The notes: generated from the sequence alone by a model not told the origin. 64,000 bases of DNA from Clostridia bacterium (GCA_050950825.1 JBMNIH010000003.1:256001-320000), one strand, 5' to 3'; counted from the stretch's first letter, positions 1 through 64,000 are shown. Translations and numbers: made by a program.

Positions 1-1451
1 ATGGAGGACAGGGAAGCCACCGATAAAAACAGCACGATGCTTAAAACCAAAGACAGAATCGTCGCTTTGTACCGCTTGTTGTTTCGTTTTAAGTTCTTTA
101 ATGCCAATTCCGCTTCGAAGCCGAACAAGGCTTTTGTGATTCCCGTTGTTTTTACCGCCTTGGGCGTCAGCTTGATATCCTTGGTTTGGCGAATAGCGTC
201 AATAGGAGAAATTTTCGACGCTCTTTTTGCCGGTACCCAAACGGATATGAACACCGTTACGGCGGACAAAAGGACGGATGCAACAATAGCCGGAAAGGAA
301 ACCACCAAAGTGAACTTTTGGGTATCTCCTACCATGCCCGATATCAAAGGATGAAGAAGCTGCAAGGTAACACCGATCCCCAAGGTTCCGAAAAACAAAC
401 CGATCGGTACGGCAATAAGCCCCGTCGCAAAGCCTTCAAAGTAGACGGAATTTCGTTTTTGTTTTTTCGTTGCCCCCACACTGGCCAACATCCCCAAATG
501 CTTGCTGCGTTCCGATATGGAAATGGCAAAGGCATTGTAAATCAAGGATACGGAGCCTATCATAATGAGCAAAATGACAAAGCTCGCCAAGATATAGAAG
601 GTGCTTAATAACCGTTCATCGGTAACCAGCATATGGTATCTTAACAAGGAGATATTGTATCCGGCTTTAAGAGGATCCATACCGGCCTCTTTCGCCATTC
701 GTTCTCCCAATCGGAACAGATTTCTCGGCACCTTCTTGAAGGTCCCGTATACCGTAATTTTCGATTTGTCCACGGGGATCTCGTCATCCAAAAGAGTTAA
801 CGCCGTATAGCCCGGCGACCAAAGGTATTCGGTAGAGGGCCGTTCCATGATTCCCGTGACGGTAAATTCGCGGGTGATACGAACCTTTATAGATTCTCCC
901 TCTCTTTCTTCCGTTGGGGGTACATAGCTCCAAGATTGTCCCATGTAGGAATCGATATCCGGATGAAATCGATCGCCGATTTCCAAAGTGACAATGTCGC
1001 CGATTTTGTAAGGAATATCATCGTCTTCCGGCACGGAAATGACGATTTCATAAGAATTCTCAGGATACCTTCCCTCCAAAAGCTTGTAGTTGAAAATTTG
1101 AAACCCGTTTTCATCGAATCCTCTTACGAACCAATAGGGCTTGCTCTCGTTTTTACTTTCCGGAAAAAGAGCATACCCGATATCCGTTCCTTTCGATACC
1201 GTAAGCGATTTTCTTTTTCCCATTACCTCTTCGATTTGTACAATTTGCTCTTCCGTCAAAGAATTGTACAAAATGTGCCAATTTCCCGTTTCCTCAATGG
1301 TAATCCGCTGCAACAGGTTTAAAAAAGAAGAGGTAAAAGTAGCCACCGCCGTAATCATGCATACGGACAAAGCCACGCCGATAATGGTGACGAAGGTTCT
1401 CCTTTTGTTCAGCTTCATGTGGCGAACCGTCAATACGTTCATAATATTCAT
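1..1451 (-). CDS. ABC transporter permease, FtsX/MacB-like (3' end runs off the window)
   Basis: Not in the ORF track. Manual translation from ATG at 1451, which overlaps the ATPase stop: MNIMNVLTVRHMKLNKRRTFVTIIGVALSV...IYNAFAISISERSKHLGMLASVGAT...PAKRASKISPIDAIR, typical FtsX-type motifs. Confidence 0.9.
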   Translation of the reverse strand, partial: MNIMNVLTVRHMKLNKRRTFVTIIGVALSVCMITAVATFTSSFLNLLQRITIEETGNWHILYNSLTEEQIVQIEEVMGKRKSLTVSKGTDIGYALFPESKNESKPYWFVRGFDENGFQIFNYKLLEGRYPENSYEIVISVPEDDDIPYKIGDIVTLEIGDRFHPDIDSYMGQSWSYVPPTEEREGESIKVRITREFTVTGIMERPSTEYLWSPGYTALTLLDDEIPVDKSKITVYGTFKKVPRNLFRLGERMAKEAGMDPLKAGYNISLLRYHMLVTDERLLSTFYILASFVILLIMIGSVSLIYNAFAISISERSKHLGMLASVGATKKQKRNSVYFEGFATGLIAVPIGLFFGTLGIGVTLQLLHPLISGMVGDTQKFTLVVSFPAIVASVLLSAVTVFISVWVPAKRASKISPIDAIRQTKDIKLTPKAVKTTGITKALFGFEAELALKNLKRNNKRYKATILSLVLSIVLFLSVASLSS

Positions 1452-2131
1452 GAGCGGATCACCTCGTCCTTGCAAATCCTTCCGTCTTCGATGGAAATGA
1501 TCCGATCCGCCTGCATGGCGATTCTCTCGTCATGGGTAATCACAATCAGTGTTTGGTTATACTTTTTATTCGAAAGCTTCAGCAAAGATAAAATCTCCGA
1601 TCCGCTTTTGCTGTCCAAGTTGCCGGTAGGCTCATCCGCCAAAACCAAGGCCGGGTTGTTGATTAAAGCCCGTCCGATGGACACCCGCTGCTGCTGTCCC
1701 CCGGACAATTGGTTCGGCAAATGCTCCAAGCGGTCTTTCAAATTCAAGGTTTTTAAAATCTCGTCCAAATAGCCGGAATCGATTTTTCGCCCGTCCAGCA
1801 ATAAGGGCAAAAGAATGTTTTCCCTTACGTTTAAAACCGGAATCAGGTTGTAGAACTGGTAGATAAGTCCGATTTGCCGTCTTCGGAATATAGCCAGCTT
1901 TGTTTCATCCAATTGAAAAATGTCGGTATTATCCACATACACTTTACCGGATGTAGGTCGGTCCACGCCTCCTATGATATGAAGCAAAGTGGACTTCCCG
2001 GACCCGGAAGGGCCGATGATGGCCACAAATTGTCCTTTTTCAACGGAAAAAGACACGTCGTTTAAAGCTTTTACCGCCGTTTCTCCTTTTCCGTATATTT
2101 TACTTATGTTCTCCACTCTTAAAATTTCCAA
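1448..2131 (-). CDS. ABC transporter ATP-binding protein (LolD/MacB-like)
   Basis: Walker [18 protein letters not shown] signature, LADEPTGNLD. Confidence 0.95.
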   Translation of the reverse strand: MEILRVENISKIYGKGETAVKALNDVSFSVEKGQFVAIIGPSGSGKSTLLHIIGGVDRPTSGKVYVDNTDIFQLDETKLAIFRRRQIGLIYQFYNLIPVLNVRENILLPLLLDGRKIDSGYLDEILKTLNLKDRLEHLPNQLSGGQQQRVSIGRALINNPALVLADEPTGNLDSKSGSEILSLLKLSNKKYNQTLIVITHDERIAMQADRIISIEDGRICKDEVIRS

Positions 2132-2173
2132 ACGGTATCACTCTCCTTTGTATGAGACCATCCTACACGGCCC

Positions 2174-2214
2174 GTGTGACGATTCGGTGACAAATCCGGT
2201 GACATTTTCGTCAC
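2174..2214 (-). promoter_or_regulatory. Probable OmpR-family response-regulator binding site
   Basis: GTGAC repeated at 2176, 2187 and 2199 (11-12 bp period) plus an inverted copy at 2210, upstream of the ABC operon and next to a two-component system. Confidence 0.5.
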
Positions 2215-2226
2215 TTGATAAAAAGA

Positions 2227-3234
2227 CTAAATGATATTCTTGTAAAACCGTAAGGTAAAGCAAGATCCCTTCCCCGCTTCGCTTCGTACCTCGATGGTTC
2301 CCCCTTGCTTTTCGACAATAGCCTTGGCCATAGCCAGCCCGATTCCCACGCTGTCTTTAGTGGAGCGGGACGACTTAAAGAATCGTTCGAACAGTCGAGG
2401 AAGGTCTTCCTTCGAAATCCCTTCTCCGTTGTCTTCCACGGATACGGATGTAAAAAGAGGAGTTTCTTCGTACCGAATCGTAATCTCGCCTCCTCGCGGT
2501 GTATGCTCAATGCTGTTTTTCACGATATTCGCCAATGCCTCGCATGTCCATTGAAAATCTCCGGTAAATCCCGCATTCTCGTCTCCTGTAATGGTCAGCT
2601 TTTGGTCCTTTAAATCGGCAAGAATCAATAAATGAGAGACGGACCGGCGAACCAGCTCTTTCACCGAGATCGGTTCTTTTTTAAACGTCACCGCGTCGGC
2701 GTCCATTTTCGAAAGCTTTAAAAGAGAGGAAACAAGCCATTGCAAGCGGTCCAGCTGCTGTCTTACGTTTTTCGTAAATTCCATTCTCTTTTCCAAAGGC
2801 AGGCTCTTATCCATTAAAAGGTCCGCCATGACCGTCATGGAGGTAAGTGGAGTCTTGATCTGATGGGAAATGTCGGACAGAACATCGGAAAGAAAGCGTT
2901 TATCCTTTTTTAAGGCTTCCGCCTGCTCGTAAAGAGTTACCGTAACCTTGTAAATTTCGTTCTTTAATATGCTAAGCTCGCCTTCCGTATTGTCCCGCAC
3001 GTCCAGTTGAAAATCCCCTTTGGCGATTTGTCTTAAATAGGCGGACAACCGCCGTATTTCCCTGTATCGACGGAAAGTAAACAATAGAAAGCAAAAGATA
3101 ATCAAGAAAGATAAGACCAAAAGCAGCCAAGCCGCATCAGGATAAAGAAAAAGACACGCAATCGTACCCCCTGCAACGAGTAGAATAACGATCAAGCAAA
3201 ATATTTTAATTTCTCTATTTCGAAGCATAGCCAC
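2227..3234 (-). CDS. Sensor histidine kinase
   Basis: Two N-terminal TM segments, H-box SHQIKTPLTS, N/G boxes NIVKNSIEH, DNGEGI, GIGLAMAK. Confidence 0.95.
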   Translation of the reverse strand: MAMLRNREIKIFCLIVILLVAGGTIACLFLYPDAAWLLLVLSFLIIFCFLLFTFRRYREIRRLSAYLRQIAKGDFQLDVRDNTEGELSILKNEIYKVTVTLYEQAEALKKDKRFLSDVLSDISHQIKTPLTSMTVMADLLMDKSLPLEKRMEFTKNVRQQLDRLQWLVSSLLKLSKMDADAVTFKKEPISVKELVRRSVSHLLILADLKDQKLTITGDENAGFTGDFQWTCEALANIVKNSIEHTPRGGEITIRYEETPLFTSVSVEDNGEGISKEDLPRLFERFFKSSRSTKDSVGIGLAMAKAIVEKQGGTIEVRSEAGKGSCFTLRFYKNII

Positions 3235-3247
3235 ACTCTTATTTATA

Positions 3248-3943
3248 TTATTTTTCCGTCATGTAGCCGATCCCTCTTACGGTCTTGATGACGGTAGGGT
3301 TTTTCGGATCGTCCTCGATCTTTTCACGAAGACGCTTGATATATACGGTTAAGGTGTTGTCATTGACGTAGTCCCCGGCAATATCCCACATGTCCTCCAA
3401 AAGCTTTCCTCGAGTCATGATTTGCCCGGGTCTTGAAGCCAATATTAATAGGAGGCGGTATTCCATGGCCGTAAGCAAGATTTCTTCTCCGTTTTTATAC
3501 ACCTTCCCTTGGCCCGTGTGAACGGTGACATTTCCCAAGGAAATAACGGAAGGGGCTCCGCTTTCCGCCTTGTATCGCCGAAGGACCGATTTGATACGGG
3601 ACAAAAGCTCCCGAAGCCGAAACGGTTTGGAGACGTAGTCGTCGGCCCCCATATCCAACCCCATCACCACGTTGACCTCATCGTCGGAGGCGGTTAGAAA
3701 AATCACCGGAATCTCGTGTTTTTCCTTAATCCGCTTACACAAATCGTACCCGTTTCCGTCCGGCAAGGATACGTCCAAAATCGCCAAGTCGAAGGGCTTG
3801 TCGTTTATGACCGACAGCGCCGATTTATAGTTTTCACAAGTATATACGGTATATCCTTCCTCCTTTAGGGAGTAGGTAAGACCCGTAGATATGACCGGGT
3901 CGTCTTCAACGAATAATATGGCCGTTCGGTTCATCCTTATCAC
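3248..3943 (-). CDS. OmpR-family response regulator
   Basis: VEDD, LDVSLPDGNG, GADDYVSKPF, C-terminal winged helix TVRGIGY. Confidence 0.95.
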   Translation of the reverse strand: MIRMNRTAILFVEDDPVISTGLTYSLKEEGYTVYTCENYKSALSVINDKPFDLAILDVSLPDGNGYDLCKRIKEKHEIPVIFLTASDDEVNVVMGLDMGADDYVSKPFRLRELLSRIKSVLRRYKAESGAPSVISLGNVTVHTGQGKVYKNGEEILLTAMEYRLLLILASRPGQIMTRGKLLEDMWDIAGDYVNDNTLTVYIKRLREKIEDDPKNPTVIKTVRGIGYMTEK

Positions 3944-4168
3944 TCAACATTTCTATACCTATTTTAAAGTTTTTTATTCCGCCTTTTAAATATATCATAC
4001 CGCCGGCAATACAACAAGAAACAAGGAAGTGCCCGTCAATTCTTAATATTTATCCCGATTTTCATGGAAATGCATATAAATTTACCTTATTCCGCCGTTT
4101 ACGATAATCTTTATCTTTCCTCCTTCGTCAAACTCCCTCCGATGCCTTCACCGTACCGTTTTCAGCTA

Positions 4169-4197
4169 TTGACTAAATGACCCGGTTGTAGTATGAT
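4169..4197 (+). promoter_or_regulatory. Sigma-A promoter
   Basis: TTGACT-17 bp-TATGAT upstream of the CNNM gene leader. Confidence 0.6.
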
Positions 4198-4317
4198 TAC
4201 TCGTACTAAGATAGGAGTGAATCTTTAATCAATGGACGACTCGCCTTTACCTGAGCGATGTACTGTTACTAAAATTTTTGGCGGATATAGCAAATATATA
4301 AGTAAATATGGAACCAT

Positions 4318-4370
4318 AAAAAGCACGAGAACATTTTGGGTTTATTCGACCATGTTTTTGTGCTTTTTTT
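4318..4370 (+). terminator. Intrinsic terminator/attenuator in the CNNM gene leader
   Basis: AAGCACGAGAACAT pairs with ATGTTTTTGTGCTT (G-U allowed), followed by a T run. Confidence 0.55.
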
Positions 4371-4481
4371 GTATAAAAATAGGCGTGAAGAGCTGTGCAT
4401 ATGAATAACCGTAGAACGGGGTACACTCTCATTATTGGCACAATGATTCATTGTGATACGAAAATTTAGGAGGTTTTTTCT

Positions 4482-5888
4482 TTGTCAGACGATGGCTCTA
4501 TTTTTTGGCAACTGCTGTTTCAATTGTTTTTGATATTAGTCAATGCAATATTTGCCAGTGCTGAAATTGCCGTTCTTTCTACGAATGAGAATAAGATCGC
4601 ACGACTGTCGGCGGAAGGCGACAAACGTGCATCGAAGTTGAACAATTTAACAAATCAACCTGCACGTTTCTTGGCAACCATTCAAGTAGGTATTACCCTT
4701 GCCGGCTTTTTAGCCAGCGCTTTTGCCGCGGATAACTTCTCGGACAGAATCGTGCACAGATTATTGGAGTTAGGGGTCAAAATGCCGCAAGCCACCTTAA
4801 ACAACATTGTGGTTGTGTTGATTACGCTCCTTTTGTCCTACTTCATGCTGGTGTTCGGAGAACTGGTGCCGAAGCGGATCGCCATGCGTAACGCCGAAAA
4901 ATTAAGCTTGGGCTTGTCCGGAATGCTCTACGGCTTATCGAAAATATTCTTTCCCTTGGTGGCGCTCCTGACCGTATCCACAAACGGTGTCTTAAGGTTA
5001 TTGGGCATTGATCCGGAAGCGGCGGATAACAACATATCCGAAGAAGAAATCCGTATGATGGTGGATGAAGGTACCGAAAAAGGGGCCGTAACCCACACGG
5101 AAAAAGAAATGATTCAGAATGTTTTCGAGTTCGACGACAAAACCGCCGAGGAGGTTATGACCCACCGAACCGAGGTGGTGGTATTGTGGTTGGACGAAAC
5201 TCCCGAACAGTGGGATGAAACCATAACCGAAAGTCGACATACCATTTATCCCGTTTGTGACGAAACCATGGATAATGTCATCGGAATTTTAAACATAAAA
5301 GATTACTACAGATTGAAAGACAAATCCAGAGACAGCGTATTGAAAAATGCCGTGAAACCGGCTTACTTTGTACCGGAAACCGTGAAAACCGACGTTTTAT
5401 TCCGCAATATGAAGGCTACTCGCAACCACTTCGCAATCGTGTTGGACGAATACGGCGGTATGAACGGTATCATCACCATGAACGACCTTTTGGAGCAGCT
5501 GGTAGGCGACTTGGGAGACGATCACCCGGAAGTGGAAATCGAACCGGAAATCGAGCGTATCGACTCAAGGACTTGGAAAATACTCGGATTCGTTCCCTTG
5601 GAAAGAGTCTCCGAGCAGCTGGGAGTTCTCCTTCCCGTAGACGACTTCGAAACCTTCGGCGGGTTTGTATTCGGCGAGTTGGGTTATGTTCCGGATGACG
5701 GGGCTACCCCGGAGCTGGAAGCCTTCGGGTTATCCATTAAGGTTCTTGAAATTACGGACCACCAAATGATAAAAGCGGTGGTTTACGTACAGGAACAGCC
5801 CGACGAAGAATTAGCCGGTGAAAAGCAAGAAAAAAGATCGGAAAGACCCGGCCGAAAGGAAAAGACGGGAGAATTGATAGACGCATAA
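4482..5888 (+). CDS. Hemolysin/CNNM (CorC/TlyC/MpfA-like) CBS-domain divalent-metal transporter
   Basis: NAIFASAEIA, FGELVPKRIA, CBS pair, VLDEYGG, C-terminal CorC domain; TTG start with AGGAGG RBS. Confidence 0.92.
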   Translation: MSDDGSIFWQLLFQLFLILVNAIFASAEIAVLSTNENKIARLSAEGDKRASKLNNLTNQPARFLATIQVGITLAGFLASAFAADNFSDRIVHRLLELGVKMPQATLNNIVVVLITLLLSYFMLVFGELVPKRIAMRNAEKLSLGLSGMLYGLSKIFFPLVALLTVSTNGVLRLLGIDPEAADNNISEEEIRMMVDEGTEKGAVTHTEKEMIQNVFEFDDKTAEEVMTHRTEVVVLWLDETPEQWDETITESRHTIYPVCDETMDNVIGILNIKDYYRLKDKSRDSVLKNAVKPAYFVPETVKTDVLFRNMKATRNHFAIVLDEYGGMNGIITMNDLLEQLVGDLGDDHPEVEIEPEIERIDSRTWKILGFVPLERVSEQLGVLLPVDDFETFGGFVFGELGYVPDDGATPELEAFGLSIKVLEITDHQMIKAVVYVQEQPDEELAGEKQEKRSERPGRKEKTGELIDA

Positions 5889-5910
5889 CAATAATTGTAC
5901 AAAATAAAAC

Positions 5911-5943
5911 AGCCTTTACAGTTTATAATGTAAAGGCTTTTTT
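5911..5943. terminator. Bidirectional intrinsic terminator
   Basis: AGCCTTTACA / TGTAAAGGCT stem between convergent genes. Confidence 0.7.
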
Positions 5944-5957
5944 ATATTCTTCATTTC

Positions 5958-6482
5958 CTATATATGATGTTCGTTTATCTTTGTCTCACTGATTCGTGTC
6001 AGCAGTTCGTTTAGAAGAACCATTCCTTTTACGATGTCGTTAATCACACCGATATCCGATTCTTCCAATATCTTTTGCAGCTTCATCATCAACGTTTTGT
6101 CGATATCGTCGGCAATACTCCTGCCGTATTCCGTGAGATCCACCATCACCATACGTTCATCCGAGGGATCTCTTCTACGAACGACCAAGCCTTGGTCTTC
6201 CATTCTCTTGCACATGGCAGACAAGTTGGCTCCCGCCACGGCAACGCTTTCCGCCAAATTGCCGATGGATTTCGGGCCGTAATGATGCAATTCGGTAATG
6301 ATTCTTCCCTGCATCATGGTCAGTCCGTACTTTTCGCACAAAGGAGAAAAAGCCTTATTCGTATTATCCTTAATGATACGGGTATTTTCCCATAAAATGT
6401 TCCTGACTTCTTCCGTATTCACTATTACACCCGGTTTTTTCAATTCTTGGTAGTAACAAGATTGATTAACCGAGCTTGTCAC
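5958..6482 (-). CDS. MarR-family transcriptional regulator
   Basis: GLTMMQ...LAESV...KRMEDQGLVVRRRDPSDERMVMVDLTEYG; start position uncertain. Confidence 0.88.
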   Translation of the reverse strand: MTSSVNQSCYYQELKKPGVIVNTEEVRNILWENTRIIKDNTNKAFSPLCEKYGLTMMQGRIITELHHYGPKSIGNLAESVAVAGANLSAMCKRMEDQGLVVRRRDPSDERMVMVDLTEYGRSIADDIDKTLMMKLQKILEESDIGVINDIVKGMVLLNELLTRISETKINEHHI

Positions 6483-6612
6483 CGCCTTTCTTTTATGATT
6501 CTCTTTATTTGATTCTCTTCATATTCCTACGGATTGAGACTAAGTAGAAGTGTGAGCCGTTATATAATATATAATATAGGGAATGAAAGTCGGATTGTCA
6601 AATTTCCTATCC

Positions 6613-7419
6613 TCATTTATCCGCAGGTATTGTGAACTTCTCAAAAATGACCCCGTGAACGTCCTTCGGAAGGCTATGAAACTCTTCCGGACTTGTGACG
6701 GTCCAAAGCACGATCAAAGGGTTAAAAAAGGTCTTAACCAACCAAAAGCCTAGAGACTTGTCTTTATTTCTGTATGCTATAAAATCCGGTCCGGACAGGC
6801 AGTTTACCAAAAGGTTTTTCATTGCAATGGCACCGATAATCGATATTGTCCTGTTTTTTATAAAATCCATGGACAACTGCCCTCTTATTATATCCGGACG
6901 ATTGTTTTTAAACCACCGAATAACAAAAGGACTAAAGGACTCCACATAAATCTTCCCTTTATACCTGTCTATAGCCTCGCAAACCGCCGGGCACGCCCGC
7001 AAATCTTTTTCGCCTCTTTGGGTTTTGACCTCCAAAATCACCGGTACATCTTCCAACAGCCCTAAGACATCTTCCAAAAGAGGGATACGATCGACACCGC
7101 CTTTTAAAGGATACTGCAGCAGTTCTTCGTATGTTAAGTCGTCGACCTTTTTCTTAACACCGCACATCCTTTCAAGATCATTGTCGTGGAAAACCACAAG
7201 CTTTTGATCCTTCGTAAGCTGTACATCCAGTTCCACACCGTATCCACGGTTTTTCGCCCGCCGAAAAGCTTCCATAGAATTTTCCGGAACGGTATCGTCA
7301 TGCAGTCCTCTGTGGGCAAAATATTTCGTTTCCAAGGACTCCGTTCTTCTTTTCCCGGGCTTCACCAAAAACAACACCAAGCAAAAGATTAACAGCAGAA
7401 CCGCAATAAATATATGCAA
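6613..7419 (-). CDS. Glycerophosphodiester phosphodiesterase family protein
   Basis: AHRG, ENSMEAF, ELDVQLTKD, VVFHD motifs; N-terminal TM anchor. Confidence 0.92.
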   Translation of the reverse strand: MHIFIAVLLLIFCLVLFLVKPGKRRTESLETKYFAHRGLHDDTVPENSMEAFRRAKNRGYGVELDVQLTKDQKLVVFHDNDLERMCGVKKKVDDLTYEELLQYPLKGGVDRIPLLEDVLGLLEDVPVILEVKTQRGEKDLRACPAVCEAIDRYKGKIYVESFSPFVIRWFKNNRPDIIRGQLSMDFIKNRTISIIGAIAMKNLLVNCLSGPDFIAYRNKDKSLGFWLVKTFFNPLIVLWTVTSPEEFHSLPKDVHGVIFEKFTIPADK

Positions 7420-7439
7420 ACCTCTTCACATCCCTCCTA

Positions 7440-8723
7440 TCAATCCAATCCATCCGGCATGGTCAATTTGTCTTTCGGAGGTACCGGCTTGCTGTCGCCG
7501 TGCCGCACTGCCGTCATGGTTAAAAAGGCCAATGCCATGAACACCGCCGCATAGGGGAACAAGGTGCGGTATCCGACAAATTCCAGCAGCGCTCCGGATA
7601 ATATGGGCGTCAGTATCTGAGCCGCCATGGAGAAGGTGTAATAATATCCCGTATATTTGCCAATATCCGATCCTTTGGACATTTCGACCACCATCGGATA
7701 AGAGTTTACGTTGATTAAAGCCCACCCTACGCCGATAAATACAAGAAGAATATTCATGGAGGGTTTGTATTCGGTGTATGTAAAGGCCAAGGAGAAGCAT
7801 ACAAACATCAAAAGAATCCCCAACATGATGGTCTTTTTTCTTCCGATTTTCGATGCTATCAAACCGGAAGGGATGTAGGTAATGATAGCCGCTGCCGTAG
7901 CCAGAAGCATTTTTCCTGCAAATCCGCCTCCTTCAAGCTTCAAAAAATCCTGGGCGTACTTGGAGAAAGCGGTGGTAACCGCGTTGTAAGCCATAAACCA
8001 AAACGATATGGATACCAATATGAATGCCAGGCTTCGGAAAACGTCCTTAGGAAGCTTGGATGATTCGCTTGTTGTCTTTTCTTCCTCGTTTTTCGGTTCC
8101 TCCCGGTCCAAGCCTTCGATGGTATGAAGAAGCTTGTTTTCATTTACCGTAAATATCAATATGACAACAGCCAATACCATCAAAGCGGCAATGCAGGCGA
8201 ACAAAGGCAGGTAATTGGGTTTGTCGACTTTTTTCACCAAAAAAGATATCAAAACCAACGATACCATACCGCCTACGGCTCCCATCAAATTAATAATGGC
8301 GTTGGCCTTTGACCTTAACGGCTTGGGCGTCAAATCCGGCATCAGCGCTACTGCCGGGGATCGGTAAGTGCCCATGGCAACCAAGGTTAAGAATAAAGCG
8401 ATAATGAACATGGGAAGATTCACCTTGTTATCGCTTACGGGCAATAATATCATGAAAACAACCGCCATTGCCGTTCCGCCGATAATGAACGGCATACGCT
8501 TCCCGATAGGCGTTTTAACCTTATCCGACAGCGCACCGAACAAAGGAAGCAAAAATAGGGCCATCACGTTATCTGCAGCCATAACCGCACCGGCTACGGT
8601 ATCCCCGATTTTAAATGTGTTTTTTAATATCAAGGGAACGATACTGTCATACAACTGCCAAAAAGCGCAAATGGAAAGAAACGCAAATCCGATAAAGAAA
8701 GTCCGTTTGTAATTCAGCTTCAT
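7440..8723 (-). CDS. MFS transporter (SLC45/sugar type)
   Basis: 12-TM pattern, GALSDK...GKRMPFI motif. Confidence 0.9.
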   Translation of the reverse strand: MKLNYKRTFFIGFAFLSICAFWQLYDSIVPLILKNTFKIGDTVAGAVMAADNVMALFLLPLFGALSDKVKTPIGKRMPFIIGGTAMAVVFMILLPVSDNKVNLPMFIIALFLTLVAMGTYRSPAVALMPDLTPKPLRSKANAIINLMGAVGGMVSLVLISFLVKKVDKPNYLPLFACIAALMVLAVVILIFTVNENKLLHTIEGLDREEPKNEEEKTTSESSKLPKDVFRSLAFILVSISFWFMAYNAVTTAFSKYAQDFLKLEGGGFAGKMLLATAAAIITYIPSGLIASKIGRKKTIMLGILLMFVCFSLAFTYTEYKPSMNILLVFIGVGWALINVNSYPMVVEMSKGSDIGKYTGYYYTFSMAAQILTPILSGALLEFVGYRTLFPYAAVFMALAFLTMTAVRHGDSKPVPPKDKLTMPDGLD

Positions 8724-9009
8724 TGATTTGTTCTCCTTTGATGGTCTTTCATTTTTAATTATACATAAGGCAGATAAAGCTTGCTTTTTGGTGAGTATAT
8801 ATAATGCTATTATGTATAAACTTACTATATCATAAATTTATTCGTTTGTGCTATAACTATATAATAAAATTTCAACATTTTTTGACTTTATGTCTAACAT
8901 GATTAAACAGGTTAACCGATTGTTTTTTATCGGGTAATGCCGGGTTCTTGTTATATTATGAATTTCTTAAACCGGGTAAGCGAATATTGCATCCCCGATT
9001 GTACCGTAA

Positions 9010-9043
9010 AAAAAGATGATTTCGAAAGAGAAATCATCTTTTT
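9010..9043 (-). terminator. Intrinsic terminator
   Basis: AAAAAGATGATTTC / GAAATCATCTTTTT inverted repeat after the sirtuin gene. Confidence 0.7.
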
Positions 9044-9048
9044 ATTCC

Positions 9049-9657
9049 CTATTTCCCCTCAAAAATTTGCTTCAAATATTCGGGTACTTTGGTTTCGGCG
9101 CTCTCATTGATTAACGTGATTTTCGCTCCTTTTGCTTCCGCCATGTTGGTAAATATCCAAGAGGTGGAGGTATAAAATGAAGTGCCTATTACCAAAAGCT
9201 CTTTTGTATTTGTCACCAACTTGGCCGCCTCCGAATACAAAGGGATGTTGTCTCCGTACAATACCACGTTAGGCTGAAGCTTTTCATGACACGATTTGCA
9301 GTAAATGGATTCCTCCAGCACGTCATAGCTATACCGCTTTTGGCAGCAGTCGCAGTACAAATAGTCCAAGCAGCCGTGAATCTCTACGATATTCGTGCTG
9401 CCCGCCCTTTTATGCAAGCCGTCAATGTTCATGGTGACCACCGGTACATCATACCGGGCTATCGCCAAATGCGCGGGATTTGGTTTCGCTTGGTCGCAGG
9501 TTCTTCTCATTTGATTCAATATGCGGTAGAAGTCTTCCGTATATCGGTTGAAGTAATCGCGGCTGAGTTTTTCCCTAAGATCCCCCATCTCTGCGAATGT
9601 GGGAATTCCGCTTGCCTTGGAAATACCGGCACCCGTAAAAGCAACGATTCTGTACAT
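9049..9657 (-). CDS. cobB: Sir2/CobB-family NAD-dependent deacylase
   Basis: TGAGISKASGIPTF, NIDGLHKRAG, EIHG, two CxxC motifs, IGTS. Confidence 0.88.
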   Translation of the reverse strand: MYRIVAFTGAGISKASGIPTFAEMGDLREKLSRDYFNRYTEDFYRILNQMRRTCDQAKPNPAHLAIARYDVPVVTMNIDGLHKRAGSTNIVEIHGCLDYLYCDCCQKRYSYDVLEESIYCKSCHEKLQPNVVLYGDNIPLYSEAAKLVTNTKELLVIGTSFYTSTSWIFTNMAEAKGAKITLINESAETKVPEYLKQIFEGK

Positions 9658-9717
9658 CTTCTTTCATGCCCCGAAGGATAAGCTTGGGGCATTTTCCTCC
9701 TTCCACATATATTGTCA

Positions 9718-10605
9718 TCAACCTATGCTTGTCCGCTTTAATTCCGCTACGACAATCTCCGGTCGATTGAAAACGCGTAAGTTAATTGTACTGTTTCCTA
9801 ACCCTCTGCTTACGATCATTCTCGTGTTGTTTTTCGTGTAAATTCCTTCGGAATATTCCGGAAAGAAAACTCTTTCGGGTGACAAAAGCCCTCCTACACC
9901 GGGCAATCGTATGACGCCTCCGTGAACGTGGCCGCATAAAACCAAATCGGCTCCCCAATCGGCATAAGCCTGAAAGTGCAAAGGATTATGGGTGAGCAGC
10001 AGGTTAAAGCAACGCTCCGAGCATTCTCCCAACAAATCGGTCAAATTCTTTTCGGTAAACTCGACTTTGCTAAATTTTGTATCCCTCATATTTCGATAAT
10101 ATTTAAGATCCGTTTGCAATCCGTAGAGCCGAATTTGTTCGGAGCCTTTTTTAATAACCAGCTTTTCGTTATTGAGAACGACAACCCCCGCATTTCTTAT
10201 CTTTTCCAAATACTTCGGCAAAAATGCAGGATCCCAATACGCCGTAAACTGCTCGTGGTTTCCGGTTACATAATAGCAGCGGTATTTTGTCAAATGAGGC
10301 AGGAGGTCCAAAAAGACCCTGCCGTCATCGTTTCGGTTATTCATCATATCTCCGGTAATCACGACGATGTCCGGTTGTATTTCGTCTATTTTTTCAAGCA
10401 GCCTGCGGTTGTCTTTTCCGAACCTTTTGCTGTGCAAATCGGATAAATGGCATAGGGTAAATCCGTCCATCCCGGAAGGGATCTTCGAAGATTCTATTAT
10501 ATATCGGCTAACCTTAAGCCGGTTGTTTTGGTACAATTGAAATATAATAAGCAGCAATACAATGAGTGCCGTGAGAAATACAGGTTGTTCCGTTAAAAAT
10601 GTCAT
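9718..10605 (-). CDS. Metallophosphoesterase (YkuE-like)
   Basis: SDLH, TGD, GNHE, HNP, GHVHGG, SRGLG motifs. Confidence 0.9.
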   Translation of the reverse strand: MTFLTEQPVFLTALIVLLLIIFQLYQNNRLKVSRYIIESSKIPSGMDGFTLCHLSDLHSKRFGKDNRRLLEKIDEIQPDIVVITGDMMNNRNDDGRVFLDLLPHLTKYRCYYVTGNHEQFTAYWDPAFLPKYLEKIRNAGVVVLNNEKLVIKKGSEQIRLYGLQTDLKYYRNMRDTKFSKVEFTEKNLTDLLGECSERCFNLLLTHNPLHFQAYADWGADLVLCGHVHGGVIRLPGVGGLLSPERVFFPEYSEGIYTKNNTRMIVSRGLGNSTINLRVFNRPEIVVAELKRTSIG

Positions 10606-10778
10606 CGAATAAAAGCTCCGTCACAAAGGTTATGGTTTTGAATATTATTATATATAAAAGGCGGGCGGATTACAAAGCATTAAAAATTGCCCGCTCCGGT
10701 CAGGCTCCCCGAAATTCCTCCTTCTTTCTCACCTGTTTTCATCTTCGGGCATATAATGAATAAGAACCGATCGGAGGT

Positions 10779-11282
10779 GTGTTCATGCATAGCTTATCCG
10801 GAATTGAAATACCAAGAAACATACATAGAGCCGTCGCCGTTATAGAAGGGGGACCTTTAAGACCGGAAATCCGGGGAATCGTCGTATTTACCGAAATGGA
10901 CGACGGAACGGAGGTGTGCGTATCGGTAGAAGGCCTGCCCGATTACCGGCCTGCGGAAGGCAATTCCCAACCCGTCGGACCTCACGGTTTTCACATACAC
11001 GAATTCGGAGATTGCTCCGAAGGAGATCCGAATATGCCCTTTCAATCGGCAGGAGGGCATTGGAATCCGTACAACATGCCCCACGGAAATCATGCCGGGG
11101 ATCTTCCTTCCTTGTTTTCCAACGATGGTGTAGCAAAAATGTGTTTTTATACGAATAAATTCAAACCGGCCGATGTGGTAGGAAAAGCCGTAATTATCCA
11201 TGAAAACCCTGATGATTACAGGTCCCAGCCTTCCGGAAACGCCGGAAGAAGGTTGGCTTGCGGCATTATCCGTGCAGACTGA
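10779..11282 (+). CDS. sodC: Cu/Zn superoxide dismutase family protein
   Basis: HGFHIH, GGHWNP, HGNHAGDLP, IIHENPDD, GNAGRRLACG. Confidence 0.88.
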   Translation: MFMHSLSGIEIPRNIHRAVAVIEGGPLRPEIRGIVVFTEMDDGTEVCVSVEGLPDYRPAEGNSQPVGPHGFHIHEFGDCSEGDPNMPFQSAGGHWNPYNMPHGNHAGDLPSLFSNDGVAKMCFYTNKFKPADVVGKAVIIHENPDDYRSQPSGNAGRRLACGIIRAD

Positions 11283-11315
11283 TCCTACATTTCGTAATAT
11301 ACAAAAACCCCCTTC

Positions 11316-11347
11316 GACGTCCGACATTGTCGGATGTCTCTTTTTTT
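11316..11347 (+). terminator. Intrinsic terminator
   Basis: GACGTCCGAC-ATT-GTCGGATGTC followed by a T run. Confidence 0.65.
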
Positions 11348-11422
11348 GCATTTTTTCGATTCCTTGTATCTAACATAATTGACATGATATAATCAAATTG
11401 ATTAAGGTGAAAGGATGATCCT

Positions 11423-12358
11423 ATGTTTTTACCGATTCTTTGCGGAACATTGGCTTTTCTCGCGATCTTAGGCTTTGCTTTATCCGGATTCATCATTAAA
11501 AAAAGACCTTCTCGAAAACACGACATCCACGAATACATGCGCAGCAATCTTCCTGAAGGAGAATGGGATGCCCTTCTTAAAAGATACAATAATTCGGATA
11601 AGCAGGTTTTGGAATTGAAATCGCCTTTCGGATACATTGTGAAAGGATACGCGGTTTTTGTCCATCCCGAATCCAAAAAGTGGATCGTTTTATCCCACGG
11701 CGTAACCGCTTCGAAAACCCGGTCTCTTATGTATGCATCGATCTTCGACGGACTCGGCTTCAATTACTGCATATACGACCACCGATACCATGGAGATACC
11801 CAAGGCAAAAACATTTCCTACGGCTATTACGAACGCCATGATTTAAAGCTTATCGCAGATGAAATCAAAAAGCGCTATTCTCCCGAAATTTTAGGTATCC
11901 ACGGCGAGTCCATGGGTTCCGGAATCGCTCTTCTGTACGCCGGATCCATTGAAGACGGCGCCGACTTTTATATTATCGATTGTCCCTATGACAATTTTTA
12001 CGAAGAAGTCCGATACCGTTTTGCCTGCGCTCTTCCTCTGCCTTTATTCATGCAAAACCTCATACTGTCTTTTACGGACCTTTTTATTCGCCTTCGAGCC
12101 GGCTTTTCTTTAAAAGAGGTCAATCCGTCCCTCTATACGAAAAACATTAAAAATCCGGTTTTGTTTATCACAAGCAAAGAAGACACCTACATTCCTCCTT
12201 CCATGACTCAAAACCTATATGACTTAAAGAAGGAGGGCATAAAAAAGCTCTATATTGCGGAAAAAGGCGGTCATGCCCAAGCCTATATAGAGAATCCGGA
12301 GGAATATAAAAAGGAAGTTACCGATTTCTTAAAAGAAATCTTCCCTTCCTCGTTTTAA
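11423..12358 (+). CDS. Alpha/beta hydrolase (YqkD-like)
   Basis: N-terminal TM, LSHG, DHRYHG, GESMG nucleophile elbow, GGHAQA. Confidence 0.9.
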   Translation: MFLPILCGTLAFLAILGFALSGFIIKKRPSRKHDIHEYMRSNLPEGEWDALLKRYNNSDKQVLELKSPFGYIVKGYAVFVHPESKKWIVLSHGVTASKTRSLMYASIFDGLGFNYCIYDHRYHGDTQGKNISYGYYERHDLKLIADEIKKRYSPEILGIHGESMGSGIALLYAGSIEDGADFYIIDCPYDNFYEEVRYRFACALPLPLFMQNLILSFTDLFIRLRAGFSLKEVNPSLYTKNIKNPVLFITSKEDTYIPPSMTQNLYDLKKEGIKKLYIAEKGGHAQAYIENPEEYKKEVTDFLKEIFPSSF

Positions 12359-12383
12359 CGCTTCCTTCAAAAACCTAGAATTA

Positions 12384-13364
12384 TTATTGAATTAACACTT
12401 CGTCCGTTCCGTCGATGTCGCTTCGGTAGATACGGCCGTCCGTCATTTTCCGATAGAAGATGTATTGGTCGGTAACATTGATATGTACCGCCAAGTCTTT
12501 GGAGAAGGACTGGCTGCTGTTATCGCCGATTTTTTGCCTGAACAATCCACCGTTGTCACCGTCTCCGGAAAAATAGATTACGTCTTGGTTCACGTTGTAG
12601 GAGAATACGTTCTTGTCGGTAATAACCTTTTTATTCTCTCCGTTCTTGCCTACCGAAGTAAATCGGTAATCGTTGTATCCGTCCTTAAAATAGATGGTAT
12701 CTCCGTAAACCATCATGGACAAGACGCCTCCCACGCCTAAGCTCGTATTGTCCGATCCGTCGTGCTTCATTTTATAAAGCCCTAAATCCAAGCCGGAAAC
12801 GTAATAAATATAGTTTTCGTCCATGGCTAGGCTGACGGCGGAATCGTTCGATATCTTTTTCATGTCCTTTCCGTCAAAAGAACAGCTGTGAATCGTATTT
12901 TTGTCCAACGGGTTGATAAAATAGATTCGATCTTGGTAATGGGACAGAGAAAGCGGTTTATAAGGCAGTATCAGCTTTACCTCTTTCGTTTCCTTGTTGA
13001 AGCTGTAGTAGCCTTCGTCCTTCCTCAACGTTCCGTCGTTTTTTTCAATCCCACCGTAGAAATATATATACGTATCATAAACATTAAGCATTCCGTGAAT
13101 GGAACCGTCTATGGTATAAAGCTCATTAACCGTATCGTTTTCAATTTCAAACAGGGACTTTCCATCGGTGTAGACCGTCACTTTTCCGTTGCCTACGGCA
13201 ATCCCTCCGTTTATACTGTTTCCGGAATTGTCGTAGAATTCACTTTTTTTCTCACCGTTGCATCCCGTAAAAACGGTTGATAAAAACAAAATGAATAAAA
13301 CGAAAATCCCGATATGTTTTTTGCCGTAAAAAGACATGTCATCCTCCCTTAGTATAATACTCAC
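12384..13364 (-). CDS. DUF5050-type beta-propeller lipoprotein
   Basis: Lipobox FTGC; repeated IYY/IYF...DG motifs. Confidence 0.7.
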   Translation of the reverse strand: MSIILREDDMSFYGKKHIGIFVLFILFLSTVFTGCNGEKKSEFYDNSGNSINGGIAVGNGKVTVYTDGKSLFEIENDTVNELYTIDGSIHGMLNVYDTYIYFYGGIEKNDGTLRKDEGYYSFNKETKEVKLILPYKPLSLSHYQDRIYFINPLDKNTIHSCSFDGKDMKKISNDSAVSLAMDENYIYYVSGLDLGLYKMKHDGSDNTSLGVGGVLSMMVYGDTIYFKDGYNDYRFTSVGKNGENKKVITDKNVFSYNVNQDVIYFSGDGDNGGLFRQKIGDNSSQSFSKDLAVHINVTDQYIFYRKMTDGRIYRSDIDGTDEVLIQ

Positions 13365-13532
13365 TTAGTATAGCATAAATATTGCTTCTTTATTAAGAAA
13401 ATATCTGTTTGCTTTTCTTGGATAGTTTAACCCGTCAAATTCTTAACCTAGTATAATATAATGCAAAACGGGTATTTTGTAAAGTCATATTTAACATTTC
13501 ATTAACGGTAGCGAAAAAAAAACGTAATAAAT

Positions 13533-13985
13533 TTACGTTTTCTTTTCCGATACGGTTTTACAAACCGGGCAAGTAATTCGTAGCTTCCCTTTGTTTTTCG
13601 GAACTCTTAACATGTTTCCGCATTTTTTACATTTGAAAAAGACGTAGTCTTTTTTCTGCGCCTGAACGGTTTTATACAAGGATTTTTTTCTTCTAAACCA
13701 ATTGACGATACTCATCGTTACGTTTTTTACGATTCGAAAAACCTTGCCTATATGCCTTCCGATATTTTTTTGAAACCAAGCCTGCTCCGCCCGTCTTTTG
13801 TCCGTATTCCTCGAGAAGGTGCGGAATAACGCATATCCCAAAATGGGGTAGCTTAACAGCCTTACATAAGGAATGTACAAAAACAAAAAGGACAAAACCA
13901 ATAGAAATATGTTAAAAGTGTCTCCCCCGTATCGGCCGTAGAAAAATCTTCGGAGCGATTGCATCAATCGTTCGAAAAAATTCAC
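13533..13985 (-). CDS. Conserved membrane protein with C-terminal zinc ribbon
   Basis: GRYGGD, TM segments, CKKC...LRVP...CPVC. Confidence 0.75.
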   Translation of the reverse strand: MNFFERLMQSLRRFFYGRYGGDTFNIFLLVLSFLFLYIPYVRLLSYPILGYALFRTFSRNTDKRRAEQAWFQKNIGRHIGKVFRIVKNVTMSIVNWFRRKKSLYKTVQAQKKDYVFFKCKKCGNMLRVPKNKGKLRITCPVCKTVSEKKT

Positions 13986-14197
13986 GTTAAATACACTCCT
14001 TTCACCTTTCGAATAATCTATTATAACATGTTTATTTCATATTCGGTAAGATATGATTCATATATTTTATAGGAATTTCTCTTTCGTTTCTCTTTCGAAA
14101 AAATTTTTGTATGCGACAGTCATCTTTTGAAACCATCAATCATATCTTAAAGTAAATAGAGTCTAAAAAAATTTTTTAAAAAACCTTTAGGTAATAT

Positions 14198-14226
14198 TTG
14201 ACATTTATGTAATCATATTATATAAT
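14198..14226 (+). promoter_or_regulatory. Consensus sigma-A promoter
   Basis: TTGACA-17 bp-TATAAT. Confidence 0.75.
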
Positions 14227-14266
14227 GACTTTATTAAAAAACGGTACGTATGGGGAATCATGAAAG

Positions 14267-15040
14267 ATGTTAAAGACGAGGGGAATGGTAATCTTTTTCA
14301 TAGCGGCAGGGACGGTATTGTTCATTCTAACATACTTTTTTACTTATGCATCCGTAAACGGTGCCGCAACGGTATCGCAAAACAAGCCCATTGAAATCGA
14401 GTTGAACAATGCCGATCGTATAACCATGGATCTCCAACGGGCAAACGTTATCTTTTATAAAAACAAGGATAATCGCATCCTCATTACATACGAACCGGGA
14501 TTATACGAGTCGGTTCCCGATTACGAAACGATGAAGCCTCAAGTAAAATACTCGAAAAACGAACTGCGGATTAAAATGCGTTCTTCCGACCACATACCCA
14601 CAATCAATATCTATATTCCCTCTTCCTTAAAGCATGTTACCGTACTTCATGAAGAAGGAAGCCTTCTTTTCAACGACGATTGTACTTACGGCTTAACGGT
14701 TGAGGGTAAAAAAAGCGAAGTCAAAATCAACTATATTCGTTCGTTGTTGAACATAAACGTAGCCGAAGGCAATGTGACCGTATTGAAGGGATTCCTGCCG
14801 AAGGGAAGCGGTATTAAGGTCAAAATAGGAAATATTCGCTTATGTGCGCTATTGGATGACGGAGATTATACCTTCTCCACCGATTACGGCAATATCGATT
14901 TTAAAAGCGGAACCGAAGGTATCGTTTTAGCTCCTTTAGGCTACACCCTTAAAAACGAATTTCCGACTTATACAGCCGGAAACGTTTTTGTAACGTTGGA
15001 CAGCAAGGTCGGATCCATATCCGCCCTTGCCGAATTTTAA
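14267..15040 (+). CDS. Membrane-anchored DUF4097-like beta-strand-repeat protein
   Basis: N-terminal TM; repeats of the type xGNV/xGNI/xGSI. Confidence 0.6.
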   Translation: MLKTRGMVIFFIAAGTVLFILTYFFTYASVNGAATVSQNKPIEIELNNADRITMDLQRANVIFYKNKDNRILITYEPGLYESVPDYETMKPQVKYSKNELRIKMRSSDHIPTINIYIPSSLKHVTVLHEEGSLLFNDDCTYGLTVEGKKSEVKINYIRSLLNINVAEGNVTVLKGFLPKGSGIKVKIGNIRLCALLDDGDYTFSTDYGNIDFKSGTEGIVLAPLGYTLKNEFPTYTAGNVFVTLDSKVGSISALAEF

Positions 15041-15139
15041 ATTGCCCCACCCGGAACCGGTTTGTTTTCTCAACCTTTCAAGCCGGTTTCCATTCCCTTT
15101 ATTGCTGTGCGTCTCCTTGCACAGCCTTTTTTTATTTCT

Positions 15140-16816
15140 TTAAAAAGCTTCTCCCTTTTGCTCGTTGGCCAAGCTCCTCAGCTTTTTCATGACGTTGTTT
15201 TGGCCTCGGCCGAAATAGTCGTGAAGCGCCCTGTACTCTTCGTACAAAGAGTCATAAACCCTTTTGTAAGAACCGTTAGGGCGGTAAGTCACGGTATCCT
15301 TGCCGGCCATGCGCTCCGCCGCATCGGACAGAAGGTCGTATCCTCCCGCCTTACTTCCCGCAGCTGCAGCGGCGAACATTGCCGCACCCAGTGCGCCGAT
15401 TTGGGAGGTCTTGTTTACCGTTATCTCCATCCCCAATACATCGGCAAAAACCTGCATGACAAAGGGGCTTTTTACGGCGATTCCTCCCGCCGCCACGATT
15501 CCTTCGATAGGAACGCCGCTATTAATAAAGGTTTCCACGATCATTCGGGTTCCGAAGGCGGTGGCTTCCGTCAAGGCTCGGTATATTTCTTCGGGCTTGG
15601 TCTGTAAGGTGCATCCCACAATCATTCCGGACAGGTCCGCATCTACCAATACGGAACGATTTCCGTTCCACCAGTCCAAAGCCAACAGACCGCTCTCACC
15701 GGGCTTTAATCGGGATGCTAACATATCCAAATGCGCAAGAAGCTTTCTCTTATCGGCTTTTGCCTCTTGTTCTATATAAGAAGGACACGCATTTTCCGCA
15801 AACCAAGCAAAGTGGTCTCCCATACAAGCTTGCCCCGCTTCGTATCCGAAATATCCGGGTATAATGCCGTCCTCCACCACGCCGCTGATACCGGGCACAT
15901 GCTTTTCTTTTTCTCCTAGCAATAGGTGGCACATGGATGTCCCCACGATCATAAAAAGCTTCCCCGGTTTTGTAATACCCACCCCGAGTACGGCGGCATG
16001 GGCGTCAATGACGGATACCGCAACGGAGGTTCCCTCCGACAAGCCGGAAAGTGCGGCGCCGCATCGATTGATTTCCCCCGCTTTTGAGCCTGCAGGCATC
16101 ACTTCCCCCGGAAGCTTTTCTTCAACCAACTTCTCCAATCGCACATCCAGCGCTTTTAAAAAGTCCTTCGTAGGGTATCCCTCTTTTTTATGCCAAGTCG
16201 CCTTGTATCCGGCCATACAGCTGCTTTTGACGATATTTCCGGTAAGGACATAAACGAGCCAATCTCCGGCTTCTACTAAGGCCGCCATGGACTCGTAGAT
16301 CTCGGGATCCTCGTCCAAAATTTGCATCGCCTTCGGTATCAGCCATTCGGAAGAAATTTTTCCGCCATAGCGATCCAAAAATGCTTCCTTTCTTTCAAAG
16401 GCCAGCCTGTTGACCCGATCCGCTTCATACTGGGCGGCATGGTGCTTCCAAAGCTTCACGTAGGCGTGGGGTCGTTTTTTGTATTTCTCTTGGAAGCATA
16501 AGGGATTCATGTTTTCATCCACGGGTATAACGGTGCATGCGGTAAAATCAATCCCCAAGCCGATCACTTCCGTTTTGTCTGCACCCCCCTTTTCCATGAC
16601 AGCCGGAACCAAGTATTGAACCGCGTCCAAATAGTCCTGCGGGTGCTGAAGAGCCCAATTTATACCTAAGGGAGTTCCGTCCGGCAAAGCTCTGTCCATA
16701 ACGCCGTGAGGATAATCAAAAACACAGTCCGCTAAGATTCTTCCGTTTTGTACGTTTACAAGAACCGCTCGAGCGGATAAGGTACCGAAATCTAAACCGA
16801 TAACATACTTTGCCAT
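15140..16816 (-). CDS. araB: L-ribulokinase
   Basis: YVIGLDFGTLSARA, WKHHAAQ, IDAHAA, LDWWNGNRS; start moved to MAKY after a GGAAGG RBS. Confidence 0.92.
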   Translation of the reverse strand: MAKYVIGLDFGTLSARAVLVNVQNGRILADCVFDYPHGVMDRALPDGTPLGINWALQHPQDYLDAVQYLVPAVMEKGGADKTEVIGLGIDFTACTVIPVDENMNPLCFQEKYKKRPHAYVKLWKHHAAQYEADRVNRLAFERKEAFLDRYGGKISSEWLIPKAMQILDEDPEIYESMAALVEAGDWLVYVLTGNIVKSSCMAGYKATWHKKEGYPTKDFLKALDVRLEKLVEEKLPGEVMPAGSKAGEINRCGAALSGLSEGTSVAVSVIDAHAAVLGVGITKPGKLFMIVGTSMCHLLLGEKEKHVPGISGVVEDGIIPGYFGYEAGQACMGDHFAWFAENACPSYIEQEAKADKRKLLAHLDMLASRLKPGESGLLALDWWNGNRSVLVDADLSGMIVGCTLQTKPEEIYRALTEATAFGTRMIVETFINSGVPIEGIVAAGGIAVKSPFVMQVFADVLGMEITVNKTSQIGALGAAMFAAAAAGSKAGGYDLLSDAAERMAGKDTVTYRPNGSYKRVYDSLYEEYRALHDYFGRGQNNVMKKLRSLANEQKGEAF

Positions 16817-16907
16817 ATGAACCTTCCTTCCTTTTTTTCTTCTATGGATACTTCTTTGTTTGGAAAAATCCCACTTTGGCAAGTGGGATTTTTCGGTTTT
16901 TCAATCT

Positions 16908-18005
16908 TCATTCCAATCTTCCGTGCATCGGATTGGAGGGAAGAGGCTGCGGTCTTTCGCATGTCGTTTCCAACACATAGTTGGATTTGGTATCCGAAGC
17001 GATGTGGATGCCGTGCATGATTTCCAAGACGTGGCATGCCAACTCTCCGGAGCAGCGATTCTTTCTTCCCGTTTTTAAAGCGTAAGCCATATCGGCCACA
17101 CCGATTCCGCGAGAATTGTCACGGTACATATGGGTCAAGGGGACTTCGGTCCATTCATTTCGACGAATTTTTACCTTGACGGGGCCGCCGAAAACGTTCG
17201 GGTCCGGAACGGACAGAGAGCCTTCCGTACCGTATATTTCGATAAAGGGTACGTTACCTCCGAATACGTCAAAGCTGGTCACAATGGTTCCGATGGCACC
17301 GTTTTTGAAATTCAAAAGTCCGGTTACGTGGGTAGGCACTTCCACATCCATAACGGTTCCTGCCAAGGGCTTGCTTGTTATGATTCTTTGTTTACGGGTC
17401 ATGCTTACCGAGCCTGCCACGCTTTCTACGGGTCCTAGCAAATTCACCAGCGCGGTCAAGTAGTAGGGTCCCATATCGAACATGGGGCCGCCGCCCTTTT
17501 TGTAGTAGAATTGGGGAGCAGGATGCCAGCTTTCGTGGCCGGGGCAAAGCATAAAGGCCGTAGCTCCTATGGGTTGTCCGATCCAACCGTCGTCAATTAA
17601 TTTTCTGCAGGTTTGGATTCCGGCTCCTAAGAAAGTATCCGGTGCGGCACCCAATAACAATTTTTTCTCATTCGCCTTTTTCACCAATGCTTTCCCTTCT
17701 TCAAAAAGGACGGACAAAGGCTTTTCGGTGTGAACGGATTTGCCGGCATCCAAAGCGGCGTCACAGACGGAAAAGTGAGCATTGGGCGTGGTCAGGTTGA
17801 GGATGATTTCGATTTCGTCGTCATTCAACATATCTTCAACGGTATACGCCTTTATACCGTACTCTTCCGCTTTCGCCTTGGCTCTTTCAAAAACGATGTC
17901 GGCACAAGCCTTTACTTCAAGAATTTCAAAAACCTCGATACAGTTTTTAAAGTAGATGGGACTGATATTGCCGCAACCGATAATACCGATTTTTACTTTC
18001 TCCAT
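16908..18005 (-). CDS. Gfo/Idh/MocA oxidoreductase
   Basis: GCGNIS, EKP, APDTFLG, GGGPMFDMGPYY. Confidence 0.92.
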   Translation of the reverse strand: MEKVKIGIIGCGNISPIYFKNCIEVFEILEVKACADIVFERAKAKAEEYGIKAYTVEDMLNDDEIEIILNLTTPNAHFSVCDAALDAGKSVHTEKPLSVLFEEGKALVKKANEKKLLLGAAPDTFLGAGIQTCRKLIDDGWIGQPIGATAFMLCPGHESWHPAPQFYYKKGGGPMFDMGPYYLTALVNLLGPVESVAGSVSMTRKQRIITSKPLAGTVMDVEVPTHVTGLLNFKNGAIGTIVTSFDVFGGNVPFIEIYGTEGSLSVPDPNVFGGPVKVKIRRNEWTEVPLTHMYRDNSRGIGVADMAYALKTGRKNRCSGELACHVLEIMHGIHIASDTKSNYVLETTCERPQPLPSNPMHGRLE

Positions 18006-18026
18006 TATGTTCCACCTTCTTTCTTT

Positions 18027-18752
18027 TTAGAACATTTTTTTATTGCTCTTAAATATATCGGACGTAAGTCCTTCCTTTAAGACGATATCCTTTCCTTCCG
18101 CCGCCCACAAGAAGCCTCTTCTCATGGTTTCATACGCTTCGGGAATTTCGAAAATGTCGGCATGATGTCCTAATGACGAATAGAATACTCGCCCTAAGCC
18201 CCATTTCTTCGTCCACAATACCGGCATATCCACGGAACCGTTGGAAGAGTGATACCACGTAACGGTGGGGTATCTTGTTACGGCAAGAACATCCACGGCG
18301 GGATCCACGTGAAGATAATATTGCTCGCTCTTTACAACAAAATCTTTTATGCCTTCCACGATGGGGCTGGAAGAAGATTTTTTTATCTCGACAAGGTATT
18401 CGACACCGTCTCCGCCCGGATGAGAAACCCAATTGCCTCCGGTGATGAACTGCCATTCCACGCATTCGCGGAATGCGTCGCACATACCGCCGTGGCATCC
18501 GGCGATACCCGTACCGGCTGCAACCGCTTCGCTGACGTTGTTCACTTGATCACGGGTAATTTTACCCATGGTCCATATGGGTATGATCAAATGCAGCGAC
18601 TTTAACATTTCCAAATCAAGAAAAGAATCCAATGTTTCCGAAATCGTTACTTGAAAACCTTCCTTTTTTAGCATGGCAGAAAAGACTTCCGACACTTCGA
18701 CGGGCTCATGGCCTGTCCATCCGCCTCGGACAATTAAGACTTGTTTGGACAT
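18027..18752 (-). CDS. ThuA-domain protein
   Basis: GGWTGHEP, WTMG, GCHGG, EQYY, GRVFYSSLGH. Confidence 0.85.
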   Translation of the reverse strand: MSKQVLIVRGGWTGHEPVEVSEVFSAMLKKEGFQVTISETLDSFLDLEMLKSLHLIIPIWTMGKITRDQVNNVSEAVAAGTGIAGCHGGMCDAFRECVEWQFITGGNWVSHPGGDGVEYLVEIKKSSSSPIVEGIKDFVVKSEQYYLHVDPAVDVLAVTRYPTVTWYHSSNGSVDMPVLWTKKWGLGRVFYSSLGHHADIFEIPEAYETMRRGFLWAAEGKDIVLKEGLTSDIFKSNKKMF

Positions 18753-18785
18753 AAAGCTCTCTCCTTTCAAAATCCCTAAAGGATT

Positions 18786-18806
18786 GATTTAACCTTATGT
18801 TAAATC
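18786..18806. promoter_or_regulatory. Palindromic putative operator upstream of thuA-gfo-araB
   Basis: GATTTAAC-N5-GTTAAATC perfect inverted repeat. Confidence 0.5.
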
Positions 18807-18934
18807 TCCGTAAATCATCATAACATAACGAAAGCCCGGAATCCACAATGTCAGGGAAATTATGAACAAGTATTTAAAAACGCGCAAAAAAGGCAAAGAT
18901 CCTTTGACCTTTGCCTTTATATATTCAATCCGAT

Positions 18935-20803
18935 TTATACGTCTTCCGCTACGGGAAATTCCGTTATTCTTAAATTGGTACAGCCGTAAGGGATAAGCCT
19001 TATTCTTTCGGGAGCCCCCTTTTTCGGTACGGGACCCGGTTTTTCATCGCAGGACCCGTTGGTCATGCCCCAATCCTCCGTATAATACGCATCGACATAA
19101 AGGGCAACGGGAGCGTTTTCAGGTGCAAACATGCAAGCATCCGTAACCTTTTTTTCCTCGTACGTCATTTTGGACGTATCCGGATCCAAAGCATACCTCC
19201 ATTCGGATACAGGATAAAGCTCGAAATCTCCGTGAGGCGGTGCTTTCAAAGGATCCTCCGTATTGACGGCGATTTTTTCTTCCTCTATGGGAAGAGAAAA
19301 CACCAAAGGCCCTTTCGTTACGGATACGGTTTTTTGCGGCGTTTCGTACAACGTAATCTCCGAAGGTAAGAGGATCCGTATTTCTTTGGATTTTTCTTCT
19401 CCGATTCGAACCTCCGTTTTTACAAATCCCTCTTTTACCGTTTCCTTATCGAAAGGCACACCGGTTACGGTCATACGGTTGCACCATTTCGGTACACGGA
19501 TATACAACGGGAAGGATACCGGCTTATCCGCTTTTATGAGCACGGTTACGTCTTCTTTAAAGGGATATTGGGTATCGACGATAACCTCTGCTTGTACATC
19601 CTTTAAGGTTGTGGACAAGCTACAAGGCGCGTAAGAAATCACGGCCAAGCCGTCGTCATCGGTTTTCATCCAAAGGCTTGCGGCATACTTGGGCCATCCT
19701 TGGCTTAGGTTGGCGGTGCAGCAGCCGTAATTCGGTTCAAGACCGAATATATTGGATGCAGGCCCGTTGGTCTTCCACGTCCTGCCTTGCTTTATGCTGC
19801 ACTCCGCTTGGTTGATCTGCTGGTCGTATTGGTGAGACCACATATCCGGTAAAAAAGTTGCCGGCCAAGCGTTAAAGGTTATCTTTTCCAGCCGGTCCGC
19901 CAAATCTCCTTTCCCGAACATCTCGATCAAAACCTCCAGGGAATACATGTACTCCGCTACGGCGCAAAGCTCGGTGCCTTGAACAGGGCTTTTTCCTGCA
20001 AGCACCTCGTCACCGCTAAAGACTCCGGTTACATAACCGTGGAATTCGTCCAAACGGTCCTTAGCTATCGTCAGGTTTTCCAAGTAATAGGGGTCTTCGG
20101 TCAAGGCGTAAGCAATGCCGTTGGCTTTTATGGCCATGGCGTTATTCACCACGTGCTTGTCAAAGCTCCAGCGTCCTTTTTCCGCGGGGGCTTCAACCAA
20201 GGGACTTCGATGGAATTCGTCCCACCTAAAGCCTTGGGCCATCAAACGTCGGCCTAAAAGAAGCCATTTTTCTTCCTTCGTCTTATCGTAAAGCCACAGC
20301 AAGGGAATGACTCCTTCGAACCATCGATACTGTGCCCAATGGCGCAACGGCGTACGGTCTATGGCTTTATCTACCGCATCAAAAAGCCGGGTTAAATACC
20401 GAACGCATCTTTCGTCCTTTTCCGCCAAGTAGTAGGTGTAGACGACTTTGGAAATCAGCAAAAGCGCCCACAGATCGTAGTTTCTTTTTTCTTGATCCGT
20501 CATGGGATAAGGCCAGCCGTCATCCTGCTGCTTGCTGAAAATCAAGTCCATTTTCTTCCGGATATTGTCCCTGAACTCAAGATCGTCCAACAGGTATGCC
20601 AGCGGGATTACCCCGTCCAGCCAATAGGGTGCTCGTTCCCAGCCCTCCGCGTTACCGCCGAACCATTTGCTGTCTTTGATATCAGGCCAGAAGCGATCAA
20701 GATTTCCGCTTAAACCTTCCTTTTGAACGGTCAGCTGCTTTAAAAGCCAACCCTTGGGCTTTATCAAGCCAAAAGACAGTTGCTCAAAACGAAACCGCAT
20801 CAT
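18935..20803 (-). CDS. GH127/GH146-type beta-L-arabinofuranosidase-like glycoside hydrolase
   Basis: WERAPYWLDG, HVVN, GTELCAVAE, YDQQ, CCTAN Zn-Cys motif, LIPYG. Confidence 0.85.
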   Translation of the reverse strand: MMRFRFEQLSFGLIKPKGWLLKQLTVQKEGLSGNLDRFWPDIKDSKWFGGNAEGWERAPYWLDGVIPLAYLLDDLEFRDNIRKKMDLIFSKQQDDGWPYPMTDQEKRNYDLWALLLISKVVYTYYLAEKDERCVRYLTRLFDAVDKAIDRTPLRHWAQYRWFEGVIPLLWLYDKTKEEKWLLLGRRLMAQGFRWDEFHRSPLVEAPAEKGRWSFDKHVVNNAMAIKANGIAYALTEDPYYLENLTIAKDRLDEFHGYVTGVFSGDEVLAGKSPVQGTELCAVAEYMYSLEVLIEMFGKGDLADRLEKITFNAWPATFLPDMWSHQYDQQINQAECSIKQGRTWKTNGPASNIFGLEPNYGCCTANLSQGWPKYAASLWMKTDDDGLAVISYAPCSLSTTLKDVQAEVIVDTQYPFKEDVTVLIKADKPVSFPLYIRVPKWCNRMTVTGVPFDKETVKEGFVKTEVRIGEEKSKEIRILLPSEITLYETPQKTVSVTKGPLVFSLPIEEEKIAVNTEDPLKAPPHGDFELYPVSEWRYALDPDTSKMTYEEKKVTDACMFAPENAPVALYVDAYYTEDWGMTNGSCDEKPGPVPKKGAPERIRLIPYGCTNLRITEFPVAEDV

Positions 20804-20841
20804 GATCCGCCTCCCGTTATGAAATATATTGTATTACAATA

Positions 20842-21372
20842 TCAATATTCCATTCCTCTTCTCAAGACTTTCATTTCTTCGGGAATCAAGTGATGATATT
20901 TTTCTCTTAAACCGTGTTTCAAAGACAATTCAAAGGATTCCGGCTTAATAATGTTCGTGTGGGCAATCAATTTGCCTAACAAAAAGATGTTGGCAAAGGT
21001 GGCGTTACCGGCCTCCGACGCCAATTCCGTTGCGGGAATGGCATAGGTCACCACGTCTTCCCGATTGACCTGCCGTCCTACCAAGGAAGAGTCCACGATA
21101 ATGACACCGCCCGGGCGGACGATTTTCTCAAACTTGTCCAAAGAAGGGGTGTTCATGGCAATCAAAGCGGTAGGATCGTTTACGATCGGAGATCCTACTT
21201 GCTCGTCGCTGATGATGATGCAGCAGTTGGCCGTCCCGCCCCTCATTTCCGGGCCATAGGAGGGCAGCCAAGAAACATTCTTGTCTTCCAGCATACCGGC
21301 ATAAGCCAAAAATCTTCCGGCGGAAAGGATCCCTTGTCCTCCGAAACCGGCGATGATAATTTTCTGTTCCAT
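20842..21372 (-). CDS. 2-oxoacid:ferredoxin oxidoreductase gamma subunit
   Basis: AGFGGQG, SYGPEMRGGTANC. Confidence 0.93.
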   Translation of the reverse strand: MEQKIIIAGFGGQGILSAGRFLAYAGMLEDKNVSWLPSYGPEMRGGTANCCIIISDEQVGSPIVNDPTALIAMNTPSLDKFEKIVRPGGVIIVDSSLVGRQVNREDVVTYAIPATELASEAGNATFANIFLLGKLIAHTNIIKPESFELSLKHGLREKYHHLIPEEMKVLRRGMEY

Positions 21373-21375
21373 TCC

Positions 21376-22122
21376 TTACACCTCCAGGTCGGCACCCTTA
21401 AAGTTCCCAAGGGGATAATAAGGGATCATTTTATCTTGAACCCACTTCATGGCGTCTACGGGATTGATTCCCCAGTTGGTAGGACATGTGGACAACACTT
21501 CCACAATGGAGAATCCGTAGCCTTTTTGCTGAACCTGAAATGCTTTTTTAATGGCTTTTTTCGCATTCCGAATATTCTTAATATCGTGAACGGATACTCT
21601 TTCCACAAAGGCGGCGCCGGTCAAGGTAGACAGCATTTCGCAAACCCGAATGGGATAGCCTTGAATCTCGGGCTTTCTGCCGTAAGGGGATGTGGTGGTC
21701 ACTTGTCCGACCAGCGTGGTAGGCGCCATCTGTCCGGAGGTCATTCCGTATATGGCGTTGTTAATAAACACCGTGGTGATTTTTTCGCCTCTTGCGGCGG
21801 CATGTACGATTTCGGCGGTACCGATGGCGGCCAAGTCGCCGTCTCCTTGGTACGTGAAAACCACCTTATCCGGATGGACGCGCTTGACGCCGGTTGCAAC
21901 CGCCGGCGCTCTTCCGTGAGCGGCCTGCTGCATATCGCAATTAAAATACAAATAGTTATTGTATGCGCAGCCTACCGGAGATACTCCGATGGTGGTACCT
22001 TCTATGTTCAATTCGTCTATAACCTCGGCTACCAATCGATGAACGATTCCGTGGGTACAGCCGGGGCAGTAGTGCATGGATACATCCACCAATGCATGGG
22101 GTCTGTCAAATACTACAGCCAT
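21376..22122 (-). CDS. 2-oxoacid:ferredoxin oxidoreductase beta (TPP-binding) subunit
   Basis: YCPGCTHG, HGRA, GDGD...NNAIYGMTSGQ, CPTNW. Confidence 0.93.
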   Translation of the reverse strand: MAVVFDRPHALVDVSMHYCPGCTHGIVHRLVAEVIDELNIEGTTIGVSPVGCAYNNYLYFNCDMQQAAHGRAPAVATGVKRVHPDKVVFTYQGDGDLAAIGTAEIVHAAARGEKITTVFINNAIYGMTSGQMAPTTLVGQVTTTSPYGRKPEIQGYPIRVCEMLSTLTGAAFVERVSVHDIKNIRNAKKAIKKAFQVQQKGYGFSIVEVLSTCPTNWGINPVDAMKWVQDKMIPYYPLGNFKGADLEV

Positions 22123-22124
22123 GG

Positions 22125-23192
22125 TTAGCCTCCCAACTTCTCTAAAATTTCTTTGATCTTGTCGTATATTTCTTTTTCCGTAGGAATCATACCTCCGGTC
22201 CTGCCGTGGAAATATACCGGCTTTTTACCGTTTACGGCAAGCCGAACATCTTCCACCATCTGCCCTGCAGACAGCTCAACCGATAAAAAGGCTTTTGCAT
22301 ATTCCGCGCATTTCACATAAGCTTCCGAGGGGAAGGGCCACAACGTGATCGGCCGAATCAGCCCGACATTGATATTGTCCTTTTTCGCCAATTTAATGAC
22401 GTTCTTAACGATTCGAGCGACGGTTCCGTATGCAGTGACAATAATGTCCGCATTTTCCGTATTGAACTCTTCCACGCGAACTTCCTTTTCGGCAATCAAA
22501 GCGTACTTTTTCTGCAGCTTATTGTTATGGGCTTCCAACACCTCCGGTTCGATATATATGGAAGTGATGGTATTGTGTTTTCTTTTCATGCCGGTTCCGA
22601 CGGTTGCCCATGCCTTTTCGTCCTTGTAGATATCCTCTTGGTCTTTGAATTGGACCGGTTCCATCATTTGACCCAAATTACCGTCCCCCATAATCATAAC
22701 CAAGGTTCTGTATTTATCGGCAATATTAAAAGCTTCCACCGTAAGCTCGTACAATTCCTGAAGATTTGCGGGAGCCAAAACCACCATTTTGTAGTCTCCG
22801 TGCCCGCCGCCTTTGACGGCTTGGAAGTAGTCTCCCTGTGCCGGCAGGATTCCTCCCAAACCGGGACCGCATCTTACAATGTTAACAATGACTGCAGGAA
22901 GCTCCGCACAAGCCATGTAAGAAATCCCTTCCTGCTTTAAGCTGATACCCGGGCTTGAAGAGGAGGTCATACATCTCGCGCCCGCCCCGGAGGCTCCGTA
23001 AAGCATGTTAATAGCGGCCACTTCGCTTTCTGCTTGCACAAAGGTTCCGCCGACCAAGGGCAGCTGCTTTGCCATGTAGTGTGCAATATCGGATTGCGGT
23101 GTAATGGGATAACCGAAATAGTGTGTACATCCGGCGCGTATCGCCGCTTCCGCTATAACTTCGTTTCCTTTCATCAAGACTTTTTTACCCAT
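22125..23192 (-). CDS. vorB: 2-oxoacid:ferredoxin oxidoreductase alpha subunit (VorB-like)
   Basis: KGNE, GYPITPQ, QAESE, TSSSSPG. Confidence 0.9.
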   Translation of the reverse strand: MGKKVLMKGNEVIAEAAIRAGCTHYFGYPITPQSDIAHYMAKQLPLVGGTFVQAESEVAAINMLYGASGAGARCMTSSSSPGISLKQEGISYMACAELPAVIVNIVRCGPGLGGILPAQGDYFQAVKGGGHGDYKMVVLAPANLQELYELTVEAFNIADKYRTLVMIMGDGNLGQMMEPVQFKDQEDIYKDEKAWATVGTGMKRKHNTITSIYIEPEVLEAHNNKLQKKYALIAEKEVRVEEFNTENADIIVTAYGTVARIVKNVIKLAKKDNINVGLIRPITLWPFPSEAYVKCAEYAKAFLSVELSAGQMVEDVRLAVNGKKPVYFHGRTGGMIPTEKEIYDKIKEILEKLGG

Positions 23193-23203
23193 ATCGCATC
23201 TCC

Positions 23204-23422
23204 TTACTTTTCTACTCGAATAACCGTATCAGGACAAATCGTAGCGCAAAAAGCGCAGCTGATACATTTATCTTGCTCTATAACACCGGCCGGATGGTAT
23301 CCTTTCTCATTCAGCCGGTCTTCTCTCATAATGACGATTTTTTTTGGACACACGGATACGCATAGCTCGCATCCTTTGCATCGGTCCTCACGAAAAAAAA
23401 CTTTTGCTTTTGTCATTACCAT
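23204..23422 (-). CDS. 2x[4Fe-4S] ferredoxin (delta subunit)
   Basis: CKGCELCVSVCP and CISCAFCATICP; start trimmed to MVMTKAK. Confidence 0.9.
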   Translation of the reverse strand: MVMTKAKVFFREDRCKGCELCVSVCPKKIVIMREDRLNEKGYHPAGVIEQDKCISCAFCATICPDTVIRVEK

Positions 23423-23554
23423 TTTCACCATCCTACATATAAAAATAGATATATAAACGAACTTTGTCCGATTATCGACTAAAAAAATCAATAAAATCAA
23501 TTATAGAACCAAACCCACCTCGTGTCAACCGCCGCAGGGCATTCCTCCCGGTTA

Positions 23555-24037
23555 TCAAAGAATCATATCCGCAATTGCAATCAATGCACCTATAAAAATA
23601 AACAGGTCCGCCAAGTTAAAGACCACGTTTTTTACGGGTTTTATAACAAGAAAATCGGTGACGGCCCCGTGCCGCATCCGATCGATGAAGTTGGCCAAGC
23701 CTCCTCCGTACATAATAGCCAAAGGTATTACGGCATCGTCTTTTTCAATCGTGAAAAAGACAATGGCGGCAAGAGCTAACAGCATAACCAAAACGGTTAA
23801 AACGTTCAGTAAAACCTTTTTCTTTTTTAAAAAACCCAAGATAGCGCCCGGATTTTTATAGGGCCTCGTTACCCGAATAAACCCCTTATGGGATAAAACC
23901 GGAGGAAGATTTTTCTCCCCTCCGGTTTCTTCTAATCTTTCATAATGCTTTTTCACTCGATTTTTTACGTACAAATCGATAAAAGCTTCCGACAGAATAA
24001 TCAAAACAACCCAAATACCCATCAGGCACCACAGCAC
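23555..24037 (-). CDS. lspA: Signal peptidase II family protein
   Basis: [28 protein letters not shown] motifs. Confidence 0.78.
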
Positions 24038-24504
24038 TTTTTGTACTTTTTACCGCTGCCGCAAGGACAGGGATCGTTTCGTCCGGGCTTTTCTCGCTTG
24101 GCCGTTACGGTTTCCAAATAGTTTTTTCGGATTTCATCTCTTTTTTCTTTGTCGAAGATGTCGTTCCATTCTTCCAAATTGTATAGCCATTCGGCTTTTG
24201 CGTTGTACATATTCCATAAAAGCTTTTCGTATTCAATGTCTAATTTCACCGAATCGGCAGCTTCCAAGGAATCGATGTCCAACTCTTCCTTTAATGAAGT
24301 GTTGATTCCGGATAAAAAAGCCGCCGTTTCCGGAAGGGATAAATTCCACTTTTTCGAAAGACCCTCTACCGTATCTTCAATCTTCGTGATTTTATTCGCC
24401 AAGATTTCTTGATATACGTTCTTTTCTTTTAAGTAGTATTCTTGTATATAGGCGGCGTCCCCTTGCTTCTCTACAAAATCCGACCACTGTTGATACAAAC
24501 TCAT
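24022..24504 (-). CDS. SEC-C metal-binding domain protein
   Basis: C-terminal [18 protein letters not shown]. Confidence 0.88.
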
Positions 24505-24511
24505 TTTTCTA

Positions 24512-25177
24512 TCATCTCCCGTTCGTTAGAATTTCTTTTGCTATGGCAACCGAAGCGCTGCATCCTAAGCGATCCGCTCCGGCTTCGATCATATCCATGG
24601 CTTGCTTCAAGGTTCGAATGCCTCCTGCGGCTTTTACCTTTAAACGGTCTCCTACGGTTTTTTTCATCAATCGGACATGATGCACATCGGCTCCGGGTCC
24701 GTTAAATCCCGTGGAGGTTTTGACAAAATCCGCACCGGCTTCTTCACATATTTTGCATGCCGTAATGATTTCCTCATCGGTCAAAAAGCAGGTTTCCAAA
24801 ATCACCTTCACTATAGCCTTTCCTTTGACCGCTTCCGTCGTCATATAAATATCTTTCCGGACATACGGGAAATTTCCTTCCTTCAATGCGCCGACGGACA
24901 GAACCATGTCGATTTCTTGGGCACCGTTCTCAACGGCCAAAGAAGCTTCGTAGGCTTTTACCTCGGAGGCTTCCGCCCCTAAGGGAAATCCCGCAACCGC
25001 CGCGACCTTAACGGAGGAGCCCCTTAATTCCTCCGCCGCCTTTTTTACAAAACGGCCGTTGACGCATACGGCGCCAAAACCGTACTCCTTCGCTTCATTG
25101 CATAGCTTGAATATGTCGTTCCAAACGGCATCCGGCTTAAGATTCGTATGATCGATAATGGACAACAATTCTTTCAT
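24512..25177 (-). CDS. deoC: Deoxyribose-phosphate aldolase
   Basis: [31 protein letters not shown]. Confidence 0.96.
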
Positions 25178-25192
25178 CTTTTACCTTCCTTT

Positions 25193-26125
25193 CTACCTGT
25201 TTTCCCTAAAGTAGGGCAAGCCCATGGATGTGGGAGGTAAATTCTTTTTGGACTTTTTCACCGATGCAATAATCAATATGATAATGGTGGCCGCATAGGG
25301 CAGCATATCCAGAAAATACTGAGGAATGCTTAACTCGAACTTCTGCAGGCGGAATCCCAAAATATCCAGTCCGCCGAACAAATACGAACCGGCAATGGCT
25401 TTATAGGGGTTCCAGGTAACGAAAATAACCAGTGCAACAGCAATCCATCCTCTTCCCGCCACAATGTTATCCTGCCATGCGGGAACATAAATCAAGGAAA
25501 GATACGCACCGGCCAAACCGCACAATGCGCCTCCGATCAAGATATGAACGTATTTGTATAAGTTCACGTTGATGCCGGCAGCATCGGCCGCTGCAGGATT
25601 CTCTCCGACGGCGATCAGGTTCAGCCCTTTTCTCGTTTTATACAAATAAATCCCGATAATAATGACAATCACATAGGAAATGTAGACGATAGGGTCTTTG
25701 TTAAAAAGAATGTCCCCTATAAACGGGATGTCCCCCAATAGAGGTATTTTAACGTTTGCCAAGGCGGCCTTTACGTTATCGGGAACCAGCAAACCTACGT
25801 ATTTCTGACCTAAAAATCCGGCAAATCCGGTTCCGAAGGTGGTCAAGGCCAACCCGGATACTTGCTGATTCACTCTTAAAGTAACCGTTAAAAATGCATA
25901 AATCAAAGAACCCAGCGCACCGGTTAAGAAGGCGGCCGCAAGGGCTAAAAAGGGACTTTGGGTATGATAGGCGGTTATAAATCCCATAACGGCACCCATT
26001 AACATCATGCCTTCGATTCCCAAATTCAAGTTCCCCGCTTTTTCCGTCAAAATTTCGCCGAGGGTTGCCAGCAACAAGGGGGTTCCGGCTATAACGGCAG
26101 CCGATAAGAAAAGCTTTAAATCCAT
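25193..26125 (-). CDS. Nucleoside ABC transporter permease
   Basis: GTPLLLATLGE...NLGIEG, AVGENP, AGRGWIAVA. Confidence 0.9.
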   Translation of the reverse strand: MDLKLFLSAAVIAGTPLLLATLGEILTEKAGNLNLGIEGMMLMGAVMGFITAYHTQSPFLALAAAFLTGALGSLIYAFLTVTLRVNQQVSGLALTTFGTGFAGFLGQKYVGLLVPDNVKAALANVKIPLLGDIPFIGDILFNKDPIVYISYVIVIIIGIYLYKTRKGLNLIAVGENPAAADAAGINVNLYKYVHILIGGALCGLAGAYLSLIYVPAWQDNIVAGRGWIAVALVIFVTWNPYKAIAGSYLFGGLDILGFRLQKFELSIPQYFLDMLPYAATIIILIIASVKKSKKNLPPTSMGLPYFRENR

Positions 26126-26126
26126 A

Positions 26127-27191
26127 TCAATTTCCTCCTTGTTCTTTCTTTACGGGAACAATTTTGTATCGGATGAAAAACTCGGTTCCTAGTATAAAGA
26201 ACAAAATCATCCCTTGAATAATTTCGGTAACCGCTTGGGGAATTTGGTACGCCGTTTCGATAAATACGCCTCCTTGTACCATGGCCGCGAATAAAAAGGC
26301 GACGATTACCATGACGGGCATGCTCAAACGGGAAAGCCAAGCGATAATGATGGCGGTAAAGCCTGCATTGGCGGACGTGGTGACGGCCAGCGTGCGTCCT
26401 ACCCCCGATGCTTGGATCATACCGGCCAGCCCGCATAATCCTCCGCTTATAAACAGAGCCTCCAGCATAATCTTTTTAACGTTCATACCGGCATAACGAG
26501 CCGTATTGACGCTTTCTCCTACCACGGAAATTTCGTATCCTTTTTTCGAGTGTTTCATAAAGATATGCATAACCACGGCCAGAACCAAGGTAACGACCCA
26601 TCCCGCATGGATGCCGAATACATCCGGAAGCCAAGCGTTTTTCGAAAAGTCGGCAATTTTCGGAAAGCCCACGGCATTCGGATCCTTCCATGCGCTGTAT
26701 TGAAGGTATGTAACCCATTTGATGGCAATGTAGTTCATCATCAAAGTAAACAAGGTTTCGTTGGTATTGAACTTCGCTTTGAAAATAGCGGGAATCAAAG
26801 CATACAAACCGCCGAAAACAAATCCCGTTACGGCCATAAAGAGCAGCAAAACCGGTTTGCTTAAATCCGGAAAATTTAAAGCCACTAACGCCGCTCCGAA
26901 GGCTCCCATCATAATCTGTCCCTCGCCGCCGATATTCCAAAACTTCAGCTTAAAAGCCACGGATATACCGAAAGAGGTGATGGCAAGAGGGATGGCTCTT
27001 ATGATAATGCTTCGTATACGATAATAGGAACCGAAGGCTCCCTTGATCATGGAAGCATAAACTTGAATCGGGTTTTTCTTGGTTATTAAGATAAATATCG
27101 AAGATATGACGAGGGCTCCGATAATTCCGATAAGACGATAAAGAGCCGCTTGCTTGTTCGAAACACCGGTTTTTTGCGCAATCCTATACAT
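26127..27191 (-). CDS. Nucleoside ABC transporter permease
   Basis: WNIGGEGQ, NETLFTLMMNY, GYEISVVG...ARYAG. Confidence 0.9.
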   Translation of the reverse strand: MYRIAQKTGVSNKQAALYRLIGIIGALVISSIFILITKKNPIQVYASMIKGAFGSYYRIRSIIIRAIPLAITSFGISVAFKLKFWNIGGEGQIMMGAFGAALVALNFPDLSKPVLLLFMAVTGFVFGGLYALIPAIFKAKFNTNETLFTLMMNYIAIKWVTYLQYSAWKDPNAVGFPKIADFSKNAWLPDVFGIHAGWVVTLVLAVVMHIFMKHSKKGYEISVVGESVNTARYAGMNVKKIMLEALFISGGLCGLAGMIQASGVGRTLAVTTSANAGFTAIIIAWLSRLSMPVMVIVAFLFAAMVQGGVFIETAYQIPQAVTEIIQGMILFFILGTEFFIRYKIVPVKKEQGGN

Positions 27192-28692
27192 ACATCATCA
27201 CCTTTCCGGTCATCATTAAACCGATTTGCTCCTTGGTGGCATTTCTCGCATCCACAATCCCCGATATTTTACCGGCAAACATGACAATAATCCTGTCGCA
27301 GAGCTGGAGCAGGGTATCCAAATCCTCGCCGATATACAGAACGGCGACCCCTCTTTTCTTTTGTCGGTTCAGCATATCGTATATGGTGTAGGAAGCGCCG
27401 ATATCCAAGCCTCGAACGGCGTAAGCCGTAATCAATACCTTCGGATTCGATTCGATTTCTCTTCCTAACAATACCTTTTGTATGTTTCCTCCGGACAGCT
27501 TGCTTACGGGAGTACTGATGCTCGGAGTCGAGATGTCCATTTTTTCAACGATTTTTTTAGCCATTTCGCGGGCAGGCTGGCGATTGATGAAAAGTCCTTT
27601 TTGGTCTCTGTAGCTTTTCAAAAGCATATTGTCGGTAATGTCCATGGATCCGACCAAGCCCATACCCAATCGGTCCTCGGGGATAAAACTCATGCTGACT
27701 CCCATTCGAATGATTTCTCCCGGGGTTTTCCCGATGATTTCTTGGCCCATGCATTTCACGGAGCCTTTATGGACCGGATACAGCCCGGCGATAGCCTCGC
27801 AAAGCTCTTTCTGACCGCTTCCCGCAACACCGGCAACGCCGACGATTTCATGAGAAAAAAGCTCGAATCCGATTTCGTCCAAAACCTTCACTCCGTCTTC
27901 GTTGTACGCCGTCACTCCGTCCAGGGTCAAAAGAACTTCTCCGAGTTCGCATTCCTCCCTGTGTATCACAGGATCCATGGGTTTTCCCACCATTAATTCC
28001 GTCAGCTCCCATATGCTGGTTTCTTTTGTGATTAACGTTCCTACGTTTCTTCCTTTTCTTAAAACCGTTACGCGGTCGCTGATTTCCATAACCTCGTTCA
28101 ATTTATGGGTGATGATAATAATGGCATGTCCGGCGCTTCTCATATTTTTCAAAATGACAAACAGCTTTTTAATTTCTTCGGGAGTCAAAACGGCGGTAGG
28201 CTCGTCCAAGATCAAAATATCGGCACCGCGATACAGGACCCGAATAATTTCCAAGGTCTGCTTTTCGCCTACGCTCATATCGTATACGTATTTATCAAGA
28301 TCGATATGCAGGCCGTACTTATCCATCAGCTCGTTAATCTTTTTGATCTCTTTTTTTTGCCGCAGCGAAGCCGAGGAATTGCCCATGAGAATATTCTGGT
28401 ACCCCGTAAAATTGTCTATTAATTTAAAATGCTGGTGAATCATTCCTATTCCCAGCTTAATCGAGTCTTTGGGGGAGCGAATTTCGGCAGGCTTCCCGTT
28501 TATGGTTATAGAACCGCTGTCAGGCATATAAATGCCTGACAGCATATTCATTAATGTACTTTTACCGGAACCGTTCTCGCCTAATATGGCCAAGATTTCT
28601 CCTTTTTCCACATCCAAATCGATGTGGTCATTGGCGACCACCGTTCCGAATTTTTTCACTATTCCATGAAATTGTACATACGCTTCTTTCAT
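27184..28692 (-). CDS. Nucleoside/sugar ABC transporter ATP-binding protein (two NBDs)
   Basis: GENGSGKST, DEPT, PEDR, LSGGNIQK. Confidence 0.93.
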   Translation of the reverse strand: MKEAYVQFHGIVKKFGTVVANDHIDLDVEKGEILAILGENGSGKSTLMNMLSGIYMPDSGSITINGKPAEIRSPKDSIKLGIGMIHQHFKLIDNFTGYQNILMGNSSASLRQKKEIKKINELMDKYGLHIDLDKYVYDMSVGEKQTLEIIRVLYRGADILILDEPTAVLTPEEIKKLFVILKNMRSAGHAIIIITHKLNEVMEISDRVTVLRKGRNVGTLITKETSIWELTELMVGKPMDPVIHREECELGEVLLTLDGVTAYNEDGVKVLDEIGFELFSHEIVGVAGVAGSGQKELCEAIAGLYPVHKGSVKCMGQEIIGKTPGEIIRMGVSMSFIPEDRLGMGLVGSMDITDNMLLKSYRDQKGLFINRQPAREMAKKIVEKMDISTPSISTPVSKLSGGNIQKVLLGREIESNPKVLITAYAVRGLDIGASYTIYDMLNRQKKRGVAVLYIGEDLDTLLQLCDRIIVMFAGKISGIVDARNATKEQIGLMMTGKVMMYV

Positions 28693-28699
28693 TGATCTT

Positions 28700-29779
28700 C
28701 TATCCTATTTTTCCGACGACGCCTTTTACAAACCAGTCAAAGCTCAGCATTTCTTCGTCGGTCATTTTTTGGCCTTCTTTCACTTTCAAATTGCCGTTTT
28801 GGTCATAGATAGGACCGGTAAATACGTCGAATTTGCCTTCGATAATCTGCTTCTTCATTTCTTCGACCTTTTGCTTCGCCGCTTCCGGAACGTATTCGCT
28901 TAATTCCGCCAAGCCAACGATACCGGTTTCCATACCGCCCCAGTAGCTTTCCGCTTTCCATGTACCGTTCATCATATTCTGAACTTGTTCCACGTAGTAA
29001 GGTCCGAAATCCCAAACCGGAGCCGTTAAGAAAGCCTTCGGTGCCGATTCACGAGAGTCCGTATGATAACCGATGGCAAACTTGCCTCTTTCTTGTGCGG
29101 CAATCATGGGGCCCGGGGTGTCTTGATGCTGGGCAATAACATCACAGCCTTCGTCTAACAAAGCTAAAGCGGCATCCTTTTCCTTCGCAGGATCATACCA
29201 GGTGTTTGTCCATCTTACGATTACTTGCGCATCGGGATTTACGGCTTGAACGCCCAACGCAAAGGCATTGATTCCGCGAACAACCTCGGGAATATCAAAA
29301 GCGGCAACGTATCCGATCTTTTTGCTTTCGGTTTTCAAACCGGCTACAATACCGGATAAATAACGAGGCTGGTACATTCTTCCGAAGTAGTTGCTCATGT
29401 TGTCCGCCATTTCATATCCGGAACAATGCAAGAACTTCACTTCGGGGAATTCCAAAGCCATCTTTTTGGTCGCATTCATAAATCCGAAGCTGGTGGTGAA
29501 AATCATGGAGCAGCCTTGGTCGATCATGTTGCGAATAGCCGCTTCTACCGCAGCGTCTTCTTCCGCAACGTTTTCCTGATAGATGGTTTCTACGTCCAAT
29601 TGCTCTTCAAGATACAACCGAGCTTGATCATGGGCGTATGACCAACCCTTGTCCCCGGCAGGTCCTACGTAAATAAATCCCACTTTGACCTTATCGCTTT
29701 CTTCGGCTTTCTGACAACCGGCAGCGAGTGTCAAAATTAAAACAAAAACCACCGCTATAGCGCATACTTTTCTAAACAT
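28700..29779 (-). CDS. BMP-family nucleoside-binding lipoprotein
   Basis: Lipobox LAAGC, GFIYVGP, TTSFGF, WYDP; start moved to MFRK after AGGAGG. Confidence 0.92.
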   Translation of the reverse strand: MFRKVCAIAVVFVLILTLAAGCQKAEESDKVKVGFIYVGPAGDKGWSYAHDQARLYLEEQLDVETIYQENVAEEDAAVEAAIRNMIDQGCSMIFTTSFGFMNATKKMALEFPEVKFLHCSGYEMADNMSNYFGRMYQPRYLSGIVAGLKTESKKIGYVAAFDIPEVVRGINAFALGVQAVNPDAQVIVRWTNTWYDPAKEKDAALALLDEGCDVIAQHQDTPGPMIAAQERGKFAIGYHTDSRESAPKAFLTAPVWDFGPYYVEQVQNMMNGTWKAESYWGGMETGIVGLAELSEYVPEAAKQKVEEMKKQIIEGKFDVFTGPIYDQNGNLKVKEGQKMTDEEMLSFDWFVKGVVGKIG

Positions 29780-29893
29780 GCTATTTCTCCTCCTATAGTT
29801 TGCATCTTTTAGAAATAAAATTATATGTAAACCTAGATAACGGCAACACTTTGATAAAGCAGCCATATAATCAAGAAGATCTTGAAGAATATG

Positions 29894-30466
29894 CTATTCC
29901 TCAAATAGGATGTTCCCGTTCTCCATGGATTTTACAATGACGAGAGATTCCACTCGGTAGCCCTTTTCACGCAGCATCTTACCGCCCTTTTGAAATCCCT
30001 TTTCTATGGCGGCACCGATACCGACGACTTGGGCACCGGCTTGCTCGGCTATTTCGATCAATCCCATAGCCGCTTCCCCGTTGGCTAGAAAATCATCAAT
30101 GATCAAGATAGAATCCTCCGCTTTTATATAGCGTTTAGAAACCTTCATGGTATAATCGACGGATCGGGTGTAAGAATAAGCTCTGCTGTTGTACGTATCC
30201 TCGTCCATAGTCAACGAACTGCTTTTTTTGGCGAATATGACCGGAACATTAAAGTATACGGCGGTCATGCAGGCTAGAGATATTCCGGAGGCCTCGACGG
30301 TTAGAATTTTGGTCACGTGGGTGTCGGCAAATCTTTTTTTGAACTCCCGTCCCATGGCATCAAGCAGTCGGATATCCAATTGGTGGTTTAGAAAACTGTC
30401 CACCTTTAAAACACTGCCGTCATAGATGCGGGCATCTTCCAAGATTCTTTTCTTTAACTCTTCCAT
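29894..30466 (-). CDS. xpt: Xanthine phosphoribosyltransferase
   Basis: LKVDSFLNHQ, TVEASGI, IDDFLANG, IEKGFQ. Confidence 0.95.
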   Translation of the reverse strand: MEELKKRILEDARIYDGSVLKVDSFLNHQLDIRLLDAMGREFKKRFADTHVTKILTVEASGISLACMTAVYFNVPVIFAKKSSSLTMDEDTYNSRAYSYTRSVDYTMKVSKRYIKAEDSILIIDDFLANGEAAMGLIEIAEQAGAQVVGIGAAIEKGFQKGGKMLREKGYRVESLVIVKSMENGNILFEE

Positions 30467-30685
30467 GTTACACCTACCCATCCATTCAAATAAACCGGAT
30501 ATACTATATAAAAATAAATAATAAAATGAAAAAGGATTTCAGTTATCATCCTTTTCCAACATCCAAAGCCGGAATCAGCAAAGGATAAACCAAAACCTAG
30601 AATTAATCATACAACCATATTATATATCAAGTCAACGCATAATAAGCAAGATTTCTTAAATTATTTGACGAAAATTTAACTATAT

Positions 30686-30750
30686 GCTCGGGAACACAGG
30701 GTTTTTCCCCGCTTTTAAAATCCTCTTGAACCCGCACGCATCTATGATAT
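30686..30750 (+). repeat. 65-bp direct repeat, left copy (probable long IS1634 target duplication)
   Basis: GCTCGGGAACACAGGG...CGCACGCATCTATGATAT; 63/65 identical to 37110-37174. Confidence 0.9.
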
Positions 30751-30853
30751 CTTGACTTTAACAGTTACGGAATATAAAAACCTTTATAATCCTTTAGAAA
30801 TGCGGATTACAAAGATTTTTTGATTTCAAAACATTGTTGTATATTTTTCTTAG

Positions 30854-31190
30854 TTATCTTTTAGTACCGACAATAAGACGTATTGCACCGGGTTTTAGAA
30901 AACGTCGATTAAGTACAAAATTCAAGGCATCACCGATATCCTTTAGAAGGAATTATCTTTAACTAAGCAAGCCTGATATTATCTCAAAGACTTAATAATC
31001 TGTTTGGGCGTATAATCCTTTTTAAAACATTTTACCAAGAGTCTTAAAATCAGCGATGCAATGAATCTTGCAAGAAAATGTCATTCTATCCTTTGTTTCA
31101 GTGTAACAAAAACGGGACAGGTTTCAAGATCGCTTTTTATAATCCGAAAACCTTGTTCATTTTCCCTAATTTGCCACATAAGTTTTCTAT
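30854..31190 (-). pseudogene. IS1634-family transposase C-terminal relic
   Basis: Manual translation: EQGFRIIKSDLETCPVFVTLKQRIE*HFLARFIASLILRLL...YTPKQIIKSLR*..., then after a frameshift DIGDALNFVLNRRFLKPGAIRLIVGTKR*. An IR-like terminus CTTGACTTTAACAGTTA starts at 30751. Confidence 0.75.
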
Positions 31191-31320
31191 GTATACAACT
31201 CATTAGCGTAAAGTAAGTTTCGGATAATAATCAATGGAAGAATATAACAAATAGAAAGAGGACCCCGATTGTGATATGATTAAATTTCCATACAAAAAAT
31301 CACAAAGGAAGGTGTCCTCT

Positions 31321-32805
31321 ATGTATAAAAGTATACTACATTTTATTGAAAATGGGTTAGTCGAAATTGAAAAAATGATGGGTGATATTCTGGCAGGTAA
31401 AAAAGATGCCGATGATTTGACTGCACTCGTTAATAAAGTTACGTCAACGTTAGCGGTCAGCCTTATAGTGGATTTGTACGAGAAAGCTGATAACGATATA
31501 CGAGAAAGCAGCGTGAGAAAAAAGTATTGGAATGTCGAGCACAGGAACAAAAAGAAAACCATCGTAGATGTCATGGGTAAGGTTGAATTCTGCCGAACCG
31601 GATATTGTGCGAAAGGAACGGGTGAGTATGTATATCTTTTGGATCAGGTGCTCGGATTTGAACCGCACCAGAAGGTAACGCTAGGCGCAGCTGCGAGAGC
31701 CTTGGAAGAAAGTATAGACAGCAGTTACCGCAAAGGCGGAGAGAATGCGAGCATAAAAGCGGAAGAAGGCATTAGCAAACAAGCCGTAATGGATCTGGTA
31801 CATGAGATTGAGGCGGACATGCCGATGCCGGAACCGGAAGGAAAGAAGAAGATAAAAAGGCTTCATGTCATAGCCGATGAAGATCATGTGGCGGCACAGT
31901 TTTGGAATGAAAAGGGCGATTTGAAGCGAGATGCGAGGGGCCATAAGATTAATACCCTGATGCCTAAGCTTGTTTGTGTATTCGAGGACATTATCAATGA
32001 ATCGGGGGAAGCATCCAAGAATCCCAGATATAAGCTGATCGGAAAAAAATACTTTTGCGGTATTTACGAGGGTGGCAAAGGCAACGAAAAGCTTTGGATG
32101 GAGGTTGCCGAATACATAGAAAAAACATACGATACGGACTATCTTGAGAGAATATACGTAGTCGGAGACGGAGCTTCGTGGATAAAAAAAGGATGCGAAT
32201 ATTTGGAGAACAGCAAATATGTCCTTGATAAATACCATATGATGAAATATATAAACAGGTCAGTGGCGCATCTTTACGATAGCGCGGACGAGGTGAAAGA
32301 CTGGATTTGGGGAGCCTTGAATCGTTTGGACAAAAAGGAATTGAAGAATATCTATGAGCAGATCCTGAAGGTTACGGAAAGTGAAAACAAGAAGCAAGAA
32401 GTGGAAGATGCGTTAAGATATTTTCTAAATCATTGGCAAGGGATAAAAACCCGAGTGGAAGAAACAAGCGGCTGGACATATTGCATAGAAGGGCAAATAA
32501 GCCATGTATTGTCGGCAAGAATGAGCAGCAGACCAATGGGATGGAGCGAATTGGGTTGCGACCGCATGGCAAGGCTCAGAGCGTACAAAAGAAACGGCGG
32601 TAAGATTCTTGACTTGCTAAAATATCAAAAACAACGAAAAAAGCAAAAGGAAAGGCGTGAAGCACAAGAAGAATTGATAAGAGATCTGAGAAGAAGACAT
32701 TCAAAATGGACGTATGCGGAAGATACCAGACGTCACATACATGGTTTGGAAAGGAGCAGTATGAAGTGGCTAAAGAATATGACCACACTGGCTTGGGACG
32801 CATAA
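31321..32805 (+). CDS. ISLre2-family (UPF0236) transposase
   Basis: ADEDHV, GDGASWIK, LDKYH, EGQISHVLSARMSSRPMGWS; ATG at 31321 after GGAAGG. Confidence 0.92.
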   Translation: MYKSILHFIENGLVEIEKMMGDILAGKKDADDLTALVNKVTSTLAVSLIVDLYEKADNDIRESSVRKKYWNVEHRNKKKTIVDVMGKVEFCRTGYCAKGTGEYVYLLDQVLGFEPHQKVTLGAAARALEESIDSSYRKGGENASIKAEEGISKQAVMDLVHEIEADMPMPEPEGKKKIKRLHVIADEDHVAAQFWNEKGDLKRDARGHKINTLMPKLVCVFEDIINESGEASKNPRYKLIGKKYFCGIYEGGKGNEKLWMEVAEYIEKTYDTDYLERIYVVGDGASWIKKGCEYLENSKYVLDKYHMMKYINRSVAHLYDSADEVKDWIWGALNRLDKKELKNIYEQILKVTESENKKQEVEDALRYFLNHWQGIKTRVEETSGWTYCIEGQISHVLSARMSSRPMGWSELGCDRMARLRAYKRNGGKILDLLKYQKQRKKQKERREAQEELIRDLRRRHSKWTYAEDTRRHIHGLERSSMKWLKNMTTLAWDA

Positions 32806-32848
32806 GCAGCTTGAACCGCTATGACTTTGTAACCGTGTGACGGTAGGC

Positions 32849-33012
32849 TTTATGCCGCGAAAGTCGCTTTACGATGAGTAGACGGCATGTTAGGCTTGTC
32901 TGCCTGGCATCAAACACACAAAGCCGTATCCGGCTTCACCCTGTAGGAAGATGCCGCAGAGGCCACTAAACATGCCGGCAGAGGCTCGTCGTAAAGCGAA
33001 CCGTGGAATAAA
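32849..33012 (+). ncRNA. Putative structured RNA in the ISLre2 3' non-coding region (transposase-associated motif)
   Basis: Nested helices TTTAT.CCGCG/CGTGG.ATAAA, TCGCTTTACGATGAG/CTCGTCGTAAAGCGA, CGGCATGTT/AACATGCCG, GGCATC/GATGCC; covaries with the copy at 36801-36971. Confidence 0.7.
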
Positions 33013-33411
33013 TGAGTACTTTACTTGTGCATTTGCTATTGTCTTCATGAATTCTTAAATAGGTGATGTGTAATAATCAATTAAAAAAACAAATGTGGAA
33101 AAATTGATGGAAATGATATATGATACAGACAAGATTTAATCTTATCATAAGGGTGAACTCTCTCTTTTTATTTCCGAATGTATATTGACGCTATCATACA
33201 ACTCCATAATATGGACATTAATATTAAATTTTTGATATAATTGTTTTTAATTAGATAGATAAAAGATAGAAAATACTACTTATTAATAGTTGATTCTACT
33301 GCAAAAAGATCATTCTTACGCTCGTAAAATTACACTAATGACATAATAAAATCCAATTTATGGTATTCAATTGCGATAAACGTCCCGAATTTGGGTATCA
33401 GCTACCTCGAT

Positions 33412-33431
33412 TCGATATCAAATCGAGGTAG
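33412..33431. terminator. Inner part of a hairpin downstream of the IS1182-like transposase (full stem 33402-33431)
   Basis: CTACCTCGATT-N8-AATCGAGGTAG followed by TTTT. Confidence 0.4.
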
Positions 33432-33488
33432 TTTTCATATGTTTTTTACCTTTTGCCTAATAAAAGGCACAATAATCCCTTTTGTTTG

Positions 33489-35075
33489 TCAAGTTGTTAC
33501 TTTTGCATATCCGCCTTGCAAAAATTTGATAACTCGTTTTATGTTCTGCGCCATTGATAAGAATCCGCATACAACGGTTGATTTAATCAAACCGCGTACC
33601 TTCATATTATTCAGTCCTGTGCGTTTCAACGCCGAAACGGTTCCTTCGATTCCCGCTCTCTTACTAACGTTTTCCTTCCTGCAAGTGGCTATTTCTTCTC
33701 GTTTCCTTGCGGTTTCCATTGCTTTTTCACTGATTCTCACCACACAGTTTTTGTTCTGTTGCTTGCTGTAGCATCTGTTAAAATGCTCGCATTGCAGACA
33801 AACATCTTTTTCGAAGTATGCCACCAATTGTCCTTTCGCTCTAACCGATCGGAAAGGCATATGACCCGCAGGGCATTTTTCAATCAGTCCCGTTTCTTCT
33901 TTTATTTCAAACTCACTCACCGAGATCTTGTCCGACGGCTTCCGTCCGCACATGTCCGTCAAATGGATTTGGACATCATTGGCTTCCGCGGCTTTGTATA
34001 CATCTTCCGAGTGAAAACCTCCGTCTATGTACATGTCGGTACATCCGGTGTTTTCTTTGACCTTTCGGATTCGCCCGCTTAATATTTCTTTGTCGCTTAC
34101 AATGTTGGGCTTAACGGCGTAATCGGTAATCAATTGAACTTTGTTGTCTTTCGAGCAGGTTTCCGATACCTCAAGTACATAGCCGCTTTGCCCTTTATTG
34201 CCTTTCTTTCGATAGGTGGCGTCCTCGTCATAGGCGGATTGAAGCGAATCGGACGAGATTTCTTTGCTCTTCTTCGGTACAAGGTTACCGTTTTTATCGG
34301 TCTCCGACTGTTCTTTGATGAACCGTTCCAGTATGCGAACTTCGTCCGATTCTTTCTTGTCGGGCAGTTCCTTCAATATCTTGAGAGCTTCCGCGCTCAT
34401 AGACAAAAGCGTCGTAAGCCTGCTTTCCGTATCGACGGTTCTTACCTTATGCAGCATTTCGGTTTTGAAATCCTTTTCAAGAACCTTCCCCATTGATTCG
34501 GGTCTTTGTTCTTTCGGAATGGCTTTTACCCCTTTCTCCAATACGTCGTAAGCCAATGCCAATCGACCCGCTTTCTTGATATTGCTTACGAACATGGTCG
34601 TATCGGTTCTTTGTTCGTCGAGCGAGGTTCCCGTCAGTTTCGCAAAATTCCTCAGTAACTCTATGAATTGACCGAATAAGAGGTTTTCGTCCTCGGGATG
34701 CTCCGTCAAATATTCATATACTCTTTCCCGAAAGTAATACAGCGTTCTTTCCGATATGTAAATCTCGCCAAGCGTTTTCCCTCCGACGGCATAAGTCGTT
34801 TGATAATCAAGATATAGGGAATCCAAAAGATCTTGATCATTCAGATCTTTCATATACTTGATATATTCCAAAGACAGCAATATATTCACAGGTGTATTCG
34901 GTCTGCCTGTCTTGCTGTACAATTTCGCAAAAGGTTCTTCGTTGATATGGCAAAATACATGTTCATAGAATACAGGTGCCCAAGATTTTTTAAATCTTTC
35001 GCGTGCTTTTTCATGCATCCAATCGAGACTTGAGAAAATCGGTTGTTGTTTATGTGAATCGTTTGCTCTGAACAT
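33489..35075 (-). CDS. DDE transposase, IS1182/IS5-like
   Basis: GRPNTPVNILL, RTDTTMFVSNIK, DEDATYRKK, YIDGGF, CPAG...CLQCEH..C, RAGIEGTVSALKR; element ends not resolved. Confidence 0.82.
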   Translation of the reverse strand: MFRANDSHKQQPIFSSLDWMHEKARERFKKSWAPVFYEHVFCHINEEPFAKLYSKTGRPNTPVNILLSLEYIKYMKDLNDQDLLDSLYLDYQTTYAVGGKTLGEIYISERTLYYFRERVYEYLTEHPEDENLLFGQFIELLRNFAKLTGTSLDEQRTDTTMFVSNIKKAGRLALAYDVLEKGVKAIPKEQRPESMGKVLEKDFKTEMLHKVRTVDTESRLTTLLSMSAEALKILKELPDKKESDEVRILERFIKEQSETDKNGNLVPKKSKEISSDSLQSAYDEDATYRKKGNKGQSGYVLEVSETCSKDNKVQLITDYAVKPNIVSDKEILSGRIRKVKENTGCTDMYIDGGFHSEDVYKAAEANDVQIHLTDMCGRKPSDKISVSEFEIKEETGLIEKCPAGHMPFRSVRAKGQLVAYFEKDVCLQCEHFNRCYSKQQNKNCVVRISEKAMETARKREEIATCRKENVSKRAGIEGTVSALKRTGLNNMKVRGLIKSTVVCGFLSMAQNIKRVIKFLQGGYAKVTT

Positions 35076-35220
35076 AAAATATATCTCCGGAAAATTCAAA
35101 ATATGGATTAATGAAACATATCTATTTTACCATAAAACCTGTCTCAAGTCTAGTGTTTTCAAGTGTTTCGAGGCTTTTTAAGAGCCTTTTATGAAATTTT
35201 CTAGGTACATTATATAATGT

Positions 35221-35365
35221 ACCCTATAGCTTGGACACTTTGGGTTTTCAAAACCCTTACCATCGGACATTAGGTTTTTGAAAAAACCCTACATTTCGGA
35301 CAATAGATTTTATATAATCCCTGTTGTTCGGACACATGCATTTTCAAAACCCTATATTCCGGACA
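35221..35365 (+). repeat. Five phased copies of the IR core (A/T)CCCT-N7-GGACA
   Basis: Copies start at 35221, 35253, 35286, 35318 and 35349 (period 31-33 bp). Confidence 0.85.
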
Positions 35366-35429
35366 AGAACAGTTTTTGACTTCAATTCAGATGCATATTA
35401 CAATAAATGTAGTTGGATTGGAGGCATAT

Positions 35430-35834
35430 ATGGCAAATAAGAAATTTACCCCAGAAGAAATGTCCGAGTTAAGAAAAAGCAAGTATGTTCTGGATGTATC
35501 ACCAAGCACTGTACACTTCTCTGCGGAATTCAAAAAAGAATTCTGGAATGCACTAATGCAAGGGAAATTACCAAAAGATATAGTTAAATCTCTTGGCATT
35601 AATCCCGAGATACTAGGCGAAATAAGGATTGGCGGATTAAAAACAATGATCCGTAATGAAGTAAAAAAAGGCAATGGATTCCGTGACTTGAATACTTATA
35701 TGCAAGCTGGAAACGGCTATATGTCAGCAGAAAACAGGATTAAATACCTAGAGATGCAACTGGCATATAAGGAGCAAGAGATAGAGTTTCTAAAAAAAAT
35801 TGTATCTTTAGATCCGGAGGCACGGGAATTATGA
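35430..35834 (+). CDS. IS3-family OrfA (HTH)
   Basis: GGAGG RBS; ends ...YLEMQLAYKEQEIEFLKK with an A8 slippery run at 35792-35799. Confidence 0.85.
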   Translation: MANKKFTPEEMSELRKSKYVLDVSPSTVHFSAEFKKEFWNALMQGKLPKDIVKSLGINPEILGEIRIGGLKTMIRNEVKKGNGFRDLNTYMQAGNGYMSAENRIKYLEMQLAYKEQEIEFLKKIVSLDPEAREL

Positions 35835-36790
35835 TCATTCCTGCAAATGCCAAGTATAAAATCATACAAGAAACAGTAGCACTGCATGGGAATCTTTTAA
35901 ATGTTTCTGTCCTGTGCGAAATCGCTGGTGTTTCTAGATCCGGCTATTATCACTATCTCACTACAGAAGAAGTTAGAAAACAGAAAGAAGAACAGGATCA
36001 ACAGGATTTTCTTCTCATCATAGAAGCATATAAACACAGAGGATATGATAAGGGTGCACGTGGGATTTATATGAGATTACTGCATCAGACTCCACCGGTT
36101 GTCATGAACATAAAAAAGATTCGGCGTCTTATGAAGAAGTATGGATTAAAATGCCCAATTCGCAAAGCAAATCCATACAGACGTATAGCAAAAGCGATAG
36201 GTACTTCCTATGTCGCTCCAAATCTCCTGAATCGCGAGTTTGAGGAACATGGACCACGGAAAGTTCTGCTTACAGATATCACATATATTATTAACGGTAG
36301 AGCACCTAGATGCTATATGTCTACTATTATAGATGCCTGTACAAAAGAACTCCTAGCATGGGTAGTGAGTCCATCTTTGGAAGTTGATTTTGTACTTGAG
36401 ACAGTGAATCAGCTCATTGAAAAACATGGGATTTCCTTAACGGCAGAAACCCTAATCCACAGTGATCAAGGGTCACATTACACTAGTCTTAGTTTTATAC
36501 AGCTGATTAAAAACAGCGAATTAAGGCAGTCAATGTCCAGAAGGGCAAACTGCTGGGATAACGCTCCGCAAGAGTCCTTCTTCGGACATATGAAGGATGA
36601 AATTCATATCGAAGAGTGTAACACTTATGAAGAAATCCTATCAGCAATAACTGACTGGACAGAGTATTATAACTACGAAAGATATCAATGGGATTTAGCA
36701 AAGCTATCTCCTGCAGAGTATTACAAATATTTAACAACTGGCGAGTATCCACTAAATATACCCAAGCCAAATGGATTCAAGGAGAGCTGA
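35831..36790 (+). CDS. IS3-family OrfB (rve integrase-core DDE); probably also fused to OrfA by -1 frameshift
   Basis: VSRSGYY, TDITY, HSDQGSHY, SMSRRANCWDNAPQESFFGHMK; the -1 frame is open from the A8 run to the ATG at 35831. Confidence 0.93.
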   Translation: MIIPANAKYKIIQETVALHGNLLNVSVLCEIAGVSRSGYYHYLTTEEVRKQKEEQDQQDFLLIIEAYKHRGYDKGARGIYMRLLHQTPPVVMNIKKIRRLMKKYGLKCPIRKANPYRRIAKAIGTSYVAPNLLNREFEEHGPRKVLLTDITYIINGRAPRCYMSTIIDACTKELLAWVVSPSLEVDFVLETVNQLIEKHGISLTAETLIHSDQGSHYTSLSFIQLIKNSELRQSMSRRANCWDNAPQESFFGHMKDEIHIEECNTYEEILSAITDWTEYYNYERYQWDLAKLSPAEYYKYLTTGEYPLNIPKPNGFKES

Positions 36791-36800
36791 TGGGAAGGCA

Positions 36801-36971
36801 GCGTTTATGCCGCGAAAGCCTCTTGACAATGAGAGCCCGGCATGTTAGGCTATCTGACCGGGCATCAACCACCTCCAGAGCCCTTCTGCCTTGTTCAGCA
36901 TGGGGGATGCCTCTGATGCCAGCAAACATGCCGGCAGAGGCTCGTTGTCAAGAGGATCGTGGAATAAATGC
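36801..36971 (+). ncRNA. Putative structured RNA in the IS3 3' non-coding region (same motif as in ISLre2)
   Basis: GCGTTTAT.CCGCG/CGTGG.ATAAATGC, CCTCTTGACAATGAG/CTCGTTGTCAAGAGG, CCGGCATGTT/AACATGCCGG, GGCATC/GATGCC. Confidence 0.7.
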
Positions 36972-37109
36972 GGAAACCTGACTCCGAAACACCGGTATGG
37001 TAGTACTCAAAGTCCGGGACAGGTGAATCAACAGCCACTGAATACTCATTTATGAATTGAAATCAAAAACTCATTTTGTCCTTGACAAAGGGTACACTTT
37101 AAACAGTTA

Positions 37110-37174
37110 GCTCGGGAACACAGGGCTTTTTCCCGCTTTTAAAATCCTCTTGAACCCGCACGCATCTATGATAT
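37110..37174 (+). repeat. 65-bp direct repeat, right copy
   Basis: 63/65 identical to 30686-30750. Confidence 0.9.
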
Positions 37175-37177
37175 AAT
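37150..37177 (+). promoter_or_regulatory. Extended -10 sigma-A promoter
   Basis: TTGAAC-16 bp-TATAAT with TG at -15/-14. Confidence 0.6.
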
Positions 37178-37246
37178 CTATTTGTTTGTACTGATTATAC
37201 TTTTATCAACAGTTCAAAAAGACAAAATAAAGAGGGATTTATATAA

Positions 37247-38638
37247 ATGAAAAATACGGATTTTGACGTAATTATCATCGGAGCGGGAACAGCCGGTATT
37301 ATGGCCGGTTTTGAATTGGTTAAACTGAATCCGGGGATTAAATTACTAATGATTGACAGCGGTTACACCATAGAAAAAAGAATTTGCCCCATTATTGACA
37401 ACAAAACCGACAAATGTATTCACTGCAAATCCTGCAGCATCATGAACGGGTTCGGTGGTGCCGGTGCTTTTTCCGACGGAAAATTCAACTTTACCACCCA
37501 ATTCGGAGGATGGCTTGCCGAATATTTAGATAGCAAAAAGGTTATGGAGCTCATTGAATACGTGGACTCCATCAACATGCAGTTCGGTGCAACGGAAAAA
37601 AGGTACTCCACTTCTTCTCCCGAGGCGAAGAAGCTGGAAAAATTGGCTTTGCAAAACGACCTTCATTTATTGGCGGCATCGGTGAAGCATTTAGGTACCG
37701 AAGAAAACTATGCCATATTAAAAAGACAATACGAATACCTGTCACAAAAGGTCGAATTCCTTTTTAATACCACGGTGGAAAGCATTGAACCCGACGAAGA
37801 CAAATTCAATATCATTGCAAAAAATAAAACATGGACGAGCAAATACTTGATCGTCGCTCCGGGGCGTTCCGGTGCGGAGTGGTTTGCCGGCCAGTGCCAG
37901 AAGTTAGGAATAAAATTAATAAACAACCAAGTGGACATCGGCGTTCGCGTTGAATTGCCCGCTACTGTATTCGATCATATTACCGATGTCATGTACGAGT
38001 CGAAATTGTTGTATCGTACCAAGCAATACGGGGACATCGTTCGTACGTTTTGTATGAACCCGAACGGATACGTGGTATCGGAAAACGTGGAAGGTATCGT
38101 GACGGTAAACGGACACAGCTATTCCGATAAAAAAATGGGCAGCGAAAACACAAACTTTGCTTTGCTGGTCAGCAACCGCTTTACGTATCCCTTTAACGAG
38201 CCTTACCAATACGGAAAAAGAATCGCTTCCCTATCGAATATGTTAGGCGGAGGCGTAATTATACAGCGCTTCGGAGATCTGATTAAAGGAAGAAGAACCA
38301 ACGAGCACCGCCTTGAGCAGAGCTTTACCAAACCGACCCTTAACGCGACCCCCGGGGACTTGAGCTTGGTTCTGACCAAGCGTCATTTGGATAACATTAT
38401 CGAAATGATTTACGCTTTGGACAAAATCGCTCCGGGAACCGCCAACCATGATACGCTGCTCTACGGCGTGGAGGTCAAGTTCTACAGCGCCCGATTGGAG
38501 CTGGACAACAATTTGGAAACCAAAATACCGAACTTTTTCGCCGTGGGAGACGGTGCCGGAATCACAAGAGGACTTTCTCAAGCGGGTGCAAGCGGAATTC
38601 ATACGGCGAGAATTATATCCGAGCGCTTAAAAAAATAA
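37247..38638 (+). CDS. FAD-dependent oxidoreductase (COG2509-like)
   Basis: GAGTAG, CIHCKSC, GGAGAFSDGK, RTFCMNP, GDGAGITRG. Confidence 0.88.
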   Translation: MKNTDFDVIIIGAGTAGIMAGFELVKLNPGIKLLMIDSGYTIEKRICPIIDNKTDKCIHCKSCSIMNGFGGAGAFSDGKFNFTTQFGGWLAEYLDSKKVMELIEYVDSINMQFGATEKRYSTSSPEAKKLEKLALQNDLHLLAASVKHLGTEENYAILKRQYEYLSQKVEFLFNTTVESIEPDEDKFNIIAKNKTWTSKYLIVAPGRSGAEWFAGQCQKLGIKLINNQVDIGVRVELPATVFDHITDVMYESKLLYRTKQYGDIVRTFCMNPNGYVVSENVEGIVTVNGHSYSDKKMGSENTNFALLVSNRFTYPFNEPYQYGKRIASLSNMLGGGVIIQRFGDLIKGRRTNEHRLEQSFTKPTLNATPGDLSLVLTKRHLDNIIEMIYALDKIAPGTANHDTLLYGVEVKFYSARLELDNNLETKIPNFFAVGDGAGITRGLSQAGASGIHTARIISERLKK

Positions 38639-38662
38639 CCCACAGCATGCGGGGGTGAAAAA

Positions 38663-39712
38663 ATGAGGAAGAACCGGTATTTTTACGTAGGAACCGTCCG
38701 AGATTCCATATGGCTCATGGAGCTTTCGGGAAAAACCGGAGCCATACGTTGTGTTGAGCAATTTTCGGGTCTAAAAAGGCCCACGTACCAAGTGCTGACG
38801 GAAGATAACCGTTATTTATATTCGGTAGACGAGTCATCCGAAGCATCGGGAGGCGTTCGTTCTTTTGAAGTGGGAAAAGACTTGAGCTTAAAGCCTATAA
38901 ACGGACGAGCCGCTAAAGGAGCGGGACCTTGCCACTTAAGCTTAAGCCGTGACGAAAATTATTTGATGGCTGCAGGCTATGTAGACGGCACCGTTTATGT
39001 ATATCCGATTTTAAAAGACGGCTCCATCGGACAAATGAGCGATTTACACTACCACGAAGGAAGAAGTATTCACGAAGACAGGCAAACCCGTCCTCACGCT
39101 CATTGCATACTTCCGCTGAAAGGAACGGATTATGTGTATGCAGCGGATTTAGGCACCGACAAGATCCATATCTACAAGCTTTCGGAAGGGACCTTGGTTG
39201 AAAACGATCCTCCTTACGTGGATATCCATCCGGGAGCAGGTCCGCGACACTTGGTTTTCGATTCCTCGGGAAGCTTTTTATACTTGATTAACGAATTGGA
39301 CAACACCGCCACGGTGTTAAAAGTGAACAGGGAAACAGGCGCTTTATCCGTATTACAGGATGTTTCCGCTCTTCCCGAAGGGTATACGGACACCTCTTAC
39401 TGCTCCGCCATTCGGATGCCGGTTCATCAAGGCTTTGTCTATGCATCCAACCGAGGGCACGACAGCATCGCCGTATTTTCACGAGATTCGGTTTCAGGAC
39501 TTATAAAACCAAAGGGTCATATTCCCGCAAGAGGCAAGTGGCCTCGCGATTTTAATATCACTCCGGAGGGAGACTACCTTATTGTAGCCAACCAAAATTC
39601 CGATTCGCTTATCTCCTATCGCTTGGACGAAAAAACCGGTCTTGCCGAATTCACGGGATACAGCGCCGTCGTAGAAGAACCGGTGTGCGTAACCTTTGTG
39701 AATGCTCGATAA
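38663..39712 (+). CDS. pgl: 6-phosphogluconolactonase-family (beta-propeller) lactonase
   Basis: GPCH, RQTRPHAH, DLGTD, GAGPRH, SNRGHDS, PRDF, ANQNS. Confidence 0.88.
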   Translation: MRKNRYFYVGTVRDSIWLMELSGKTGAIRCVEQFSGLKRPTYQVLTEDNRYLYSVDESSEASGGVRSFEVGKDLSLKPINGRAAKGAGPCHLSLSRDENYLMAAGYVDGTVYVYPILKDGSIGQMSDLHYHEGRSIHEDRQTRPHAHCILPLKGTDYVYAADLGTDKIHIYKLSEGTLVENDPPYVDIHPGAGPRHLVFDSSGSFLYLINELDNTATVLKVNRETGALSVLQDVSALPEGYTDTSYCSAIRMPVHQGFVYASNRGHDSIAVFSRDSVSGLIKPKGHIPARGKWPRDFNITPEGDYLIVANQNSDSLISYRLDEKTGLAEFTGYSAVVEEPVCVTFVNAR

Positions 39713-39725
39713 AAAATTAAAAAAT

Positions 39726-39778
39726 AAAGGAGCGTAAAGCTCCCGGTTCACTACTGCGGGAGGCTTACGCTCCTTTTT
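39726..39778. terminator. Bidirectional terminator
   Basis: AAAGGAGCGTAA..CTCCCG / CGGGAG..TTACGCTCCTTT between convergent genes. Confidence 0.75.
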
Positions 39779-39790
39779 CGTCTTCAAATA

Positions 39791-41431
39791 TTAAACGTGA
39801 ATTTGAATCATGCTTTCGTCCCATTTTTCGTATTTTTCAAATCCTAACAAGTTCACAACGGTAGCCGCCAGATTCGACAGTCCGTATTCTCCCGGAATTA
39901 CCGTATACTTATTATCGTTTCGGTTGTCGTAGAAAATACAGGGCACCTTGTTCAAGGTATGGCTGGTTTTCGCCTTGTAGGATCCGTCCTTGTTCTTTTT
40001 GATTTTTCCGTCCTTATCGGTTTCAAACATTTCATCCGCATTGCCGTGATCCGCCGTAATGATGGCCATGCCGCCCAATTGGTCCACGACCTTTAGAATT
40101 CTTCCGATGGCAAGGTCTACGGCTTCCACGCCGATCCGCGCCGCCTGCATAATTCCGGTGTGGCCTACCATATCGCCGTTCGGGAAGTTGACCCGGGCAA
40201 ATCTGTATTTTCCGGATTTCAATTCATCGATTAAACGGTCGGTAATTAAAGCCGACTGCATCCAAGGCCTTTGCTCGAAAGGTATGATGTCCGAAGGAAT
40301 CTCGATATAGGTTTCGGTTTTTTCATCGAACTTGCCGCTTCGATTCCCGTTCCAGAAATAGGTGACGTGACCGAACTTCTGGGTTTCGGAAATGGCCAGC
40401 TGGGTTATTCCTTCCAAAGCCAAAAATTCGCCCATGGTTTCCTCGATTTGAGGAGGACTGACCAAATATCTTGAGGGTATTTTCAAATCGCCGTCGTATT
40501 GAAGCATTCCTGCATAAACGACCTTAGGATAGCGCACCCGGTCAAACATATGAAAATCCGCTTCTTCAAAAGCTCTGCTGATTTCAATGGCTCGGTCGCC
40601 TCTGAAATTGAAGAATACCACGCTGTCGTTGTCTTGAATGGTTCCGACCGGCTTTCCGTCCTTGACAATGACAAAAGGAGGCAGGTCTTGGTCGATTACA
40701 TTGTATTCTTCGCGGTAGGTTTCGATAGCCGCCTTCGCGCTTTCAAAATATCTGCCTTCCCCTAATACATGGGTTTTCCAACCTTTTTCCACCATGCCCC
40801 AGTTTGCGCCGTAGCGGTCCATGGTAATGTTCATACGTCCGCCGCCGCTGGCTATTACGGCATTGAAGCTTTCGTCATTGACTTCTTTTAAAAATCCTTC
40901 AAAAGGCTCGACATATTCTAAGGCGGAGCGTTCGCCGACATCACGCCCGTCTAACAAAATGTGCACCCTTACTTCCTTAATGCCTTGCTTTTTCGCTTGA
41001 AGGATCATACTTTTCAAATGATCAATGTGAGAGTGAACGTTTCCATCCGAAAACAATCCCATAAAATGCAGGGTGGAATTATATTTCAAGCAGTTTTGGC
41101 TGATTTCCTGCCAACCGGTATCATGATATATTTTACCCGAAGCGATGGCTTCGTTTACCAATTTCGCTCCTTGGCTGTATACGCGACCGGCGCCGATGGC
41201 ATTATGAGCAACCTCCGAGTTTCCCATATCGTCATCGCCGGGTAATCCCACCGCGGTTCCGTGTGCTTTCAGGGCTAAAGTAGGATAATTCTTCATTAAA
41301 TAATCTAAATTCGGCGTATCGGCCAAATACACCGCATTTCCTTCATTGGGTTTTCCCAAGCCGATTCCATCCATGATAATCATAACTATGGGACCTTCAT
41401 GGGGTTTATATCCGTTAATCTTTTTTAACAT
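39791..41431 (-). CDS. gpmI: 2,3-bisphosphoglycerate-independent phosphoglycerate mutase
   Basis: MDG, GNSEVAH, SDGNVHSH, DGRD, NFRGDR, DMVGHTG, TADHGNA. Confidence 0.96.
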   Translation of the reverse strand: MLKKINGYKPHEGPIVMIIMDGIGLGKPNEGNAVYLADTPNLDYLMKNYPTLALKAHGTAVGLPGDDDMGNSEVAHNAIGAGRVYSQGAKLVNEAIASGKIYHDTGWQEISQNCLKYNSTLHFMGLFSDGNVHSHIDHLKSMILQAKKQGIKEVRVHILLDGRDVGERSALEYVEPFEGFLKEVNDESFNAVIASGGGRMNITMDRYGANWGMVEKGWKTHVLGEGRYFESAKAAIETYREEYNVIDQDLPPFVIVKDGKPVGTIQDNDSVVFFNFRGDRAIEISRAFEEADFHMFDRVRYPKVVYAGMLQYDGDLKIPSRYLVSPPQIEETMGEFLALEGITQLAISETQKFGHVTYFWNGNRSGKFDEKTETYIEIPSDIIPFEQRPWMQSALITDRLIDELKSGKYRFARVNFPNGDMVGHTGIMQAARIGVEAVDLAIGRILKVVDQLGGMAIITADHGNADEMFETDKDGKIKKNKDGSYKAKTSHTLNKVPCIFYDNRNDNKYTVIPGEYGLSNLAATVVNLLGFEKYEKWDESMIQIHV

Positions 41432-41816
41432 ACGTTTTCTCCTTCCGATTTTTAAGGGATATATATCGATTCGTATATTCCGTATAACTGAACTGTTTTA
41501 TTATATCATTATGAACCCGTCATGGAAAGATTTTTAAAAGGAATCCGCCGTATATTCGTATATGGAATCGACATGCGTACCGGCCGCGGCATTGTTAATA
41601 AATATTCTATTATATATATATTGCCACATATTGATATATTTTTATTTGGTTGTATTTGGTATTCATCGCATTTTTATATTGATATTCTAGGTTCTTTATG
41701 ATAATATACAGTCAGTTCCTCTTTCTCTATGTTTATACAACATTTATATATAAAAGATTTCCTCGAAGGAAACATCACCCGCAGGTGTTTTAATATATAT
41801 AAGGAGGATTACTGTT

Positions 41817-43682
41817 ATGTCGAAGCGATTCATTCGAATCTGCTGTTTATTAACAGCAGTGGTAATGATGGCAACGTTCATTGGTTGTGCGCAATCGACG
41901 GAACAACAAGAAGTAACGACCACCGGTACCACTACGGCCGTGACAACAACAAAGGCCGTAACGACCACAACGGCCCAAACAACCACAACAGCTCAAACAA
42001 CTACCGCTGCGGTGGAAACAAACCCATTCGCTGAATTTTACGAAGTCAGCTGGATCTCCGGATTCTGCGACACGTACGAGGAAGGCGCCTATGACGAGTT
42101 GATGATTGAAGAAAAATACAACATTGACATCAAAACATGGAACATCAGCTATTACGACGCCGAAGGATTGACCATGATGTTAGCGGCAGGAGAAATACCC
42201 GATTTCAGTTATATCCCCTACGCTCCCATGGATGCGATTCAATTATACGAAGAAGGATTTACTCGAACCGTTCCTTTGGAGTTCTACAAAAAGTACTTCC
42301 CCTACTACTACGAACAGATGGAAAAACATAAACCCTCCAGTTATGTGTATAACAACGTTCCGGGAACCGACGAATACTACGGAATTTCCTTTATCATGAC
42401 CACTTGGAAAAACTACTATAACGGCCCCATATACCGTTTGGATTGGTTGGAGAACATCGGTTACGAAATTCCGGAATCCGAATTGACGCCCATTCCCATG
42501 ACCGACGAAAAATTAGGAAAATACAACGGCAATCTTTTTGTCACCAACTTTATGTTTGAATTTGACGAAATGAACGATATTTTCCGCGCCTTCACGGAGG
42601 ACGACCCGGATGGCAACGGTGAAGACGACACCTACGCCGCCGTTGTATTCAACCATACCTTCCGTGCTGCATGGGTTGATCTGTACTGGGGCATGTTCGG
42701 TGTTAACTCTTCCGAAAACAACTACCTATACTTGGAAGAATCCACCGGAGACGTGGTTCCTTGGTTTGCTTACTCCGGTTACAGGGATTACATGGCATGG
42801 GCAAATGAAATGTATGAAAAAGGCTACATGAGAACCTTGGATCTGTCCGACGGCGCTTACTGGTACGACGTGCTTTTAGCGACATGGCTTACAGGTAAGG
42901 TCGGATTCTTTACCGCCGACAGGCAATACATCGGACGTCCCCATTTTCCGGAATATTCCGACCGTCAGCCTCCCCAAAGCTTATGGTTAAACGGATTTGA
43001 AGACGCCACCTTTGTCTGTATGCCGGTATTGAAAGGGCCCGGAGAAGTATGGGGTAACAGAAGATACGGCCTCGACGCATTTGCCGACGGTAAATGGAGA
43101 ACCTACAACGTATCCAAAGCCGTTTCCGACGGAGAGCTGCAGCGTATACTGACCATGTGGAACGACCGCTACAGCGATCCTTACGACGAATGGAACGTGA
43201 AAGTATGGATCGGTATCGAAGGCGTTCACTTCAAATGGGAAGGCGAACCGTGGAAATCCGCTATGATGACCACCGAAGCCGACAAGGTTCCTCCGCAGTA
43301 TCGAAGAGGCGGATTCTGGGGCGGCAGCTTCTTAGGCGAAACCCTGTACTACGGACACGAAGCCGCATTCTACTACTACACATTTGCGGAAGAGAACGAT
43401 TGGGTGAAAAAGTACTGCATCGAGCCTCATAAGTACATAAACAAGTTGAATATGGGCGCCGAATTATACGAAGAATACGTTAAGGAATACGCCGAATACA
43501 GCGGAAGCATCAACGCAGCCGTTTCCGACTTTGCAAACCGTGTTTGGAGAGGCGAAATTGCGGATCTGAATACCGAATGGCAGCAATACATCGACCAGCT
43601 GTATGCGGCGGGACTTGAAATCATCATCGACAAATACTACAACAACGATGCATTCCCGCAATATCAAAGACCCGAGTTTTAA
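41817..43682 (+). CDS. Extracellular solute-binding lipoprotein (LplA/AlgQ-like), paralog 1
   Basis: Lipobox FIGC, Thr-rich linker, LAAGEIPD, YRLDWLENIG, DPDGNGEDDT. Confidence 0.8.
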   Translation: MSKRFIRICCLLTAVVMMATFIGCAQSTEQQEVTTTGTTTAVTTTKAVTTTTAQTTTTAQTTTAAVETNPFAEFYEVSWISGFCDTYEEGAYDELMIEEKYNIDIKTWNISYYDAEGLTMMLAAGEIPDFSYIPYAPMDAIQLYEEGFTRTVPLEFYKKYFPYYYEQMEKHKPSSYVYNNVPGTDEYYGISFIMTTWKNYYNGPIYRLDWLENIGYEIPESELTPIPMTDEKLGKYNGNLFVTNFMFEFDEMNDIFRAFTEDDPDGNGEDDTYAAVVFNHTFRAAWVDLYWGMFGVNSSENNYLYLEESTGDVVPWFAYSGYRDYMAWANEMYEKGYMRTLDLSDGAYWYDVLLATWLTGKVGFFTADRQYIGRPHFPEYSDRQPPQSLWLNGFEDATFVCMPVLKGPGEVWGNRRYGLDAFADGKWRTYNVSKAVSDGELQRILTMWNDRYSDPYDEWNVKVWIGIEGVHFKWEGEPWKSAMMTTEADKVPPQYRRGGFWGGSFLGETLYYGHEAAFYYYTFAEENDWVKKYCIEPHKYINKLNMGAELYEEYVKEYAEYSGSINAAVSDFANRVWRGEIADLNTEWQQYIDQLYAAGLEIIIDKYYNNDAFPQYQRPEF

Positions 43683-43718
43683 GGAAATGTATCCTATATG
43701 AAAACGGTTATAAAGACG

Positions 43719-43748
43719 AAAAGGAGGGGCAATACGCCCCTTCTTTTT
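43719..43748 (+). terminator. Intrinsic terminator
   Basis: GGAGGGGC / GCCCCTTC stem plus T run. Confidence 0.75.
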
Positions 43749-43769
43749 ATGCCTTATATTTACATAATA

Positions 43770-43798
43770 TTGACCTTTTAAAATATTTGTGCTATTAT
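43770..43798 (+). promoter_or_regulatory. Sigma-A promoter of paralog 2
   Basis: TTGACC-17 bp-TATTAT with extended TG. Confidence 0.6.
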
Positions 43799-43935
43799 AT
43801 ATACGGTTTTAAAATACAATATTCATTTAATTCGTCCTTTGGAAACACCGATTAAATCAGGTGTTTCAATATATATCAATATATATATATTCAAAGTATT
43901 GTGTAAATATATTGGATATATAAGGAGGGATTTAT

Positions 43936-45807
43936 ATGATGTCCAAGCGTTTCATACGTATCTGCTGTATACTTATAGCAGCAGCAATGATATCTACACT
44001 TATCGGTTGTTCTCAATCGACGGAACAACAAGATGAGACGACAACCGGTACTACTGCGGCTGCGACGACAACAAAGGCCGTCACGACCACCACTACCCAA
44101 ACAACCACAGCCAAAGCCGAAACAACGACCGCTCCGGTAGAAGAAAACCCCTTTGCGGAGTTTTATGAAGTGACATGGATCAGCGGCTTTGGTGCAGATT
44201 ACGAAGAAGGCGCTTATGATGAGCTGATGATCGAAGAAAAATACAACATCGACTTAAAAGTCTGGAACATCAGTTATTATGACGCCGAGGGATTGACCAT
44301 GATGTTAGCGGCAGGCGATATTCCCGATATCAGCTATATCCCTTACGCTCCCATGGATGCAATCCAATTGTACGAGGAAGGATTTACCCGGACCATTCCG
44401 CTGGAGTTCTACAAAAAATACTTCCCTTATTACTACGAGCAAATGGAAAAACATGCTCCTACCAGCTTTATGTACAACAATGTTCCGGGAACCGAAGAAT
44501 ACTACGGAATTTCCTTTATCCAAACCACTTGGAAGAACTATTATAACGGTCCCATTTTCCGTTTGGATTGGTTGGAAAACATCGGTTATGAAATTCCGGA
44601 ATCCGAACTGACGCCCATTCCCTTGACCGATGAAAAATTAGGCAAATACAACGGGAAATTATTCGTCACCGACTATATGTTTGAGTTCGACGAAATGAAC
44701 GATATTTTCCGCGCCTTCACGGAAGACGACCCGGATGGCAACGGTGAAGACGACACCTACGCCGCCGTATTGTTCGATCATACCTTCCGCTCCGCTTGGG
44801 TAGACCTCTACTGGGGTATGTTCGGTGTCAACTCTTCCGAAAACAACTATCTATACCTGGAAGAATCCACAGGGGACGTAGTTCCTTGGTTCGCTTACTC
44901 CGGATACAGGGATTATTTGGCATGGGCCAATGAAATGCATGAAAAAGGCTACATGAGAACCTTGGATCTGTCCGACGGCGCTTACTGGTACGATGTACTT
45001 TTAGCGACATGGCTTACGGGTAAGGTGGGATTCTTTACCGCCGACAGACAATACATCGGTCGTCCCCATTTCCCGGAATACTCCGACCGTCAGCCGCCCC
45101 AAAGCTTATGGCTAAACGGGCTTGAAGACGCCACCTTTGTTTGCATGCCGGTACTGAAAGGACCCGGAGAAGTTTGGGGCAACAGAAGATACGGGTTGGA
45201 AGCATTTGCCGACGGAAAATGGAGAACCTTCAATGTGTCCAAAGCCGTTTCCGACGGAGAACTGCAGCGTATTCTGACCATGTGGAATGACCGTTACAGC
45301 AATCCTTTGGACGACTGGAACGTGAAGGTGTATATCGGAATCGAAGGTGTTCACTTCAAATGGGAAGGCGAACCTTGGAAATCCGCAATGATCACCACGG
45401 AAGCCGACAAGGTTCCTCCGCAGTACCGAAGAGCGGGCTTCTTCGGCGGAAGCTTCTTGGCCGAATCCTTATATTATTCCCATGAAGCGGCTTACTATTA
45501 TTACACCTTTGCGGAAGAACACGATTGGGTGAAAAAGTACTGCCTCGAACCCTATAAATACATAAGCAAAATGCAAATGGGTGCCGATTTGTACGATCAA
45601 TATATTGAAGAATACAATGAATACAGCGGAAGCATCAACGCTGCCGTCAGCGATTTTGCGAATCGCGCATGGAGAGGCGAAATTGCCGATCTGAATACCG
45701 AATGGCAGCAGTACATCAACCAGTTGTATGCGGCAGGCCTGGAGGTCATTATCGACAAGTATTACAACAACGACGCATTCCCGGTTTACAAAAGACCCGA
45801 ATTTTAA
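43936..45807 (+). CDS. Extracellular solute-binding lipoprotein, paralog 2
   Basis: Lipobox LIGC; same motifs as paralog 1 and highly similar to it. Confidence 0.8.
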   Translation: MMSKRFIRICCILIAAAMISTLIGCSQSTEQQDETTTGTTAAATTTKAVTTTTTQTTTAKAETTTAPVEENPFAEFYEVTWISGFGADYEEGAYDELMIEEKYNIDLKVWNISYYDAEGLTMMLAAGDIPDISYIPYAPMDAIQLYEEGFTRTIPLEFYKKYFPYYYEQMEKHAPTSFMYNNVPGTEEYYGISFIQTTWKNYYNGPIFRLDWLENIGYEIPESELTPIPLTDEKLGKYNGKLFVTDYMFEFDEMNDIFRAFTEDDPDGNGEDDTYAAVLFDHTFRSAWVDLYWGMFGVNSSENNYLYLEESTGDVVPWFAYSGYRDYLAWANEMHEKGYMRTLDLSDGAYWYDVLLATWLTGKVGFFTADRQYIGRPHFPEYSDRQPPQSLWLNGLEDATFVCMPVLKGPGEVWGNRRYGLEAFADGKWRTFNVSKAVSDGELQRILTMWNDRYSNPLDDWNVKVYIGIEGVHFKWEGEPWKSAMITTEADKVPPQYRRAGFFGGSFLAESLYYSHEAAYYYYTFAEEHDWVKKYCLEPYKYISKMQMGADLYDQYIEEYNEYSGSINAAVSDFANRAWRGEIADLNTEWQQYINQLYAAGLEVIIDKYYNNDAFPVYKRPEF

Positions 45808-45819
45808 AATGACACTTTC

Positions 45820-45848
45820 GAGGGAGGAGCCAAGGCTCCTCCCTTTTT
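45820..45848 (+). terminator. Intrinsic terminator
   Basis: AGGGAGGAGCC / GGCTCCTCCCT plus T run. Confidence 0.75.
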
Positions 45849-45878
45849 ATTACTTATTACCTATTACTTATTACTTAT
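45847..45878 (+). repeat. Short tandem repeat (TTATTAC) x4.5
   Basis: ttattac ttattac ctattac ttattac ttat. Confidence 0.7.
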
Positions 45879-46013
45879 ATAGATATTTTTCTTATTAGCG
45901 TAAAGTAAGTTTCGGATAATAATCAATGGAGGAATATAACAAATAGAAAGAGGACCCCGATTGTGATATGATTAAATTTCCAAAACAAAAAATCACAAAG
46001 GAAGGTGTCCTCT

Positions 46014-47498
46014 ATGTATAAAAGTATACTACATTTTATTGAAAATGGGTTAGTCGAAATTGAAAAAATGATGGGTGATATTCTGGCAGGTAAAAAAGAT
46101 GCCGATGATTTGACTGCACTCGTTAATAAAGTTACGTCAACGTTAGCGGTCAGCCTTATAGCGGATTTGTACGAGAAAGCTGATAACGATATACGAGAAA
46201 GCAGCGTGAGAAAAAAGTATTGGAATGTCGAGCACAGGAACAAAAAGAAAACCATCGTAGATGTCATGGGTAAGGTTGAATTCTGCCGAACCGGATATTG
46301 TGCGAAAGGAACGGGTGAGTATGTATATCTTTTGGATCAGGTGCTCGGATTTGAACCGCACCAGAAGGTAACGCTAGGCGCAGCTGCGAGAGCCTTGGAA
46401 GAAAGTATAGACAGCAGTTACCGCAAAGGCGGAGAGAATGCAAGCATAAAAGCGGAAGAAGGCATTAGCAAACAAGCCGTGATGGATCTGGTACATGAGA
46501 TTGAGGCGGACATGCCGATGCCGGAACCGGAAGGAAAGAAGAAGATAAAAAGGCTTCATGTCATAGCCGATGAAGATCATGTGGCGGCACAGTTTTGGAA
46601 TGAAAAGGGCGATTTGAAGCGAGATGCGAGGGGCCATAAGATTAATACCCTGATGCCTAAGCTTGTTTGTGTATTCGAGGATATTATCAATGAATCGGGG
46701 GAAGCATCCAAGAATCCCAGATATAAGCTGATCGGAAAAAAATACTTTTGCGGTATTTACGAGGGTGGCAAAGGCAACGAAAAGCTTTGGATGGAGGTTG
46801 CCGAATACATAGAAAAAACATACGATACGGACTATCTTGAGAGAATATACGTAGTCGGAGACGGAGCTTCGTGGATAAAAAAAGGATGCGAATATTTGGA
46901 GAACAGCAAATATGTCCTTGATAAATACCATATGATGAAATATATAAACAGGTCAGTGGCGCATCTTTACGATAGCGCGGACGAGGTGAAAGACTGGATT
47001 TGGGGAGCCTTGAATCGTTTGGACAAAAAGGAATTGAAGAATATCTATGAGCAGATCCTGAAGGTTACGGAAAGTGAAAACAAGAAGCAAGAAGTGGAAG
47101 ATGCGTTAAGATATTTTCTAAATCATTGGCAAGGGATAAAAACCCGAGTGGAAGAAACAAGCGGCTGGACATATTGCATAGAAGGGCAAATAAGCCATGT
47201 ATTGTCGGCAAGAATGAGCAGCAGACCAATGGGATGGAGCGAATTGGGTTGCGACCGCATGGCAAGGCTCAGAGCGTACAAAAGAAACGGCGGTAAGATT
47301 CTTGACTTGCTAAAATATCAAAAACAACGAAAAAAGCAAAAGGAAAGGCGTGAAGCACAAGAAGAATTGATAAGAGATCTGAGAAGAAGACATTCAAAAT
47401 GGACGTATGCGGAAGATACCAGACGTCACATACATGGTTTGGAAAGGAGCAGTATGAAGTGGCTAAAGAATATGACCACACTGGCTTGGGACGCATAA
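46014..47498 (+). CDS. ISLre2-family (UPF0236) transposase
   Basis: Identical to copy 1 except one V/A substitution. Confidence 0.92.
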   Translation: MYKSILHFIENGLVEIEKMMGDILAGKKDADDLTALVNKVTSTLAVSLIADLYEKADNDIRESSVRKKYWNVEHRNKKKTIVDVMGKVEFCRTGYCAKGTGEYVYLLDQVLGFEPHQKVTLGAAARALEESIDSSYRKGGENASIKAEEGISKQAVMDLVHEIEADMPMPEPEGKKKIKRLHVIADEDHVAAQFWNEKGDLKRDARGHKINTLMPKLVCVFEDIINESGEASKNPRYKLIGKKYFCGIYEGGKGNEKLWMEVAEYIEKTYDTDYLERIYVVGDGASWIKKGCEYLENSKYVLDKYHMMKYINRSVAHLYDSADEVKDWIWGALNRLDKKELKNIYEQILKVTESENKKQEVEDALRYFLNHWQGIKTRVEETSGWTYCIEGQISHVLSARMSSRPMGWSELGCDRMARLRAYKRNGGKILDLLKYQKQRKKQKERREAQEELIRDLRRRHSKWTYAEDTRRHIHGLERSSMKWLKNMTTLAWDA

Positions 47499-47541
47499 GC
47501 AGCTTGAACCGCTATGACTTTGTAACCGTGTGACGGTAGGC

Positions 47542-47705
47542 TTTATGCCGCGAAAGTCGCTTTACGATGAGTAGACGGCATGTTAGGCTTGTCTGCCTGG
47601 CATCAAACACACAAAGCCGTATCCGGCTTCACCCTGTAGGAAGATGCCGCAGAGGCCACTAAACATGCCGGCAGAGGCTCGTCGTAAAGCGAACCGTGGA
47701 ATAAA
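47542..47705 (+). ncRNA. Putative structured RNA, ISLre2 copy 2
   Basis: Identical to 32849-33012. Confidence 0.7.
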
Positions 47706-47905
47706 TGAGTACTTTACTTGTGCATTTGCTATTGTCTTCATGAATTCTTAAATAGGTGATGTGTAATAATCAATTAAAAAAACAAATGTGGAAAAATTGA
47801 TGGAAATGATATATGATACAGACAAGATTTAATCTTATCATAAGGGTGAACTCTCTCTTTTTATTTCCGAATGTATATTGACGCTATCATTTTTCTTTTC
47901 CAAAG

Positions 47906-47934
47906 TTGACCAATCACAGGGTTTATGATATAAT
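47906..47934 (+). promoter_or_regulatory. Sigma-A promoter of paralog 3
   Basis: TTGACC-17 bp-TATAAT with extended TG. Confidence 0.7.
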
Positions 47935-48052
47935 ACATATAGTTCCATTTTCTTATGTTTCAGCTAGAGAGCTTTTATATATAGAGAGATACATCCATGG
48001 GAAACATCACCACAGGTGTTTCAAATATATATATTAAGGAGGAGTAACAATC

Positions 48053-49918
48053 ATGTCGAAGCGATTCATTCGAATCTGCTGTATGTTAACAGCAGTGGTA
48101 ATGATGGCAACGTTCATTGGTTGTGCGCAATCGACGGAACAACAAGAAGAAACGACCACCGGTACCACTACGGCCGTGACGACAACAAAAGCCGTCACGA
48201 CCACAACGGCCCAAACAACCACAACAGCTCAAACAACTACCGCTGCGGTGGAAACAAACCCATTCGCTGAATTTTACGAAGTCAGCTGGATCTCCGGATT
48301 CTGCGACACGTACGAGGAAGGCGCCTATGACGAGTTGATGATTGAAGAAAAATACAACATTGACATCAAAACATGGAACATCAGCTATTACGACGCCGAA
48401 GGATTGACCATGATGTTAGCGGCAGGAGAAATACCCGATTTCAGTTATATCCCCTACGCTCCCATGGATGCGATTCAATTATACGAAGAAGGATTTACTC
48501 GAACCGTTCCTTTGGAGTTCTACAAAAAGTACTTCCCCTACTACTACGAACAGATGGAAAAACATAAACCCTCCAGTTATGTGTATAACAACGTTCCGGG
48601 AACCGACGAATACTACGGAATTTCCTTTATCATGACCACTTGGAAAAACTACTATAACGGCCCCATATACCGTTTGGATTGGTTGGAGAACATCGGTTAC
48701 GAAATTCCGGAATCCGAATTGACGCCCATTCCCATGACCGACGAAAAATTAGGAAAATACAACGGCAATCTTTTTGTCACCAACTTTATGTTTGAATTTG
48801 ACGAAATGAACGATATTTTCCGCGCCTTCACGGAGGACGACCCGGATGGCAACGGTGAAGACGACACCTACGCCGCCGTTGTATTCAACCATACCTTCCG
48901 TGCTGCATGGGTTGATCTGTACTGGGGCATGTTCGGTGTTAACTCTTCCGAAAACAACTACCTATACTTGGAAGAATCCACCGGAGACGTGGTTCCTTGG
49001 TTTGCTTACTCCGGTTACAGGGATTACATGGCATGGGCAAATGAAATGTATGAAAAAGGCTACATGAGAACCTTGGATCTGTCCGACGGCGCTTACTGGT
49101 ACGACGTGCTTTTAGCGACATGGCTTACAGGTAAGGTCGGATTCTTTACCGCCGACAGGCAATACATCGGACGTCCCCATTTTCCGGAATATTCCGACCG
49201 TCAGCCTCCCCAAAGCTTATGGTTAAACGGATTTGAAGACGCCACCTTTGTCTGTATGCCGGTATTGAAAGGGCCCGGAGAAGTATGGGGTAACAGAAGA
49301 TACGGCCTCGACGCATTTGCCGACGGTAAATGGAGAACCTACAACGTATCCAAAGCCGTTTCCGACGGAGAGCTGCAGCGTATACTGACCATGTGGAACG
49401 ACCGCTACAGCGATCCTTACGACGAATGGAACGTGAAAGTATGGATCGGTATCGAAGGCGTTCACTTCAAATGGGAAGGCGAACCGTGGAAATCCGCTAT
49501 GATGACCACCGAAGCCGACAAGGTTCCTCCGCAGTATCGAAGAGGCGGATTCTGGGGCGGCAGCTTCTTAGGCGAAACCCTGTACTACGGACACGAAGCC
49601 GCATTCTACTACTACACATTTGCGGAAGAGAACGATTGGGTGAAAAAGTACTGCATCGAGCCTCATAAGTACATAAACAAGTTGAATATGGGCGCCGAAT
49701 TATACGAAGAATACGTTAAGGAATACGCCGAATACAGCGGAAGCATCAACGCAGCCGTTTCCGACTTTGCAAACCGTGTTTGGAGAGGCGAAATTGCGGA
49801 TCTGAATACCGAATGGCAGCAATACATCGACCAGCTGTATGCGGCGGGACTTGAAATCATCATCGACAAATACTACAACAACGATGCATTCCCGCAATAT
49901 CAAAGACCGGAATTCTAA
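48053..49918 (+). CDS. Extracellular solute-binding lipoprotein, paralog 3
   Basis: 619/621 aa identical to paralog 1. Confidence 0.8.
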   Translation: MSKRFIRICCMLTAVVMMATFIGCAQSTEQQEETTTGTTTAVTTTKAVTTTTAQTTTTAQTTTAAVETNPFAEFYEVSWISGFCDTYEEGAYDELMIEEKYNIDIKTWNISYYDAEGLTMMLAAGEIPDFSYIPYAPMDAIQLYEEGFTRTVPLEFYKKYFPYYYEQMEKHKPSSYVYNNVPGTDEYYGISFIMTTWKNYYNGPIYRLDWLENIGYEIPESELTPIPMTDEKLGKYNGNLFVTNFMFEFDEMNDIFRAFTEDDPDGNGEDDTYAAVVFNHTFRAAWVDLYWGMFGVNSSENNYLYLEESTGDVVPWFAYSGYRDYMAWANEMYEKGYMRTLDLSDGAYWYDVLLATWLTGKVGFFTADRQYIGRPHFPEYSDRQPPQSLWLNGFEDATFVCMPVLKGPGEVWGNRRYGLDAFADGKWRTYNVSKAVSDGELQRILTMWNDRYSDPYDEWNVKVWIGIEGVHFKWEGEPWKSAMMTTEADKVPPQYRRGGFWGGSFLGETLYYGHEAAFYYYTFAEENDWVKKYCIEPHKYINKLNMGAELYEEYVKEYAEYSGSINAAVSDFANRVWRGEIADLNTEWQQYIDQLYAAGLEIIIDKYYNNDAFPQYQRPEF

Positions 49919-49967
49919 GAAAAGCGAATATATCGACGCAAGAAGTGACGTAAGGCGCAAAAAATCT

Positions 49968-49997
49968 AAAAAAAGAGGGGCATACGCCCCTTTTTTT
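49968..49997 (+). terminator. Intrinsic terminator
   Basis: AGGGGC-ATAC-GCCCCT plus T run. Confidence 0.75.
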
Positions 49998-50021
49998 AGT
50001 CATGCAATATAATTATTTAAC

Positions 50022-50050
50022 TTGACTTTATATATAAACGTTGTTATCAT
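50022..50050 (+). promoter_or_regulatory. Sigma-A promoter of paralog 4
   Basis: TTGACT-17 bp-TATCAT with extended TG. Confidence 0.6.
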
Positions 50051-50171
50051 GAGGACATTGTTTTTATAACTGTTTTAGAATAAGAGAGATAAAAAATATA
50101 GTTATTTACATTATTTGTTATTAACGCAATTTTATTGCGTTACAAATATATAATTAAAGAGGAGGTTACAT

Positions 50172-52031
50172 ATGTCTAAGCGTGTTATACGTTTATTATG
50201 TATGACGGTTGTGATGGCGTTAATGCTTACATTCATCGCTTGCTCGCAAACAAGCGAAGAACAACCGAGTGTAACGACAACTGCAGCATCCACAACCACC
50301 GGTGCCATTACAACAACCAAAGCCGAAACTACAACGACCGCAGGTACAACTGCTCCGGTAGAAGAAAATCCTTTTGCCGAGTTTTATGAAGTATCCTGGA
50401 TCAGCGGTTTCGGTGCCGATTATGTCGAAGGTGCATACGATGAACTGATGATCGAAGAAAAGTACAACATTGACTTAAAGGTCTGGAACATCAGTTATTA
50501 TGACAGAGAAGGTTTGACCATGATGTTAGCCGCAGGGGATATTCCTGATGTCAGCTATATCCCGGAAGCTCCCATGGATGCGGTACAATTGTACAACGAA
50601 GGATTCACAAGATCCATTTCTCTCGATATGTACAAGAAGTACTTCCCGTACTACTATCAACAAATGCAAAATCATGCTCCTTCCAGCTTTGTGTACAACA
50701 ACATTCCGGGAACCGAAGATTATTATGGTATTTCTTTCATTATGACCACATGGATGTCATACTATAATGCTCCTATGTTCCGTTTGGACTGGCTGGAAAA
50801 CATCGGTTATGACATTCCCGAATCCGAATTAACTCCCATCACATTCAACGATGAAAAATTAGGACCGTTCAACGGCAATCTGTTCATCACCAACTACATG
50901 TTCGAGTTTGACGAAATGAACGACATCTTCAGAGCGTTCACGGAAGACGACCCGGACGGAAACGGTGAAGACGATACCTACGCAGCCGTTATATTCAACC
51001 ATACCTTCCGTTCAGCATGGGTTGACCTGTACTGGGGTATGTTCGGTGTGAACTCTTCCGAAAACAACTACTTGTACTTGGAAGAATCCACCGGTGACGT
51101 AGTTCCTTGGTATGCTTATTCCGGATACAGAGACTACATGGTATGGGCTAACGAAATGTACAACAAAGGATACATGAGAACCTTATCCGGTGACGGCGCT
51201 TGGTACGACGTATTGTTGGCAACATGGATGACCGGTAAAGTCGGATTCTTCACGGCCGACAGAAACTATATCGGACGTCCGGACTTCCCGGAATACTCCG
51301 ACAGACAACCGCCGCAGGGCTTCTGGGTAAACGGTATGACCGATGCGAAATTCGTTGTTATGCCGGTTCTGAAAGGCCCCGGAGATGTTTGGGGTAACAG
51401 AAGATACGGTCTCGACGCATTTGCAGACGGTAAATGGAGAACCTACAACATAGCGAAATCCGTTTCCGATGGCGAATTGGCACGTATCCTGACCATGTGG
51501 AACGACAGATACTCCGATCCGAAAGAAGATTGGAACGTAAGAGCATACATCGGTATCGAAGGAATCCACTTCAAATGGACAGGAGAACCTTGGAAATCCG
51601 GTATGATTACAACCGAAGCCGCTAAGGTTCCTCCGCAGTACAGAAAAGCCGGATTCTTCGGCGGAAGCTTCTTGCCTGAACCGTTATACTACGGTAACGA
51701 AGGTGCTTACCAAGTCGGACAATTCTCCATCGAAAACAGATGGACGGAAAAATACTGTATCGAACCGTACAAATATCTGAACAAGCTGAACATGGGTGAA
51801 GACCTGTACAATGCATACATCGAAGATTATGCAGAAGTAAGCGGTTCCATCAACGCAGCAATCTCCGATTTTGCAAACCGTTCTTGGAGAGGAGAAATCT
51901 CCGATATGTCCTCCGAGTGGGTACAATACATCAACCAATTATATTCTGCAGGTTTGGAAGACATCATTAAGAAATACTACAACAACGAAGACTTCAAACC
52001 GTATATAAGACCGACATTCACTTATAATTAA
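50172..52031 (+). CDS. Extracellular solute-binding lipoprotein, paralog 4
   Basis: Lipobox FIAC; most divergent copy, same motifs. Confidence 0.8.
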   Translation: MSKRVIRLLCMTVVMALMLTFIACSQTSEEQPSVTTTAASTTTGAITTTKAETTTTAGTTAPVEENPFAEFYEVSWISGFGADYVEGAYDELMIEEKYNIDLKVWNISYYDREGLTMMLAAGDIPDVSYIPEAPMDAVQLYNEGFTRSISLDMYKKYFPYYYQQMQNHAPSSFVYNNIPGTEDYYGISFIMTTWMSYYNAPMFRLDWLENIGYDIPESELTPITFNDEKLGPFNGNLFITNYMFEFDEMNDIFRAFTEDDPDGNGEDDTYAAVIFNHTFRSAWVDLYWGMFGVNSSENNYLYLEESTGDVVPWYAYSGYRDYMVWANEMYNKGYMRTLSGDGAWYDVLLATWMTGKVGFFTADRNYIGRPDFPEYSDRQPPQGFWVNGMTDAKFVVMPVLKGPGDVWGNRRYGLDAFADGKWRTYNIAKSVSDGELARILTMWNDRYSDPKEDWNVRAYIGIEGIHFKWTGEPWKSGMITTEAAKVPPQYRKAGFFGGSFLPEPLYYGNEGAYQVGQFSIENRWTEKYCIEPYKYLNKLNMGEDLYNAYIEDYAEVSGSINAAISDFANRSWRGEISDMSSEWVQYINQLYSAGLEDIIKKYYNNEDFKPYIRPTFTYN

Positions 52032-52039
52032 GCAAATGG

Positions 52040-52068
52040 AAAGAGGGGCTAAAAAGCCCCTCTTTTTT
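52040..52068. terminator. Bidirectional terminator
   Basis: AAAGAGGGGCT / AGCCCCTCTTT. Confidence 0.75.
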
Positions 52069-52085
52069 AATGCTCTTTATTCATA

Positions 52086-53081
52086 TTATGCAATGGTCGC
52101 CAATTGTTCTTCCTTTACCTCCCCGAGGATCGGTTCTCTGTTTATAAAGCTTTCGATGGCCTGCACCGTATAAAGACCGATACGAAATCTTCCGTTGGTA
52201 ACGGCACCGGCGATATGAGGCGTCATGATTATATTCGGCAAGGTTCGAAAAGGATGATCGACGGCAGGCGGCTCCGGATCCGTTACATCCAAGCAAGCCT
52301 TGATCCGTCCGGTTTTGCACTCTTCATACAGCGCCTCTTCATCGATTAAGGAGCCTCGAGCGGTGTTAATTAAGGTGGCTCCGTCTTTCATCAGCTTCAA
52401 ATTGGATCGATTGATCATTTTGTTGGTCGCAGGCAGGGACGGCGCATGAAGGGAAACAACCTCGCTTGACCTCATCAATTCGTCCAGCTCCACCTTCTTT
52501 ACTCCCAGTTCTTTTGCCTGTTCTTCGGAAACAAAAGGATCGTATAACAAAATGTTGACGTGAAAGTTTTTTAACAGCTTGATAAAATGCCTTCCCACCC
52601 AACCGGCTCCTACGACGCCGATATTGATTCCGTACATTTCCTTCGTTTTCATTTTGTTTTTAGCCCATTCCCCGTTGTGAATGTCCGTGTCCAACTCCTT
52701 TACATTTTTAACGGAGATAATGGTTAAACCCAAAGCCGTTTCGGCAACACCGATACCGATGGCATTGGCACAGCTTACGACACGTATTCCCCTCGGGAAG
52801 ATTTGGTCGCTCATGATGGGTTTTACGGACCCGGCGGCATGTATAATCAATTTGAGATTCGGAGCCGTATCCAATATGTCTTTGTCTAAGGAAGGAGTTC
52901 CCCAAGAAGTAATAGCGATGTCGGCTTCCTTAATCAATTCCTTGACCCGCTCCTTGTTCGGAGCCTTCAAATCCTCGTTTTGCGTCACTTCGCCTAATTG
53001 TAACAGCTTCTCCATACACTCCGAATCAAACAAAGAGTCGGCAAGAGGTTTTTGTGCAAGCAGCGAAATCTTCAAAAACAA
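52086..53081 (-). CDS. D-isomer-specific 2-hydroxyacid dehydrogenase
   Basis: HAAGSVK, GAGWVG, INTARG, LDVTDPEP, TPHIAG. Confidence 0.92.
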   Translation of the reverse strand: MFLKISLLAQKPLADSLFDSECMEKLLQLGEVTQNEDLKAPNKERVKELIKEADIAITSWGTPSLDKDILDTAPNLKLIIHAAGSVKPIMSDQIFPRGIRVVSCANAIGIGVAETALGLTIISVKNVKELDTDIHNGEWAKNKMKTKEMYGINIGVVGAGWVGRHFIKLLKNFHVNILLYDPFVSEEQAKELGVKKVELDELMRSSEVVSLHAPSLPATNKMINRSNLKLMKDGATLINTARGSLIDEEALYEECKTGRIKACLDVTDPEPPAVDHPFRTLPNIIMTPHIAGAVTNGRFRIGLYTVQAIESFINREPILGEVKEEQLATIA

Positions 53082-53196
53082 TCACTCCTTAACTGTCTGT
53101 TTTTAACCATTGTATCACAATTACTCAATTCGTATGTTTATTTGTGAAAAAATAAAGGAAGAGGCGAAGCTCTTCCTTTACTTTCGTTCGAATTAT

Positions 53197-54267
53197 TTAT
53201 TTAAGCTCTTCGTTGACAACCTTGACGCCTTCTCTTGCCGATTTGTAAATGGCTTGGACTACCTTCAGCGCTTCGTATCCGTCGATACCTCTCAAACCGA
53301 TTTTTGCGTCCTTGTTGTCTCGTATGCATTCCATAAAGTGACGAATTTCGCTTACATAACCTAAGTTGAATTTTTCGTCAACGGCAGGTCGAGACCATCC
53401 GGTGGTTATTTCCGCTTTTTCAACCGTATAGCTTAAGCCGGGTATGGAGAACACGTTAATGGGAGAAGAGAAGGACAAATCCACGTGCATGCAGCCTTCC
53501 GTGCCGTAAACCTCGAACACGTCTTCCATGCCGCCTTTGGTAACATAGTTGGCTTCGATTAAAGCGGAGGTTCCGTCTTGGAATTTAATCAAGCATGCGG
53601 ACCAGTCTTCGCCTTCCATCTGCTTGTGAACCAGATTGTTTTCCTTGCCACCTGAGGTCATGGCCATCAATTCCGTCCATTTGTTTTCTTTCAATGCCAA
53701 AAGGAAGGAGATGGGGTGGCATCCCAAGTGAATCATACATCCGCCGCCGCAGAATGCGATGGTTTGGGCGAAAGGAGAATGGGATCCGCTATGGCATTCT
53801 CTTGCACGATAGTAAAGGGGTTTACCGATAGCGCCTTCCTTAACGATATCCAAAGCTTTTAATAAAGCCGGCGCAAACAACCAGTCTTCCGCATAATATA
53901 GCCTTTTACCGGCCTTCTCTGCCGCCTGCAGTATTTCGCGAGCGTCTTCCAATGTTGTGGCGAGGGGCTTTTCGGTAATAACGTGTCTGCCCTTTTGGAA
54001 AGCATACACGGCTACATCGTGGTGCATGAAGTTGGGTAAGCAAATGTCCACCACATCACAATCTACATTGTCAATTGCGTCTTTCCAATCATCGTATTGC
54101 GCGTAATCCTTTAATCCGTATCTATCCGCTAATTCTTTTACTCTTTCCGGTCTTTTGTCTGCAAGCCCGACAATGGTTGCCAGTTCGGGGCAACGTACAT
54201 ATCCTTCTACGTGCAAGTTCGCAGCGAACGCGGCTCCTACAACGAGAACTCTAACCTTCTTGTCCAT
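53197..54267 (-). CDS. Gfo/Idh/MocA oxidoreductase
   Basis: N-terminal Rossmann fold, PNFMH, EKPLA, GGGCMIHLGCH. Confidence 0.9.
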   Translation of the reverse strand: MDKKVRVLVVGAAFAANLHVEGYVRCPELATIVGLADKRPERVKELADRYGLKDYAQYDDWKDAIDNVDCDVVDICLPNFMHHDVAVYAFQKGRHVITEKPLATTLEDAREILQAAEKAGKRLYYAEDWLFAPALLKALDIVKEGAIGKPLYYRARECHSGSHSPFAQTIAFCGGGCMIHLGCHPISFLLALKENKWTELMAMTSGGKENNLVHKQMEGEDWSACLIKFQDGTSALIEANYVTKGGMEDVFEVYGTEGCMHVDLSFSSPINVFSIPGLSYTVEKAEITTGWSRPAVDEKFNLGYVSEIRHFMECIRDNKDAKIGLRGIDGYEALKVVQAIYKSAREGVKVVNEELK

Positions 54268-54352
54268 CCTAATACCTCCGATATATAAATAAATAAGTAA
54301 CCGTATTTTTACTTACATCTATTATATGTACAAAGCACCCGCTCGTCAACTG

Positions 54353-55192
54353 TTACAGACCTTTTAAGGCGCCTATGACATCCTTTGAACGGAATATCAA
54401 TCCGTACAAGGTCGAAATCATATACAATTGGCCGTGCTTGTTCCATTCCCCTCGAATGCTTTCCTTCGTTTCCATGGCTACGGTAGCGTCCTCAATGACG
54501 GAGCATATAAGGCCTTTTCGGAACATATCCACCATACCGCAGGGAGATACCTGCAAGCAGCAGTTTAGTGCAAACCCGGTGTATATCAAATGATTAATTC
54601 CCTCTTTTTTGCATAGAGCAAACAATTCTTCCGTAGTCGCGGCGATCGGCTCGTCGCCTATCGGCATGGCCTCATCCGCGAAGTTTCGTATCTTTATGGA
54701 ACGGTGAATATCCTCCATGTTGTGCTTTCCGTAAGAAGCGTCGTAGGTAATCATTTCTTTGATTTTTCGATAGGCATCATCCGGTTCGCAGAGATCCGGC
54801 TTCGGTTGAACCGCTCCGATGCCATGTTGTTCGTTGTATTCTTTCAACGTCTTCAGAACGTATTGGTATCCGGGATAGGAAGAATAGTAGTCCGGGCCTC
54901 CTACCACGTGATACAAGCGGAGAGGGGAATTTCGAACCGTTTCCAACAGCTCCGGAAACACTTTCTTGCATACCTCGTAAGAACGAAGCACGTATTCGTT
55001 TGCTCGGAAAACGCCGGGGTATTCCTCCGGGGTTCCTACGTTCCAAGCATGCATCACCACTACCGCCGTCTTTTCCGGATTGATTTCCACCGTTCTTGTG
55101 TCCCATCCGAGATATCCGTCTGCCGGAACTTCCAAGGTAAAATCCGCATCATAGCCTCTGTAAATCTTAGCCTTCAGTTGAATCGTATTCAT
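54353..55192 (-). CDS. Isochorismatase/cysteine-hydrolase-like protein
   Basis: PEKTAVVVMHAW, LIYTGFALNCCL, VIEDAT; start moved to MNTIQ after GGAGG. Confidence 0.65.
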   Translation of the reverse strand: MNTIQLKAKIYRGYDADFTLEVPADGYLGWDTRTVEINPEKTAVVVMHAWNVGTPEEYPGVFRANEYVLRSYEVCKKVFPELLETVRNSPLRLYHVVGGPDYYSSYPGYQYVLKTLKEYNEQHGIGAVQPKPDLCEPDDAYRKIKEMITYDASYGKHNMEDIHRSIKIRNFADEAMPIGDEPIAATTEELFALCKKEGINHLIYTGFALNCCLQVSPCGMVDMFRKGLICSVIEDATVAMETKESIRGEWNKHGQLYMISTLYGLIFRSKDVIGALKGL

Positions 55193-55354
55193 AAACGATT
55201 TGATCCTCCTATGCACTCAAAAGAGACGTTCTTTTTTGAATTATACCATACCTTCGTAAGGTTCTTTGTCCTATTACGATATTTTTATTAAGGAATTTAT
55301 GTTTTTTACAACCGTTTTGTATTGAAAAAAGTGCAATAAATAATTCAAATTTTA

Positions 55355-55414
55355 TTGACATCACAAAAGATTGTGCTATAATGAATTCGCTTTGTTTAGT
55401 ATAACTAAACAAAG
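55355..55414 (+). promoter_or_regulatory. Sigma-A promoter with palindromic operator of the pot operon
   Basis: TTGACA-16 bp-TATAAT (extended TG), then CTTTGTTTAGT-ATA-ACTAAACAAAG at 55390-55414. Confidence 0.7.
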
Positions 55415-55463
55415 AGTTTAATTAAAATAAATTTTTAAAATGTAAAAAGCAAGAAGAGAAACC

Positions 55464-56003
55464 ATGAATATAGGGAAAAAGATTAAAAGGTTAAGACAAC
55501 TGAATAATTTGACCCAGCAAGAGCTTGCCGATCGGAGCGAACTGTCAAAAGGCTACATATCTCAGCTTGAGAAAAACATAGCTTCTCCTTCCATCGCCAC
55601 TTTAATGGATCTGTTGCAGTGTTTAGGTACGGATTTGAAAGAGTTCTTCAGTCAAGACGAGGATTATCAAGTCGTGTTTACCGCCAATGACATGTTCGAA
55701 AATGAAAACGAAGAAAACAAAAGCCTGGTGAAATGGTTGGTACCGAATTGCAAGAAGTACACCATGGAACCGATCATCATGATTTTACAACCGGGAGGTG
55801 TCTCCAAAAAGGATGAACCTCATAGCGGGGAAGAATTCGGTTATGTATTGGATGGAACCGTCGACATCCATTTGGGTTCGACGGTACACAAAGCCCGAAA
55901 AGGGAACTCGTTTTACTACGATGCCTCTTTACCCCACTACATCAGCAATTCGGGAAAACGCCCCGCAAAGATATTATGGATTTCATCGCCACCTAATTTT
56001 TAA
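55464..56003 (+). CDS. XRE-family regulator with cupin domain (PuuR/PotR-like)
   Basis: LTQQELADRSELSKGYISQLE HTH; HSGEEFGYVL cupin. Confidence 0.9.
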   Translation: MNIGKKIKRLRQLNNLTQQELADRSELSKGYISQLEKNIASPSIATLMDLLQCLGTDLKEFFSQDEDYQVVFTANDMFENENEENKSLVKWLVPNCKKYTMEPIIMILQPGGVSKKDEPHSGEEFGYVLDGTVDIHLGSTVHKARKGNSFYYDASLPHYISNSGKRPAKILWISSPPNF

Positions 56004-56030
56004 TAATGATACGAAAGGATAGAGAAAGTA

Positions 56031-57083
56031 ATGTCGGATTACATTATTGAACTGAAGAACGTTACCAAAATCTTTGAAGACGGCTTTGTAGCGTTGGATA
56101 ACCTTAATTTGAGCATCAAAAAAAATGAATTCTTAACATTACTTGGCCCCAGCGGATGCGGCAAGACCACAACCCTGCGGATTATAGGCGGCTTTGAGAC
56201 GCCAACCAAAGGAGACGTCATATTTCAAGGACAAAGGATCAACGATCTTCCTCCGCACAAGAGAAAGGTAAATACGGTCTTTCAAAAGTACGCTTTATTT
56301 ACCCATTTGAATGTTTTTGACAACGTTGCTTTCGGATTGAAGATTTCCAAAACACCGAAAAATGAAATAAAGGAAAGAGTTACGGAAATGCTGGCCTTGG
56401 TAAACCTGCACGGCTTTGAAGAACGGCAGGTGGAGTCCTTAAGCGGCGGCCAACAGCAAAGAGTCGCCATTGCCAGAGCGTTGGTCAATCGTCCCGATGT
56501 TTTATTGTTGGACGAACCCCTTGGCGCCTTGGACCTGAAAATGCGCAAGGAAATGCAAATTGAACTGAAAAAAATGCAGGAAAAGCTGGGTATCACCTTT
56601 GTGTACGTAACCCATGACCAAGAAGAAGCCCTCAGCATGTCCGACAGCATCGTCATTTTAAAAGACGGTATCGTTCAACAGATTGGCGATCCGGTTTCCA
56701 TATACAACGAACCGAAAAACGCATTTGTAGCGGATTTTATCGGAGAAAGCAATATATTAGACGGAACCATGGTCAAAGATAAATTGGTCCGTTTCTGCAA
56801 TAAAGACATTCCCTGTATCGATACGGGATTTGAGCCGAACGAGCCTATTGATGTGGTGATTCGACCGGAAGACATCGATATCGTGAAGCTATCCGATGCG
56901 CAGTGGACAGGGAAAGTTTTGTCCGTCGTGTTTAAAGGGGTGCATTACGATATAACGGTAGAATCTCCGGACGGATTTATATGGCTTATACAAAATACCG
57001 ACCGTCAATACGAAGGCGATACGATCGGTATGAGCGTAGATCCGGAAAACATTCACATTATGAAAAAGGTGGTGGTGCCATGA
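56031..57083 (+). CDS. potA: Spermidine/putrescine ABC transporter ATPase
   Basis: [38 protein letters not shown]. Confidence 0.95.
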
Positions 57084-57898
57084 AAAGGTGGTTCTCTCTC
57101 CCTTACTTGGTGTGGATGGTTATCTTCATCACCGTCCCGCTGCTGCTGATTCTATTCTACGCTGTAACCGAAAGAACCGACCAAGGCCTTGTATTTACAG
57201 CGAATCATTTTAAACAGATATTTGATCCGCTGTATTTAAAGGTTTTTTTACGGTCTTTTAAAATTGCTTTTATCGCCACATTGATTTGCTTGGCCTTAGG
57301 ATACCCGGTAGCACTTTTCCTCGCATCCAAGGATTTTCCCAACTCCTCCACCTATTTGCTGCTGTTCGTTATTCCCATGTGGATGAACTTTCTGTTAAGG
57401 ACTTATGCATGGCTGACCTTATTGGAGAACAACGGCATTATTAACCAGGCGCTGGAGCTGCTCGGTATTTCGAAGGTACAATTCTTGTACAACGAGGGCG
57501 CCGTCATATTGGGTACGGTATATAACTTTTTGCCCTTTATGGTTCTACCCGTTTACTCGGTCATCGTAAAAATCGACGAAAGCGTTATACGGGCCGCCCA
57601 AGATTTAGGTGCGAACAACATTCAGGTTTTGCTCAAGGTGATTGTTCCTTTAAGCCTTCCCGGAGTGATAAGCGGTATTACCATGGTTTTCATGCCGTCG
57701 GTTTCCACCTTCGTTATTTCCCGTTTGTTAGGAGGAGGCCAATTCCCGTTAATCGGTAATATTATCGAGCAACAGTTCCTGCTGACAAGCAATTGGGGAT
57801 TCGGTTCGGCCTTGTCCTTCGTATTGCTCGTATTGGTTATTATCAGCATGTTCTTTACCAACATGAATAACAAGGACGGAAAGGAGAGCATACTATGA
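57080..57898 (+). CDS. potB: Spermidine/putrescine ABC transporter permease
   Basis: [30 protein letters not shown]; start moved to MKRW overlapping the potA stop. Confidence 0.93.
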
Positions 57899-58692
57899 GT
57901 AAAGTATTGAAAAAACTGTATATTTGGCTGATCATACTCTTTCTGTATGCACCCATTGTGGTGTTGATGGTATACAGCTTCAACGACTCGAGATCCCGGG
58001 CTACATGGAGCGGCTTTACTTTTCGTTGGTATATCGAGCTGTTTCAAGACAGAATGATCTTACAAGCCTTGTATTACACCATCACCATCGCTTTGCTCTC
58101 GTCCGTCATCGCCACGATAATCGGAACATTTGCAGCCATCGGAATTTTCGGATACAAAAAGCTCAGCTTCAATTTGGTCCGAAACATATCCTACATACCG
58201 GTCATCAATGCCGATATCGTTACCGGGGTGTCCCTCATGCTGTTGTTTGTGTTTTTAGGCATCAACCAAGGCTTTTTCACGCTGCTGATCGCCCATATTA
58301 CCTTCAACATCCCGTATGTCATATTTTCGGTATTGCCGAAACTGTACCAAATGGACGTCCACGTTTACGAGGCGGCAATGGACTTAGGGGCAAGTCCTTT
58401 GACTTCCATATTAAAAGTAGTCATACCGGAAATACGTCATGGGATTATCACCGGTTTTTTGTTGGCTTTTACCTTGTCCTTGGACGATTTCGTGATCAGC
58501 TTTTTCACTACCGGCCCCGGAGTAAACAATCTGTCGATCATTATCTACTCCATGGCAAGAAGAGGAATCAATCCGAAAATCAATGCCTTGTCTACATTGA
58601 TGTTTGCCGTGGTTATGATACTGTTATTCGTTATAAATAAAAAGTCGGCATCCAATAATCATTTAGAAAAGAAAGTTAGGAGGGAGATTTAA
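57895..58692 (+). CDS. potC: Spermidine/putrescine ABC transporter permease
   Basis: FLYAP, EAAMDLGA, FTLSLDDF, PKINALST. Confidence 0.93.
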   Translation: MSKVLKKLYIWLIILFLYAPIVVLMVYSFNDSRSRATWSGFTFRWYIELFQDRMILQALYYTITIALLSSVIATIIGTFAAIGIFGYKKLSFNLVRNISYIPVINADIVTGVSLMLLFVFLGINQGFFTLLIAHITFNIPYVIFSVLPKLYQMDVHVYEAAMDLGASPLTSILKVVIPEIRHGIITGFLLAFTLSLDDFVISFFTTGPGVNNLSIIIYSMARRGINPKINALSTLMFAVVMILLFVINKKSASNNHLEKKVRREI

Positions 58693-59730
58693 ATGACAAA
58701 AAAAGTCGGCGTTCTGTTTTTAGCTTTAATTATGATATCCGTCATGCTGCTTCCCGGATGTGACGACGAGAATACCTTGTACGTCTATAACTGGGGAGAT
58801 TACATGGACATGGAAGTCATCAAGATGTTCGAAAAGGAAACCGGTATCAAGGTGAGGTACCAAACCTACACCACCAACGAAGATATGTACGTAAAACTTA
58901 AGTCCGGTTCCGCCAAATACGACGTCATTTTCCCGTCGGATTATATGCTCGATCGTATGGTGCAAGAAGGCTTGGTGCAAAAAATCGATTTAAACAATAT
59001 TCCCAACTTCGCTCTTATCAATGATATATTCAAAGATCCGGAGTACGACCCGGGCAACCAATACTCGGTTCCCTATTTATGGGGTACGGTAGGTATTTTG
59101 TACAACAAGAAAATGGTTCAGGAACCGGTGGACAGTTGGAATATTTTATGGGACAAAAAATATGAAAAGAAAATCTTAATGGTAGACAGCCAAAGAGATT
59201 CTTTAGGCGTCGCATTAAAGCGTTTGGGCTACTCCATGAACACCACCAATACAAAAGAAGTGGACGAAGCTAAAAATTCTTTAATCGAGCAAAAACCATT
59301 GGTTCTCGCCTATATCGTAGACGAAGCGCGAGATAAAATGGCAAATGAAGAAGCGGCTCTTGCCGTGGTATGGTCCGGAGAGGCTATACTGGCCATGGAA
59401 ATGAACGAGGATTTGGCCTTTGCATATCCGAAGGAAGGATCCAACATATGGTATGACGTCGTTGCCATACCCGCCACCTCCACGAAAAAAGAATTGGCGG
59501 AAAAATTCATTAACTTCTTATGCAGAACCGACATCGCATATATGAATGCCGTATACACCGGGTACTCCAGTCCTCAAATCGAAGTGTACGACCTTTTGGA
59601 CGAAGATATACAGAACAATCCGGCTGCCTATCCTAGCGAAGAAGTCATCAAAAATTGCGAAGTGTTTAAGTATTTAGGCGACTTTGTTGAATATTACAAC
59701 AGAGCATGGATGGAAGTAACGGCAAATTAA
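58693..59730 (+). CDS. potD: Spermidine/putrescine-binding lipoprotein
   Basis: YNWGDY, PSDY, PYLWGTVG, WSGEA, PKEGSNIW. Confidence 0.93.
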   Translation: MTKKVGVLFLALIMISVMLLPGCDDENTLYVYNWGDYMDMEVIKMFEKETGIKVRYQTYTTNEDMYVKLKSGSAKYDVIFPSDYMLDRMVQEGLVQKIDLNNIPNFALINDIFKDPEYDPGNQYSVPYLWGTVGILYNKKMVQEPVDSWNILWDKKYEKKILMVDSQRDSLGVALKRLGYSMNTTNTKEVDEAKNSLIEQKPLVLAYIVDEARDKMANEEAALAVVWSGEAILAMEMNEDLAFAYPKEGSNIWYDVVAIPATSTKKELAEKFINFLCRTDIAYMNAVYTGYSSPQIEVYDLLDEDIQNNPAAYPSEEVIKNCEVFKYLGDFVEYYNRAWMEVTAN

Positions 59731-59741
59731 GAACAGGTCAC

Positions 59742-59772
59742 AAAAAGCCTTTGGCGAAAGCCGAAGGCTTTT
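59742..59772 (+). terminator. Intrinsic terminator
   Basis: AAGCCTTTGGC-GAAA-GCCGAAGGCTTTT. Confidence 0.75.
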
Positions 59773-59838
59773 ACTTTTTATCGCACTTTGACTGTGATAT
59801 AATAACCAAAACGGTTGAAAAATCGGGGGTATTTATAA

Positions 59839-61086
59839 ATGACGAGTAATCATCGTACAGCTTTGGAAAAAGTCCGACTAGGTGTCATCGGATTAGGCGG
59901 AAGAGGAAGCGGATTGCACGGATTGCTATTAAACATGGATGACGTCGAGGTTCCGGCCATATCCGATGTTTACGAGGACCGTATGGAAAAGAATGCGGAA
60001 GCCGCATATAAAAAAAGGGGCGTAAGGCCTAACACCTATCAAGATTACAGAGAGTTGTTAGACAAAGAAGACTTGGACGGAGTGATTATTCCTTCTTCCT
60101 GGACTTCTCATGCGGAAATTGCCATTGCGGCCATGGAAAGCGGAAAATATGCGGCCGTCGAAGTAGGAGGGGCATCCTCCGTCCAAGAATGCTGGGATTT
60201 GGTTCGTACATCGGAACGTACCGGAAAGCCTTGCATGATGCTGGAAAACTGCTGCTACGGCCGTGAAGAAATGACTCTGTTGAACATGATCAAAAAGGGA
60301 TTGTTCGGCGAAATCATACACTGCCAGGGAGGTTACGAACACGACTTAAGGCACGAGGTCTCCCACGGCCTTATAAACCGCCATTATCGGTTCCGAAACT
60401 ACCAAAACAGAAACGGCGAAGTTTATCCCACCCATGAACTGGGTCCTATTGCCAAGTACCTAAACATCAACAGAGGAAACCGCTTTTTGTCCTTGACCTC
60501 CATGTCTTCGAAGGCAAGAGGTCTTCACGAATACATTGTTAACACCATGGGACCGGAGCACCCCTTGGCATCGGTCCAATTCACACAAGGCGACATCGTG
60601 ACGACCATGATCAAATGCGCGCACGGCGAAACCGTATTTCTCATTCACGATACCACCCTGCCTCGTCCCTACTCCAGAGGAGGACGCGTACAGGGAACAA
60701 AGGGTATATGGATGGAAGACAACCAATCCATACATTTTGACGGCATAACGCCCCATGAACAATGGGAGCCTTTTAAAAAATACTTGGAAGAATACGAGCA
60801 TCCTCTTTGGAAATGGTACAGAGAAGAGGGCGTTCAGGGCGGACACGGCGGCATGGACTATTTGGTGCTTCGAGCCTATGTGGAAAGCATAAAAAATCAA
60901 ACCGATACTCCCATCGATGTGTACGACACCGCAACATGGATGGTTATAACCTGCTTGTCGGAAGATTCGGTTGCTATGGGCAGCATGCCCGTTCCCATAC
61001 CCGACTTTACCAACGGAAAATGGATTGACCGAAAGGAACCGAAGCCTTGGAAATATTCCTTGGACGTGATTCCGGAGACGATATAA
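59839..61086 (+). CDS. GH109-like NAD-dependent glycosidase (Gfo/Idh/MocA fold)
   Basis: GLGGRG, MLENCCY, YPTH, PRPYSR, GGHGGMD, PDFT. Confidence 0.85.
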   Translation: MTSNHRTALEKVRLGVIGLGGRGSGLHGLLLNMDDVEVPAISDVYEDRMEKNAEAAYKKRGVRPNTYQDYRELLDKEDLDGVIIPSSWTSHAEIAIAAMESGKYAAVEVGGASSVQECWDLVRTSERTGKPCMMLENCCYGREEMTLLNMIKKGLFGEIIHCQGGYEHDLRHEVSHGLINRHYRFRNYQNRNGEVYPTHELGPIAKYLNINRGNRFLSLTSMSSKARGLHEYIVNTMGPEHPLASVQFTQGDIVTTMIKCAHGETVFLIHDTTLPRPYSRGGRVQGTKGIWMEDNQSIHFDGITPHEQWEPFKKYLEEYEHPLWKWYREEGVQGGHGGMDYLVLRAYVESIKNQTDTPIDVYDTATWMVITCLSEDSVAMGSMPVPIPDFTNGKWIDRKEPKPWKYSLDVIPETI

Positions 61087-61104
61087 AAGATTATTTAAGT
61101 GAAT

Positions 61105-61132
61105 GAAAGCCGGGCTTTGAAGCCCGGCTTTT
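61105..61132. terminator. Bidirectional terminator
   Basis: AAAGCCGGGCTT / AAGCCCGGCTTT. Confidence 0.75.
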
Positions 61133-61157
61133 CCGTATCATTTCTTACGTTTTACCG

Positions 61158-61721
61158 TTATTTATTTTCATCCTCTTTGTATCGGTTGTAAAACAGCATG
61201 GATTCCAAAGGTTTTCTTTTTTTGGTACCTTCCTTTTGCCCTCCCTTTTCATAACCGAGGGTGCAAAGCAAGCCGATCCTTCTGTTTTTCGGAATACCCA
61301 AAAGCTCCTTTATTTTGCTTTCGTTAAAATACCCGATGATACAGGTACCTAAACCCAGCGCAGCGGCTTGCAAGCAGAAATGACCCATGGCCAAACCGGT
61401 ATCAATATGGTTATAATCCCTGTCCGTCAACATGGACCCGATGGACGATTGGATATTGGTTTTCTCCATCACTTGGACAACAATCACCGGCGCCGTTCGA
61501 ACGAACTTGTTCATGCTTCCCACGGGAGGCACGCACTGCTCCGCTACCTTTTGTACCAAATCCCGGTCCTCCACCACGATAAAAGACCAAGGCTGGGAGT
61601 TGCATGCGGAAGGAGCCAACCTTGCCGCCTCGATACACTTTTCGATTAACGATGGATCCGGCTTTTTATCTTCATATTGTCGTACGCTTTTTCTTAATCG
61701 AACTAAAGTTTCAAAATCCAT
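61158..61721 (-). CDS. Nitroreductase family protein
   Basis: RKSVRQY, APSACNSQPW, GLGTCIIG. Confidence 0.92.
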   Translation of the reverse strand: MDFETLVRLRKSVRQYEDKKPDPSLIEKCIEAARLAPSACNSQPWSFIVVEDRDLVQKVAEQCVPPVGSMNKFVRTAPVIVVQVMEKTNIQSSIGSMLTDRDYNHIDTGLAMGHFCLQAAALGLGTCIIGYFNESKIKELLGIPKNRRIGLLCTLGYEKGGQKEGTKKRKPLESMLFYNRYKEDENK

Positions 61722-61764
61722 ACCTGCACCTCCGTTTAACTGTCGTATCTTTATTATCTTACCC

Positions 61765-63162
61765 TTACTCCGGCTTTATTTCAACCTCGGAAATCCACAC
61801 AAAGTCCACATTTAAACGGTAGGACAAGTCTTTGTACTCTTCCATGCCGGTCAGATGAACGAAAACAGATCCCGATTGCTCCTCTAAATCCCATTTTTCT
61901 TCATAAGCGGACTGGCTTACGCCCGTATACTTTCCTAACAAGCCCTTTCTCACATCGAAGGTAGGATCCACACGCAATACGTATTCTAGGCTTTCCGGCA
62001 GAATCTTTTTCGCGTCAAAATCCATTCGAATACAAGGATATTCATTGAAGTCCTCCGGAAGTACGGAGCTTCCTTTCGGAACCAAGGCGGCGGATTTTAC
62101 GGTTACGGTGTGGTCTCCCAGGTCAAAGGCTTCCCGGATATCCGTCGTCCGGCCTTCCTTCGGCATCTTCATCTTAAATTCTTTCTCCAAGCTTCGTTTA
62201 TAAAATACATAGGGGACGAAAACCGTTAAATGATCTTTGTCTTCAGGTATGCTAAAGTAAAAGGTATTTCGTTCGGCATGATTTTTTTGTGCCGAATCTT
62301 GGTCCGGCAAATAGGTATGACCCTCCGAGTCCATGATTCGAACCGATTCGGAGAAAACATCCTTTTCGTCACTATAGGGAGCAAAACGGATATTTCGGAT
62401 ATCCTTCGGTGCAATCGTGCTCAATTGAAGCCGAACCGTCCGGCCCTCTCTTGTCATGTGGGCAAAGACATGAATATTTCCCATCACGGCGAAATTTCCC
62501 ATATCTTCGAGCTCGGATCCGGTAAAAGCTTCCGTCAATGCGACGGTTAATTCCTGTTCGAAGCCGTCTAAAGCAAATGTAATCCGGTCTTGACGGGATA
62601 CTTCATCCGGCAGGTCGTAATAGGCGGTAAGTGAATAGGTACCGTCTGCGGGATCCGCCCCGGTTAAGATAGAGCTCACCGAAGCAATTTTCGTTTCTCC
62701 GTAGAGAATCGAAAGCTTCGGATTGATTTCCCCGGAATGGAACTTCAAAAGATCCTTTCCCGTAATGTCCGACAAGCCTACATTCGTTTTCACATATACC
62801 GTCATGCGATTTCCTTGCAAAACAACGGTGCCGATGGTGACGTATTCTTTTCCTACCTTTCGGGTTACGGGTTCAGCCAATACTTTTACCGGTATGCCGT
62901 TTTCTTCGTTTTCAACTACACCAATGCCGGGTATGAAGGAAAATATCCTTTTACACAACGCATTGACCGGGCTCCCGGGTATAAATACCGACAAAAGTGA
63001 CACAAGCAAAAGTATGGCTGCAACGCTTTTTACTCCTTGTACGATTCGATATCTTTGTATTTTTCTTTTCGCTTTTCGAACCGCAGCAGACTTTAATTGA
63101 TCTTCAACCGAATAATTTTTCGGGTCCGTTTTTTCGGTAAACCGGTCCAAATGTCGATCCAT
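61765..63162 (-). CDS. Putative membrane-anchored anti-sigma factor
   Basis: Coupled to the ECF sigma stop; short cytoplasmic N-terminus, one TM, IPGIG motif, large external domain. Confidence 0.6.
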   Translation of the reverse strand: MDRHLDRFTEKTDPKNYSVEDQLKSAAVRKAKRKIQRYRIVQGVKSVAAILLLVSLLSVFIPGSPVNALCKRIFSFIPGIGVVENEENGIPVKVLAEPVTRKVGKEYVTIGTVVLQGNRMTVYVKTNVGLSDITGKDLLKFHSGEINPKLSILYGETKIASVSSILTGADPADGTYSLTAYYDLPDEVSRQDRITFALDGFEQELTVALTEAFTGSELEDMGNFAVMGNIHVFAHMTREGRTVRLQLSTIAPKDIRNIRFAPYSDEKDVFSESVRIMDSEGHTYLPDQDSAQKNHAERNTFYFSIPEDKDHLTVFVPYVFYKRSLEKEFKMKMPKEGRTTDIREAFDLGDHTVTVKSAALVPKGSSVLPEDFNEYPCIRMDFDAKKILPESLEYVLRVDPTFDVRKGLLGKYTGVSQSAYEEKWDLEEQSGSVFVHLTGMEEYKDLSYRLNVDFVWISEVEIKPE

Positions 63163-63686
63163 TAGGATTCCTCCCTTTCCATGAATTCCTTCAGTTTTTC
63201 TCGTCCTCGTTGGATTCTTTTATACACGTTGTCGGCGGAAAGCTGCATCACAGAAGCTATATGCTCCACGCTTTCTCCCAAAACAAACCGTCTGTAAAAA
63301 ACTTCACCGTATTCCGGAGGAAGCTTTTGCAGCAGCTCCAATACGTCCAAATAATCTTCTTTTCTTTTCGGACCTTCGATGTTTAGGATGCTTTCAATGG
63401 GAACGGTAGCTAACAATTTTCTTTTTTTCCGAACGTAATCCGTTATGCATCCTTTGGCTAACAAAACCAGCCATGTTTTAAAAGAGGACTTTTTCTCGTC
63501 ATACCTTCGTATTTTTCTCCATACATGAAACAGAACGTCGCCGATGCATTCCTCCAAGTCTTCTTTATCGACAATACCGATATTTTTAGCCATGTACACC
63601 AGAAGGCCGCCGTAATGATTCATTAAGGCCGATATTCCTTTGTCCGATTCTTTTTTGAGCCATTCGACAATAATTCGATCTTCCAT
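63162..63686 (-). CDS. ECF sigma-70 factor
   Basis: EDLEEC, SFKTWL, region 4 IASVMQLSADNVYKRIQRGREKLK. Confidence 0.9.
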   Translation of the reverse strand: MEDRIIVEWLKKESDKGISALMNHYGGLLVYMAKNIGIVDKEDLEECIGDVLFHVWRKIRRYDEKKSSFKTWLVLLAKGCITDYVRKKRKLLATVPIESILNIEGPKRKEDYLDVLELLQKLPPEYGEVFYRRFVLGESVEHIASVMQLSADNVYKRIQRGREKLKEFMEREES

Positions 63687-63843
63687 AAATCCACCTTCCG
63701 ACTAATTATCCGAAGGAAAACCCGGTTATTGGACACGAGAAATAAATTTTTTTACCGAAAAAAACGAATATGAAAAAAACGGACCGAAATTCATCGATCC
63801 GTCTTGTTATATTCCTCATGAAGGTATTTGGCCTTTATTCGGA

Positions 63844-64000
<157 letters not shown>

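Follow-up and report, generated by a model that had tools for sequence, protein, structure and literature searches.

A hairpin resembling plasmid single-strand origins within insertion sequences of several families in a Clostridia bacterium

Introduction

Single-strand origins (sso's), whose mode of action is established for plasmids, contain a block, the RSB, that has been described as the signature of the sso's of rolling-circle plasmids and as conserved across sso types. It is further described as having first been defined as a plasmid recombination site and as a known site of plasmid co-integration. The RSB forms the loop-distal stem of the hairpin, and binding of RNA polymerase needs the RSB together with internal promoters. 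According to published descriptions, sso's work only when single-stranded and in one orientation. The ssoA type is defined by a loop motif, CS-6, which is the end point of the primer RNA.

Related hairpins of conjugative plasmids include Frpo of F and the ssi signals, which offer promoter boxes to RNA polymerase only on single-stranded DNA. Integrated mobile elements can carry sso's as well, sso916 of Tn916 being one. Another, sso1 of ICEBs1, is described as converting single-stranded to double-stranded DNA in an orientation-specific manner (PMC4595007). We found no paper describing such an sso hairpin within insertion sequences (ISs). The element analysed here is most likely a known kind of single-stranded DNA hairpin in such a setting.

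Results

The window, a stretch of 64,000 nucleotides from a Clostridia bacterium (GCA_050950825.1 JBMNIH010000003.1:256001-320000), contains three + strand copies of a module of 169-171 nt, located where a preliminary description of the sequence had placed them: one in each of two ISLre2-type ISs (32847..33015, model score 154.9 bits, and 47540..47708, identical to the first) and one in an IS3-type IS (36801..36971, 170.5 bits). The host elements, also on the + strand, span 31202..33195 (ISLre2-type no. 1, 1994 bp, with a 9-bp target duplication and the transposase ORF at 31276-32805), 45894..47888 (ISLre2-type no. 2, ORF listed at 46005-47498) and 35213..37101 (IS3-type, 1889 bp, orfA at 35376-35834 and orfB at 35831-36790). 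The module starts 43 nt after the stop codon of the ISLre2-type transposase (32805) and 10 nt after that of the IS3 orfB (36790), and ends 180 nt (ISLre2-type) or 130 nt (IS3-type) before the end of the IS. The IS ends, set by comparing several copies flanked by target duplications of 9 bp and 3-4 bp, confirm that the module lies inside the ISs, and an empty-site allele of ISLre2-type IS no. 1 is present in two DNA runs. All sequence blocks that had been listed as common to the ISLre2 and IS3 copies were recovered in the alignment, and the module is, as had been claimed, a discrete portable unit common to otherwise unrelated ISs.

The loop-distal 5' arm carries an RSB-like block (TTTATGCCGCGAAAG in the ISLre2 copy), which pairs with 33002-33012 in the ISLre2 copy (block at 32849..32863, + strand) and with 36958-36968 in the IS3 copy (block at 36804..36818, + strand). 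Also on the 5' arm and the + strand is a sigma-A-like promoter, at 32868..32896 in the ISLre2 copy (TTTACG, 17 nt, TG-n-TAGGCT) and at 36823..36851 in the IS3 copy (TTGACA, 17 nt, TG-n-TAGGCT). Scored purely as a match to the consensus, a promoter-like site with a score of at least 9 occurs on the + strand in 75 of 102 unique copies, compared to 18/102 on the reverse strand and 9/102 in shuffles. The -35 start falls almost always at element position 21-24, and the position of the site is fixed even in copies with a replaced interior.

Predicted RNA folds of the modules (-81.3 and -85.1 kcal/mol, z = -6.75 and -4.79) were equalled by 0 of 200 shuffles, and the predicted DNA folds, at -43.5 and -42.7 kcal/mol (z = -7.0 and -5.5), also beat shuffled controls. 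The module is a long imperfect palindrome in non-coding DNA that folds as a single strand, as sso's are (about 130-200 nt). In a model-fitted alignment of 95 distinct copies from many genomes, pairing occurs in 92.9% of cells vs. 74.5% in shuffles, sliding the partners cuts pairing to 33-52%, and both sides change in 44 of 58 pairs, with 0 of 500 shuffles reaching any of these measures; helix 1 is uninformative in this alignment because the copies were picked by two end motifs. The earlier proposals that the stems covary around a variable apex, that helix 2 contains four compensatory pairs between the ISLre2 and IS3 versions (columns 25, 27, 31 and 34), and that the module is not a terminator all hold. 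The G-T/G-U pairs favour one strand, as had also been proposed, and the + strand DNA hairpin is 6-8 kcal/mol more stable than the reverse. These strand-specific G-T pairs rule out a double-stranded cruciform, and a single-stranded DNA hairpin fits them equally well as RNA.

To compare the module with plasmid origins, we used a covariance model (R1) built from six IS-borne versions only, the E-values of which are rough, its calibration having been shortened. Three of five reference plasmids were matched, each at full length: pT181 at 3768-3928, directly after mobV (41.1 bits, E = 2.8e-9), pC194 at one site (36.1 bits, E = 1.8e-8) and pE194 at one site (31.2 bits, E = 3.2e-7); pUB110 (ssoU) and pTA1060 (ssoT) were missed. 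The RSB of the module aligns with those of pT181, pC194 and pE194, and 12 of the first 13 nt of its 5' block agree with the RSB quoted for pSELNU1 (PMC4598088). An 8-kb plasmid of Bacillus sonorensis encoding a rep gene and a MOBV relaxase contains a full copy between genes (75.7 bits). In a plasmid collection, we found no close copy, and only the first 35-36 nt were matched, in 6 Bacillus plasmids. The module thus shares with the palA/ssoA elements of pT181, pC194 and pE194, which were found by a model made of IS copies alone, a hairpin of about 160 nt with the RSB in the 5' arm paired with the 3' end, the same helix order and strand specificity. Like palA of pT181, which follows the Mob/Pre gene, the module follows a Mob_Pre gene, at a distance of 31 nt, at one locus (L082). 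It differs from palA/ssoA in lying inside ISs that encode no Rep, in occurring mainly in Clostridia instead of in staphylococci or streptococci, in having an interior of several unrelated types and in CS-6. Besides pT181, only 3 of the 101 non-reference copies contain this terminal-loop motif (TAGCGT/A), with near-matches (TAGCGC, CAGCGT) in a few copies, including versions D and F; as most copies lack CS-6, the module may not belong to ssoA in the strict sense, and its primer RNA may have another end point. From these sequence and fold comparisons, the hairpin is very probably a single-strand origin of the plasmid palA/ssoA type. The preliminary description had assigned the module to no known family. 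This stands with respect to Rfam, where a search of the window gave no match at the gathering score (noise only, E = 2.4 and 2.9), but not with respect to palA/ssoA, to whose plasmid origins the model matches; palA/ssoA is absent from Rfam because these are DNA elements.

We identified 29 module copies in the genome of origin, all 29 inside ISs, on contigs of 143-728 kb, none of which is plasmid-sized. The module-bearing ISs are flanked by target duplications, and in this genome no decayed or shortened copies were seen, except one cut by a nested IS. Taking copies from this and other genomes together, the hosts are ISLre2, IS3, IS256, IS30 and IS110 elements; in addition, one copy adjoins an ISNCY gene, in an ISNCY element, and one an IS630-type (cut-and-paste) gene. 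None of the IS1182-like, IS4-like, IS701-like or IS91 lineages of the genome has the module. Lineages without it are also present in families that carry it, namely IS256 (7 ORF copies), IS3 (6), ISLre2 (4) and IS110 (3), and show no clear copy-number deficit, which indicates that the module is dispensable. In the module-bearing ISs, the stretch from stop codon to IS end is longer, by about the length of the module, than in relatives of the same family that lack it, and the total length is 1536-1589 bp against 1392 bp in one such comparison and 1994 bp against 1780 bp in the other.

The orientation of the module varies between families. In ISLre2, it is in sense in 9 of the 9 lineages seen. In the IS256-type elements of the genome, it lies 3' of the transposase stop in reverse orientation, and it is likewise reversed after the stop codon at 13 of 15 IS256 neighbours outside this genome; the module is convergent in all IS256 lineages but one, and both orientations thus occur. 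For IS256 and ISCth4, either end may be the donor in transposition, and both module orientations in IS256 are seen alongside this either-end donor use. The IS3 family also has both orientations, sense in the window and at L101 and convergent at L080, and in IS30- and IS110-type elements the module can be upstream of the gene. Upstream flanks of the copies are unrelated to one another, so there is no module-specific promoter beyond the hairpin.

Elsewhere, 19 of 81 copies lie past the stop codon of a large serine recombinase gene, mostly by 9-22 nt and in one case by 119 nt, in reversed orientation relative to that gene. At both of the two such loci examined, a rolling-circle Rep gene (PF23343) precedes the serine recombinase gene, and these Rep + serine-recombinase loci, together with the Bacillus plasmid, are module carriers with a rolling-circle context. 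One metagenome contig matches 32849-33014 exactly, with unrelated sequence on either side, and another has the outer stems in common and a different interior. Among lineages D, E and F of the IS256 type, identity is 79-84% in the module and 44-60% at third codon positions, that is, the module changes more slowly than third codon positions; this likeness between lineages could reflect exchange instead of purifying selection.

Discussion

Taken as a whole, these findings are best explained, and in our judgement probably correctly, by several IS families carrying a plasmid-type sso of the palA/ssoA kind as an add-on. By the plasmid model, we infer that the IS-borne copies would be active sso's. 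In the duplex state the sso would be inert, whereas the strand carrying it, once single-stranded, would fold into the long hairpin; host RNA polymerase would then bind to the RSB, as the loop-distal stem, and to the promoter that takes shape within the 5' arm. Transcription towards the apex would yield a short RNA primer, which DNA polymerases would extend, converting the single strand to duplex. In the module copies, the -35 lies in the fully paired helix 2 and the -10 at a partly open junction.

An IS-borne sso hints at a single-stranded DNA stage of these ISs. In ICEBs1 and Tn916, which by description resemble the present case in that the sso belongs to an integrated mobile element and not to a plasmid, there is a relaxase-driven rolling-circle stage and single-strand transfer; the ISs have neither, and their single-stranded stage is therefore to be sought in transposition. 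ISLre2, IS3, IS256, IS30 and IS110 have been listed as circle-forming, presumably copy-out-paste-in families. In copy-out, one IS strand would be circularised, replication from the flanking 3'-OH would displace it in a manner resembling rolling-circle replication, and the sso on the displaced strand would prime the complement, yielding a double-stranded IS circle that integrates. We offer such priming on the strand displaced in copy-out as a tentative role of the IS-borne sso, and likewise consider it conceivable, though somewhat doubtful, that transposition involves a single-stranded IS circle, either free or displaced. The standard figure-eight resolution model needs no sso, and no junction of an IS circle turned up in the assembled contigs of the sequencing runs, which drop rare forms. 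In IS2, of the IS3 family, the right end is the sole donor, which would make the transposase-sense strand the circularised one, and it is on this strand that the IS3-type element of the window has its module; the two orientations within IS3 fit copy-out only if the choice of donor end varies within the family. If this role is true, the first IS end to be cut can be read from the strand that bears the hairpin; cleavage would begin at the right end in the present ISLre2- and IS3-type elements and at the left end in most IS256-type elements.

The sso might instead be cargo that stabilises rolling-circle plasmids or transferable integrative elements in which an sso suited to the host is lacking, a benefit that would need the IS to land in the right orientation and would let it travel with the replicon. 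Both orientations in IS256 and IS3 are tolerated without extra assumptions, the same module type occurs in rep/mob plasmids and Rep + serine-recombinase elements, and ssoA function has been described as host-restricted, limiting plasmid host range. In one described case (PMC12016507), an RCR vector changed its host range after an IS had inserted beside an sso, an effect ascribed there to an IS5-family inverted repeat and not to an IS-borne sso. However, the near-fixed orientation per family (ISLre2 and, with one exception, IS256) is not predicted by a cargo role, all 29 copies of the genome are on large contigs, and the plasmid collection yielded only the short Bacillus matches, making this explanation unlikely.

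Rather less probable still is a passenger that brings the IS no benefit, spreading by recombination at the hairpin base (RSB), multiplied by IS copying and surviving only in the non-coding stretch 3' of the transposase gene. The sharp module ends in the metagenome contig, the length difference between ISs with and without the sso, the described part of the RSB in plasmid co-integration and the thriving of sso-less relatives in the genome are all consistent with this, but the module is kept in IS256-type lineages despite differences at 40-56% of their third codon positions, its stems are kept by compensatory changes with the promoter-like site staying in place, and, apart from the copy cut by a nested IS, decayed copies were not seen in the genome.

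The preliminary description proposed that the module works as RNA linked to the transposase transcript, where it would help to stabilise or process the 3' end or provide a scaffold. The predicted RNA fold is very stable, the module is in sense just 3' of the stop codon in ISLre2-, IS3- and several other elements, and contigs of two RNA libraries span the whole IS including the hairpin, giving neither ends nor strand and possibly reflecting DNA carry-over. Against this claim stand the reversed orientation seen both in IS256-type elements and behind the serine recombinase genes and the upstream position in IS30- and IS110-type elements; moreover, the module also lies between genes of plasmids, has no Rfam family match, and its sole internal promoter would start within the hairpin and yield a transcript without the 5' arm, so that we consider an RNA role very unlikely. 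Most improbable of all is action as duplex DNA, either by an extended -10 promoter firing from the integrated IS (outward from ISLre2- and IS3-type elements, antisense into the IS256-type transposase gene) or by a palindrome blocking transcription across the IS end: a -35 and -10 on one arm with a normal 16-18 nt spacing and TG motif would permit it, but most copies have a weak -10 (TAGGCT), no role would be left for the covarying stems, the RSB or the 3' arm, the effect would vary between IS families, and sso homology accounts for all features jointly.

A MITE, to which the module is similar in being short, with terminal inverted repeats and many sites, was rejected: no target duplication is present at the module ends, no solo copy was found in the genome (0/29, all copies being in ISs), and the covarying stems extend beyond the termini. 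On inspection of the ISLre2 and IS3 copies by eye, the R and L box consensus of an integron attC site was not seen at the hairpin base.

As a probable sso of the palA/ssoA kind, the module resembles by description the single-stranded DNA hairpin promoter Frpo, although Frpo, besides priming, also drives early gene expression. With IS200/IS605 and IS91, families known to pass through single-stranded stages, it shares an IS hairpin working on one DNA strand; in those elements, however, the hairpins are short HUH transposase recognition sites at the IS ends, whereas the module is a proposed priming site for the host polymerase in DDE and DEDD elements, and the IS91 lineage of the same genome lacks it. 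The omegaRNA of IS200/IS605 and the bridge/seekRNA of IS110 are likewise structured non-coding modules with a variable part beside a transposase gene, but their transcription has a fixed orientation and they base-pair to target or donor DNA, whereas the present module flips orientation, is common to plasmids and has no match in Rfam. The Rep + serine-recombinase loci, for their part, resemble an ICEBs1-like arrangement.

A hairpin probably of the plasmid single-strand origin type downstream of transposase genes

The module, a hairpin of 169-171 nt, lies in two ISLre2-type insertion sequences (ISs), at 32847-33015 and, as an identical copy, at 47540-47708, and in an IS3-type IS at 36801-36971. 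Its start lies 43 nt past the stop codon of the ISLre2-family transposase (509 aa) and 10 nt past that of the IS3-family orfB, and it folds far better than shuffled sequences, both as RNA and as DNA. The four compensatory pairs in helix 2 noted in the preliminary description proved real on alignment. The hairpin stands outside known Rfam families: none matched at gathering score, and a search at E up to 10 returned a plant miRNA (15 bits), a human lncRNA model (11.7 bits) and nothing else.

Helix 1 consists of RSB, the conserved 5' block that is the signature of single-strand origins (sso) of rolling-circle plasmids, and its pairing partner; it includes a G/A mismatch and a G-T pair that is conserved. 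Beyond it come an asymmetric internal loop, helix 2 with its 14-15 bp and then helix 3, capped by an apex that branches and varies. Conservation extends to helix 2 and the outermost 18 nt on either side, and the interior falls into several unrelated types. A sigma-A-like promoter match occupies a fixed place on the + strand (the strand of R1, a covariance model built from six IS-borne versions of the module), with its -35 element within helix 2 and, 16-18 nt further on, TG and a -10-like hexamer. The hexamer reads TAGGCT in the commonest type of interior and comes nearer to consensus in others. Promoter-like scores of at least 9 were obtained for 75 of 102 unique copies on the + strand, compared to 18 on the reverse strand and 9 among shuffles. 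The loop motif of ssoA, CS-6, is present in only 3 of 101 copies. As a single-stranded DNA hairpin, the + strand is the more stable by 6-8 kcal/mol.

We read this structure as a probable plasmid-type sso of the palA/ssoA kind. The conserved 5' block of the module agrees with RSB as given for pSELNU1, where it is reported together with CS-6 (PMC4598088). According to PMC5703833, RSB is common to ssoA, ssoU, ssoT and ssoW origins, an sso is active only on the leading strand and in one orientation, and ssoA, with a length of about 160 nt, has its priming done by RNA polymerase; PMC8860593 describes RSB as the loop-distal stem, states that polymerase binding needs RSB and internal promoters, and assigns termination of the primer RNA to CS-6.

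R1 holds no plasmid sequence, and its E-values are rough. Applied to reference plasmids, it found one full-length site each in pT181, pC194 and pE194, that of pT181 directly after mobV, which we take to be the place of palA. No site was found by R1 on pUB110 or pTA1060, and membership in the ssoT/ssoU types was rejected on this basis. A complete copy was detected in an 8-kb Bacillus sonorensis plasmid encoding Rep and a MOBV relaxase. In a blastn comparison with plasmids, the IS3 copy matched 6 Bacillus plasmids over nt 1-36 only, and the covariance model was needed to recover a full copy.

Copies in the genome and their host elements

Searching the 3.55-Mb assembly (11 contigs) with BLAST and R1, we identified 29 copies of the module, all on the strand of R1, and no others. 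They represent six versions: A in the ISLre2-type IS (13 copies), B in the IS3-type IS (5), C in a second ISLre2-type IS (1), and D, E and F in three IS256-type lineages (1, 6 and 3, respectively). Comparison of copies defined IS ends and target duplications for the ISLre2-type IS (31202-33195 and 45894-47888; 1994 bp, 9-bp duplications), the IS3-type IS (35213-37101; 1889 bp, 3-4 bp) and the IS256-type ISs (1536-1589 bp, 8 bp), so that the module is inside transposing units. The site of the first ISLre2-type copy is polymorphic: in two DNA runs of digester-type metagenomes, empty-site contigs lead from 31192 directly to 33196, with 9 letters shared at the joint and the 9-bp target present once, and this IS therefore moved recently. 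Elsewhere in the genome (contig C2, 38745-39256, outside the window), an ISLre2-type copy is inserted in the first RSB bases of an IS256-type module, which is cut by 3 nt.

A census of ORF families with at least 3 copies in this genome yielded 25 clusters, of which 19 representatives were scanned. The module accompanies 13 of 14 ORFs of ISLre2 version A, 6 of 6 of IS256 version E, 3 of 3 of IS256 version F and 4 of 5 of IS3 version B. It is absent in the census from another IS256 (7 ORF copies), another IS3 (6), another ISLre2 (4), IS110 (3), an IS30-like element (3), two IS1182-like elements (13 and 6), an IS4-like (4) and an IS701-like element (4), IS91 (4) and a group II intron (5). The module is thus optional for ISs. 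The relatives that lack it are shorter by approximately its length, and the whole difference lies between the stop codon and the IS end.

Between versions D, E and F, module identity is 79-84%, compared to 44-60% at third codon positions; the module is either under constraint or swapped among these lineages. One metagenome contig matches 32849-33014 exactly and nowhere beyond, with unrelated flanks, and another has the outer stems and nothing else in common; the module therefore moves as a unit with sharp ends.

Distribution beyond the genome

Among 100 further genomes from this class, R1 detected the module in 15. When the nearest ORFs were classed by Pfam and NCBIfam, the neighbours were an ISLre2 transposase upstream on the same strand (4 loci), a convergent IS256 transposase (2), IS110 (2, of which one lies downstream of the module and the other is convergent), one convergent IS630-type gene, one ISNCY gene and one IS30-like gene downstream of the module; several further copies lie beside ordinary genes or at contig ends.

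An exact two-motif pattern matched more than 112 stretches in one-genome-per-species contigs. Those listed are mostly from Clostridia, with some from Bacillus, Peribacillus and Tissierellia and a few on MAG contigs labelled otherwise. Among the matches listed, 80 loci with 81 copies, a set selected on its end motifs, were analyzed by clustering the nearest ORFs of 130 aa or more within 600 nt of a copy and scanning representatives, so that family labels reflect BLAST clustering and one or two scanned representatives per cluster. A convergent large serine recombinase gene adjoins 19 of the 81 listed copies, which mostly lie 9-22 nt past its stop codon (one at 119 nt; 2 of 21 cluster members scanned), and IS256 transposase genes adjoin 15, of which 13 are convergent and 2, both in one genome, are sense (2 of 15 scanned). 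Other transposases are found beside 10 listed copies: 2 ISLre2, 3 of an unclassified DDE protein, 1 IS110, 2 IS30-like and 2 IS3-family, one of the latter sense and one convergent. One listed copy lies 31 nt after a Mob_Pre gene. The other 36 are unassigned; 5 of these were scanned and gave ordinary genes or no family. In viral contigs, the module is rare, with 2 exact pattern matches in the collection.

In both serine-recombinase loci examined (2/2), a gene for a rolling-circle Rep (PF23343) precedes the recombinase gene, and the sso follows on the other strand, 16-20 nt past the recombinase stop (L131:3163-5933 and L107:4588-7339, two of the one-genome-per-species loci). The combination of Rep and serine recombinase beside the module therefore places these copies in what appear to be members of one family of small, integrative elements of the rolling-circle kind, from Christensenella-like and other Clostridia MAGs. 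The flanks of the copies in these loci lengthen the stem by unrelated but mutually complementary sequences.

The element type itself has been known since the 1980s. In open PMC papers and bioRxiv, we found no report of an sso inside ISs of several families, and none of an sso beside Rep and serine-recombinase genes in Clostridia.

Possible role of the module in insertion sequences

In plasmids, the folded single strand recruits RNA polymerase, which makes a short primer from which the complementary strand is synthesized (PMC5703833, PMC4595007 and PMC8860593). Chandler, Ross and Varani (bioRxiv 10.1101/2023.06.07.543989) list IS1, IS3, IS21, IS30, IS256, IS110/IS1111, ISLre2, ISL3 and IS1202 as circle-forming and presumably copy-out-paste-in; the families in which the module was found are all on this list, the exceptions being one IS630-type case, one ISNCY case and a single unclassified DDE group. 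During copy-out, one strand is circularized and the flanking 3'-OH primes replication, which turns the figure-eight into a double-stranded circle, details that PMC7780238 and PMC3299598 leave to "host replication". Displacement of the circularized IS strand would geometrically resemble that of a rolling-circle plasmid's plus strand. If this strand bore an sso, synthesis of its complement would be primed there, and we infer that the IS-borne module may do so during copy-out. The right end is the only donor in IS2, and an IS2-type right-end donor would circularize the module-bearing strand of the IS3-type element here; for ISCth4 and IS256, either end can be the donor, and the module occurs on either strand of IS256-type elements, which also fits. 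The existence of sso-less relatives and the presence of both module orientations in the IS3 family weaken the proposal. No IS circle junctions were found among the joints of two DNA and two RNA runs; because all four were assembled contigs, this absence says nothing about rare forms. An sso on a defined strand of ISLre2, IS3, IS256, IS30 and IS110 would mark a single-stranded stage, for the testing of which the module gives a handle.

Alternatively, the module may be cargo that benefits the plasmids or integrative elements on which an IS lands, for which PMC12016507 offers a distant precedent. ISs would then serve as vehicles through which plasmids and integrative elements acquire lagging-strand origins suited to the host, with a bearing on plasmid host range. 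Another possibility is that the module is a passenger, with recombination at the base of the hairpin as its means of spread. A model in which it acts as a promoter on duplex DNA explains fewer features than the sso reading, and the same holds for action as RNA. The preliminary description took the hairpin for a structured RNA tied to the transposase transcript. Versions D, E and F argue against that description: here too the module occupies the stretch from the stop codon of the transposase gene to the end of the IS, but on the opposite strand, and no such flip would be expected of an element bound to the transposase mRNA. The hairpin will surface in structured-RNA searches and should be recognized there as a DNA element. 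Readings as an integron attC site, a k-turn or a terminator were dropped on inspection of the sequence.

Additional observations

The genome is rich in mobile elements: multi-copy IS lineages number at least 12, and there are also a group II intron in 5 copies and an IS91 in 4, the latter with a tyrosine recombinase gene that is repeated along with it. Between the first ISLre2-type copy and the IS3-type IS, an IS1182-like element (33442-35212; ORF 33489-35099, - strand, 536 aa) has approximately 13 genomic copies, none with the module. Three paralogous + strand ORFs of about 620 aa (41817-43682, 43936-45807 and 48053-49918) form a 3-member census cluster, and one of them adjoins the second ISLre2-type copy.

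A genome-wide search for lone 5' or 3' end motifs, as for a MITE with an autonomous parent, yielded chance near-matches and one permuted IS30-like pair only, and this reading was rejected. This pair, a circularly permuted module base, occurs outside the window at C2:530290-530360, and also near C2 118868 (-) and near 53852 (-) on contig C8. In this form, the 3' partner of RSB is followed by a spacer that measures about 30 nt and contains a small hairpin, and then by RSB and the internal-loop residues, with helix-2-like pairing outside. The permuted base belongs to a repeat present in 3 copies, whose IS30-like (HTH_38) ORF begins about 250 nt downstream of it.
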